DNA of 64,000 nt from Bugula neritina (Eukaryota > Animalia > Bryozoa), in contig OZ037766.1 of the NCBI GenBank assembly GCA_964035545.1, forward strand, positions 30,370,773 through 30,434,772, read 5' to 3'. Positions within the stretch are counted from its first letter, which is position 1. Each line of letters starts with the position of its first letter. The notes beneath the pieces are model-generated. The model saw only the letters and a list, made by a program, of their open reading frames with translations, searched no databases and was not told the origin of the DNA. The translations under genes and the position numbers were made by a program. Positions 1 to 64,000 of the stretch are shown here, one piece after another.

Positions 1-163
1 CTATAGCTGACCAGATCTATGTTCTTGTTAGTAGAGTTATTTCTTCTTATAGCTGTCTTATGTGTATACAGTGTTTTATACTATGATATTTTTTTTCCTT
101 ATTATCATCATTTTATTATTACATATTATTATCAGAAAGTGGGCTTTCTGGTGGAAGGGGCAG

Positions 164-494
164 TGTGGTGGTCTTGGCTAATATAATAATGATGCGTGTT
201 GTCTCCTCTTTGATTGGGGAATACTCCAGTAACGTGCCCGATGGGCTGAGGGTCATGTTGGACTGTCCAATGAGAAGGACTCGGGGTCAGATAGGCAACC
301 AGTGGAAGTTCCCGCGGATAGTGGGTTGTTGTGAGCGAGGACTCGTATTGAATACACGCTTTGTATAGCTATTGTATAACCATAAATAAGAGCAATGTTT
401 ATTGTTGTATTTAACTTGAATAATAAAGTGTTTATTATCCGGCTACTACCAGGAGTAATTGATTAGCTAGAGCTAATATACTAACTTATGCACA
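164..494 (+). mobile_element. 3' LTR of a Ty3/Gypsy element whose body lies left of the window
   Basis: TGTGGTGG...TGCACA termini, AATAAA near 422, preceded by a polypurine tract (GGTGGAAGGGG, ~150-160) and a hairpin AGAAAG-tggg-CTTTCT. Shares GGGAATACT and GTTCCCG..GTTGTTG blocks with the LTRs at 1684 and 11305. Confidence 0.75.
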
Positions 495-824
495 ATAGAC
501 CCAGCGAGCTAGTAATTGCAAAAATTACAACAATAACATAACAATTCTAAACATATCAGTATGATAATAATGTTTATCAATGAGTATGACTGTATATCGT
601 ATACTGAATAAATATTGAACTTGAAGTAATTAACTGAAATATTTTTTTTAAATTTTTAGCAAATCGTCCCATTGACATTACACTTATGTTAATGTTTACC
701 CAACTCTAAAGAGGTTCAAGTTAAAGCTTCAGGTCACTGTTCTCATAGCTAGCAGCATGAGTGTATCTTGTACTGATAAAAATTTAGCATTTTTAGCTAC
801 TCAATAACTGCTCAGTAACTTACT

Positions 825-1097
825 TGTAATGTTTGTATCTGTTTACTAAAGCTATGTTTATATTATCTCATGACTTATACCTGCTAGTAGCCTTATATTA
901 TGGAATGTTATAGCGAGACAATTATGCTGTCAAAGTAATTATGTTGTGGTTTTCAAAGTGCTATGTAACTGTTGTGACATACTGTTTGTTTATCAAGGAA
1001 TCAGTTAGTTTTGAGATTTGATAGAATAAAGTGTGGTGACAGTAAGAAAGTTGGTAGTAATTTATTGCAGTAATTATCTATACAACACAACATTACG
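825..1097 (+). mobile_element. probable degenerate solo LTR abutting the REXO2-like exon
   Basis: Terminal inverted repeat TGTAATGTT...AACATTAC(G), AATAAA at ~1025, 273 bp. No clear TSD. Confidence 0.45.
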
Positions 1098-1683
1098 AAT
1101 CCACCAGGATGATGCCTTAATGGAGGCAATGGGCCCCTGGTGCATTGAGCACCACGGGGCGTCTGGTCTGACCTAGGCCGTTAAAGATAGTAATATCACT
1201 TAGGCTATGGCAGAAGAGCAAGTATTAAGCTTCGTCAGGAAATATTCTGATAAGGGTTAGTAGTGTTCGGTTATCGTGCCCGCCCAATATGTGATAAGCC
1301 TATGATCTTCAAAAGTCAAGTCAGGCAATAATCACTCCTCATAGTGTACCACTGTCTGCCTTGCCAACCTAATGTATGCAGATTAGCTACTTGGTGGAGT
1401 TGGCCAGGGTATAGAAATGTGCAAACATGTACTGTCATCTATACCTTCTATATCTATATCTTCTTGTCATATTTTTAAATGATGTGCACACAGAAACTTT
1501 CGGGCAATTTTTAATTTTTTAAAGGAAATTAGCTGTTAAATTTAGCTGGCCTAAGCTACTTGACATACTGCTGCAGGTGCATGTGTAAAGATAAATATAT
1601 GATTTTGTATTTTTGTCATTTGTATAAGGAAAACGATTGAATTGTATTGACAGGTAAATGCGCTCTAGCAGGTAACTCCATGG

Positions 1684-2017
1684 TGTAATGGGATTACGTA
1701 GTATAATAATGGATTCGTCCCCTCCTGTATGGGAATACTTATAACTATGTTTTACTATCCAATCAGAAGGACCGGAAGGCAAGGTTCCGGTCAAGTGACT
1801 GTTCGCGGGTTAGCTAGCAGAAACCATGTGTTGTTGAGAACAGTAGTAAGACGTGTTATAATTGATTGATGTATTGTGGTTTTGACATACTGTTATAATT
1901 ATGTTTATCGAGTTAAATAAAAGTTATCGTAAGCAAGCTCTGTTAGTAATTGCTAGTTAAATTGAAACTAAATACGCAGGCAATCCACGCTTGATAATTG
2001 TGCTAAAACTCACAACA
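1684..2017 (+). repeat. 5' LTR, family A
   Basis: TGTAAT...CACAACA, AATAAA ~1916, directly followed by the PBS; homologous to the solo LTR at 11305-11660. Confidence 0.85.
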
Positions 2018-2018
2018 G

Positions 2019-2037
2019 TGGTGGCAGCAGTGGGATT
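2019..2037 (+). promoter_or_regulatory. primer binding site, tRNA-Leu type
   Basis: TGGTGGCAGCAGTGGGATT, one base after the LTR end; one mismatch to the complement of a typical eukaryotic tRNA-Leu 3' end (TGGTGGCAGCGGTGGGATT). Confidence 0.8.
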
Positions 2038-2051
2038 GCGCGTATTTCAAG

Positions 2052-2981
2052 ATGACAGAAAGAGGCACGGAGCTACCCCTTCGGAGGAATGAAGGTGAGG
2101 AAGATAACATTGCTATACCTATAGAGCCAGAAGTGCGAGTACATAAGGAATGTTACGAAGAGAAGTACCGGCTGAGGGTACCCACCTTCTCAGGTGAGGA
2201 GCCGGTGGAGCAATTCGTTCAGGAATTCCAAGATGTAATGGAGGTTGCACAATGGCCACCTAGAATAGCATTGCTCAAGCTCAGAATGGCACTGTCAGAC
2301 AAAGCCAAGCCGTACGGAGTGGGACCAGACATTGACGGCATCTTTGCTTCCCTGCGGGCCGGTTTTGGTATCTCCGCTGTGGATGCGCGGGCCCGTCTTC
2401 AAAGACTACGGCGTGATCCTCACACGCCGCTACAAGAGCACGCTACCACGGTTACGAGACTGGCACAGATTGCGTTCCGCGATCTGCCGCAAGTAAACCG
2501 TGAGAGGTATACCTATGATGCCTTCGTGCAGTCCATCAACGACTTGGGACTCCATCACCAACTCTTGGCGAGGGGAGTCACCACGGTCGAAGGTGCGCTG
2601 GCAGAAGGGGAGGCTTACCTCCTGGCCAGCCAGCTGCACCGGAGCCGTGTGACTTCTCGTCAGGTGGACATGGAGCCCTCCGCTGCTCTTACCGCTTCTC
2701 ACGCGGAAACTCCAGCGGTGGCCAAGGTGACGCAGATGACGGTGGCATCACAGGTTGCTCAAATGACCGACATGCTAGCCGAACTGGTCTCCACCTTGGA
2801 GAGCCAGCTAGGCACTACCCGTGAGCTTGACGGGCCACCGGTGCAGTCGCCTGGTAGAGGACACCCCTCCTGCTGGGGGTGCGGAAGACCGGGACACTTC
2901 CAGAAACACTGTCCCCGACTTCAACCAGGGTTAAACTACGACGGCCCGCGGATGCTCCCACGTCCGGCGGGCCGCTGTTAA
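2052..2981 (+). CDS. gag: Gag-like protein of element A (309 aa, CCHC zinc knuckle)
   Basis: Open ORF right after the PBS; PTFSG capsid-like motif; CWGCGRPGHFQKHC knuckle followed by a G-TTA-AAC heptamer at 2930-2936. Confidence 0.85.
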   Translation: MTERGTELPLRRNEGEEDNIAIPIEPEVRVHKECYEEKYRLRVPTFSGEEPVEQFVQEFQDVMEVAQWPPRIALLKLRMALSDKAKPYGVGPDIDGIFASLRAGFGISAVDARARLQRLRRDPHTPLQEHATTVTRLAQIAFRDLPQVNRERYTYDAFVQSINDLGLHHQLLARGVTTVEGALAEGEAYLLASQLHRSRVTSRQVDMEPSAALTASHAETPAVAKVTQMTVASQVAQMTDMLAELVSTLESQLGTTRELDGPPVQSPGRGHPSCWGCGRPGHFQKHCPRLQPGLNYDGPRMLPRPAGRC

Positions 2982-3958
2982 AACCCCAAGGGAGGACACA
3001 GTGGCGTCCGCCACGCCGGACACCCGTCCGGGACCTCGCGGAACGGCCACCAGGACGGCAAGCAGGCTGTACAAGCCGCTCGCCGCCGGTGTTCTCAATG
3101 CCACCCCGTAACAGGTTTGACAAACGACGGACCGCAGAGTCTGCGAGGAAAGGTGCCCAAACGCAGCAAGGCGCGGCGCCACCCCCTCGACAGCTGGTCT
3201 CGAGTCGTCGTCAAGAACCTAACCCCTCCGCCAAAGCGAGGGAGATGAGGTCACCCAAGATACCACTACATCCCCACGAGAGCAGCCTGTTTCTACCAGG
3301 ACAGATAGCCGGCAAACCTGCCAGATATTTGTTGGACACGGGCTGTACCTTATGGCGACTTGCCTGCCGATAGTCGGCAGAGCTTGGCACTGGATGCATT
3401 CCTTCAGTCTATCAATAACCTAGTCTAGCCGACGAGCCGACTAGCTTGACCACAAGCTTGGTTCGCGAGCTGCTAGCCGAGATCAGGCAACTACGCCAAC
3501 AGTCGACAACCGAGCGACCCACGGGGTCGCCGGCAGCTGTCGCCGGCAGCTGTCGACGACAGGCGGGGCCCCGTATGTTGGGGTTGTGGTAGTGGTGGGC
3601 ACTTCAGACGAAGTTGCCCTTGCGGCAGAGGGAGGCAGTTAAACAGGAACAGCCCACGGTAGACTCCACCAACCGTGGGCCTCGGTTTAATCCTCCAAGG
3701 CCAAGGCCAAGGCCCAAACCCAATCGGGTGAGGAGGCCGCCTTCGCCATGGTGGCAAGCCCCAAGGAAAGTTAGCAGGCCGCAAGGCCCGCCAAAACCTC
3801 CAGCTTAGATACTCAAAAACCGCTTTGATGGTTTGCCTGATGAGGGGGTGTACGACGAATGGTAGCGAGACAGGGACTACCCTCGGTTGCCCACACGAGC
3901 GCAGGACCGAGCATTCACTCGGCCGCCCGTGTGTGAGCAAGACTGAGATGTAACCTGC

Positions 3959-6900
3959 TTGCCCACGAGATGTCGACGACCCCCTCGCAACCGAAAAGCA
4001 CAGGTGCATTCCCAACTCCATGCACATGAGGTGTCACCTCAAGAGACGAGCCGCTCAGTGAGCGCCCAGCCATATGGGAGCAGCTATTTCCTCCCCGGTA
4101 AACTTGCCGGAAAAGCTGCCACCTTCCTTTTGGACACTGGGTGTACCACAAATCTTCTGAGCCGGCGTCTGTTTGACACACTCAGTGCTAGGGACCGGGC
4201 TAACCTGGAACCATATGAAGGGGAGCACGGCACGTTGGCGGACGGGTCGTGTATTCCTTTCTATGGGGTAATAAAGTTGACTGGTAGAGTCCGTGATCAG
4301 GTGATTAGCGAGACCTTCATCGTCAGTCAGCTCAAGGACGATGCCATCTTGGGCATGCCATTTCTGAAGCAGAACAGGTGGTACATTGACTTCAATAAGT
4401 CGGCGGTGATGATGGCCGGGCGTGAGCTGGCCTGTGTCGACCGATTTGGCCGGTCCTTGGTGGGGGAGTGCAGGTGGTACAGCACTGTACTGTACCTGGG
4501 CGCTCTCGGGCTACAGTTCGCTGCAGAGTGAACTGTAGGGAACACTCCGAGTTAGGAGTGGTGGAAGGTGCACTGGGGGGTGTCCAGCTCGCTAACAGTC
4601 TGAATAGACTGGTTGAGTGGGGGGAGTTCCTGCTCCAGTGTGTGAATCCTTTCACGGAGCCGGTAGAATTGTCGGCTGGGTCCCTAGTGGGGAAGTTCCA
4701 CTCCGTGCAGGGGGAGGATGTCGGACCAGCCCTGGAAACAGCGGACGGGGGCCGACGGGTTTCATTAGGGACGGCGGGGGGCCGGTTCCTGAACACTTGG
4801 TAGATTTGTATGGGGATGCCTGTGATGGCTGTGAGAGTAAGCGGGAACGCCTGGTAGTGGCGCAGCTACTCTCTGAGTACAAGGATGTGTTCAGTTGCAG
4901 CGATCATGATATGGGCCTGGCGAAGGCTGTCTGTCATGAAATACCCCTGGCGGCTGGGACGGTGCATATTAGGCAGCCGACCCGTCGGTTAGGTCCTGAG
5001 AAGGAAAAGGAAATGAGCCGACAGGTGCGAGACCTTCTGAACCGAGATCTGATTGAGCCAGCCCATGGTGCTTGGAGCTCTCCAGTTGTCCTGGTTCGGG
5101 AAAAGGATGGGAGCTGGAGGTTTTGTGTGGATTATCGCAAACTGAACAGCGTGACCATCCAGGACGCTTACCCTCTTCCTAGGATCGATGAGTCGCTTGA
5201 TGCCTTAGCTGGTAGCAAGTTTTTCAGTACGTTAGACTTGCTAAGCGGGTATTGGCAGGTGCCCTTGAGTCCTGATGCACAGGACAACGCTGCGTTTGTT
5301 ACACGGGATGGGCTCTGGAAATGGAAGGTGTTGCCATTTGGACTTACGTCTGCGCCGGCCACCTTCCAGCGACTCATGGAGCAGGTCCTGAGTGGGTTAC
5401 ACTAGAAGACCTTGCTCATCTATCTCGATGATGTCTTTGTCATCTCCCCCGACTTCGACACTCATGTCAGTCGGCTCAGAGAGGTGTTTGACAGACTTCG
5501 AGCTGTTGGTCTGAAGCTCAAGCCCTCTAAGTGTTCATTATTGCAACAAGAGGTTAAGTACCTGGGCCATGTAGTTGGTCGAGACGGGGTCGCCACCGAC
5601 CCCGAGAAGGTACGGGCTGTGAGGGACTGGGCTGTCCCTGTCAACCTCCCTGAATTGCGGGCATTCCTGGGGCTGGTAGGGTACTATCGTTAGCACATAC
5701 CGGACTTCGCAGGAATTGTGCAGCCGCTAAATCGGCTGACAGCAAAGGGGGTGCGACGGCAGTGGACGCAGACGGAAAAGCAGGCATTCGACCACCTCAA
5801 GGATCGCTTGGTAGAGGCGCCCACCTTGGCGTACCCTGATCCGGCGAAAGAGTACATTTTGGATACCGATGCCAGTAACCATAATGTGGGGGCTGTGCTG
5901 TCGCAGGTCTAAGATGGCCGTGAGGTGGTGGTAGCTTACTATAGTAAAGCTCTGTCGGCGCCTGAGAAGAACTACTGTACCACCAGGAGAGAGCTCCTGG
6001 CAGTAATCAAGACGGTGAAACACTTTAGAGCATACCTGTACAGACGCACGTTCAGATTACGAACGGATCACGCGTCTTTGATATGGCTGTGTCGACGGGC
6101 TGAACCATCAAGCCAAGTAGCGCGCTAGCTCGAAATCCTGACAGAGTTTTCTTATCGGATCGAACACCGTCCCGGTAAGAAACACGGTAATGCCGATGAA
6201 CTGAGCCGACATCAGGCAGATGGGTGTAAGCAATGCCAGAATATCAAGCGTAGAGATGGTGGACCCCCTCGCTCGGGCGTTGAAGAATAGGGGGAGAAAG
6301 CAGGTATATACAGCTGGGAGGAAGGACAACTTCGGTCTGAACCCCCGGGTAAAGCTGTCAATAACCTTCATGCAAACCCCACGCTGCTCAGGAACGTCAG
6401 GGAGCTGTGTCGGCTCCAAGCTACGCTACCAGGGGTAGTAGCTGACCTAGTCCGGGCCAAGAAGGAGGGACGGCGGCCTAGTGAGGCCGAACAACGGATG
6501 AAGAGTGCAGAGTTTAAATATTTCTGCGACCGCTGGGACTCCCTCCGGTTTAATAGCGATGGGTTGTTAACAATAACGTTAGCAACCGGCACCAATCGCC
6601 GTGAACGAAGGAGGGTAGTCTGTCCGTTTGCTCTGAGGCGGGAGTTGATCTTGGACACACATAAGCAGGCCCATGCAGGAGCTGGGCGGGTGACTAGGTG
6701 TCTTCAACTCTAGTGGTTTTGGCCAGGTATGACCCGGGATGTCCGACTCCGGGTGCGGAAGTGTGAGGTATGCTAAGCTAGTAAGCATGGCCGCTCCACG
6801 GAGACCGCAGGGAGGCGCCATCTCCATGCTGGTCGTCCGTGGCAGGTAGTTGCCGTAGATCTGGTAAGCCCCATGCCCACGACAGTGAGGCGTAATAACT

Positions 6901-7700
6901 GGATACTGGTGTTAACTGACCATTTCACGCGGTGGGCTGATGCGCTGACTATTCCAGACGCGTCGGCCCCCACGGTGGCCAGAGCCTTGGATCAGCAGGT
7001 GTTCTGTTATTTCGGCTTGCCGGAACAAATACACTCTGATCAGGGCGCCCAGTTTCAGTCGTTACTTATGAGTGATCTCTGTAAAACGTGGGGGGTAAAC
7101 CAGAGTCGGGCGACCCTGTATCACCCGCAAGGGAATGAGGTTGTGGAGCGGAACAACAGGATGCTAGGGGATTCACTGAGAAGCCTGCTTATCGGTAGGA
7201 GCCAGGAAGAGTGGGACTTGGTGCTGCCACAAATAATGCGAGCTTACCGTAGTACCCCTTACTCCAGTACAATGGAGACCCCTTATTTTCTCATGCTGGG
7301 GAGAGAAACATGGGGTTCCTGAGCACGTAACCTACCATGTTCCAGCTCCAGAGAGCAGCGTCCACGATTACGTGGACGAGCTCGTGAAACGCATGAGGAC
7401 GGCTCACGAGGTGCTACGTGAGCAGCAGTGGCAGGTCAGGAGTGGTGACCCTGACGACTCCACCCCCTTGTTTAAGGTGAGAGACTGGGTCTGGATGACT
7501 AGTCATCGCCGGCGGCGCGGAAAGGCAGCTAAGTTACAGCCGAAGTTCGTGGGTCCTTTTTGCGTGATTGAGGTGATGTCAAATCACACGTATAAGGTGG
7601 AACAGTCTGGACAAGTGTCGATCCAGAACGAGGCACGGTTAAAACCATACTGGGTGAGCCCTGACGTAGCAGGATAGGCCCCTCCGCTCTTAGAGCCTGC
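3959..7700 (+). pseudogene. pol: pol (protease, RT, RNase H, integrase), broken by frameshifts and stops
   Basis: FLLDTGCT (PR); WRFCVDYRKLN, LPFGL, YLDD (RT); ILDTDAS, NYCTTRRELLA, RTDH (RH); LTDHFTRW, IHSDQG, VERNNR (IN); KFVGPF (GPY/F). Split over about 10 ORF fragments. Confidence 0.93.
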
Positions 7701-8945
7701 ACGACACCCTCCCATGGGGGGGCAAGGCATGGCATATAAAGAAATAGAGGAGGTGCTGCCTGATCAGGAGAGAGCGGCCGACGCGCCGACCGACCCGCCC
7801 CGGCCGCCCCCACCCCAGGAGAAGGCGGCCGACACACCGGAAGACCGGTCTGAGCCGGCCCCACCACCAGTGGAGCCGGCCAACATGCCTGTCGTCCCGG
7901 ATGAGATGGTAATTCCTCGAATTCATGAGGAAGAGGCAGCTAGGGAGGAACCACACGTGCTGGTGGATCTCCCCGTACTGGCAACACCACCCATGGTGGT
8001 AGAGTCACCAGTAGCAACAAACCCCCGGTACAGTTAGAGTGTAGTCAACGTACGAGGGCGCCTCCATCTTATTTGAAAGATTTCTTGTGTGATGCAGTGA
8101 AAAAACATCCATCAGCTATCATAAAAGAAATCTGGGGGGATAAGCAGTTGAGAGTTGCAATGCCTAGATACAAGGAAACGCAACTGTGAATTGCATGCTC
8201 GATGGTGTACATTTATATTATAATAACACCAATGAGGATACAACAGCAATTGAGAGTTATGATCCCGAGGTGCGAGAGAACACAACTGCGAATTGCATAC
8301 TCAGTGACGTACATATGTTATAATAACGCCACCGGGGGCATAAAAAAGAGCGAAGCCAGCTCGCTAGTGGAAGGGGGATTATGTAATCATTTTCACTGTG
8401 AAGAGCGTTCTTTCCAATGTTAACTGTTGCAGTGCGAGCACGCACTTGACAGGCTGGCAAATAATACAAGCCTAAGTGAACAGTGGACTGGCGTCATGAC
8501 TGTCTTATGGTAAGTCTCTAGCATAATTCTATTATCCAAGTGGAATTCCATCTAGTAGCATAAAATCAGTCTCGCTTTATCATAACGATAAAGTTGGTTT
8601 TCTGAGTCAGATGATCTCACTGACGACGTGGAGTAAGACAGTGGCCCGTATGATTTAGATAGTCAGTGGGTTGATAGACTGTGTAACTTGGTCGTTGGTG
8701 TCGTACTGACCGGGTGGAAACCCCCACAACAGATTCTGGTATTCTATTGCAGGTGAGACTTTAATGAAGAGCGGGCACTTCCTTCTCCTGGCACCACCGT
8801 CACGCAGTCACCTCTCATTCTCTTCCTGCCGTCGTTTTTCACTGGATTCGTGCTGAGAGTGTTTCGCTGGATTCTTGGAAAGTCATCACAGCGGATCGGG
8901 TGGCTGTTGTGGCGGATGGTGCCCACCCTTCCACTCTAACAAGGG

Positions 8946-9080
8946 AGCTAAATCTCGATGTATGAGGACGAACCGTTAATACGTAATAATATTGGAAATG
9001 CTGCATGAATAATAGCTAAATCTCGATATATGAGGATGGACCATTAATACATAACAGTATCGAAAGTACTGCATGAATAA
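8946..9080. repeat. ~68-bp diverged tandem duplication in the 3' region of element B
   Basis: AGCTAAATCTCGAT.TATGAGGA....CTGCATGAATAA occurs twice head-to-tail. Confidence 0.85.
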
Positions 9081-9544
9081 TAAAAATAATAGTCTGAGGA
9101 AAGACGGACTCTATAACCCCCCCCTTCGCTTCCTCCCTTCTCTTCGTTGCTTTGGTCGACTAATTAGCATGGGCTGCCAGATCCAGATACTGTAATGCGA
9201 AGAAGGAAATGGTGACGGCCCGCTTTTGGAAATTCTTTTGCCATGCTTGGTTCTTCTGGGCCTGTCGGCGTCATCGAGACGCATGCTTAACTCGGACTGG
9301 ACGAGTGTCCATTCCATCTCTCTACATGGTTCACAGGGACTGTCGGCATAACCATGTAAGAAACAATAGCGTACCTGTATGATTACTTGTTCTTCGTAGA
9401 CTGTGTGTCATTAAATTATTATCATTAAACAAGTAGGATACTTATACTCGTAATATACTGTATATTATTTTATGATTGTACTGTTTATATTCTTTTCATT
9501 TTTGTATTAATCAATAGAGTGTGCCTTTCGATAGGTGCGGAGGG

Positions 9545-9933
9545 TGTAAAGGATTTTAGTAGGCTATTGTATTAGTTTGTTTATGTTATAACGAAAGGGT
9601 TAACTCTATGTCGGACTGCTACATGAGCATCATGTCGTCAGGATGGCACCACCGTGACAACCAATCAGGTGTAACTAGTAATTAGTAGTAAGCGGAGCTG
9701 TCAATGTATCGTGGAAGCATGTTAGACAGCTTCACCGGCAGAGAGGACTGGATTGCGTTAAAGTAAAGTTGTGTACTAATAGCTCTCTATGATGTAACAG
9801 TGTGTGTTATTTGTAGTCTCTTTTATTATTGTATAATTGGCATTAAATAAACTATTCAAATCATCAGAAACCTGGTGAAGTAGCTTTGTATGAGTTGACC
9901 CACTAATTATAGTGAACTGCAAAACTCACTACA
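9545..9933 (+). repeat. 3' LTR, family B
   Basis: TGTAAAGG...CACTACA, AATAAA ~9846. Homologous throughout to the minus-strand solo LTR at 11178-11949 and not to the interior of 1684-2017. Confidence 0.85.
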
Positions 9934-11177
9934 GTACATGCCAAAGTTTGTGGAACACCTTCACTACAGACTTATAGATGTCAGTATGTTGAAAGAGTTA
10001 GGCAAAAGATGGATGCCTGATGTGATGACCAAGGCACCTAAAAAAAGTGACAAACACAGAGCACTAGATGATATTTTAGAATTTAGACAGTATTGCTGAG
10101 CTTCGTTTTTCTAAGGAGGCAATGTTGATTTCTCACTAGGTACAGCGTTTTCTTAATGTTTATTGGTTCATTTGCCAAGGAAAACTTCTGCCTACTAGAT
10201 TTTACACCACCTGTTATAACGAACCCAGAGCAGATTAACTAGGCCTATAGGATCTAATGCTTTGTTTACCAGGTCAATCTTGACTATAAATTGTACCTAT
10301 AGCTTCCTTTACAAAATTAATAGAATCTTCCTCTTTGAAAAGTGCCCCAAGGGAAGAAAGTTTAGCTTGGAAACTATTAAAATTAAAAGGTTTGCATACA
10401 CAATAACCCAGATAGTGGTATATCAATTCTTTAAACCTACAGCTTCTAAATAAGTTACTTTCCCTGGTTTAATTCTAGTATTTTCCTGACTTGGCATTTG
10501 AATCAGCGCGGAAAAAAGAGTTTTGTAGACTCCGTAGTTAGAATGCTTTCAAGCACCCAAATGGTTGTTCCACTAGCACAACTAAACCACAATCTTTTTG
10601 CATTGATTTTACTTTTTTTGGCAGTTTTATCTTTTTATGGCAAAGATACCTTTTATTGCCGTTATAACGCTAAATTTGTAACATCAAACTTGGAGGAGGG
10701 TAGAAGAGGGTAAATTTAGCACAGCTGAGCAAACTTATGTTATATGTAAAGTCAAGAAAATTGGCTTTCATCAGCTCAAAGGTAGAGCTGGGTGTCTCGA
10801 AATTTAGTGAGCTATAATCTAAAGATATTTTTACAGCTGAAATTATCTACAACAAGCCTGTAAAATGTTTCCAACTATTCCATTGCAATTGGTCCAATTC
10901 ATAAATAAGCTGATATTTTGGAGACATTAAAGTAAAATTTTAATACGCCTAGTATTGGCCCATTTCTCACTTTATACTATACGAATTGTAATACTGTAGA
11001 ACTGTGCTTTTACTTTGGTGAAATTCTTCTGTAATATGTTGTAACTCTTTAGAAATTTTCAGTACAGTAAACCTAGAAGGTTTTTTTTTGTAATGCTAAC
11101 CAGGTGATTTTAACCTTGTATTTTTGTTGAAATTTCATAAATGCAATCTCTATTCTAGTGGTACAAACACCTAATAG

Positions 11178-11660
11178 TGTAGTGAATTTCACAGTTCACT
11201 ATAATTTGTGGGTTTACTTATGCAAAGCCACTTCACCAGGTTGATCGCAATTAGATAAAGTTTATTACTTAGAAACGATACAACAATAACAACTACTAAA
11301 CTACTGTAGACGTAGTAAGTCGTGCAATTACTGTGCGTGAGTTTTCTACTTGCGTATTTAGTTGGCTTTTCTACTAGCAATTACTAGGGTAGCTGTCGAG
11401 TAATTACGTTTATTATCCACAATACAATACAAAACAAACATTACATCAAATTACACTATACATCAGTCAACTACTAACAAATGTTTCTACTTCAAGCCCT
11501 CGCTTACAACAACGTGATCATTGTCAATTGCCCGGGAACTGTCACATGAGTCGGAAGCATATCTTCCGGTGCTGCTGATTAGTTACTACATAGGGGCCTT
11601 AGTATTCCCAGAACAGAGAGAGGACGATTCTCATATTAGTACATTGCATGACTCACTACA

Positions 11661-11694
<34 letters not shown>

Positions 11695-11949
11695 TTACAT
11701 AATATAGAGCAATTTATACACGACTATTCATAAGTAAGTCCCAAGCTGCTCTGCTGGTGCAACTGCCTAGCATGCTTACACAACATATTGGCAGCTCCGC
11801 CTATCACTAATTAGCAGTCACAGTTGATTGGCTGTCACTAGTGGTGCCATCTTGACAATATGCTGTCGGCCTCACGTAGCAGTCCGACATAGAGTCGACC
11901 CTTTCGATATAATAACAAGTCAACAATTGCACTACTAAAATCCACCACA
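11178..11949 (-). mobile_element. solo LTR of family B, split by a nested family-A solo LTR
   Basis: Reverse complement matches 9545-9933 (GGATTTTAGTAG, ACTCTATGTCGGACTGCTAC, GATGGCACCAC, AACCTGGTGAAGT, AATTATAGTGAACTG). Expanded (CA)n at ~11663-11692. Confidence 0.85.
11305..11660 (-). mobile_element. solo LTR of family A with 4-bp TSD (CTAC)
   Basis: TG...CA ends; CTAC at 11301-11304 and 11661-11664; matches 1684-2017 (GGGAATACT, ACCGGAAG..TTCCG, TAGTAATTGCTAGT, ACTAAATACGCA). Confidence 0.85.
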
Positions 11950-13445
11950 CCAGTCTATCGAAGAAATAAAACATACACCATATATAAATTAAATAGAGCT
12001 ATTGTTGTTTTAGTTCTACTGTTTTAAAAAAACGACAGACTACATATATTTACTTGCACTAACATCAACAGCTGAAATTGATAGTAGATCATTTTATTTC
12101 CAATTAAACTAGAAAGAAGGTACATAATTGTAGCAAATTCAAATAAAGCACAATCAATGCAAAGTATTATATTGTAGTGAAACTGTGTTTTTAGTAAGAT
12201 AATAAAAGGCATTACAAAAACCTGAATATTCAAGGCACTCTAAAATAAATGGTTATTCTAATATAATGACATCTCATTACCAAAGGTTGGTGATCAATAT
12301 AAGGCAAGCATAAACAATCTTCATTATCAAAATATGCAAAATATTTTAAATATTAAAAAAAAAGGTGTGCACTAGCTGCAAAAATAAGCAAAAACTATTA
12401 CTACTATGATGTTTAGAAGTTTTGTGCTAAAATCATGCTTAAAACATGATTCAAGAACCACCTCACTGTTTAAAGCATTTCTATTTTTCTGATCAACCAC
12501 AATAGTTTTGATTTGTGCTCTTTGAAAAAATTAATGTGGTGTTAAAAATAAAGCCATGAATGAAAGATGTATAACCAAATATAGCCGGTCTATTGTGAAG
12601 TGAGATGATGTGGGTGACATATGAGAATGCTATAGACTTGCAAGGTTCTTATCTAATACTGGTATTATCTATGGAACATTCAAATAGGGATTGGAATGTT
12701 ACTAGGAATATTATTACAAAGCATAGTGTGTGAGCCAGAGTTTAGCCTTAGCGTGAAAATTCATGCAAATAGTTAGTATTATTCAGTGTGCAACCTGAGT
12801 TAGGCAGTTGTTGAGATAGTCGTGACAAAATGTAGAAGTTAGTTCTTTAGAAACATTTTGAATTCAATCACTTTCAGCTGGGATGGAATAAGACAGCGTC
12901 TAAAATGGTATACAACATAATCTGGCAGACTGTAGAAACTTGAAACATATGTGCAAAATGTGATTTGAAAAGTTAAGATGTAAGAAAACCGCAATGAGCA
13001 GAGATCAACCAATTTAGCAGCATATAAGTACAGTACATACTGTTTAGACTCTAGCACAAAGGTCAAGTCAGAGGATTTATTAAAAGAATAAATGAGAGAA
13101 ATAAATAAAATAAAAGAATAAAAAAATAACATAGGTCACTATTCAAATTTAGGTTTCCTAAATTCAAGTTGTTTATCTAATATTTAGCAGGGTATAACTT
13201 TGGATTCAACCATGTGTAGGCTATATGTGTATCATTAGCTTTTACTTTTACCTCGAATACCTTTGGCTTTCACAATTTCAAGTCAATTGATTGATCGACA
13301 CAAAAGTGTTGCAACGAGTAAAGAATGTCAGCTATTTATCAACAAGTCGTATTAATAAATGTCATTATAAGCTTGAAATACAATTCAATGCAGGTTTGCA
13401 CAATAAAATATCTTGTGTATACAAACTAATTTAGAGATGCGCAAT

Positions 13446-16400
13446 TTAATCCATCAATTTTCCATTCTTACAACCTGGAATTTTCAATAATGGGACTATT
13501 TTTATTTGATGAAGTATAAATTTACAACTCAAAACCTTAGGGCAAGCATAAATACAGGCATGTTGGTGCTGATCGACACACCACCAAGGAGGATACTTTG
13601 CACAAACCTCTGTGTGTGATACCATGATCTCATCAAATATTTGGAATTTGCCTGTCAAATCAGTAGCCTGGTCAAAATGAGTTTCATTTTTCCACACCTC
13701 TATGAGCGACTTCAGATACTTGTAGAGGTTGTCTTGCTGAGTAAGCAGCTTGAAATCATCCCCAGCCTCACTGAAATGTGCAGTGAAGAAGATTTACACC
13801 AGACGTGAAACATATTGCGGCTCTGCTGAACCAAATCAGCATATTGTTCCGAGCAATAATGATTTTTTAGACAGGAATTCTAAGAGAAAAACACTTACTA
13901 ATTCAAAAAAAGCAGAAAAACCTGGTCATAGAGTAAAGCTAACTGCAGTGTAAAATATTACTGGTTAAAGAAAAAATTGTATGAACAACAAAACAGAACA
14001 GATATAAAAAGCTATGTCAGTGAGTTTCATTGCTTGTGTACTTTAAATTACATCATGTAAAGACAATATCTAGGTATGTTAGTTACTAACCTCTGAGCAT
14101 TCTTGTAAGAACAATAGTACTTGTCCAAGCTTCTGTAGAGCCGCTCAAACTTGTGATTTTCAAGTTCAGGATGACTCTTATCCGACCCATTCTTTAAGGA
14201 AAGCCCAAGTTGTCGCATAGCCTTAAGAATGTATTTAACAGCTTCACCAGACTTGCCACAGTCGGATAGAAACTTGGCGTAGTACCTAAAGAATAATAAA
14301 CCCTGTAGATGTCTGTTTGAGAGGGTCGGGCAGAAACAAACTTGCTCACAATACTAACTGGCATCTGTTACATACAAATGGTTTCTGACCCAACATAATA
14401 GAAAAATTTATTTTATCTTATTCTAAGCTTTTTAAATTATTCTAAACTTCAATGTACATAAAAATCTACACTACCCATAGTTGAACACAAACAACACAAT
14501 AAAGAAACACTAGGACTATTAAAGTGCCCAACACAATCTCTTAAAACAAAATAAAATAAAAGTAATTTTTTTTCTAATATATTATACAATAGCATCAGTG
14601 ACAACTTGTATTTAATAAAATTAAAGTTGAATATCTTCAAAAAATTAACACAAGCCAGTGTCAATTAATAAAAAGATGCCACAATTTTATTACCCAACCT
14701 TTCAATAATGGAAATAGAGAAGAAAAAGTTTCTATTTGAAGTAAGCCAATGAATAGCTAATGATAAAATAAGACAGCCCTAAAGACCAAATCTCATCCAG
14801 CTGAAGTACCTGTTATCTGTTAGAATAGGATACTCAAATACCTGTAACAATAACAGAGGGCGCTATTTGGGAACACTTGCTTCTTGGCTAGTTCTTCCAC
14901 TTGTGTCAGCAACTGCTCTCCGCTGACAAAATGCTGCTCCTGATTAGCTGGTTCTAGCTGATACAGTTTACCTGTAATAAGATAACCAAGTCTTATCCAT
15001 ATATTATTCATGGCAGTCGTAGAATTGTCATTTCAGCTTGTGATTATTAGTTTCTATGTATACTGTATGCAGTAATTTATGTCACAACAGCTTTAGGACT
15101 AGTGGCCAACGCTAAGTTGGATGAGCATAGTCTATGAATTTTACAGCTCTGCAAGCAAGCAGCATATCCTACATGCAACATCAACGGAAAATGTATATCG
15201 AATAAATAACTAATCCCTAAAAATAATGATGATTAAAAAATTAAAAGCAATTACAATCAAAGCAATATTGAATACTGAAAAAAGATGCCCGTTAAATATA
15301 TTCTGCCATCAAATAATTTGTTATTAAAAGTCGTACCATAGCAGTTGATTTTCCATTCAGCACAAATCATCCTGTGGTAGTCATCATATTTCAGGTTTGA
15401 TCTCATCAGCCCTGCTTCATACGCATATCTTTTAACATCATCATCACCAACATTGGACAATTCTAAAAGAAGTATTCCACTTTAATCACTGTCACCACAT
15501 ATTCATATACCAAGTCATCATATGACATGATAAAGTTGATACTACTACAACTGGTAGATTGACTGGTCAGAATTCCGAGACACAAAAAGTGTTGCAAACA
15601 AATGTTACCATCCAGCTGGTCTCTAATAGAGCGGAGTTTATCAGAGGAAGTCTCTCGATCAATCTCCATGGCCAACCTTTCTCTATCAGTGATGAGACCA
15701 GCCAACAGGTGAACACCAGTTTCTTCATACAACTTTCTGGAAACTTCCAAAGCAGCTTCTGACTGCCGTATACACTCATTTACTTCTTGAGTGTCTGCAA
15801 GTGAACAGGTAATGCAAGTTGGGAAAATGTGGCGTCACAGTATTGTAAATATATGGCAGAGATTATTGATTAGGACACTCCTGATATTCACATACAAAAG
15901 ACTGACTCTACGAAGTTATACAAAACAATAGTAAGCATCTCTTTACAATACTCAATATAAACTTACCATCTGAGCACTTGCTATAAAGTTTAGACCAGGT
16001 ACAGCAAATTGTTATCAGAATTTCAGAAATAAATACATGAACTAATGTGTCAATTTCCAGAACTGTCGATATTCCACTTTTTCGTCCTTTCTCTTCCAAC
16101 AACTCCAATTTCCTGTGTATAATATAACAGCATAATGTTGAAACAACAGCAAACCTGCTTGTCCCATTTTATTGTGTCTCACATAAGGTCAAGAGGTTAG
16201 ATGATAAAATCTGCATGTATTTTTAGTTAAATCAACTGTGCATACATTAGTAGATAAACGTGGAAAAGTTTCAATAACCAGTATCCAAATGAAGAAACAT
16301 TACGCTTTTATGCAATAAAGGGTTTTGCTCAAAAGCAACAGCAGTTTTGATTGGCCAATGCATGAAAATGGAGAAGGCTGATTGGCTAGTCACTTGAATA

Positions 16401-19400
16401 AATGGAAAGAAACAAAAAGACTAGGCGTGAAACTTACTCTCTGGTTAAATGGCCATTCACAAGGTCTTTGTATTCACAGATATTCAGCATGTTATTCAAG
16501 TCTTTTTTCGTCAGTTGGTGGTATTGAGGCAACTTATCAATAAAATCTCTGTACTCTTCATCTTGTAGTAGGGAGTGCTGTATACCAGTTTCATACAGAA
16601 TACATGCCACTTCTTTGTGTCTCTGAGAGACATCCACATTACTAAATACCACAAAGTACACTGTCATTACATGCAATAAACATTTGACTATTACAGCAGC
16701 TACAGCACTGTGAAAGAATAAAAAGTAAAATATATAGTTTAAAAAATATCTATACAGAAATAAATTGAATTTTACCTTTGTTCCTTTAGCAGACGGTCAT
16801 AATTGTACCCGCCTCCCATAACCAGCTCACAATATTTGTCTCTTGCTCTCTGAAAATATTTCTTTTCCTCTGTGGAGCCACTTGACTGGGACAACAAGCA
16901 GTAACCAATCCCAACCAGTAAGTTGCAATGCAGAAACTGAAATATTCACCCTAATATACTTAGTTAACCAAAACACACCATTGTGGTGATCGTGCGAACA
17001 TTGCTGAAAAGATATACAATAAACATTTGACTATTACAGAACTGTGAAAGAATAAAAAGTGAAAAATATTGCTCGCCACACCACCTGGGATACTGGCCAC
17101 TTTCTTGCATTTTTAAGAAACATCCATACTACAGAATTTATTCTATTTAGATGTGAATGTATAAGAAGTTTGATCAGGGAGCAGCTGTGGTCTAGGGGTA
17201 AGAGCGTTTGCCTAATCAAAGTCATGGGTTTGATCCCAACAAAGACCATTGGTGATGTTAGGAAGAGCATCCAGTCATAATTGCTCCTCTGTCACATATG
17301 AATAAGTCCTTAGCCTGATCTAACAAAAACCCTTTCCATCAGCGGTTTTCTCACAGGGATGGCGTATATAAACTCGCGTGAGTATAAGAAGTTTGATTCA
17401 CTTTGATTGGCCAGCTAGACAAAAAAATGTAACTAACAACCCTCATTATAAAAACAGAATTGAGAGCTAAGCTAAGCTGTACCCCTGTTCCTCCAGCAAA
17501 CAGTCATAACTGTACCCGCCTCCCATAACCAGCTGACAATATTTGTCTCTTGCTTTTTTCAACAGCGTTTTGCTTTCGGCAACGCCACTTTTTTGAGACG
17601 AGAGACAGTAGGCAACCCGCACGAGCAGGTCACAGTGAAGTAGCTGCAACAGGATGAGTCATCTGACATGAGCAGCCAATCAGAATTTACAGAAAATATT
17701 AGAAATTGCCATGTTGTTCTATGAACTATAGTGACCATAATATGCAACATGCTATTTTGATTGAAGGGTCAAAAAACTACACAAGACACAGCAAAAATAT
17801 AGATTTTGCTAAAAATTTCAGGTCAATAGGTCAGTACTCATAATATAATTATAATATAATACCTAATTAAGATTTTAACACCATGCTTTTATTGTTAACT
17901 AAGTGAATAATGTGAAAATAGACTCTAAGAAGTTAGTATTACTGAACAGCTAGACTACTATTAAAATCAACAAAATAAATTAATTCCATCAAGCAGTAAC
18001 TACCGCAAATAAAAATAGACGTTTTATTAAAGAAGGTTAAACATAACACATCTAGACAATGTATTTTTTCAACAACCAACATTGTTCAAATTACTTTTTG
18101 GGTAATAGGAGATGACATTAATCACAGAAAAGGACAAAGATATAAAAAATATGACAAGGCACATAGGAATTACATGTCGAAGTAACGCACCTGAACAAAC
18201 GGAGTGCGATTAAAACTCGCGGCTATTGCTGTATCTAAAGTAAGCCCATGGGCAGAGTAGAACTCTAAAAACCTATCCTGGTGTCTACGGCCATCTCTGG
18301 GCAGTACACGAGTAAATCCAATCAACGCCTTCCTACAAAAAAAATTGTGGCAAGTTTTTAAAATTCAGTAACTCAACTAAAAATTGAAGGTGTCTGGTTA
18401 TTTGAGAGTTTCTGCTGAGTCCACAACACCATGAGGCAATTTTGCCTGGAACATCAACGCCTGATAATAACATACCTTTTTCTGCTAAATTAAAAAAGAA
18501 AAACTTTGTATAGAAAATATCAAAAGTTACATTAATAGTAAATATAGTATACTGATGTTTTTACTTCAAAAGATCAGGTTCCTCTTCCTTTTTACAGAAC
18601 AGTTTCAACGACTGCTTCACAAGTTTATGCAGACGCAACAGTCTGCTTTTGTTCTCAGTTCTCATCACACAGATTCCTCGCTCACATAACCGATTACTTA
18701 CTAATCTGTTAATTTCTGAAGCCTAAAACACATTGAGTCGAAATCAAGAGAATTGCAATCACAGCGTATTGAAAAGAATGAAAACATTTTTCTTTAAAAA
18801 AGAGATAAGATGTCCATATACGTGCAATCTCTAAGCATTGTGAGGATTGATATAAAATCTCACCAGTATGTCAGTAGTTGAAACAGTTTCCGCACAAGAC
18901 ACTATCAATTCTCGAGGCAGATCCCTTTCATTGAAGAAGGACAGAACTTTGAGCAACTGCATTGACTCCTCGGGAAAGGGAAGATCCCTTACTAGCCGAT
19001 CTATAGCTATTTTTATGGCTACGAGTGCACTTTGTTCACGAGCTTCAATTTCACCAACCCCACCTTCTTCAATCAAAGACTTGGTTTGTGATTCCATATT
19101 TTCCAGATAATGGTTAATGAAATCTTCACCATCGTCAGCCTAAATCAAATGAGAACCTATGGTCTTGGAGAAGTAATAAAATATATCAAAGTATCAGGTA
19201 GAATATACAGTTATGTACTAAAGTTAGGAAACAGCGTTCTTCATTACCTAAAGTTAACAACACAGGCAATAATTGTACATGCAGCGAGGTTTCAACAGCT
19301 TTAAAACTATTTCCTTAGCTTTTAAGGTAACTGTGAACATAACACCATTTAAAAAACGGTTTGCTGCCTGCCAGCAATTCTACGCTATTGTGATGTAAAT

Positions 19401-21131
19401 AACATTCTCATTTCTCACAAACTCACTAACAAAATATATTTTACCATTTATTAGATGTTAAATAGTCTCTAAGCGTAGGGCCACACGGTGCAAATTTTCG
19501 CAGACGAAAGTTTGCACCACACTGTATATCATTTTCAAAAGAAAAACTTATCTTTATCACAGAAATATATAAGGAATATTTTTGGCATTGGCTAGCCATG
19601 AAAATGCTTCAGTTACTCAAAATAGATTCTGAAATAATGAAGAGCCCTGCCAACTTTATCAGCAAGTTTTTACAAAGTTATGAATATTTTCACTGGTTTA
19701 AAAATATATACCACTGCTTCAAATATTCATTAATTAAAATATGTAATATAATTATACATTGAAATAACACTTAATTTATTCAAATTAGCAAAAATAAGCT
19801 AAAACTTCAACAAAATAATTGAACCAGTAAATTATTTTGAGGTTAAAAAAGCATGACAAACCTACAATAACTTTGTTCCTAAAACACTGAAGTTTAGGAA
19901 AGCAGAATTATATTACACAACTTACCTGTTCTGATTCAAAGCTTTTCAAAAATATTCGCAAAGCTAGAGCCATTCCACCAAGTTTATCCACAATTTTTCC
20001 AAAAGAATCATCATCCAAACGTGTGAACTTGAAAAGTATCTTGGCTTCCTCTAAAGTGAAGGGAGACACTTGAATAAAACTATCTTTACCAATGTGCTGA
20101 TATACAGCTGGTCTCGGGACACTCTTCATGCTAGTAACAAATATTGTCCAAGTACCCACATCAGGGACTTGAGCATCAGAAGTTTGTTGAGAAGACCTCA
20201 TCTCCCTGGCAATGTGATCCAGCACTTGTAACAACTCTTCAAGTTTTTCAACATCATCAAAGATAAAGATTTTGTGATAGTCAGGGTAATGGGAATTTAA
20301 AGTTTCGAAAAACGTATAAATTATATGCCAATTTTTTGGCCTATCATCTGCAACTGGTTCAAAAGTTTTGTCTAGTTCTGTAAAAAGCTGGTGAAGGTCG
20401 TTGTAGAGTGCCTCAATACTGGTGCAATCAAATTTTCCATAAAGCCTTTTGCCACTTTCTTTCAAATTATCCCAAACCTTTGCAGATTTATGTCCAGCGA
20501 TATATGACTTTCCCAAGCCAGGAGCACCTAGAAAAATATGTTGGTATCTATAGTTCACTATGATCAACATCACAAAGCAAACAAATACATAATATGCTGA
20601 AAAACAAAATCATACGTTTTGCCTTAGGCCTATACAAAAAGTACTCTCATGGTACTTACTTTTTGTCAAGGAAAAACTTTATCGGCTTACTAAAAGTGAT
20701 AGCTTAGATGGTTGAACTAAAAGACTATTAATGGCAACTGTTGCCATTTTAAGAAAGCTTTCGCACTTTACAAAACTGGACTACTTAGGAATACTGAGTT
20801 TATTTGTTTATAAGTTTCCATAACAAGCAAAGCTATACAGCACTATTAAAATTTTTCATCATAAAATTTAGTATGTGTGAACTTTTATATAAAGATATGA
20901 AAAAGCTATAACACAATCACTGACCCAATTATATTTATACAACAATAAAAACTGTGCTATCAATGGCACAATGAACATGTTATTTATTCAATTTTAAAAA
21001 TAATGATCAATGATTTGAGCAACTTTACCAGTTAGAACTATGATGGAGGACCCTGGAACTTCCAAAACTTTATCAACATCTTTGGCAGCTTCTGTTTCAA
21101 CAAAGTCATGGTTGTATATTGGTGTATTCAT
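13446..21131 (-). CDS. NB-ARC/AP-ATPase-type STAND NTPase with helical (TPR-like) C-terminus; multi-exon, 3' end uncertain
   Basis: Phase-compatible exons 21131-21029, 20527-19926, 19139-18864, 18722-18565, 18332-18191, [17643-17483 or 16936-16776], 16641-16438, 16112-15967, 15794-15609, 15462-15337, 14971-14842, 14285-14091, then an ambiguous last exon near 13770-13446. Motifs: Walker A IVLTGAPGLGKS, Walker B IFIFDDVE, sensor-I IFVTS, GLPL-like LGGMALAL, MHD-like LRLHKLVK, and TPR-like YAKFLSDCGKSGEAVKYILKA. Confidence 0.8.
17175..17381 (+). mobile_element. tRNA-derived SINE, full length, 16-bp TSD
   Basis: A-box-like TGGTCTAGGGGTAAG and B-box-like GGTTTGATCCC. GTATAAGAAGTTTGAT is duplicated at 17159-17174 and 17382-17397. 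Other copies at ~36127 and ~48703. Confidence 0.88.
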
Positions 21132-21324
21132 GTTGTTTACTCAGCTTCTTTCCTAGGAAGATGTCTTTCTGAGTAGCCGCAAAGTACAAACATAAACGGA
21201 CTTATTTACAATACTGATACACAATGATATATAAAGTAAGTAATGCATCTGATTCTGTAAGAGAAATTAAAGCAAAATTACACTTTTCAGAATTTAAATT
21301 ACTGTTAAACAAAAATGCAACTTC

Positions 21325-21660
21325 TAATACTAATAGTAATAGTAATAATACTATTACTAGTATGAACAGTTTATTGTTATGATTCAGGATTACGACTGTT
21401 ATTATGGCTAAGATAAGACTGGTGCTAGTAGTAGACTTAGTAGCAGCAACAGCAGCAGTAGTAGCAGTAGCAGCAGCAACAGTAGTAGGCTAGTACTAGT
21501 ATTATTACTATTACTATTAGTAGTACTATTACTAATACTATTAGTATTAGTATTAAGTTATTACTATTAGTAGTACTAGTACTAGGAGTAGTACCAGCAC
21601 TAGTGCAGTGCTACTACTACTAGTGCTAGTAATAGTTAGACTAAGTAAATTGAATTTACT
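21325..21660. repeat. low-complexity TAG/CAG/TAC/TAA trinucleotide-rich tract
   Basis: Degenerate (TAG)/(CAG)/(ACTAAT) runs; a similar tract continues beyond the Gypsy insertion. Confidence 0.8.
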
Positions 21661-21688
21661 TAGTCTAACTTCAAGTGTAATCAGTAAT

Positions 21689-24600
21689 TGTTTTATGTTG
21701 ATTTGTGATATTATTTCAGCTATCGTGAAAAGACAGAACGTGCTCGAGTTAGTTGATAAACGTAAGAGGCCGAAGCCGTGATTTATTACCACAATATATA
21801 TACACGAAAATACTAAAACTATTACAATAAGTGATACAATTAATTATTAAGATTATGACAAAAAATAGTAAAATAATAAAATAACAAATTAGAAATAAAT
21901 GTTTACATGAACACCGAACATCTCCCACAGAATAGAAAAAAGCTATTTAGATATGATTGTTTTAAGAGGGCACATAGTCTGCCATCCAACTAGGTGGCTT
22001 CCGTTCTCTGGTTGAACGTCTTAGATTGTCGCTATGATTGGCGCTCTCGGTGGTGTCAACCTGGGTACTACTAGCGTTTTGTTTAGGATCCTTTGGTGTC
22101 TCAGGACTCGCTGGCTCCGTGACGAGTGGTCTGATGTCTCGCCGGTTTCTCCGAAAGAGGTTGTTGTTAAGTTGTATGGCATAGGCTCTGCTACTCAATT
22201 GTTTGTTAATTTGCGCCTCCTGCCATTTTCTCCGGTGCTGACTCCAGTCTCGAACCAAAACTGGTTGCCCTTCTTTCAGCACTGCCAAATCTCTTGCACC
22301 GTCATTGCATCTCTGCTGCAGTTTTTCATTGCGGCCCTGCTTTTCCCACCAACCTTGGTTGTTCTCTGTTTCTGGCCGAACTTGTGGGAGTACTGACCTG
22401 GTGGGTCTTCCGATAAGTTGCTGAATTGGGCTGGCCGTCAGGCCTTCTTTGGTGGTGTTGAGATGTTCCAGTAACGCAAGTTCGGGCTCTTCACATCTGC
22501 GGAGTATACGTTTGGCTATCTTCACAGCAGACTCTGCCTTCCCATTGGACTGAGGATGATATGGAGAGCTGGTGGTGTGTGTGAAATTCCATGATTGGCT
22601 GAAAGTGGAAAACTGGTGCGAGGTAAACTGTGGTCCGTTGTCAGTGTGAACCTGTCTGGGTATTCCCAGGCGTCCAAAACAGCGCTTTATGGAGTTGATA
22701 ACAGCCTCTGCTGTTTGGTTGTCCAGTCGGTCATATTCAAGGTAGTCAGTCGTATAGTCAACAATAGTAATGTAGTGAGTGTGATTGTATTCAAACAAGT
22801 CAATTCCTACTTTGGTCCAGGGTTGTTGGGGAACTGTGTGGAGTAAAAGTGTTTCCTTCTGTTGCCGGGGAGCATCCAGTTGACATTGTCGACAGTTAGC
22901 AATATTGTTTTTGATGTCATTGGTGATGCCAAGCCAAAACACTGTGTGGCGGGCACGTCTTAGTGTGGAGTTAATCCCATTATGGCCGGTGTGAAGTAGT
23001 TGGAGAAACTTTCTCTGGAGTGTCTTTGGAATAATGGCTGGTAGTCCTTTGTAAACAATGCCATTGTCAATAGATAGTTCGTCCTGAAAGTGTTTGTACT
23101 TGTCGTGAGTTGTGCAGTTGGCAATGTTCCAGTCATGTTTAATAAGGTTTGTCAGTGTCATAAGTTCATTGTCCTGTGCAGTAGCAGTCCTAATGTTGTC
23201 AATTAAGTCGTCACAAACAGGAGCATCATTATTTTGAGAGTCAATGTGAAAAATGTGTTCTGGTAGTTGTTGATAGTTGGGGGAGTCAAAGTATGAGTCT
23301 CTTGAGAGTAAGTCAGCCGTGATCTGTTCAGCACCCTTTTGCCAAGTTACCTTAATGTTGGGGTATCTTTGTAAGTGAAGAAGCATAGCCTGCAACCTCC
23401 GAGATGCCTTATGAATGGATTTCCTGAAAATAGATACAAGGGGTTTGTGGTCAGTTTGGATAGTGACAGCATGGTGACCAAAGATATACTGGTCAAAGCG
23501 TTCAGTGCCAAACACTATGGCAAGGCACTCAAGCTCTAGTGGCACATAGTTCTGTTCCGATTTTGTTAAACTGCGAGATGCATATGCTACAGGCTTGCCT
23601 CCTTGCATGAGTGTTGCACCCACACCAGCATTTGAAGCGTCAGTTTGTATAGTTACTGGCTTGTTGCAGTCAAAGTATTGTAGAGTTTCTGAGTCAGTTA
23701 GTAAGGTCTTCAGTCTATTAAAAGCGTTCATTTGGTCGTCAGTCCAGTGAAAGTCTTGAGCATTGTCTTGTGTCAGTAAACGTCGTAATGGTTCAGATTC
23801 CGATGCTAGGTTGCTAATAAATTTTGACATGTATGTGATGTGACCAAGGAATCGTTTTACTCCCTGTGGAGATGAGGGAGGTTTCATCTTAAGAATGGCT
23901 TTTACTTTGTTAGGATCTGGTTTAAGTCCATTAGTTGTCAGTATGTGTCCAATGTAAGGTAGTTCGTCCTGAAGGAAGCGGGATTTTTCCTTGTTCAGTC
24001 TCAGTCCTGTCTGTCGAGCACGTTTGAAGAGCGCTTCAAGGTTTCTATCATGCTCTTTCCTTGTGCTTCCAAAAATTAGGATGTCATCTGCAACTATGGT
24101 GATGCCATCAAGACCAGCAAGATTTTCCGTGAGCCTTCTCTGAAACTCCTCCGGCGCTGATGCAATTCCAAAGGGTAGCCTTAGGTACTTGTACTTTCCT
24201 ATGGGAGTCCAGAAAGTTGTCAAGTCTGTAGATTCCTCAGCTAGGGGAATTTGATAGAAACCTTCTTTGGCGTCACACAAGGAGAAAAACTTGGCACCGT
24301 TGAGTTGTGGCAAAACATCTTCCAATGTTGGCATGACAGCGTGGTTTCGTTTAATTGCTTGATTGAGATTTTGCGGATCTATGCAGATGCGTATCTTTCC
24401 ATTAGGCTTGCGCACTGGTTGTAGATGGCTTATCCAGTCTGTAGGTGCTTCTACCTTAGCGATAATTTGACGTTGTTCTAGTTCAAGAATAGTCTTGATG
24501 AGATCTGATTTCATCGACAAGGGCACCTTCCGCGGTCGGACTTGCACTGGTACAGCTTCAGGTCTTAGCTCTATCCTATATTCCTGTTCAAACTTTCCAA

Positions 24601-26188
24601 GTCCGGTAAATATGTCATCAAAGTTAGTCAGTAAAGTCTGAAGGTCTGGGTCAGTAGTGGCAAAGTTTACATTCTCGCTTTTGGTGCTGGGCATTTGTAA
24701 TAAATCCAGGTGCAAACATGATTTCCATGACAGCAAGCTATGTTGGGTGGTTTCCACAACTAGGAATTTTAATGTAGTGTAACATCCTTGCTTGTTTAGT
24801 ATCTGTATCCGTGTCCACCCTAGTGGTGCACACTTGCTCTGGTCATACAAAGTTAGTACAGTATCAGTCGGTGTAAGTTTCGGTCTACCTAGCTTGTCGT
24901 AGTCGATCGTATTCAAAGTATTGCATGATGCACCAGTGTCAAGTTGGAATTCAATGTCATAAATAGTATCTGCTTGCTTAGCAGTAAGCATCGCTAATAA
25001 TTTACGATCTCGTACAGTAGTGGAGATAGTACTTACATGTTGAGAGTCACTGTCTGAAGAGTAATTCCAGGTGACTTGATTGGCTGTTTCGGTTGAGTCG
25101 CGATAATGATGCATGCGTGACCTGCAGTATGCAGCAAAGTGGTTAAATTTCTTGCAATGATTGCACTGTTTCCCATATGCTGGGCATGCTCGAGGTGGGT
25201 GATTGCCTCCACAGTTTCCACACCTAGAAGCACCAACTGATTTTCTGACGTTGGGCTGAGAGTGAGTGTGTGAAAGTTGTCCTCTGTGTTTATCAGTGTT
25301 ACGAGTGTCATTAGAGTGATATTGATGAGTCGGAGGTCTATGTTTTACCAAGTTCACTTGTTCGAGTCCATATGTGTTATCCTTAGTCATAGTCTTGTAG
25401 TCAATAGCCGATGCTTCTTCTCGTCTGCAGAGTTCAATTGCTTTGTCAAAGTCAGTCAAGTCAAACAGTTTCTTTCTAATCTTGTCACTTTCAATTCCCA
25501 GTATCAGTGCCTGTAGTATCAGTCGGTTGTACATGTCTTTTAAGTCACATAGTCCTGCAATGGTATGTAGTTCAGTCAAAAATTCGTCAATAGTTCTATT
25601 TCCTTGCTTACAAGTCAGTAGTGAGTGAGTCTTAGCCACTAAGTTTATTCTTGGTTTGCAGTAGTCATCAAACTGCGTCACAACTTTGTCATAGTCAGTT
25701 TTGTCATTGTTGTCAGTCCAGTTGAAAGAGTCGTATATTTGGTTGCCTCGGCGACCGATAGTTCTAAGTAGGTATGCAGTTTTCACTTTGCCTTCGGCTG
25801 TATCTTTCGATGTGGCCGTTAAAAAAAGTTCGAAGTCACGTTTAAAAATCTTCCATTCCTCAGGTAAATTCGGTCCATCTGCTAATGGTTTTGGCGCTAG
25901 TAATTGCTCCATGTTATTTCAGTGTAATATTAATAATAATTAGACTCGGGGCACCATGTTTTATGTTGATTTGTGATATTATTTCAGCTATCGTGAAAAG
26001 ACAGAACGTGCTCGAGTTAGTTGATAAACGTAAGAGGCCGAAGCCGTGATTTATTACCACAATATATATACACGAAAATACTAAAACTATTACAATAAGT
26101 GATACAATTAATTATTAAGATTATGACAAAAAATAGTAAAATAATAAAATAACAAATTAGAAATAAATGTTTACATGAACACCGAACA
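21689..26188 (-). mobile_element. intact, very recent Ty3/Gypsy (Mag-like) LTR retrotransposon
   Basis: 232-bp LTRs at 21689-21920 and 25957-26188 appear identical, TG...CA. 5-bp TSD GTAAT (21684-21688, 26189-26193). PBS TGGTGCCCCGAGT at 25956-25944 (resembles the complement of an elongator tRNA-Met 3' end); short PPT GGGAGA. Confidence 0.97.
21962..25912 (-). CDS. gag-pol: single-ORF Gag-Pol polyprotein (1316 aa)
   Basis: Tandem knuckles CGNCGGNHPPRAC-PAYGKQ-CNHCKKFNHFAAYC, LDTGAS protease, LPFGI and VADD RT, TDAS/ELE/TDH RNase H, HHCC plus D-D-E integrase (IDLF, TDNG, AESAVK). Confidence 0.97.
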   Translation of the reverse strand: MEQLLAPKPLADGPNLPEEWKIFKRDFELFLTATSKDTAEGKVKTAYLLRTIGRRGNQIYDSFNWTDNNDKTDYDKVVTQFDDYCKPRINLVAKTHSLLTCKQGNRTIDEFLTELHTIAGLCDLKDMYNRLILQALILGIESDKIRKKLFDLTDFDKAIELCRREEASAIDYKTMTKDNTYGLEQVNLVKHRPPTHQYHSNDTRNTDKHRGQLSHTHSQPNVRKSVGASRCGNCGGNHPPRACPAYGKQCNHCKKFNHFAAYCRSRMHHYRDSTETANQVTWNYSSDSDSQHVSTISTTVRDRKLLAMLTAKQADTIYDIEFQLDTGASCNTLNTIDYDKLGRPKLTPTDTVLTLYDQSKCAPLGWTRIQILNKQGCYTTLKFLVVETTQHSLLSWKSCLHLDLLQMPSTKSENVNFATTDPDLQTLLTNFDDIFTGLGKFEQEYRIELRPEAVPVQVRPRKVPLSMKSDLIKTILELEQRQIIAKVEAPTDWISHLQPVRKPNGKIRICIDPQNLNQAIKRNHAVMPTLEDVLPQLNGAKFFSLCDAKEGFYQIPLAEESTDLTTFWTPIGKYKYLRLPFGIASAPEEFQRRLTENLAGLDGITIVADDILIFGSTRKEHDRNLEALFKRARQTGLRLNKEKSRFLQDELPYIGHILTTNGLKPDPNKVKAILKMKPPSSPQGVKRFLGHITYMSKFISNLASESEPLRRLLTQDNAQDFHWTDDQMNAFNRLKTLLTDSETLQYFDCNKPVTIQTDASNAGVGATLMQGGKPVAYASRSLTKSEQNYVPLELECLAIVFGTERFDQYIFGHHAVTIQTDHKPLVSIFRKSIHKASRRLQAMLLHLQRYPNIKVTWQKGAEQITADLLSRDSYFDSPNYQQLPEHIFHIDSQNNDAPVCDDLIDNIRTATAQDNELMTLTNLIKHDWNIANCTTHDKYKHFQDELSIDNGIVYKGLPAIIPKTLQRKFLQLLHTGHNGINSTLRRARHTVFWLGITNDIKNNIANCRQCQLDAPRQQKETLLLHTVPQQPWTKVGIDLFEYNHTHYITIVDYTTDYLEYDRLDNQTAEAVINSIKRCFGRLGIPRQVHTDNGPQFTSHQFSTFSQSWNFTHTTSSPYHPQSNGKAESAVKIAKRILRRCEEPELALLEHLNTTKEGLTASPIQQLIGRPTRSVLPQVRPETENNQGWWEKQGRNEKLQQRCNDGARDLAVLKEGQPVLVRDWSQHRRKWQEAQINKQLSSRAYAIQLNNNLFRRNRRDIRPLVTEPASPETPKDPKQNASSTQVDTTESANHSDNLRRSTRERKPPSWMADYVPS

Positions 26189-26369
26189 GTAATGAAACTA
26201 TAAATTTATATTATTGAATTCAATAATAATATTAATATTATATTTATATTATTATTAAAGTAATAAAATTATTCATCATTATGATAGTGATTATGATTAT
26301 CATTATGTTTATGTATGACTGTAGTTGCACGAAGTCCAACAGTAACAGTAACACCAACTTGAACTACTA

Positions 26370-26700
26370 ACTAAATCTAATAGTAATACTAGTAATACTA
26401 ATACTAATAGTAATAGTAATACTGTAATACTAATACTAATAGTAATACTAATAGTAATAGTAATACTAATAGTAATAGTACTATAACTATTACTAAGACT
26501 CAAGAGTAAGTAATAGGTATAGTAATACTAATAGTAATACTAATAGTAATAGTACTATAACTATTACTAAGACTCAAGAGTAAGTAATAGGTATAGTAAT
26601 ACTAATAGTAATACTAATAGTAATAGTAATTACTAATTACTAATAGTAATACTAATAGTAATTCAGTAATTGAGTAATAGTAATAATTACAATATTATTA
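26370..26700. repeat. (TAATAG/TAATAC)n satellite-like tract with an internal ~72-bp tandem duplication
   Basis: Hexamer runs; CTATAACTATTACTAAGACTCAAGAGTAAGTAATAGGTATAG occurs twice (~26481 and ~26555). Confidence 0.8.
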
Positions 26701-27676
26701 TTAACTAAGTAATATTGTAACCGTTATAGTAGTACAGCGCGAGTCTCATAACCGTATGCTCATGCTGGTATGGGAAGAAAAATTATTAGTATTACATAAT
26801 TTACTACAATTTCTACTAGTATCTATTCATATCGTAATATAATTTTGCTCTCGGTGATATCAGCGCAGTTTCACTATAAAACGAATATTTTGCTGTATTA
26901 CGTATTAATACAGAGTTGTCCTATCAAATTAGAGTCTATTATGTAGTATCACTGAGCTGGAATAGACCAATAGTTGAGTTCATTGTGTATTCTACTCTAA
27001 TTTGATAGTCTTCAGACTAAAACTTTTGTCGTTTTGGTCTGAAGAAGACCGTTTTTCTCCCACTATTGTTATTACGATCCAGCCGGCATTGTCTACTAAC
27101 GTAGCAGATCCAATTAAACATGTTTTGCTCAACATGAACAGAAAAAGTCGAAATAAAATTGAATATCATGATCGTCAACTAGCAGGTGACCACAGCCATT
27201 ATAATTATCAATATCGAATAATTAGAATTAATATGCTAATCGATATGCTAATAGTAATACTGGGACACTAACAGAAATACTAACCCAAATCAAATAGAGC
27301 AACAGTATTGTTATTAGGCAACAAATTTAAATTGCCAATAATTTTAATTTATTTATATTTATAATATTATAAATATAAACTAGTAACTACTAACTACTAG
27401 TACTGGTACTAGTAGTAGTACTGTACTAGTAGTACTAGTAGTAGTATTCACTTTTTCTTAGAGCTGAATCAGAGATCTGCTATTGGACCATTAACCTTGG
27501 TAATAATTGCAAGCACTAAAAATGCTGGAATGCTTCAAAATTTGTTACTTATAATGATCACGTATTCAGCAGTACAATGCTCACATAATGATAATGCACC
27601 AATTACATTTTAATGGTGCAACAGACACAGTTACCTTTTAATTGTAGCTGCTTAAAATTTACAAACGCAAGACTAA

Positions 27677-30600
27677 ATGATGGATAGTGTTGAGCAGAGG
27701 GATGCAGACAATGTAGAAGAAGCTGATCAGCCAATGGCTATGGATGAAGGAGCAGAAGAAAGTGATGCCTCATCTGACAGCGAAGATGCCGAAGAATCTA
27801 AACTCACTCAACAAGCCTTGGAATTGGAGAAACAGGTATCTTTTCTTGATTATCTCATATTGTATTGTAAGGCTATGCATATATTCGCTCTACTGCACTA
27901 CACGGTTTAATTCTATGTTAGTTCATGTAATACTGATCATCAAACTATTGAAGATATTTGCTGCTTACCCTTATATTCTGCTCACCTATGTTTTAGCTGT
28001 TTTTTCTGAAAAATTACTAGTAATTCCCAGTTCTTTTTCTGATCTATTAGTATTCTTGCATTTTAGCCTAAAACTCATATGTAAGTCAGGAGCTGGGCCA
28101 ACATAACTGGTATCGCAATAAACTTGATACTAGATGCAAAATGTAGATGATAAATCATATTTCTATGAATTTTCTCGACCCTTATGCTCGAGTTTCCAAA
28201 TTTGTTTCATTTATATTTATAACTCTTCCAGTTTACCATCTCACAAAACACCAATTAGATGACTGTGTTTAAGTTTGTTGTGTTAACAAATTAATATAAC
28301 TTGGATTTCTGCATCTTTTGACCCTTGACCCTTGGTATATGCTACTTTGAACTTTTAGTTAGTATGCAAGTCTTCAAATCTCTGTCTTATTAAATTTCTT
28401 TATCAGCTTTTATTCAAGTAAGTTCATTTTAAATTTGAGAATTATTTTAGACCAGAGAGGCTGTGCTATTATGGTTGAAAATTATTGCCATTCTTCTAAC
28501 CAGATTTAAGTTGAAACTAAAATTACTTGTACTGTTGAAGCTTCTTTACTGCAGCAAATAAAATGAAATCAAATTTAATAAGTTTTTAAGCAACAACATC
28601 TATATCATAAATGTAACTTCAACAGAAAAATATTTTAATATATAACATCCAGGCAATACTTACTTCATTTATTTTAGTTTTGGACAATCATTAAATCATA
28701 ACTGTTAGTTATCATAATAATAATCATTGCATTAGTTACAGTTTTAAGAACAAATATATCAATCTATGCAATTCCCATAATCCTCCTTGATATATTCCTA
28801 TGATACAACCTTTATCTCACTGGAACTGTTAGTCCAGTCCTTACTGTTTTCAGGTGGCAGAGAATCCATACCTTTATGAAGCGTATAAAGAACTCATCTC
28901 CCTGTATAAGAGTCTGGGGGAACTCAATGCCCTCAGGACTGCTAGAGACAAGTTTAAGTCTTATTTCCCACTCACTGAAGGTATATTATACTGCAGGTGT
29001 ATACACTATGTGCTGTGAAAATTGAGGTGTACAAGAGATATCTTTGAAAAATTTTATAAAATGTAATATAAGTTTCTACATGCAAACATTTAACATAATA
29101 TAAAATATGATTTAATATAAATATAACATATATAATATGTATATAGCACATAGGATATAGTGGGTGCTGTGATGGTTATATTATTATGAAATGTTCTCGC
29201 GGTTTTTCAAGATTTCATTTCTACCAGTTATTTACTAATTTTATGAAGTTTGATGATAAAATATTTTGGCAATATTTATAGTAGGCATATTTGTGTAGGT
29301 TATTGCAATTGCTGGATAGCTTTTGGTGCCATCCATTCCTAAGCAATTCTCACTTTTCACTATTTCGAGTTTGTGTCAGTTCAAGATTGCAACCTTGAGC
29401 TGTCTGCCAATGTTTGTGTCTATCTGTCTGTATGTCTGTCCGTGTGTCTGTCTGTAACCCGAGGTTGGAATTACAGAAATATGGACAGACTGGCTGGCTG
29501 ATGAGAAGGAGTTGGTAGACAGTAAAGAAGATCGGCAGAAACTTCTAGAACTTTATGAATCAGCAATGCAGGACTACTTATGTAAGTAGTAATAGTTATA
29601 TTTATTAAATTTTAGTGTTTTCTAAACAAACTGGTTTCGCATTCTGAGCTATTCTAAAATTTAGAGCTCTCTAGCTAGTATGTGGTTTGGTAAGCATCTG
29701 GCAAGTATATTATATGTATTATATGTATTTCTTTATTAATGAATAAACTATGTATGCATAATTTGTTTTTCAATTGATATTTTCTAACAAAAATACAAAT
29801 CAGTTTGTATAAAATAGCTGCTAAATCTTTGGAAGTTGAAGATTCTGGTAAGAATTATCTGAAGCTCATATTCTAATTGTAGCTGTAATGCTGTGGGTGG
29901 ACTATTGTGCATACGCCATTGGCCTTGGAGACGCAGCTAAATGTCGCGATATCATGACCCAGGCTACCTCATTAGCTGGATATCACTTAACTGAAGGGAA
30001 ACTACTCTGGGATCTGAGGCTAGAGTATGAGATGACTCTGCTACAAACAATGCAGGTCTGTTTCAGTACCTGACTTAATATCCTGTGTGTGAGAGACATG
30101 AGTAACTAGTAGCAGTAGGGCACTGGGTTAGAGTGTGGTTTGATTTTCGTAATAACCATGGGAAAGGTTGGAAGCTCTTTTGCTATATGCTGAACATAAT
30201 CTGTTATATTATTTTTACCCAGTTTAGCTGTGAAATTGCGATATTGTTGTTGTGTCCTGTATTTTTGACGCATTTTCTGTATTCTGGTTTTAAAGTGAAG
30301 CATCATAATTGCAATCTGAATAGGCATATATAGTTTATTTTTACACCACTATTGCCAGATACAATCACTCTGTAAAGCAAAAGCTATGGTTTGTTATTGG
30401 ATAATTGATATCAACAGTCAACCATTTTTTATTATGTTAGTCTACCAAGAGTTCACAACTCTTATAGTTTCTGCTACACTAAACATAAATTACTCCTAAT
30501 ATAAGGTTAGCTTCTTTGTTGTCTTGTTGGCCAATTTTTGAACTTATAGACTTTGAACACAGCACGCTTTTACATTCATAAACAACTGGGTCCCGGTATA

Positions 30601-33600
30601 AGGTGATTAGCTGATCTGATTAGGATTGATATATTTGTGTGCAAGGAAAAGCGTTGCTCTGGAATACACACTTCAAGTACAAATTTAGTGCACAGTTTCT
30701 TAAGGTTTCTATCAAAGACACAGGCTTTTACTAGTAAAAAACAATCCGCATTAACAAGATCTTTGTCTGGATGCCGCAATCACCTAATACGTAACAACTG
30801 TTTTCAATAGCTCGGTTTTTCAGCTGTGGAAAGACCTTACATTGTGCTGTGTGTTACAATTGTGAACCATACCATATGAGTCATCCCTAATATTGCTGCT
30901 TGTAGCCTTCCATCGGCAGCTGCTCAACGCCAGATCAAGAGGCAGCAATCAACGAACAAACAGAAAGAATCAACTCTTTATATAAACAAGTGATCTGTAC
31001 ACCTCTAGTTGGTAAGTGATTTCAGTCGACCAGCACTAACTAACTAGTATGCTTCAATGTTCCTCTGAATGGCTAATGAACATGTAAAATAATCATTCTA
31101 GGTATAAATTCAGCATTAGCTGAATATGAACAGTGGATAGGAGAAAAGATATCAGAGGAGCTGCTAGAGTCCCATCAAAAAGCTCTTGATATTGTCAACA
31201 GCTGTAATAAATATGAGAACGAGTTGGTAAGTACAATACTATGTTTTAATACTCGCTAGCTTTGGTGTTATATTGTAACATCTAATCATCTCTATTCAAG
31301 CATAGTGCAAGCAATTATTTGCCAATTTTAGTATTGCTGTGTAACGCTAAGTAGGTATCGTATAATTGAAGTTTTAAATTTTTGAAAGAATGTAGAATCA
31401 TTTGATGACATAAGAAATAAGCATAGCTTATTCTATAGTGTTTTTTTAAATGAATGAAGCCGTGCCAAATAATTATATGTTTTATAATTAACTTTTAATC
31501 ATCCAGGTGTGTTGTCTTTGTAATAACATCTAGAAAACTCTGCTGTAGGCAAGCAGTCAGACTGCAGAGGGAAAGGCCAATGTGTATGACACGTACATCA
31601 CATCATATATTACTCATCACCCTGCATTGACAAGCTGTATCAGGTGCTTGTTTGAGAGGGCACTTGCTGTCAACTGCCTAGATCAGAATATCTGGATCAA
31701 GTATACTCTTTACTTGGTATGCTACCCATTATATATTATCTAGTTTTTTTACAGCAATAGACTACGAAGGATTTGTATCAACCTCTATTTGCTAGTTAGA
31801 TTTGCTAATTGCTAGTTAGATATGCTAGTTGTTGATTTACATTTTTCCCAGTTCTGTTGAATTAATCAATTGCTTTTCAAGCATCAGTTGTTATGGTATC
31901 AAAAGTGTTTCTTTTTTACCTCCTAGGAAAAAACTATGGCGGATAACTCAGACGTTATTCTGTCAGTCTACAAACGATCTTTACGGAACTGCCCGTGGAG
32001 TGGTGCATTGTGGGTAGCCTACTGTTTGGCTTGTGAGAAGAATGGCGAGACACTGGAAAAGCTGGAAGGTTGGTTTGAATTTTGGTTTCCTCTAAATGTA
32101 ACCACGGTGATGTAATCATGGTAATGTAACCATAGTGGTTTAACCATGGTGATATAGTCATGGTGATGTAACCATGGTGATGTAGACATAGTGATGCAAC
32201 CATGGTGATGTAGTCATCGTGCTTTAGCTAGGGTGATGTAGTCATGGTCATGTAACCATAGTGATGTAATCATGGTGATGTAGACATAGTGATTTAACCA
32301 TGGTGATATAGTCATGGTGATTCAGCTAGGGTGATGTAGTCATGGTGATGTAACCATAGTGATGCAACCATGGTGATGTAGTCATGGTGGTGTGGTTTAA
32401 GTTTTAACACAAGTACAACTAACTCTAACTAACTTCCCTCCACTGGAATATAATGTTGTGCTTTCACTAACGTAGTTTCAGTTATACTGTTATAATAAAA
32501 TGATAAATTTCTAATTTAGTAGTCATAGAATCACTGCTTGTAGATTTTACTCATATTTTCTGCGTTTATCTAATTTTCTCTAATAGAAAGAATAAAGTTG
32601 CCTGTCTGTATAGCTAATGAACCTGCTGTGTCCCAGATTATTGTGTACATGGTTGCTTGATGTTACTTTAACTCCAATTATTACGTGGACTTCTGTTATA
32701 TACATGGCTACTGCTTTCACCTCATCATTACATAATTTTGGCTTTGAACACTTTTTAGAGTTATCTTTCCAATTTAGGCTCACTGTAGTTTGATGGGTCG
32801 CCTTCTTACATTTAAATTCCACCGTTTGGTTTTATAGCAGTTAGGACAAAGGAGCGAGTGTTGAATGCTTATAACATTATATGCTCTTGCATATTGTAAT
32901 GTAAAACTCTTTTACATTATTTTTACTTCATCTTATTTTACTGTCTGGTATAATGTGTATTATCATTGATGGCGTTAGGGAATTTGTTTTATTATGTTAT
33001 TATTACTGCTTTTAGGTTGCACTGTATTTATTTATCTGTTTTATATGTACTATTTTGCTTTTATTCTTATGTTGTGCTGCATATTTTAATATTGCATATT
33101 TTTGCATTTTAATATTCTACGTATTGAATTACAGTATTATATATGTTATGATGTCATATTCTATATTCAGCTATAGTATATTATATGTTATGATATTATT
33201 TTTCATTGAATTATAGTATATTACATGTTATTATAATATATTATCAGGTCACATAAAGACAGCACTGCAGAGTATAGTATATTACATGTTATTATAATAT
33301 ATTATCAGGTCACATGGAGGTAGAGTATAGTATATTACATGTTATTATATTATTATTTATTGAATTATAGTATATTACATGTTATTATAATATATTATCA
33401 GGTCACATGGAGGCAGCACTGCAGAGTGGAATGCAAACATCTCAAGACTTTCTCAATGTCTGGACTACATACTGTGATGTCATAAGGAGGCGTATAAACT
33501 GGGCGGAGATAGACTCAGGTCTCCTGGATAGACTAAGAGCTGTGTTTGAGAGGGCTATTCCCCATCTCCTCAAGTGTGAGGGGTTTTCACATATTTAACC

Positions 33601-36600
33601 TGAGAGTATAAATAGCATTCTTGAGTTTCATATCTAAAATCGAGAGTAGCTAACTCCTTGCTACCCACATATTTAGCTATATTACAAACAGCTGTTAAAC
33701 ATTTGTAGGATCCAAAAACTTGCTTATATGCTATTTTTCAGTGTTACTCTCTAGTGGATTTTTGAAAATAGTGCACTCAATATATTAAATACCTTTAAGG
33801 TATTTGTATGTATATGCTTTCTCAATCTAGATTTTGGTGAAGAAGGGGACCCGGACTGTGCCCTCCCTAAATACTGGGCTATGATTGAAGTAAGTTTCCA
33901 GTCTTCTCATCTACACTCTATCTGAAGAATCTTCCCACTTCCTTGTATTCAACCAACTGCTTAGCAATCACGTTGAATATATCTAGTTGTCAGCTTCCTC
34001 TAATCATTCTGCACCTTGTAGGCTAAGCACTGTCAGAATGTAGAGAAATCCCGTCAGATCTGGAACGACACTATGACTGGTTACAGGCACGACAAAGCTG
34101 TCGCTTGGCTGGAATTTGCCAACTTTGAAAGGTGTGTTAACTAATCAGCCATTTCTATCTCAAAGTGTCTTATGCATGGTTCTTGGGTACAGAAAACAGT
34201 TTTATTTTTCAGTAATTGCTTTTAGTAGTATCAAAATTTCGAGCAGTATGAGAGAATTTGACTAAAACTTGAAGATTAATCCAGACTTCATTTACACGAA
34301 AAATCATTGCACATCTCAGTGTTGCATAAATTGTATTAGACTAAAAATGTATAATTTGTTTTTTATTTTAATCTTTCAACAACTGGGTTTGTCAAACAAA
34401 TTTACCTGATATTCCCGCATAATTTAGTCTGGTGAGACGCTATTTACTCTAAAGTGCTAAGTGGCTAGGAGTCACTAAGCAATTTGTCTCTGATGTAATG
34501 CATTGTAGATGTTGTGTAGTAAATGCAGCTGTCAAACCTTGGTTGGTGCCAGCTTTACTGCTTCACTCTCAGTTATTTGTTGTTAATATCTCTAAAATCA
34601 TTATGCAAGTTCCAGTTGCTATTATATTATTATTCAAATATATTATTATTCAAAAATTCAAGTGTTGGAAATTGGTTTTTATTTCTTCTTCTGGCTAGCC
34701 CCCCTTTCTCTGTAGTTACTGATTTAGTTACTGATGTAGCTGCATATTCCACTGTCTCTCTCTTTAGTTACTGGTGTACATATGCACACTGACAGAGTTT
34801 GGTTTCTGTTCACCAGGTGTTATGGGGACTATAAACACTGCCGCAAGGTCTTCCAGCGAGCTCTAAAGTCAGTCACTGATTACCCTGAATCTATCTGCGC
34901 TGAGTACATCCGGTTTGAGAGGGAGGAGGGGGCCCTCAGTCAGCTCTACGCTGCTCAGTCTAGAGTTGCAGATGTCAGGGAAAAGGTACTGCTGTGTTCC
35001 ACTGCTGACCAGTGGGTGTTCTACTGTTTTATGTGCGGATTGTTTTTGCAGCGATTGTCATTTATTCTAAGTTGAAGACATCCTAATATTTTTAAATCAA
35101 TATAAAATCATTTTTTATTGCCCATACCTCAATGAATTTGTCTATGTACTATGTGTGCGTTATAGTGATTATATTTGGTTTAAATTGAAGATTGCCAAAG
35201 AGTTGAAGGATAGAAAGCCTCGATTTGATAATAAAAAGCCGTCTTTCAAAGGTGGTAAATATACCCGATCAAAAGACACAAAACATGATAAAAACCAGTA
35301 CAAAGGCAGTGAGAATTCTAACCAATCAAATGATAGTAAACATCCAAAGAACCAATCAGATGACAGGACATCATTTAAGAAGCCGTATCAGAAAAATCCT
35401 CAACCCAAGAATGTTCCCAAAAAAGATTCCCCTGTCAAAGGCGAGAGGAAGTCAAGCAATGTTAATCACGAGCCAGTCGCTGTTTATAAAAGAAAGGTTT
35501 GAATATAAATTAATTTACCTGCTAAATTGTCTGTCTGTCTCTGCGCCAACCCCGGTCCGTCTCTGCACCAGTCGCAGTGCTGGGTTGAGTTAATGGCTTA
35601 TTGTAACCTTTTAGTCAGTCCTGAATCTTATGTTTAGTATAGGGTGCAGAATTACTATGAGATGTGCCTAGACCAGCAGGTAGAGAGTTGACAACTCCCA
35701 GGTCTTGTAATGATCCAATGTACTTAGTTGTCTGATTCTCACGTCTTGCTGTAGAGAAACCAATCAGCTACCGGGGGAAGCGAGACAACTCCCAGTGATA
35801 CGGCAGACACTCCATTATTCAAGATGCCTGAAGTACCCAGTGGTGCTCCACCTGCCAAGAAATCTAAGCCATCAGGTATTTTTCATATCTCAGGTTTTTG
35901 TGTGAAAAAATCATTTTGAGTTGGTTTTCTTCTAAGTATATTTTGTTGTTGATAAGTTTGTATTATGACGTACCAGGTTGGTACATTGACTGCATGAATT
36001 GGTTGTATTGAAACAAACTAGGTGATATATTGTTATAACGTCAACTAGAGTTGATGTACTACTATACCTAATAGCTATAACCAGTGTATTCATGTGAATT
36101 ATGCATTTCCTGATTATTATCACAAGAAGCTCACGCAAGTTTATAGTCACTATCCCTGTGAGAAACCCCTGATGGAAGGGTTTTTTGTTCAATTGGGCTA
36201 AGGACTTGTTCAGATGTGGCACAGGAGCAATTATGACTGGATGCTCTTCCTAACATCATCAATGGCCTTTGTATTGTCATAGTCAGCATCTATATATAGT
36301 ATTTGTATTGTTCTTGCTAGATTCCACAAGGCTGATGTAATACATTACAGGTCAACACCATCTTATCACATATCATTACATATCATTATAACATAAATTA
36401 ACTACATAAACTGGTTGTCCCTGTGTGCTCTATCAGCCAGGGATATTCGTCTGCAATCTACACTCTCTAGTGTTTCCTGTAGCTTGAGTTCTCTGCCATT
36501 GTAGATGAAGAGAAGAAGGCAGACTATAGCCAGACTGATAATACTACAATATTTGTGTCTAACTTAGCTTATGATGTTACTGAATCCACTCTTCAAGATA

Positions 36601-39600
36601 TCTTCAAACAGGTGAAGTATCTCATAGTTTATATCTTTTTGTAAAAGTAACAGTTGTGTTATTTTGTTTTTATGCTGTATTTTTCATAGCGTAACGTATG
36701 GTACTGTATTTTGAGTCTTAAAAATAGGCCGCAAGACGCAATAATTTTTTGTAATAAATTATTTGGTTAGAGTTTGTCTTGTAGTGCGGGAGTGTAAAGG
36801 AAATCAGGATTATGAAAGGCAAGGGAGACAAGTCTAAAGGATTTGCGTATGTGGAGTTCGACAAGGTGGAGTGTGTAGCCCCAGCTCTTGCTCTAGACCG
36901 ACATCCTATTGAGGGACGAGCTATGTACGTCTCCCCTTGCAATAGGAAAAGATCAGAAAACACACCTAAGTTGAAGGTATCTGAGAGTCGTTTTTATTTT
37001 CTCCGTATTTATTGACAAACTTGATTTTTGTTGAAAGTTGATTTTGTTCTTGACTACCCTATATGGGAGAATAACCCCATTTTCTTTTATAATGTAACAT
37101 ATATGGCTTGTTACTAAAATAAATATTAAAGCAGTTAATGTATATATGGTATATATGTAATGTATTCATATTTATTAATCCACTAGAAATGGTTAAGTTT
37201 TTGCTGCACCGTTTCCATCTCATGCCATGGACTATTCAAGTGTTGCTGTTATATTATCATATATGTGCTCACAGCTGCTATGTAGTTGTGTAATTTATCC
37301 TCTCTTTGCTATTGTTTGTGTTGCATTTTCTTTTGTTTTGTTTACCCATCAGTATGAAACTGGCATGGAGAAATGCAAGTTATTTGTCAGTGGATTGAAC
37401 TACCAGACGTCTGCTGAACAGATAAAAGAAGAATTTGCTAAGGTAATTTAGCATAAGTCTTTACAGTCGTTTGTTATAACTGAGTGAAATTAAAGAGTTT
37501 GCAAACACAGTTTAATAGACTTGTATGGAACATTCCAGAATATAAAGCATGAGTCACTGCGCCAGTGCATGCAGGTCATGTTAGTTTATATCACTGCGCC
37601 AATTTATAATATTCAGGTGATGTTAGTTTTCAGTAGGAGTTGTGTCTCGTGCTATTAGATTGTAACTTTGCGTATCCAGTTGTGTTACTTATGTTTCCTA
37701 AATATGGAAATGCGTGCCGTATATGTTGCTGCAGTTTACTATTCTATGTATTGTTCTACTTGATAGCACGGTAAAGTGAAGGATGTGCGACTAGTTACCT
37801 ACAAGGGAGGCAATTCCAAAGGCCTTGCTTATGTCGAGTTTTATGAAGAGGTTTGTAGTTTAAGTATAAAAGTATTTTAACGTGTTCATGTAACATCACA
37901 TCAAATGTAAACTGTGCATTTTTCACAACTAGCCCATAGCCAAGGGGGTATTGTATTAGCCAATGACAATGTTTATCTCATCTCTCTTGCAGACGGATGC
38001 TAGAAAAGCTCTCCTAGCAATGGATGCTGCCACTTTCCATGACTTCACTATTAAAGTAGCCATTAGCAACCCTCCGGCTAGGAAACCCCCGGCAGCATCT
38101 GGCACTGGATTTATCCCCTCTCTGGGTGGCCCCAGCAAGCAGCTGCAGGACAGGTAAGCGGATAAGCGCTGACTTATTACATAACACGTGAAAAATCTCG
38201 GCATTTGTTGAAATTATTGTTCTTTCATTTCAAATTTGTTGATTGAATAATTGTGATTTAAATATTTTATTCAAAAGTTGTAGTTTTTCAAGTAAATATA
38301 TTTTTGTTTGAAGTTTGCAGGAGTTTAAGATTGAATTTTATTGTTGATGAAAGTTTAGGGGATTTATTTTTCTCCCTCACATGTTTCTGACCAGTTCATT
38401 TGATTATCTCAAATAGCAAAATTCATAGAATTGTTCCTACAGATTTTTGCACTAACTCACTCCTTATCATACATACAGACACCAGTAAGAGTGTTGATAA
38501 CTTTCTTAGAAAACTGCTGGTATTCATTTTATACTACACAGCTTTCATACCCCCTTCTCCCACCCAAAACTCTTTTTCTAATAGCAATACACGAACCCCA
38601 TATTTTTATCTCATGAGTCATGCTTTTCAAGAAGTCTTGTAATTTATTAAGAAGCTTTATTTGACCTTTGACCTAAACATTAATAATATAATGCAAAATA
38701 ATTAAATTTCGCTGAAATAAATAATCATACTAGTTGACTGTATGTGTCGAGGCAGAGATCACAAAGCACAATGTGAAGTTGTCCCCTCGCTCGCATAATA
38801 ACTTGAGGCAATCAGATTATGTGAACATAGAAGTATTGATTGTTCACTTCACAATTGCTTTGTGTGTATCTTATTTCACTGGATTCTGGCCTTTGAAGTT
38901 AATCTGATGAATATGTGATGATATCTCTCTATTTAGAATGTACTGTCATATATTCCGTATTATTCTATAGTTGCCTCGATCTCTCCAGTCCATCCTTATT
39001 TAGGTGTGGTAACAGATAATATCCAATAGCTTATACTCTTTGATTGTATACGTATAAATTTAGTTTGAGGTGCAAGTTAAAATTCTCACGAAGACACAAA
39101 TTTATTTGCAATATTTTTTCATCTAAAAAACAGGTTATTTTCTATCTCCCATTATCTTCAGTGAGTGGATAGTTTGACGATATACTGTAGACATCTATCA
39201 TTTATTTTCTCTATATTACGCCATTTAGTACCAAGTCTTTTTGTGTCTCTCTATTCTTTTATTGTATTCTACACTTGAAGAATAAATCGCAGATAGGTGG
39301 CATTAAATAAATTAGTTACTATTTGTGGTTTTCTACTTTAAGCTGTTTTGTAAAATTTTATTTCTTTAATTTCAAAATTTAGGAATAGCTAATCACCAAG
39401 TTTGTATCACGTAACCAACCAATCACAGTTAAGCACTCGTCTTCTTTCTTTTTACAGCCAATCCAGAGGGAAATCCAAAACTCAGATCAATTTGATGCCA
39501 AGAGTTTTCCAAACAAAGCCTCCAACACCTAAACCCAAAACTGAGAAATCTTCTACGGGACCTGCTGATACCCCCTCTGTCAAAATGGACAACGTACCTG

Positions 39601-39665
39601 AGGCTAAACCTGGACCAAAATTAAGCAACGCTGACTTCAGAACTCTTCTTCTGTCAAAGAAATAA
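27677..39665 (+). CDS. SART3: SART3 / Prp24 / p110, U4/U6 snRNP recycling factor (~20 exons)
   Basis: Acidic N-terminus; HAT-repeat exons (NPYLYEAY..FPLTE-IWTDWLADE 28854-29581; LFERAL; KVFQRAL..FEREEG); two RRMs (TIFVSNL..KSKGFAYVEF; KLFVSGL..SKGLAYVEF); C-terminal LSm-binding motif LSNADFRTLLL. Confidence 0.95.
32095..32392. repeat. intronic minisatellite, ~14-bp unit CATGGTGATGTA(AC/GT)
   Basis: About 20 degenerate tandem units starting shortly after the SART3 donor at ~32069. Confidence 0.9.
36127..36270 (-). mobile_element. 5'-truncated copy of the same SINE in a SART3 intron
   Basis: Reverse complement matches the 3' two-thirds of 17175-17381 (GGAAGAGCATCCAGTCATAATTGCTCCT, TTCTCACAGGGAT). 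Confidence 0.85.
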
Positions 39666-42600
39666 CCTCAATTTGTCAACTATTTTCTTCTATCAGTCTA
39701 TTTTGGTGAGAGGCATCCAGTTGCATTTAGAGAGAGTGTAAATATTGTATATAATAATAATAATAATCAGATTTCACATCAATGTATAATTCACCAGTCA
39801 AAGGTTTTTTGTTGAAATTTATACTCTTTGTAGTTATTACAAAACATTTTCATTTGCATGTATTTTAATGTGTGATTTATTATGGAAAAAATATACAAAT
39901 ATTGAAATATTCAGCCAAGTATTGCAGTGACAATTGAAATAAATCTCTGCATCATCCCATTGCATTTCCTAGACATCTTGAGCTAATATATTATATTGTA
40001 TACTATGCGTAGGCAAGACGCATTGGCACGTGACCTTTTATTCTGTCAAATGAAATACGACAGTCAAAAGCAGTTGAACAGTGGAAGTATATGTTTGCAT
40101 ACTTGCATGCTGTGTGTGTGCATAAAAAAATTGTGTTGATAAACTATTTTTATTGACTAAAGTTAATGAGTCACACAAAGGAATAAGCTCTTTGTTAGGT
40201 TGCTATGGGAACAATGTTAGAATTGTCCAACATTTTATACCTACAGGTTTGATCTTTTCAGATGCTAATTTTTACCTGATTTGCAAGTAAATAAAAGTAG
40301 TTTATCAGAAGCAAGAGAAAAATATGCGGAGGTTTTATTTGCTATTAATAGGAGAATCACCTAGAGTTATTCATGTTGACCCTTTTATCAACAAATTAAG
40401 TGACAACATTCAGAGTTATCCACTCCTTTTACATTTCTGCAATGCATGTGCTAGCCAAATAATGCAAGGATAGATTCATCATGTTATTATTCGATTTATA
40501 TTGTGAAGCTACTTATAAAAATATTACATTTGTTTGTGCGGACAAATAATTTTTATATTACAGATTTTTTCACAATTAATTTCAATTATCAAGCATATTT
40601 GAACATTTGGTTGCCCTTTGCATGGTACTGAACCTATTTCACCTTAATTAGTAGTACATATTCACTAGTTGGTAATTTGTAAAAATATAACATTTAATTT
40701 AATATAAAAAGTTATTGCATACTGCAGTTAATAGAACCAATAAAGTATAGTCAGCTCTTATGTATTTCCCATGCAAGCAACCATACTATAATATAAAGTG
40801 CAAAGTGTTCAAATCTTAGCTTTTTATTTCAAGTTATGAAACTCAAGATCTATTAGAAATTCACAATGCCTTCACTTAGATGTCGGACAAATTATTGCAA
40901 TGTCATTCATGAGATATCATTCATACATGTTATTGTTTATCCTAACAACCTAATAGCAGTCAGTCTATTTAAAGTCTATGAAATATTTCAGCAATGAACT
41001 GACATGAACAAACGAATGACTGAAATATAATGACAATCACTAATGCCGGCACGCATCATTGATTTTTGTAAATACCAACTATTATTTGCAGTTACTCCTA
41101 ATGTCTAAACCTCTATACATCTATACGCTTGGATCCTGTCCAGGTGACCGAATTTCTATAAATTTGCATTAATTACAAAAAAATTGCCTGCAATTCCTTA
41201 AAAACTTTGCATGTTTAAAAATTTCTCAGTGCTTTTTCAGGCTTGCAATGATCAATGCTTGTATGAAATTGAATTATTTTTTGAGTTTAACAGCATCAAT
41301 TAATTTTATAATTAATAAAACTTTATGAGTCATATTTTGGAATATTTTTGTTTTTATAGCAAATACTATTAAAACAAAATTGCAAATTTAGAACTGTTTT
41401 AGAGCCTAAATTTGCATTTTGCAGCTATTATATCTTGTTCTGTTTATAATATATAAAAATACACCCAAACATAAAATTATTTTTACACCTCGCTTGCCAG
41501 CAGGTAAAAACTTTAGTTTTTGTGTTTGTAGATTAGTTACTCGGGTTGGCTATGCCACATCCCCTTTTGAGTGAAATAATAAAAGCCAAGGCTAAAACTG
41601 CACTCAAACTTCCTTGTATAAATACCTGTCTCCAGGCAGCATGTATTAGAGTCTATTCATAACAGTTGAACACCAATTGTTGACCAATTTGCTCGTGCCA
41701 ATTTTTCGTGTCATAGGTCAATTATTGGAAATTCTCGGGGATTTCTCTCTTGACATCGGGGATTTACAAAATTCAACAATAGAGTAGTGTTTATAAATCT
41801 AATCGAGTAGACATTTACGCATTGCCGGTTTTAATTTTTAGAGCGCTGGCATTTTTAGACTGGCACAGGTTTTGACCCTGACTGATATGCAGAAAAAAAA
41901 GCATATGTTGAATGTTTTAATCGAAGGTATCCCATGGGGATTCCAAGAAAGTTACGACACACCCCGTCTGATTTAGAATTTCAGAATTCCCCTCCAAACT
42001 TGATTATGTTATCTTTTATTCTGTTTCAAAACAACATGCCTTATAGAGAAAACAATACATACATTATTTCGAGTTGTTCAAATAGCATTTGATGTCATAT
42101 TTCATTCAGCTTTTTTGTGAGACTTTTTCGATTTTTCGAATGTAAGTCAAAAATTTGACCACTTTATTTAGCACTTTCTTCTTCTAACATTTTAAAATAT
42201 GTTATTGAAGCTTCATTAAAGTTCTATATAACATGAAAAAATATATATACTTAAAAATGCTTATACTTACGGGCTTTTTCTGTTTGTCATTTAATTAAAG
42301 CCAAACGCTGCTGTCATAGTGTGATGAGAAAAACGTTAGACGAAATGAGTTTATCGAAATTCACAACCTACGATAAAATCTTGATTAGCCTGTAAAACTG
42401 TGTATGATTGGCTAAAAGTAGTAAGGTCGACTGCTACCGCATAGCCCACGCCCTACACAATCATGCTTTGCATATGTGTCTGGAATTCCCATGAACGGGA
42501 CGGCGCATGCAAATTTTGCGTCAAGCTCTTTAGCATGATGAGGTTAAACCAAAGTTGTATGCTAAAGTAATATTCTTGAGTGATTTATTGCAAAACTTAA

Positions 42601-43231
42601 AATCATCTTTTATTCTTTAAACCTAGAATAATGGTTTGCAGCTTAATAAAGGACTCAAAATATTGCGTTATGGAAAAAATTAACATAATTTATTGGTTAA
42701 ATATGCATTAATATATGCAAGAGCAAAATATAGATACAAACGCATGTATACATGTTTGTATATACGAACATGTCTAACGGATTTAATTGACTCCAGCTGT
42801 GATCCTGGTTCAAATGACACCTGAATTAATTCATCAAGTGCATGCAAAACATAAATCACATTATTGCATATTGCAGAGGTCATCAAAAATAAATAATTTC
42901 TAAATATATCTGTTTGAGGACTTTTTTGAATAGCAAGAAGTCAAGATTTATGACACAAAAATGTTACAAGTTCTTTTGGAAAGACAAGCCAATTTGTAAA
43001 ACATTGCAATATACTTCTTTCTTTTGATAAAATTTTGCACATTTAATTTTGTGTTTTTTTCAGCAGTTTTAACAATAATAATGAGCTTCATTATTGTGTC
43101 ATATGCTACTATAGTCACTGCTGCTAAGGCAGCCCCTGCTACTGATTGCTATGTGCAAGTCTGTTTTTAGCCACCTATTATCTAACCACCCTGGGTGGGC
43201 TTTGCAAATGCAAAACTTCCTGGTTAAAGAC

Positions 43232-43240
43232 TATAAAAGG
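43232..43240 (+). promoter_or_regulatory. candidate TATA box of the TNF-ligand gene
   Basis: TATAAAAGG about 100 bp upstream of ATG 43334. Confidence 0.5.
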
Positions 43241-43333
43241 GTCGCAAAAGTAAGCTTATCTCATTCGAATTTAATCAGAGTAATAAGGCTTTTCTTGCTT
43301 TATAATTAGCTAAGGCACTTTTACGGCGTTGTC

Positions 43334-46300
43334 ATGCAGCAAATTGGTGAGACTTCTTATTCTAAAAGCACTCAGGTGCCAACAACACAAAAGTATTTTA
43401 ATGCATTCGTTTTTTGCATGATTTTAATTTTGTCGGGGTTCACTGTGTACAGTTTTTATCAACTTCAGATGCACCAACTCTCTCAGCAGCACACAGAAGC
43501 GTATTCAGGCTCAAAATTGGTAAGTCAATACCTAGGTGGTCAAGTTTTTAAAGAGGTTTACTTTCTACTTGAAACATGATTGCATAATTCAAATAATATT
43601 TTTGAAGATAACTTATTATAAAAATTTATGTCTTTTAATAAACTGCCATTAAACATTAATGCCTTATTACAAATTATTGTTGTTTATTTACCAATTATGA
43701 CACTTTGTCATGTTCAACAAAAAGTCTATTTAGTTAAAAAGTAAGAACATTGTAAACATGATTATAGGTTTTTATAATGACCGTAGTAGTACCCTGCAGC
43801 ATAGCATAATGGCTGTAGTCGACCTATTATATATGTGTATTAAAGACAAAATGCACTGTTTTGAAGGCATTGTTTGATTTGAGATACCTTTCTAAAAAGT
43901 TGTATTGCTCTTAGTTTGTTTTTTGATTACAATTTATTGAACAAAGCATTCAGGTTTCATCACAGAATCAGACTGACTCGACACTGTTGAAAAAAATATC
44001 ATCTAACTAATTTGATTTCTGATTTCATTTATTCTTTAATACATTCTGCCAACATAATTTAAAAGCAAGATATTTTTCTATACAAGTATTGAAAAAAAAT
44101 CAATAAATAAAACATAGTTAGTTTTTCAGCAAGATATTTTTAAGCTCAATGCGCATTTAAAAAACAATTTAATGTGAAAATTCTAAAAGTACAATTTGTG
44201 ATTCCTTTAATGTTTTGTATGCATTTTGTGTTTCAAGGCTTTGTATAGAAAGACAGACGACATGGTTGCAACTACTAGCAAGACAAAAAGCTCAGTCAGA
44301 AGTAAGAGACAGGCTGCCGATGGCGCAACTCAGCCACACTGGCGAGAACAGTACACTGAGTTGAGTGCTAGAGTCAGCCAGTTGGAACAGGCAGATGTAA
44401 GTCTAATTTCATTTCTGTTAGATAGATGTTGTTTATATGATAATTTATATTGATAATTGATTAGCAATTTATTTTAAGATTTCATAATTTTATATATTAT
44501 AATAAATGGACAATTCAAATTTTGAGCCAATTAAATTATCATTTAAAAAAATTAATTTGAGTATGCTAATTATAATAACATTTCTATTCATTGCTGATCT
44601 ATCGTGGTAAAAAGTTTTTAATTGCTTGTCATTTTCTAGAGCTGGAAGCCATCTGCTGCTCACTTCAAAATGTACAATGCTTCCATTAACAGTGCCATCA
44701 ATGAACAAGGTATGTCATTTACAGTATTCGATAGAGTAACAAACTCAACAGGGCAACATAACTTAGCATATTTAATTTAGGCTGTTCTTAAATATTTTAC
44801 AATCCATTCAAACTTACCTTTATATCTTCAAACTGTGGTGCTACAAATGGTACTAGTAGTACTATGAGTGCCCATAGTACCAGTGGTAATATGAGTTCGA
44901 ATGTAGTTTCAAGGTTTATGAATTTATAATTGATCTCTAATACCCAATTACTTTCAATCATATTGTAATTTGTCTAAAAACTCTAGAAAATGCTCGATGT
45001 GGTAACCATGGCAACATTAAATGTAGAAGAAAACCACAAATTTCAATTTAATTCATGTGCATAACCCAGAGTAAACTGCACAACCTTAAATTTTTATTCT
45101 TTCATTTTAATTAATTTATCTGAAGTGCTTTAGCTCCCTTACATGCCAACGTGACACTGTGACACCTCTCTTACATGCCAACGTGACACTGTGACACTTC
45201 CTTTACATGCCAACGTGACACTGTAACACCTTTTTGTATCTCTGCTATAAGAATACTAGCACTTGTTTTTACCCCAACTAAAGTATGCTGTCAGTTGCCA
45301 TGACGACCAAGTTAGCATGTTGTAGATTGCTTTTACTCTTCATCACCTAGGTCCTAGAGGATACTCATCAGGTAAATTTCTGCAGCTGCCAAAGCAGCTT
45401 CCAGAATAATCATCCTAATTTATACTTCTCTGTTTGATTTGTGGTGCTTGTGTAGGCCATGGGTGTATCTCTGATAGTAAATTATAACAGAAGTGTGATT
45501 TAGTTTGTAGTGAGGCCTCTAATCAGTCAGCTACCTGTAATACCTTCCACTATAATAAACAATATACACTCAGTTGATTATTGTGTATTTTGGAATTTTA
45601 TAATAATATATGTTTCAATGTTTGATTCTCATCCATTCTCACCCAACTCTGCTCTGTCCGGTTTGGGTAGTGGAATGTGTTTAAATATTTAATAGGAGTT
45701 GATAAATATACACAAGCAGTGATTTATGCTACACTTTTTTGTGGTTGAATGCTCAACTTCATAATAGCTAGTTTTTTCATTTTTCTAACTGTAAACAGAG
45801 ATAGCATGGAAGGTCTGCTCTTGATTCATATTGAATGATTTGAATTCAACATAAAAAAATCAATAGTCATGGTTAAATCTCTGGCAATTTTGCAATCTTT
45901 ATCTTGTTATCCTTAAACAAATATTTTTGTACTATTGTAAATATAGTTTCATAAATGGTTTTGTTGCTATAGATATAACAATTTTTTTATGTTGATTTCA
46001 TTATATATTCTTGCTAAGACTTCCAACCTATCCTGTGTAACATTGATCTATTTCTTTATTGAGGTTGTTTGCCTCTTATGATTATAACATACTATGTGGT
46101 TAACAATATGTTTCAGTGGTCTACGCCAGATGGGATGCAGGCCGCCATGTTGGGGTAGATCCGCATACGACCCCTAGACTACACACTAGTCATAACTTCA
46201 GCACTCCGCTAATCCCAGAGAAAGGCATTTACTATGTCTATGGACAAATCTCCCTGCAAGGGAAGCATAACTTATCTGATGATATGTAAGTTCAAACCGA

Positions 46301-49300
46301 TTTCATATTAAAACATATTATGCTGTGTTATATTATATTGTATTATATTATATATATATATATATAGGATATATATAGGATATACTATAATACATTGTCT
46401 TACCTACAAAATATAATAAAAACTTATTAAATTATAATACTTGTATTTCATAGCAATATATTAAAATCAGTAAAATAATTTTAAGTAATAAGTCTAATGG
46501 CTAATGAATTTAAAGCATATTGAATATTACAGATGTTTAGCAGGTTTTTTGCAAAAAAATGTGTTTTTTTAGTATTGGAGTTCATCAATTCATACTACTT
46601 TACACCAATTATAATATTATATAGATTAATAAGCTACAATATTTGTACAATGTAGAAACACAAATCCGTTAACCATTATATATCCCTTTTTATCATTTGC
46701 ATTTAATTATTTGTTATTGTTATATTACCTATTGTGTATTATGATTGTAACTGTGTGATAAGTTATGGGAAGCTGCATATATGAGATGCACTTATTAAAC
46801 ACAATATCATATAATTACATAATTTAGTGATCATAAGGAGTTTAATTGCAAGTTAATACATTAAAAATTTGATCTCGCACTTTGCACTTTAAACAAAATA
46901 CTATTGAGCCACGAAAAGTCTGTATATATTATAGAGAAATATTATTATGCAATTTTCTATAGTTATAGTTTGAAAATTTAATGTACAAAGCTTGCTTATA
47001 TTAAAACAATTGTGATTGTTTTATGCTACACGTCATACTAAAGCAAAATCTTTTATAAGAAAATTATGCGGCAATGTGTCATTTACTCTTGTGGGTGTAG
47101 TTGAAAAGCAAGCATCATTCAGCATAGTTACAGTATATCACAAACTATGTCCTACTTTCTCTGCATCAGTAGCTTTTATTTGCATTTATTATAAGGGGAG
47201 ACTAAGTTTTAAGTATTTTCAAAGCAGTGCATACTAAACACTTATTAAGCTGGCTAATTATAAAGTAAAGTGTACTTGTTAAAGAGCTTATGTAGTTTTC
47301 TTAGAATTGGAATCAATAAAGAACAGTTATTCTAATAATTGTAGCCCAACTCTTTATCTTTACTTATTCTTGGTATTCTGTTGGACTCAATTGAAGTGTT
47401 ATCTACTATTCGTAGAAAACCACTCCAACAAAATGCTTGATAAAATTTTCAACGCACTGCTAAATTGGGTTGTTTTGTTTTGTATGCATAGCCAGTTTCT
47501 CTAAACTTTTCATATTTTACTGGGGTACTTCAGAATATGCAAACAGTATCTACAAACTTTTAAATTCATGCACCCAGGAGCATGAAATAGCCCTTGTCAC
47601 TTTCTGTTGTCTATTCAACTTTGAAGGGTGCCCTAAACTTACTTCCTAGATAGAGCTGCAGCTAACAAACTATTATCCAATTAATGGGATTTTCCCAATT
47701 CCAGGGCATGCCAGCTTTGATTGGTTGATTGTGTTATTCTGTCTGATTTATAAATAGAGCTATATGTTAATTTAAGAGGAATTCAGTTGCATGAATAAAA
47801 GGACCACTAAAGCCAACAAGACTTTTTAAAAGTTTTTGGACTAAAATAAGATTTTCAGCCTTACATCTTTAACTGGCATCATATTAAAATTTAGAACAAT
47901 TAAAATACTCATTTTAGGTTTTAGTAGCTACATACTGGACTAACTTTTAGCAATCAATAAAGTACATCATGAGGAAATAATGAAATAATCTCTGTTATGT
48001 TTAGCACTTCAAAAGCTTACCAGATAACATCATATAAATCAAGTTTAGCATATTAAAACTTTGTCTTTTGGTGAATCTGTAAAATTATTATCTTTGCTTC
48101 AGAGTGAACAACGTTGAGAACAAGTACGTGAAGGTGCAGATTGTAGTGGTCCCACCTGAGGAAAGCGATGGACGAGATATAGCCAACGATGACGCTGAGA
48201 AGTTATTCTCATCAACACTCACTCAGTATGAGCTGTAAGTTTCTGTCATGTTTTGGTAAAATGCCTGTACATACAGTATATTTCCTTTAGCTCTAGTCTA
48301 TTCTGTTGAGGGAATTGCATAACAGACCAGTTTGAAAGACTTATTAAATAATGCTAATTATTTTGCATTATTCAACGACATTGTCAGCTGCAGTGTTAAT
48401 TAGTCAATAGTAGATCAGATATTTCTATTTTTAGCTATCAAGTGCAACAAAAATATCAACCTTCACTTTGTAGAATGTACAAGTACTGTGTAATTCATCG
48501 TTCATATAGTAGCCTAAAACTGCTTAACTATCTAAAGAATGCACTACTCCTAGTGACTTTATTATAACTTATGTAAATTTATTTACAAAATAATTGTCAA
48601 ACTTGTTAATGTATATTGTTTGATATTGGTAACTGAGCAACAAAAAATAAGTATTGGGCAAAGAGGAGACAAATCTCTTTTAAGGTGATTTTTTAAAATG
48701 CTAGGGAGAAGCCGTGGTCTAGGAGTTAGAGTGTTTGCCTAGTAAGCACAAAGGCATGGTTTTGAGCCCCGACAAATGCCATTGTTAAGAAAAGCATCAA
48801 GTCATAATTGCTCCTGTACCCCATCTGAATAAGTCCTTATAGCCCGAATTAACAAAAATCCCCTTCCATCAGAGGTTTCTCACAGGGATGGGGACTATAA
48901 ACCTCCGTGAGTTTTTTTTAAATGCATATACATAGCAAAATCAAAAGCAGATAAAGGAACAATAATTAGTTTTACTATATAGATAAATCATGCTATGAAC
49001 TGTGAAAGATTACATAAGCTTCTCTCTGACTAGCTTGCAGTATTCAACTCTTTGCAATTCATAACAGTATTGTTTCAAGTGTGTCACATGTATAAAATAA
49101 TTTATATTGATACTTGTCTACAAATGATAAAATAATTGACAAATTTAGACTAATCTTCTCTTAAGTTTTGTATCACTTCCTGCTACTTAGAAAGCATTAA
49201 AACGCAAACGTATCAGCAATCTTATTATAATCAAGTAATGCTTTATGGCTTATGCAGTATGGCAATGATAGCCAGTTATATACATTATATAGTGCATATC

Positions 49301-49698
49301 GTAAATGATGGTTTCTATATAATATTATTATATTGCTTTATGGAAATAATGGTAGCCAATTACCCTGTGATATAGCAGTTGCTATAGTAATCATATTGGA
49401 ATTGTAGCTACAATCCTAACCTTGCAGTAGTATGGTACTCATAGCTTCCACTATGTTAGTTGTGCTGTATAGTTGCTCTATTATATGTTGCAGTGGGGGC
49501 CGTCTCCATATCACCCCTCGAAGACACGACAGGGTTCCATTAGACTATCCACTAGACTCCATCTTTGTCTCCGGTATAGCTACTCTGAATGCTGGTGATA
49601 TCTTGGCTATGAAGATATTTCGGTCCCATACGCATATTTCATATGACAGTGATCAGAGCTTTTTTGGATTCTACCAACTTCATAAATTAGAAGAATAA
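43334..49698 (+). CDS. TNF-superfamily ligand, type II transmembrane with furin site
   Basis: Exons 43334-43519 (TM: AFVFCMILILSGFTVYSFY), 44238-44396 (RSKR), 44640-44709 (PSAAHF), possible 21-nt exon 45351-45371, 46117-46285 (IPEKGIYYVYGQI, TNF signature), 48103-48234, 49494-49698 (SIFVSGIATLNAGD...SFFGFYQL). Phases are all compatible. Confidence 0.9.
45136..45232. repeat. 3 x ~32-bp tandem repeat
   Basis: TTACATGCCAACGTGACACTGT(G/A)ACAC repeated three times in TNF intron 3. Confidence 0.9.
48703..48912 (+). mobile_element. tRNA-derived SINE copy in the last TNF intron
   Basis: Colinear with 17175-17381; flanked by imperfect TTTTAAA(A)TGC repeats. Confidence 0.85.
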
Positions 49699-52600
49699 TA
49701 AAGCAGAACATTTAGTTTAATTGGAAACAAAACCTTCTTTTTAAAGAATTTTTGTACTATTATAGGAACTATTCATTTTACAGTATTTTTTTAATTTTTT
49801 CTTTATTAGTTACTGTGATAGGCTAGAGTTGTGGTGTTGATGAAATTGGTGTGGTAGAGCGCTTCCCTATATTATATAATAGCTATTTGGTAGCATAATA
49901 TCAAATTTGAATCTTTATTTTTTAATACTCTTGTATTTAATTACATATATAATTTATCATTACAATTCAGTTGCATACATACTATTAAAATACTATATCA
50001 TATTCAAATTGATGTCAGGTCTCTGTTTCACAATTAGAAATAAAATTGTTGTAATATATTTTCTTGATTTAGTTTTTAGGAAATAAAAATCTATCAAGCT
50101 AGTATAAAGAATATGAAATTAAACAATTGTGTTTTAACTTTACTATAACAACTTTAATATAATGCAAAATTATTTCAGGATTTTTGTCAAATTACTCTTA
50201 TGTGTTGAAAATAGTAAATTATATTCATAGTTATATTTAAATAGCTAAATCTAATATTTTTAATAATAAATAGCAATTTATCAAAAATTTTTAAATTAAT
50301 GGCATTGTTAAAGCTTATAATATTAAATTTATGAAAATAAAGTTTACATATTATAACTGCAACTGGTTTTCTTGCATGTCAATAAAAATGTTAAAGCAAA
50401 CTTTCAATAATTGCATTTTTTTTCTGTATAGCTTCAAGCTTTTTAAAGTTTCAAAAACCAACATTAAATTTATGGCGCAAAATAAAAGTTCAGATTTACA
50501 TGCATTGATTGATTATAGCTGATAATCATTTGTTTTAATTTGTATTGCTTGTATGCATTTATAACTGCTTCAGTTTCTCTAAAGATGGTTTAATTTTTCA
50601 ATAATTAGGTGAGTTACTAATGAAAGCTATTTCTGTTTGATTGTCTTGCAAAATCCAGGACATATGATTCATCTTATTTTGTAAAAGTTATAAAGTTCAT
50701 AGAATAATGTCAGCTAGTCTAAATTTGTGTAAAAAATCTACGCATATCAATAAGATTATCTTACTGCTTCTACAATCTAAAACATACAGTTCCTCCAGCT
50801 CAGTTATACACCACAGTGCCGCTGAGTTGAGGAATCATTTTCAGTGCAAATCTCTGTTTTCTTTTGCTTCATCATTTACAATCATAGCTATGAAAATGAA
50901 AAAAACTATTTGGCATAGTTGCATGCTCTTACATGAAAGCAATTTAGGTGAACATAATATTTTAGCTCTGTACATTTAAAACAAGATAAGTTTGTATATT
51001 GAATTAAACAGCTTATTGTAATAAATTCATGATAATTTGTTTGCAATTGCATATTAAAAGTGATAGTACACCTTCATTCTGTTACATTTTAATGCAGTAC
51101 TAGCAAAAATAAAAACAAGTCATTTAACTATTTTTCAGTAATTTTGTTTCAGTGTTCAAATTTAAAAAGATTTTTAGCTTGTATACAGTCAAACCCAGTT
51201 TGAGCTGAGAAAATGAGCTGCCTCAGATAGACTGAGCTTACAGACTATTACATAAAAAGCTGCTGATTATGCATTAGGTGACATTACAAAGGGGCAGAGT
51301 ATTCTAAATCACATTCTAGAGAGGTTTGAATGGCTGCTTTCATAAATATAGCTATCAGACTTAAATGTTTTTATTTCATGGCTAATATATAGTTAATATC
51401 ACTACAGTTAAGTACACTATACAAAAGTAATAATATATTTTGTATTGTGTATATTGTTTGTATTGCTATCATATTTATGAGAAACAACAGTTGATTTACA
51501 CACCTTCTTTTATAGCAGCTTTGTTCACCTGTAAAATGAAAATTTTTATTGGCTTCTATTAAAACCAAAAAATTGTTTTTCAGACAAATTTGTGATAATA
51601 ATAGCATTTGTAACAAAACTATATTACCACTTATAAGTCTAGATACAAAAATGAAGAAACATTGTTCCTGAGTTGTGAAATAAGCACTTAGTCACACTCA
51701 GCATGACCTCTGATTTGTATTATTTCTATGACCTAGGTCACGAGGTGCATAAGTAAAATAGGTTTTTTTATCTGTTGAGCAATAACTCATGAGAAATTTA
51801 TCAATTTCTAACTAGTAAACAGTTAGCCATTTTGATCAATCATTCAACAGCTTCATAATATTTACTTGCAATCACATTATCTTCAACTTGCAAAATATCT
51901 AAGCAATGAACTGCTATTTTCTTTTGTTATGTAGAACTGTTTTTTAATACTGCTTATGTAATGTTATTTTTCTAATAGCTAAGAATATTAATGCTTTGCT
52001 GCAATTGTTACTCAATTGATTACCGATCATTGTTTATTGACGATTAATCATATAAAATTAGAAAGCTCTGAATATTCTCATAAAGTTTCATCAATTAGTC
52101 TGAGATTTGATTGCGACAGCTGAACACTGGGCATGTTCAATGAGACCGAGACTTAACGACTTGAAAGTGATATAAATTATTCTTAGAACAGAAATATCAT
52201 CAATTGCAACTTTTTATTTTAGTTGCGCTGGTAGACTTCATAATATTTTCCTACTTAGTATACATAAGTATGGCACTTTGTTTGACAAATTTTGCTGCTA
52301 AAATATACATGTAGCACCAGTAAAATTTGAATATAAAAATACAAATTAATTTGAAATGAAGAAAGGTAATTTACTAAGTAACTTGTTTGCTACGCTATGG
52401 CAAGTCTTGTAATTATATGCAAAATTTTACAGTAAGGTAAATTGTATAAAGGAACTGAAAGGCAAGATAAGATAGCTTCTAGTCAAATGTATTGGTTTTG
52501 AAACAATTGCTCAAAAGCAGACCAATTTTTAGGCTACTAGATGCATTTGCTAAACTTATGTTACATAGCAAAATGTGTTATCTTCATTTCTATAATATGT

Positions 52601-53851
52601 TACAGCAAATACCTTATAAGATTGTAGATAATATTTCACATACATTTTATTAATGTTGGGAGTTGTGCACTTCAAACAAATTTACGGTTTTAACAACAGA
52701 AACTCAATATTAGGATTTTCGTAGATTAAACGTGTTAAAAGTTATAATTTAGTTATACTTCTGGTGATTTGAAATGAATGCATCACAACTATAAAATTCA
52801 GCTCTATTGTTATCTGGAGAGTTATCTTAACCTGGTTTTTACAGAACAATAAAGAAATGAAATTGTTGGCAAAGGTTACACAATTTTACGAGTTTCTGTA
52901 TATTTAATTGGTTAAAATTTGTGGCCTTGACTAATTAAGTGATAGTTGCCATTCACATCTTGTAGTATTAGTTATAGCATTGCTATTAGTTAATGTTCCA
53001 CAGGCATATCACTATCAGTAAAGAGAGAGGCTTCTTTATTATTTTCGTTTTGGTCTGCATTGGCTGTGGGTGTGACTTTTTGCTAATTAAATAGTTAGTG
53101 ATATAAGTTGCTGATTTAATTGTTTCTAAACTTTTTTTCAAAGTATATTAATATTGAACCCTGGCTCTCCGAGGTATTCTAAACTCAAACAGTGAAACTG
53201 TGAGTAAACAACCTCTAATACTAATACTAATAGTAATAGTAATATTTATTTAATATTATTAAAAATTTTAATTTTTATAGCAATATTGTCATAATGATGA
53301 CGTTAATCATATTTAATAATCATTGTGATTATAGTACTAGTAGTGGTTTATATAATCAATAATTATCAATATTATTCATTCAATGTAAGTTATCGTGATA
53401 GTATTTTTATTCACTTTCAGTGTACTTGATTATGATGGTTGATTGCCATATTCTTTAACTCTCCTAGTCCTATTTACTTGTAGCATTCTGACTTAGTCCT
53501 ATCATAATCACATTCACTGGCTAGTATTTGTGAAATATATTTTCAATTTGTCTTGGTAAATATGCGGCTATTACAAATGATGCCATTTGTAAAAATCACC
53601 AGGTATGATGTATAACTATAAGTAAGTCACAATGAGTGATTATCTCTATATCAAATTTAATACAGATTATTGCAAACTACACTATTTTAGATAGTATTAA
53701 ATTTGATAAATTGAAGTCGTTGGATTCTGTTTTAAAGTGAATTTTTAAATTTGCTCTAGCCCTACTTGGTTATACTTATAATCAAAGTGTAATAAAACGT
53801 TTTTATACAGCGTAGCCATTTAGTGTTTGGAATGAGTGAGTGAGACTTGAC

Positions 53852-56800
53852 ATGGCCGTTAAGTTATCAAAATACAAAGCTCCTGTTTGGGCTCAGTCAT
53901 TGAAAAGAATTCCAGAGTTTAAAATACAGGTATTTATTATTATCTTTACACAGCATTTCTGTCTTTGTACAGCTATGACAATATTTAGACTGCTAATTGT
54001 AACACATGCACTGCTCAATACTGTCACATTTTCGTTCACGTTTTTAGTAAATCTAAGAAACAACAGCAGTAATTTTTGTCTAGATATATATTGTTATGAT
54101 TTCCAGAATTAGGGTCGATGTGCAACCAAGAGAGTCTATTTATTACTAGAGAAACTTCACCGTGATAAGTCGAGTAGATATCGTTATATTTCAATACAAG
54201 AATACATAATAAAACTAGTATACAACAGTTAATAATACGCACGTCTACTTAATTTACAGCACTATCCTCAACTGAGCTAGTAGCGCGAAGCTGCTACTAT
54301 TACTCATAAGCAGCCTAGCTAATTGGCTAATACATTGTTCCGGGTCAATACGCAACCTTGCGTATTGTGTTGCTGGTAGCTCCACGAGCCACCACAATAT
54401 ATCCTCCCACTCTGACTAATGATTATTGAACTATTTGTTTTTGTTTAGCTAGCTGCACCTGGTTTTACTCCAATAACAGAATGGAAGCTTCCAGATTCTC
54501 CACAAGGTTTTAAAGTGCTCCTTAAACGTGATGATTTTACAGGAAGTATACTTAGTGGTAACAAGGTTTGTTTATTTGAGGAGTTGTTATTTTGGCATAA
54601 CAGCTTTTACCAAAGAGTTAATTAGTGTTTCTTTACTCTGGTGTGGGTCATTGATGTTTTAGTCCAAGTACTGTCTATGCTCTAACATCAAAGCAATTAT
54701 GATTGGATGCCCCTCCCCCGCAGCATTACCTATTACCCTACTGGTATTTGAGCTCATGACCCTACTAGTTTTAATAATTTTTTAAAAAAAATTAATAATT
54801 TAGTTGTTGCCCTGGTTAAATCAACTCGTTTTATTTTCAGCTAATAGCTGGCTAAAATGGGAGTTATTAAAGTTTCAACCAACAGTTTGCTCTGCAATGA
54901 GCAAATTTCATAATTTTTTAGTATTTTCTCCGCTGGTATCAGTTTTATAAACAAATCAATATTCAAAATTTCCAGGTTCGTAAGTTGGAGTTTATACTAG
55001 CTGAAGCTATAGCCAAAGGATGTAAGCACGTGATTAGTGTGGGGGCGCTGCAGAGTAACCACTGTAGAGCTGTAGCAGCGAGCTGTGCAGAACTTGGGCT
55101 ACAAAGTCATCTGTTTCTTAGAACCCCAGCTAAGGTTAGTATTTATCATTATTATCCAAGTTAGCAAGTAATATGAAGTACTCAGATGTTTTTGAATAAT
55201 TCATTTCAACACAGAAATTGTGGAAAAGTACCAGAAATTATAAGATGTTTTATTGAATTATTAAAAGTATTTGCTGAACTTTTTTAATCCCCAATTTAAG
55301 TTAGATTTTCAAACTGAAAGTACGTAGCTAATGATCTAATGAATATGAAATAACTTTATTACATGGTCTAAGATGCAGCAGAATATTTACACCTGAAAGC
55401 TTGTTTCATTGCTTTCCAGGATGATTCTCAACTCAAGTATGATGGCAACTTCTTTCTCAACCGACTGTTGGGATCACATTTGTATATGCTCCCAATGGGG
55501 GTTCAATATAAGGCTTATGTTGAGCCTAGAATGAAAGCACTCGCTGAAAACATTGAGTATGTATGTAACCTATTTTAAGAGTTGTCCACTCTGAAAATTA
55601 CAACCTTAAGGGTTGATAACTCTAAAGTCCAAATACTCAAAAGCTTTGAAAGCTGCCCTATAAATGGCAGTTTTACTTGTTAAAATGTCAGCCTATATAA
55701 TATACACAAAGTTTATAAGAGGAAATGTGTTTATAATCAATAAATTTCTCAGCCTTATCTTAGTGTCCATGTTTACTGTGACTGTAGAAAGGAAACAGGA
55801 GAGTCGTCCCATCTTGTCTGTGTTGGCGGTTCAGACAACACAGGGATTTGGGGCTATATCCAGTGCTTTGCAGAACTTAGGAAACAGGTAATTTCTGCAT
55901 TACCTTGATTTTCCTATAAGATTTGTCATGCATATTCTAGTGTTTAGTAAGTTGAATGCACACATATTTTCAGTTAAATATGCTCTGTCTATTTTCAGGC
56001 TGTAGAGTTTGATGACATTGTTTGTGTGTGTGGCAGTGGGGGGACAGTTAGTGGTCTAGCTATAGCCAACTACCTGTGTGGAATGCCCTACAGGTAGGCT
56101 CTATGTTGCCAATCTGACTATTATAAATTCACAGTGGTCTTACATTCAGAAGCTGAAGTTTTAAGTTTAAATATTTTTAGACATAAATTTATTAGATTTA
56201 CTGCTTATCAGCAAAAGATATGCTAAAATTATAATAATGCCTCCGTCTTACAGCTCTGTCTAGCAACTTGTTGGGAGTTATCATCACTTTTACCGGTTTA
56301 CATTGTAATTTATTAGCTGATATTTTATGGAGAGTCTGCAACGACTATCTATGATGCTTAAACATTAAATTCTCCAATGCTAACACATTGTTCAGTATTT
56401 ATTCTATTTTACTAACTGTAGATGTCACGGTATTCTAGTGTGTGACTCAAACCAGTATTTCCATGAAGAGATCAATGGTAATTTAGAAGCTCTTGGTATA
56501 ACAGACGTACGCAGTGAGGACATAGTCCACCTGTACGATGCGTATAAGGAACCTGGATACGGACGTAACCTCCCCTGCCATTTTGGTATGTTGTTTCACT
56601 TGAACTAAAATATTTCATAATAATGTCTATAATGACTTATACTTTACATATGATAGTTGAATATTGATTATTGACCCCGTATTGTTAGCCGTAGCTATCT
56701 AGTAAATCTCTTAATGATTTTCTGTTGATTCAAATAATTTATTTTGGAAGTTTTTTCCAGGTATATGAACAACTCTTTATATTGTTACAGTTTATTCTGC

Positions 56801-57613
56801 AAAATAATTGTGATAAATATTGTTGCTTATTACTGAAATTTCAGTACGTTATCTTTACAAGTGAATACGTCATACTTAATGTTTTGTAATTTCAATTTGA
56901 AGAATTCATAAGCCAGTCAGCCACACAAACTGGAGTTATGTTAGACAACACGTACACGGGTAAAGCTGCTTACGGACTGAGGGATTTGATGCAGAATAAA
57001 CCCGGAGTATTCAAGGGAAGACGAATTCTGTTCATACACTCAGGTTGGTTATTTATCTTCATTTTCTTACATTTGACTCATTTAATTATTAAATCAACTT
57101 ATCGGTATGGATTTTTCTTCTAATCAACTCATTTCAATCTTATACATGTTAACATATATGCATTACTTAATATTCTTGCATTATCTTACTCTGAAAGTTC
57201 AAAATGACATGTTAGATTATTTACAACAAATGATAATAGAACTTAGTAGTACCTATCTGTATCATCAATAGTCTCCTTGGAGCTGTCTGTTTTTTCTACC
57301 TGGTATAAGTTTTAATCTGCTCAAATGCGACATTTTCCATGGATTAATTAGCCTACAGTCATACTAAGACCGGCTAGGCTAAAAAACTCAGTTTGTATTT
57401 TATGTTCACAACTTTTCATTATTAAAAAGATGTTAATTTATAGATAGGTTTTTATATTTGATCTTGTGAGTTTTTAGTTTGCTGTCTCAAGTGATAAATT
57501 TTTATTGTTATTTACTTTTCATAGGAGGCCAGTTTTCTTTACTAACAGAGGAGATGGCCAGTCATTTGCTTCCTTTTTCTACAAAGAGTAAAGTCACATT
57601 CCTTTCAAAATGA
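53852..57613 (+). CDS. D-cysteine desulfhydrase / ACC deaminase family PLP enzyme, paralog 1 (9 exons)
   Basis: KRDDFTGSILSGNK|VRKLEF (PLP lysine), GALQSNHCRA, CGSGGT, PGYG, LDNTYTGKA, FIHSGG. Exons start at 53852, 54449, 54976, 55420, 55788, 55999, 56422, 56903 and 57525; stop at 57611-57613. Confidence 0.93.
54092..54396 (-). mobile_element. solo LTR with 4-bp TSD (ATAT) in intron 1 of paralog 1
   Basis: Minus strand TGTGGTGG...CATAACA (same start as the LTRs at 164 and 11949), AATAAA ~45 nt from the end, ATAT at 54088-54091 and 54397-54400. Confidence 0.7.
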
Positions 57614-58734
57614 TATTATTTGTTGGCACTGGGCCAATACTGTAAAAGTTTATTTTTTTACTTATATAGCAACTGATTTTATTATCTCTAATTTATAAAG
57701 GTTTTAGCATGATATTCTGTTCATTATACACTATCGCCAGTTCTTTGGTCACACTAATGTCTAAGTATCTGTTAAAAAACCATTTTTTACAATCAGATAC
57801 ATTAAAATTGGTGCAATATAAGAAAGTAATTGTTTATAACATTAAGTGTTGGTTATTAATGTATTACCATTCACTCCTATTGACCACGGAACAAGGTGTC
57901 CTTTGTAGTATAATCTACAACAACTTTGAGAATTCTCCATTATTTGAAAAGGTACGTGTATATATAATAAATATTTGTGGTTACTTGATTTAGATTCCAT
58001 TACATGACTGACTTCAGTTTCATTCTATAAGTGCTAGCTACTAACATCCCTAAATGGCTGTCCTATCCCTAAATGGCCGAACAGTCTTAGATTATAACTC
58101 ATTCATGTTATGAGAGTACCTTCACCATCAAACAAGTGTCTTGAGTACATATATGGAGCACTTTTCACGGTGCTGTAGAAACTGGGTTCAGCCATGAAAT
58201 CATATAAATATTAGTTAACTTGTGAAGAATCTAAAACCGGCAAAAGAAATGTTTTATTGGTACTTCAAAAGAATTTATTACTGTTACGCTGCAGTTGTAG
58301 TGAAACATTTGAACTCTCACATAACAGATAAATATGCAAGGAGATACTGACAGATATGCAGGGTAGAGTAATAGACCAAAATTATGGATAATCATTAAAA
58401 AGTAGTTCAGAGTTATCCTATCTGTATATAAATCAACAACCGTGATATTCCCAAAGATAACACCCGAAGCTGTAAAGTAACATTGCCATGTACAAAATGT
58501 TTTATGTTAAAAATTTCTTTCAAGAAAGCTATATTACAAATTATAAAAAGAGACGGCCGTTAGAGCTAAAGCAAGCATTGATTGGCAGGAAATGAAGTCA
58601 TTCTTATGGTGAAAATCTTGTCTATTGATGTAAGCCGTTTTCAACACACTGTCACATACAACTCTTTCTTGCACACCAATAAAAGCAGCTGCATAAAATG
58701 TTTCAGATCCAAATGTTTAGGTCACATCATAAAC

Positions 58735-61700
58735 TTATGACACAAAGGTAACTTTGCTCTTTGTAGAGTGAGGTAATATAGAATTCACCATAATCTCTGT
58801 TTGTATAGAAGGAAGTCCACCTATAACAGTATAATCATGTTAATGTAACACAATACTAAACAATAATACAACGTGTTCTATATTTAGTGACAACTACAGA
58901 CAGAAGTTTAATATCACAGCACAAAATGGCAAATCAAACCCAATTAGTGCAGCAAATAATAAATTAGTTGTATAACATCATAGTTGTATAGTATTACAGC
59001 TGTATGGCATTAAAGTTGTATAATAATTTTCTCAATAATTTCATATATTTTTTACCAGAATGTATAAACAGGATTCGTTTTCCCTTGAAAACTTCAGGTT
59101 TATTCTGCATCAAATCCCTGAGTCCGTACACAGCTTTACCCGTGTAAGAATTGTCCAGTATGACTCCAGTCTCAGTAGCTGACTTACTTATCAGCTCTAA
59201 ATGAACATAAAACACATGCCTTCATATTCTGAACATAAAATTATATCATTTAAATGTAACTCTTCCCTATAAAGGAAACAGGTCATACTAAAAATATCTT
59301 TCATTTAATCAACTTTTTATGATACCATAATTTTTATCCCTCGTAATATTTTTTACGGATAGAAATATCATTTTTGTTGATACTAATATTCTATTAATAG
59401 CAACATTTTGACAGATTTTAGTTACTGCAGAAGGAAACTTAATTTGTAAGTCAGTATTCCCCCCCAGTGGTTTTGGCAAAGAGGAGGCAACTCTGAAACT
59501 GTACACTAATACTACAGTCTAACTATATTTAAACAGGTGTTTAGCGTCAGATCACAGTCTATTATAAACTTAGACAATAATCATTTCTGATACATGCTAT
59601 GAACTTCCCTTTCACACAAAAGAGTAAAATATTATTCTGACGTAGACCTAGGTTCCCATTGCTTAGACTATAGTTCTGACTAGACATTGCAGGACTAGGG
59701 TGGGAGGGTGGGGAGGGGGCACTGATAGCATTTCACTCTATAGACTGAGATCCTACATACCAAAATGTTCTGGCAAGTTCTTGCCATATCCTGGCCCAAT
59801 GTAGTCGTAGAGAGTTGTGATATCTTCAGCTCGGATATCCGTCAACCCAACGCCGTCCAGATGATCATTGATCTCTTTATAGAAGTACTCGTTTGAGTCG
59901 CCCACCACTATGCTGTGACACCTGCAATCAGCATTGGGCTACAGTTTGCTAGTAGATCTTGAGTTGAACATCTAGTTCTTTTTTCTAAGACTTCAACTTA
60001 ATATGATTTGACAGTAAAAATCGTCAGTAGCTACATTAAACGCAGCGATAAGAACGGCAAAGCATACTTAACTAACAGGTGTATAGCTGCTCAATTTGCC
60101 CATTCCTAGTCGTGCAGCATTAGATTCAGTTAAACAAGGAAACTACTTTATTACAGTTGTGTGGGTCACCATTACTCCATTTGGCTGAGAATTGCCAGCA
60201 CTTAGAGTTCAGTCTATTTACTCACACAGGCAGTATTGAAGCACACAGCTAGGTTACCTGTCATGCTGTGACAGAACCTACCTGTAGGGCATTCCACACA
60301 GGTAGTTGGCTATAGCTAGGCCACTGATAGTTCCTCCACTGCCACATGCACACACAATGTCATCAAACTCTACACCCTGCCATTATAATATCATATACAT
60401 ATAGGTAATGAAATCACATTATAAATGTAATTACAATACATACAAATAGATAATGTAACTATAATACATTACACATATAAATATGTAATCACATTATAAA
60501 ATCATAGGTGAAACAACTGCATTATAGTGTACAAGTAATGTAATGTAAATTTTAAATATATAGCTAATGCAGTTTTACCAGCTGTATATTTCTTTTTAAA
60601 ATTCGAGTAAAGATAAACAGCCATGCATAACATCGTTTAATACTAGTATATAAAAACCTGCAAAGGTGATTCAAATGGCAACCAATAGATGGAAATTAAA
60701 ATAAAAACTATATATTTACAAATAAATTAGATTTAATAAAGCATGATGCAATAATGAATTCAGGTCAACCTGTTGTCTTATCTCTTCAAAACATCGAATA
60801 TAGCCCCACATTCCAACATCATCAGAACCCCCAAGGCACACTAGGCGGGACGTCTCACCGCTCTCCTTCCTATAAGCATAATTATTATAAGATTTTGACA
60901 CTGTGGTTTCATTGGCTAACTTTTGCTAAATTGTTAAACAAATGAGAATTAAACAGTTCAGCTGTAGGCCCTTTAATTTTTTGAATTAATTAGCTATAAC
61001 AATTCACAATCACTATGAATTAGTTAAAGAGGGTACAAAATGTAGGAAAAGGCAAAACATGTACGTTCAGAATTACCTTTCATGTAGAATGGTGTTTTAA
61101 AAATCAATAGTCAATACTTACTCAATACTATTTGCTAGTTCCTTCATCTTGACTTCGGTATAGTCCTTGTAGTCGACATCCATTGGGGTGAGGTACAGAT
61201 GCGCCCCCAACAGTCTATCGAGGAAGAAGTTACCATTATACTTAAGTTCTGAGGCTTCCTGTAAAATTCATTTCTTTACAAATAAAACACTCAACACATC
61301 ACTGTTAGGAAATGAATATACAAGACGGATTTCAGCTGTTTACTATGCTTATGATCATTCATTCAAAGGTACAAATAATACAAACCTTAGCTGGAGTTCT
61401 GAGAAACAAGTGACTCTGTAGCCCAAGTTCTGCACAGCTAGCTGCCACAGCTCTACAGTGGTTACTCTGTAACGCCCCCGCACTGATAACATGCTTACAT
61501 CCATTTGCCACGGCCTCAGCTAAAATAAACTCCAGCTTTCGTACCTGTCAGATGAAAACCCAAAGAAAGATATACAAAATTGCGCTCAAACCAAATAATA
61601 CAGTCCTAAGGAAAAATTCAAAGTCGCCTGTGATAGCCATAAACTTAATAACAAATTTTCAACATAATAAAATGAAATAATATTCAGAAAAATTACTTTG

Positions 61701-63423
61701 GACAAATTTACAATAGCACAAGAACAAAAACCAACCTTGTTACCACTGAGTATACTTCCTGTATAATCATCACGTTTTAGTAGCACTTTGAAATCTTCAG
61801 GAGCATCTGGAAGCTTCCATTCTGTTATTGGAGTGACACCAGGGGCAGCTAGCTAAACAGGAGAGAGACGATGTATTATAGCTCATACAACAGCATCTAA
61901 TATTACATACTGTTTAAGATGATTGTATTGCTTTACTATCTAGTCAATAACATTGTAACATTTGTCAATTATATACCAGTCAATCAAATGTGAATATAAA
62001 GGCTTTAGTATACATAAAATTAAATGTCAGGTATAAAAATATGCTGTTTATAAATACGGTGGAGTGACAGGTGGGCGATGAATTGCCAATTATTCTATTG
62101 AAACTGCCAGCTTTTTTATTATAAACAAACTTTGAGGTGATTAATTTGCAATCTGGCTATAATGTAAAATCTGGGAAATGCTTTACGCGTCCCTTAAAAC
62201 ATGCTACCTCAAACTGGTGCAAACATACACTGCCCTATATTGATATTAAACAGGATTACATTGACTAAAATCAGAAAGCAACCTGGAAGGTACTGAACAC
62301 TCATCTTTTACCCACAACCCAGAATACAAGAGGTATAACCCCAATATGAGAAACAAACGGGCAAAATACAGGTATATGCAGACATTTGAGTTGTTTTCAG
62401 TTGGTGTTTAATTAGATTTGTCATTACTTAGTAATACTTCACTTCTTAAAGAGAAGAAAACTCTAGTTTATAAAAAGCTAACTTAGCCTATACCTGTTCA
62501 GGTTGTCATGCTTATAGTCACAAAAAACATGCACCTTGTCCCAAAAAATGGGAGTTAACAAGTGGGCTATTTACTTTACTTCAATTGATATTGGGAACAT
62601 AGCTTGAGAGTTCTAAAGTGGTGCATATGGGATTTAACATAATGCCCTTCCTAATATGACTATCCTAGGCAAGAATGAGAACTAACCTAACTGCACTGTG
62701 TATTATGTAGCCTATACAGTTTCAAGGCTATCTGAATCTATAAACAACATGCAGCACTAATCTTATTCAATAAACTCTACTAGCTTTAACATAATGTTAC
62801 GGCATACTGAATTAATGTGACAGGTGACAGCTAGCAACACATGCTCTTAAAACCACAGTGAATAGTCACCTACAATGCTCAGGTGGTATTAATTAAAGTT
62901 TTTAACCCTGGAAACACATGCATCCAACTATGGATTTTGAGTTCTCGGTATAAACAAATGCAAATGAATGTCTAACAGCAGGTATTAATTCTAAAAAGTC
63001 TGCCCTGTGTTAAACTCCTTATTTAACTCGGTGCCATTAATTGAATTTAAGTTTTTTAAAGTGGAAATAGCCGACAAAAAACATAAAAATGTTCAGTAAA
63101 ATCTAGACATAAAGTTGAATTTATGGGATTCAAAAGTAAAACATAAATTGCAACAAAAACAAGCACAATTTTTCATGTAACCTTCTTCAAAGCAAAACAA
63201 ATATGTTTCAATTAAATTGACAATAAAAAAAGGAAAAAGTTTAAACAGAGCATTGACCTGGTTTAAGAGGTTTCAAATAATGAAAAGGAGTGTTCATTTT
63301 ATCACCACCTACAATAAAAATACATTGACACTCAAGATAAACCACCTGTATTCTATGCTTGGGAATGAGTTGGAGTGACTGGGCCCACTCTGGAGGTTGA
63401 TATTCTTTCAACCTAAGAGTCAT
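58735..63423 (-). CDS. D-cysteine desulfhydrase / ACC deaminase family PLP enzyme, paralog 2 (9 exons)
   Basis: MTLRLKEYQPPEWAQSL..., KRDDYTGSILSGNK|VRKLEF, GALQSNHCRA, CGSGGT, GPGYG, LDNSYTGKA, FIHSGG, ...STKSKVTFVS*. Same intron positions as paralog 1. Confidence 0.93.
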
Positions 63424-64000
63424 CTTCTATATTCAAGTCACTCACTCTTCTCACTCTGTCTTAATCTACAAATCATTCTGAAACTTGATGAAATGATTTT
63501 AAATAACTCTCACCTCTCCAATAATATTACAATTAAAAACTTCTAGCCTTACTCAATTACTCTAGTTGTATGACTTGTAGCAAAAAAAAGTATAGCACTG
63601 TAACATTAACTACCAACTATAGACATGGTCTCTATCAGTCATAACTTCTACTAATAGTAATAATTGTACTATTAATTATTATACTTTGTATTCAAGTATA
63701 ACTATAATTATAGCTATAAGTATTAAGTATAACATTAACCATGAGTTTAATTAATATAAACTGAATATAATAATTAAAACTATAAGCTACAAGTTATTAT
63801 TATAAGTATCACATTTACTAAACTCAATCACAGTCTACACTCTACAGTTACAATGTAATCATCATTATTATTAAATTGAATGATTATTGTGATGATTATC
63901 AATATCATTATCATTATGAATGAGACTGCAACTGAAACTATAGGCATAGCCATAGGCATAGCTATGGTATTATTGCATAGGTATTAATTTTAAAAGCAAC

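Follow-up and report, generated by a model that had tools for sequence, protein, structure and literature searches.

The usual explanation for mutually exclusive exons is tandem exon duplication, and the known pairs tend to be old and conserved. Tandem paralogs undergo interlocus (non-allelic) gene conversion and concerted evolution, and mosaic genes are known from immune-receptor clusters. Pillmann et al. (2011, PMC3228551) and Hatje et al. (2017, PMC5740500) used sequence criteria to define clusters of mutually exclusive exons. Neighbouring exons that resemble each other frequently turn out not to exclude one another, and in humans RNA validated only 1,399 of 6,541 sequence-defined candidates (PMC5740500). 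Hatje et al. explicitly accept exclusivity that is enforced by the reading frame, and report that 82% of mutually exclusive clusters are conserved across mammals (Hatje et al. 2017, PMC5740500).

Here we analyse a pair of exons, A and B, in a window of 64,000 nucleotides from the bryozoan Bugula neritina (GCA_964035545.1, contig OZ037766.1). The Ensembl Rapid Release annotation of this assembly, tzBugNeri2, draws mainly on aligned transcripts (PMC11480708). Their host is a minus-strand gene, W, whose neighbouring paralog, P, lies 42 kb away. Like the sequence-defined clusters, the W pair shows all the sequence features of mutually exclusive exons: the two are homologous, adjacent, internal, equal in length and phase and bounded by canonical AG/GT sites, and their joint inclusion shifts the frame. 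Unlike the classic clusters, which come from tandem exon duplication and are mostly conserved, this pair stems from a paralog's exon that was captured, and the ortholog in a second B. neritina assembly does not have it. The locus also resembles interlocus conversion, in that W and P have homogenised flanks, the divergent blocks have sharp breakpoints and the patches differ by lineage; it departs from the usual pattern in that one W patch apparently overshot the homologous register, adding exon B rather than replacing an exon. W would then represent another route to such a pair, in which an over-extended repair copy places the exon of a sister gene beside the native one, and as an ortholog in a second assembly lacks B, the states before and after the event can both be read. 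If both isoforms are real, the locus offers a dated example of how an exon switch begins; if only B is used, it offers a case of exon replacement through a two-exon intermediate.

The pair and the exons on either side of it are as follows (a slash marks an exon-intron boundary or, in exon 7, a codon boundary).

Exon 5, 18191..18332, minus strand: 142 nt, ending in phase 0; "old type", with pS 0.95 and pN 0.18 against exon 5 of P.
Exon A, 17483..17643, minus strand: native (W-type) exon 6, 161 nt, phase 0 to 2, donor GGG/GTACAG.
Exon B, 16776..16936, minus strand: captured paralog-type exon 6, 161 nt, phase 0 to 2, donor AAG/GTAAAA.
Exon 7, 16438..16641, minus strand: 204 nt, paralog-type; begins T/AAT, so that a phase-0 reading gives TAA.

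Exons A and B are both open in frame 0, with boundaries ...ttgcag/ and /gtacag for A and ...tttcag/ and /gtaaaa for B. A preliminary description, made from the letters alone, had reported two open 161-nt minus-strand exons bounded by AG/GT and running from phase 0 to 2, all of which was borne out, with matching peptides. Its count of 34/54 identical residues corresponds to our 34/53 (64%) plus a split 54th codon (G versus S), and the differences that it placed in residues 9-30 lie mostly in residues 8-30. This similarity is far above chance (E 2e-17 in a six-frame search of the whole genome). Exon 5 ends in phase 0 and exon 7 needs one base to complete its first codon, phases that are backed by collinear homology with a full-length protein of Watersipora subatra. 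Since A and B are each 161 nt (2 mod 3), an in-frame mRNA holds exactly one of them. As had been predicted, including both or neither shifts the frame: exon B in its +1 frame, which is its frame after exon A, reaches a stop at codon 50, near its end, while exon 5 joined straight to exon 7 gives an immediate TAA at the first codon of the latter. Judged by the reading frames, exon length alone makes A and B incompatible in one mRNA, and a productive W mRNA can contain exactly one of them.

W and P are old paralogs whose family, a small one found in bryozoans, consists of STAND-like P-loop NTPases (~860-900 aa), and W itself encodes an uncharacterised STAND-type ATPase. The exons with the relevant motifs are listed below.

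Exon 2, 19926..20527, minus strand: P-loop NTPase core, with Walker A GAPGLGKS across the junction of exons 1 and 2, Walker B IFIFDD and a GGMALAL motif.
Exon 4, 18565..18722, minus strand: contains an LHK motif that by eye resembles the MHD motif.

Both Walker motifs are present in the translation of exons 1 and 2 and fit the patterns GxxxxGK[ST] and hhhhDD. Like the NB-ARC/NACHT STAND proteins (Apaf-1/CED-4-like, NB-ARC-TPR), W combines Walker A and B with a GxP-like GGMALAL and an LHK that ends a winged-helix-like segment, and its helical tail may resemble their helical-repeat sensor arms, to judge from a TPR-like signal in a language-model search. Unlike them, the W protein has no LRR, WD40 or N-terminal effector domain, with only ~35 aa before the P-loop. 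Exon 6 lies directly after the winged-helix-like region, within the all-helical tail.

Analyses of W were run exon by exon, by reference. Exon 2 gave weak Pfam matches to AAA, NACHT and nSTAND3 (NACHT at 12 bits against a cut-off of 26.7), and no Pfam family, NB-ARC and NACHT included, matched the W protein above its gathering score. The Watersipora homolog scored 24.0 for NACHT, 16.1 for NB-ARC and 26.1 for nSTAND3, each below its cut-off; LRR families were absent from the Pfam matches of the W exons and of this full-length homolog, in which Pfam TPR also found no match. Across the family, 7 of 21 members matched NB-ARC and 5 of 21 NACHT at E<=0.01, the best NB-ARC value being 5e-7. A profile search of the PDB returned weak matches only, to a plant NLR (5e-4), to Dark (0.04) and to a TPR-sensor STAND protein, and the Atlas language-model neighbours of residues 385-863 all belong to TPR clusters (score 0.91), which we treat as a lead only. 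The preliminary designation of W as an NLR-like STAND gene therefore holds for a P-loop NTPase with STAND-like motifs, but "NLR-like" is too strong for a protein with no LRR and no NACHT or NB-ARC match at threshold. An AlphaFold2 single-sequence model of the 905-aa Watersipora homolog had a mean pLDDT of 34.9 and was unusable; the alignment of the Watersipora protein with the exon-wise fragments was visibly off (fragment identities of 11-18%) and was kept out of folding. The family is tiny: 1.84 billion representative proteins include 25 relatives. Related contigs were sought in metagenomes with the exon alignment and, separately, by means of a degenerate DNA pattern; neither gave a match, possibly because the sequences searched leave out near-identical records. 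A word search with exon A gave zero candidates, and one with the Watersipora tail returned Watersipora paralogs and nothing else.

Comparison of W with P shows where the two exons come from. The genes are mostly 84-92% identical, introns included, with a central cassette (exons 5, 6 and 8) that is deeply diverged and saturated at synonymous sites. The old type in W comprises exon 5, exon A, a stump of exon 7 and exon 8 (pS 0.6-0.95 against P), while exons 1-4 and B have a dS of 0.03-0.15 against P. W-P similarity is interrupted at 18577-17021 and at 16432-15819, and it first ends in the last ~15 nt of exon 4 (from ~18577), which is the 5' edge of old block 1. The elements of this mosaic downstream of exon A are the following.

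Dead 5' stump of old-type exon 7, 17090..17137, minus strand: matches the beginning of the live exon 7 at 71% identity (E 7e-5).
Paralog-type ("young") patch, 16432..17069, minus strand: ~640 nt, comprising x-frag, the 3' end of intron 5, exon B, intron 6 and exon 7.
x-frag, 17014..17069, minus strand: copy of the intron piece 3' of exon B; left arm of the direct repeat around the B unit.
x', 16671..16735, minus strand: right arm of the direct repeat, with a 9-nt stretch absent from x-frag.
Exon 8, 15967..16112, minus strand: old type, with pS 0.62-0.68 and pN 0.27-0.29 against paralog-type copies; inside old block 2 (~16432-15819).

Exons A and B share 69.8% nucleotide identity (pS 0.66, that is, saturated synonymous sites; pN 0.20), whereas B matches the single exon 6 of P at 95.0% identity and that of family member L015 at 96.2%, and W positions 17021-16432 are 91.7% identical to P. 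The dN/dS comparison of the two exons that the preliminary description had proposed gives an omega of ~0.15, indicating long-term purifying selection. In the second B. neritina assembly (GCA_010799875.2), the ortholog, L024 (VXIV02003168.1), has exon A alone (L024:12686-12846; 161 nt, intact, 89.4% identical to exon A of W) and lacks the ~340-nt B unit, and P, L015, L023, D1, D2 and the Watersipora proteins each have a single exon 6. The pair itself, which the preliminary description had suggested seeking in paralogs and related species, thus does not recur among these sequences. Because the ortholog has A without the B unit and no other member has more than one exon 6, A is the exon 6 native to W. 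B is P's version, carried on a P-type unit of ~340 nt that runs from the end of intron 5 through exon 6 into the start of intron 6, with a direct repeat of 56-65 nt on both sides.

W and the ortholog have in common the stump, exon A and a SINE at the same site; the ortholog has a single x element. Its exon 2 carries two 1-nt deletions, a sign of pseudogenisation or of an assembly error in this copy, and the case for constitutive use of A there is weaker for it. Exon 12 is another patch that differs between the lineages, and outside the divergent cassette the copies cluster by genome. The most likely cause of the arrangement in W, we infer, is that break repair copying from P overran and was closed by end joining. 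The overshoot would have left two traces, the old exon-7 stump and the direct repeat; x-frag meets paralog-type intron 5 at ~17013-17021, and the repair junction shares TG only, possibly up to TGTAT. The duplicated intron sequence pointed out in the preliminary description is real (17069-17014 against 16735-16671, 52 of 56 aligned bases identical plus a 9-nt gap). Insertion of B here and its deletion elsewhere through the 56-65-nt repeats are indistinguishable, as the neutral-site tree of the three copies is a star (12, 11 and 11 intron changes). We considered and rejected the ideas that the old blocks are a fast-evolving young duplicate, given their saturated synonymous sites and unalignable introns, and that exon A is a recent, decaying duplicate, given that it is an old exon conserved in the ortholog.

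Our preferred reading, held tentatively and at somewhat less than even chances, is that captured B now sits beside native A in a B-dominant exon replacement to which A contributes little. The spliceosome would probably recognise both exons, and most productive W mRNA would carry B, as suggested by its stronger donor and by purifying selection in the W lineage; A would serve, if at all, as a minor and weakening alternative, and transcripts holding both exons would be cleared through nonsense-mediated decay. On this account W represents exon replacement underway rather than an evolved isoform switch. The B donor reads GTAAAA in W as against GTACAA or GTACGA in P-type genes, and the A donor GGG/GTACAG as against GAG/GTACAA in the ortholog, with AAG/GTACAA at the only exon 6 of P. 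The weakness ascribed to the A donor in the preliminary description is therefore confirmed relative to the ortholog, but softened by the fact that GTACAA sites serve the sole exon 6 in both P and the ortholog. Against the preferred reading, the pyrimidine tract of the A acceptor is longer in W than in the ortholog. Exon A of W alone has R where the others have G, A or S, and C where they have R or K, two radical changes at family-conserved positions. Changes specific to the W lineage number 2/161 in exon B, 4/204 in exon 7 and 12/204 in introns (B versus introns, Fisher p=0.027), small counts in which ongoing W-P gene conversion could mimic constraint on B. Against the ortholog, pN/pS is 0.37 gene-wide and 0.06 in exon 7, so selection acts on the reading frame downstream of the two exons. 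The single sequencing run found for the locus consists of DNA contigs, with a uniform depth of ~113 across introns and no splice joints.

A somewhat less probable alternative is working mutually exclusive splicing, in which A-only and B-only mRNAs would both be produced in appreciable amounts and both be maintained by selection. The protein would then exist with two versions of the helix pair that follows the winged-helix-like region, and the frame together with nonsense-mediated decay would enforce exclusivity with no dedicated RNA structure. The frame logic permits exactly this, the low omega and the concentration of differences mainly in residues 8-30 are consistent with it, and B appears constrained in W. 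Neither exon has lost its open frame or its canonical sites over ~5% neutral divergence; for exon A the probability of full intactness by chance is only 0.2-0.3 at the measured indel ratio and 0.1-0.45 across the settings tried. Polarised changes in exon A number 4 in W (plus up to 4 ambiguous) against 9 in the lineage of the ortholog, which has no exon 6 but A. The intactness of A and its few changes in W speak against the preferred reading. Several observations argue the other way: the pair lacks conservation (A alone in the ortholog, B alone in the paralogs), sequence-defined human candidates mostly failed RNA validation as cited above, and in W the A donor has weakened alongside the two radical replacements. 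The sole RNA pairing candidate, of 16/18 nt between the exon A acceptor and the intron after B, has its intronic arm also in P and L015, both of which lack exon A, and so it probably did not evolve for the choice between A and B. Control of that choice by RNA structure seems doubtful, the best inverted repeat not being W-specific.

A broader version of the two-isoform idea, which we consider possible but doubtful, is that in all B. neritina lineages W and P keep two ancient versions of the cassette (exons 5, 6 and 8), the rest being homogenised by gene conversion. The capture of P's exon 6 by W through interparalog repair would at once have created a frame-enforced pair, 161 nt not being divisible by three, and the pair would still be at an early stage, with both isoforms made. 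In this small bryozoan STAND family the central cassette resists homogenisation, as would be expected of a recognition surface.

It is improbable, in our judgement, that the locus is mainly non-productive, with A and B both included by default in a frameshifted transcript that is degraded or truncated, and with W dying or throttled by unproductive splicing. Double inclusion is the naive expectation, since the splice sites of both exons are used constitutively elsewhere, those of A in the ortholog and those of B in P, and an LTR retrotransposon with 100% identical LTRs lies ~560 nt upstream of the W start codon and is missing in the ortholog. Against this, the downstream exons are under purifying selection, the exon branches of W are the shortest among the three copies compared, and each of the old-type exons 5, A and 8 has kept an open frame between AG/GT boundaries even though conversion from P cannot repair them.

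Still less probable is exclusive use of exon A, with the B unit a silent intron passenger and W making its ancestral protein. In its favour, exon A is the native one, shares its old cassette with exons 5 and 8 and has no rival in the ortholog, but the B acceptor is nearly identical to the constitutive one of P, the B donor is the stronger, and the scarcity of lineage-specific changes in B relative to the adjacent introns is unexpected for a silent passenger. The origin first proposed, tandem duplication of exon 6 within W followed by divergence of the upstream copy, fits the tandem layout with its repeated intron piece but is very improbable and already contradicted, as identity is 70% between the exons, whose synonymous sites are saturated, but 91-96% between the intron pieces, B and the P exon agree at 95% of positions, exons 5 and 8 are as anciently diverged as A, the ortholog has A without B and the other members have a single exon 6.

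Three features of the region went unremarked in the preliminary description: a 204-nt SINE between the two exons, the dead exon-7 fragment and the presence of two anciently diverged sequence layers. The stump contains an in-frame TAA in the W genome and has no stop in the ortholog. The SINE lies in the intron after exon A.

SINE-like dispersed repeat, 17175..17381, no strand assigned: 204-nt SINE with a 16-nt target-site duplication.

ARAGORN found no tRNA in this element, its tRNA-like head being a by-eye reading only. The 16-nt duplication occupies ~17397-17382 and 17174-17159, and the repeat is abundant, with a word depth of ~387,000, at least 3,626 candidate copies and full-length matches at 85-87%.

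The gene W was reconstructed exon by exon from its splice sites, its reading frames and its collinear match to a full-length homolog in the bryozoan Watersipora subatra (XP_067944050/52), and all searches and translations were performed on individual exons. Its sixth exon is present in two versions, A and B, each of which retrieves the other at E ~2e-17 when the whole genome is searched in six frames; further exons extend to ~14114.

Exons of W (E1-E8) and elements of the intron between A and B
21131-21029, minus, E1
20527-19926, minus, E2
19139-18864, minus, E3
18722-18565, minus, E4
18332-18191, minus, E5, ends in phase 0
17643-17483, minus, E6 version A, 161 nt, frame 0 open, AG/GT edges
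~17381-17175, strand not given, dispersed repeat (SINE) of 204 nt with a 16-nt target-site duplication
17137-17090, minus, dead stump of another exon 7, 48 nt, 71% identity to the E7 acceptor and initial codons
17069-17014, minus, x-frag, repeating 16735-16671 (x') of the intron 3' of B
16936-16776, minus, E6 version B, 161 nt, frame 0 open, AG/GT edges
16641-16438, minus, E7, requires one base for codon completion
16112-15967, minus, E8

The preliminary description of two equally long, open, AG/GT-bounded exons is confirmed, with the same peptides (34/53 residues identical), and the frame-locked either/or choice that it proposed from the phases of E5 and E7 also holds. When both exons are included, B is read shifted by one base, the frame expected after A, and runs into a stop at its codon 50; when both are skipped, the 5' end of E7 (T|AAT) gives an immediate TAA. 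The reading frame of W is kept only with exactly one of the two. The reported duplication of a nearby piece of intron was borne out as well, in the form of x-frag and x'. The SINE has at least 3,626 candidate genomic copies and stands out in the DNA run by its very high word depth, and the exon-7 stump carries an in-frame TAA in W.

Comparison with P, a paralog 42 kb away (contig 2:30340006-30349746) that matches W at 84-92% over exons and introns, shows that W is a mosaic of two layers. P has a single exon 6, whose identity is 95% with B and 68% with A, and the similarity between the genes is interrupted twice, from 18577 to 17021 and from 16432 to 15819. Divergence is high for A vs B (pS 0.66, pN 0.20), for E5 vs its counterpart in P (pS 0.95, pN 0.18) and for E8 vs P-type E8 (pS 0.62-0.68, pN 0.27-0.29), and low (dS 0.03-0.15) for E1-E4 and B against P. 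On the basis of these values and of the similarity breaks, E5, A and E8, together with the exon-7 stump, belong to an old layer, which split from the P type long ago under purifying selection (omega ~0.15 for A vs B). Within this old region, 17069-16432, comprising x-frag, the intron 5 3' end, B, intron 6 and E7, is a P-type patch. One contig from the DNA run X1 links 15816 to 16432, exactly the edges of the second old block, which contains E8; it could represent the paralog or an allele whose block differs.

Related sequences show that the exon 6 native to the W lineage is A and that B is a captured P-type exon. Two contigs of GCA_010799875.2, an earlier Bugula neritina draft genome (PMC7576161, PMC11480708), were reached through proteins P0009, P0020 and P0023. 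One of them, L023, is of the P type and has B alone. The other, L024, carries the W ortholog: its alignment with W runs through the old block, with the SINE at an identical position and the exon-7 stump in common, and its exon A (12686-12846) is exactly 161 nt, open, bounded by AG/GT and 89.4% identical to that of W. L024 has one x element with E7 immediately after it, and therefore the ~340-nt unit comprising the end of intron 5, B and the start of intron 6 is missing from L024. Of two JGI contigs, L015 is P-type with one B-like exon, and L016 has W-type sequence beyond the E4 breakpoint up to the contig end. One exon 6 each is also present in the distant paralogs D1 and D2 (contig 2, ~25.57-25.60 Mb) and in the Watersipora genes; its lengths of 149, 143 and 161 nt are all 2 mod 3. 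Because A occurs in L024 without the B unit, P-type genes have B only and the other relatives have one exon 6, A is native and B captured. In the NTPase exon of L024 (9677-10275) there are two 1-nt deletions, one within a T run, and the assembly's gene models are fragmented there; this reflects either a genuine pseudogene or an assembly error.

The pair had initially been attributed to tandem exon duplication, which is wrong in view of the 95% identity of B to the exon of P, the A vs B pS and the presence of A alone in L024. What is new is the origin: a paralog exon captured beside the native one within a gene-conversion mosaic, with a second assembly retaining the state without it; the A/B pair is lineage-specific. 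Identity between W and P beyond the central cassette is ~92%, vs 87-90% for either against L015, L016 or L024, and within the cassette sequences from different genomes group by type, a pattern expected from repeated W/P gene conversion that halts at the unalignable cassette. Exon 12 (W 14114-14290 vs L024:15595-15750) has a pS of 0.61 next to ~0.1 in neighbouring exons, and is a further conversion patch, different in the two B. neritina lineages.

At its right edge, where E7 ends, the P-type patch is in homologous register. The left side is non-homologous and runs from the exon-7 stump through x to a junction at ~17017, where TG (possibly TGTAT) is shared. These edges fit an overshooting repair copy, in which a break in W would have been repaired by copying from P past the homologous point and the over-extended copy then sealed by end joining. 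The B unit may have been gained in this lineage, or it may be older and have been lost in the L024 lineage through recombination between the 56-65-nt x repeats. The left part of the L024 x resembles x-frag and the right part x'. Neutral sites give a star tree, the introns having 12 changes specific to W, 11 to P and 11 to L015. Under both histories A and B have been together in W for ~5% neutral divergence.

The W protein has ~35 residues ahead of a Walker A (GAPGLGKS), then a Walker B (IFIFDD), GGMALAL and an LHK motif resembling MHD, these motifs being read by eye, and ends in an all-helical tail. Neither it nor the Watersipora homolog has an above-threshold Pfam match (AAA, NACHT, nSTAND3 and NB-ARC were all sub-threshold). 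Among 21 family members NB-ARC matches in 7 and NACHT in 5 at E<=0.01, and a PDB-sequence profile search gave weak matches to a plant NLR, Dark and a TPR-sensor STAND protein. The language-model neighbours of the tail are TPR clusters only (score 0.91), which we treat as a lead only. The family is very small, with 25 relatives at E<=0.001 among 1.84 billion representative proteins. It is fair to call it a STAND-like NTPase with a probable TPR-like arm; of the earlier label of an NLR-like STAND gene, the STAND-like part holds and the NLR part is not upheld, no LRR having been found in the protein. Since exon 6 lies ~50-105 residues past LHK, a location within the sensor region is plausible.

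The sole sequencing run found is of DNA, its contigs crossing introns at uniform depth and without splice joints, and the sequence evidence on the use of each exon is indirect and mixed. Our first, tentative choice is that B dominates, with A fading or serving as a minor alternative. W-lineage changes number 2/161 in B, 4/204 in E7 and 12/204 in the adjoining introns (B vs intron p=0.027), and the B donor (AAG|GTAAAA) is better than GTACAA and GTACGA, the donors in constitutive use in P-type genes. The A donor has weakened from GAG|GTACAA to GGG|GTACAG, and A of W uniquely has Arg at a position occupied by Gly, Ala or Ser in all relatives, and Cys at one that is Arg or Lys in every other member. 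A two-isoform switch using both exons is possible, if doubtful. In favour of A, the exon is intact, an outcome with a chance of only 0.2-0.3 under neutral decay at the measured indel ratio (0.1-0.45 across all settings tried); it has 4 polarised changes (plus 4 ambiguous) in W vs 9 in the ortholog lineage; and its acceptor pyrimidine tract is longer in W than in the ortholog. On the other hand, the only candidate RNA pairing for steering the choice is also found in genes without A, and sequence-only candidates make a weak prior, since 1,399 of 6,541 were RNA-validated in humans (PMC5740500). Mostly double, non-productive inclusion is improbable, as pN/pS relative to the ortholog (0.37 overall, 0.06 in E7) and the open frames and intact AG/GT sites of old exons 5, A and 8 argue against a dead W. 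Use of A only is very unlikely.

On the ortholog branch, 8 of 9 polarised changes in A are non-synonymous, mostly within variable residues 8-30 (~17620-17554; L024:12707-12775). Between the two lineages pN/pS is 0.6-0.8 in E5, A and E8 vs 0.06-0.4 elsewhere, and the central cassette is fast-evolving at the protein level.

A Ty3/gypsy-like LTR retrotransposon (21689-26188), carrying a single open gag-pol frame of 1316 aa (25912-21962, minus), lies in a low-complexity stretch ~560 nt upstream of the W start codon. It is absent from the ortholog in L024 and its two LTR stretches, 232 nt each, are 100% identical; the insertion is very recent and may influence the W promoter. Just downstream of W, a short plus-strand exon (9934-10099) resembles, by eye, oligoribonuclease/REXO2, and has 75% protein identity to a copy adjoining D1 (contig 2: 25593182-25593328); the duplication of the STAND gene therefore included its neighbour.
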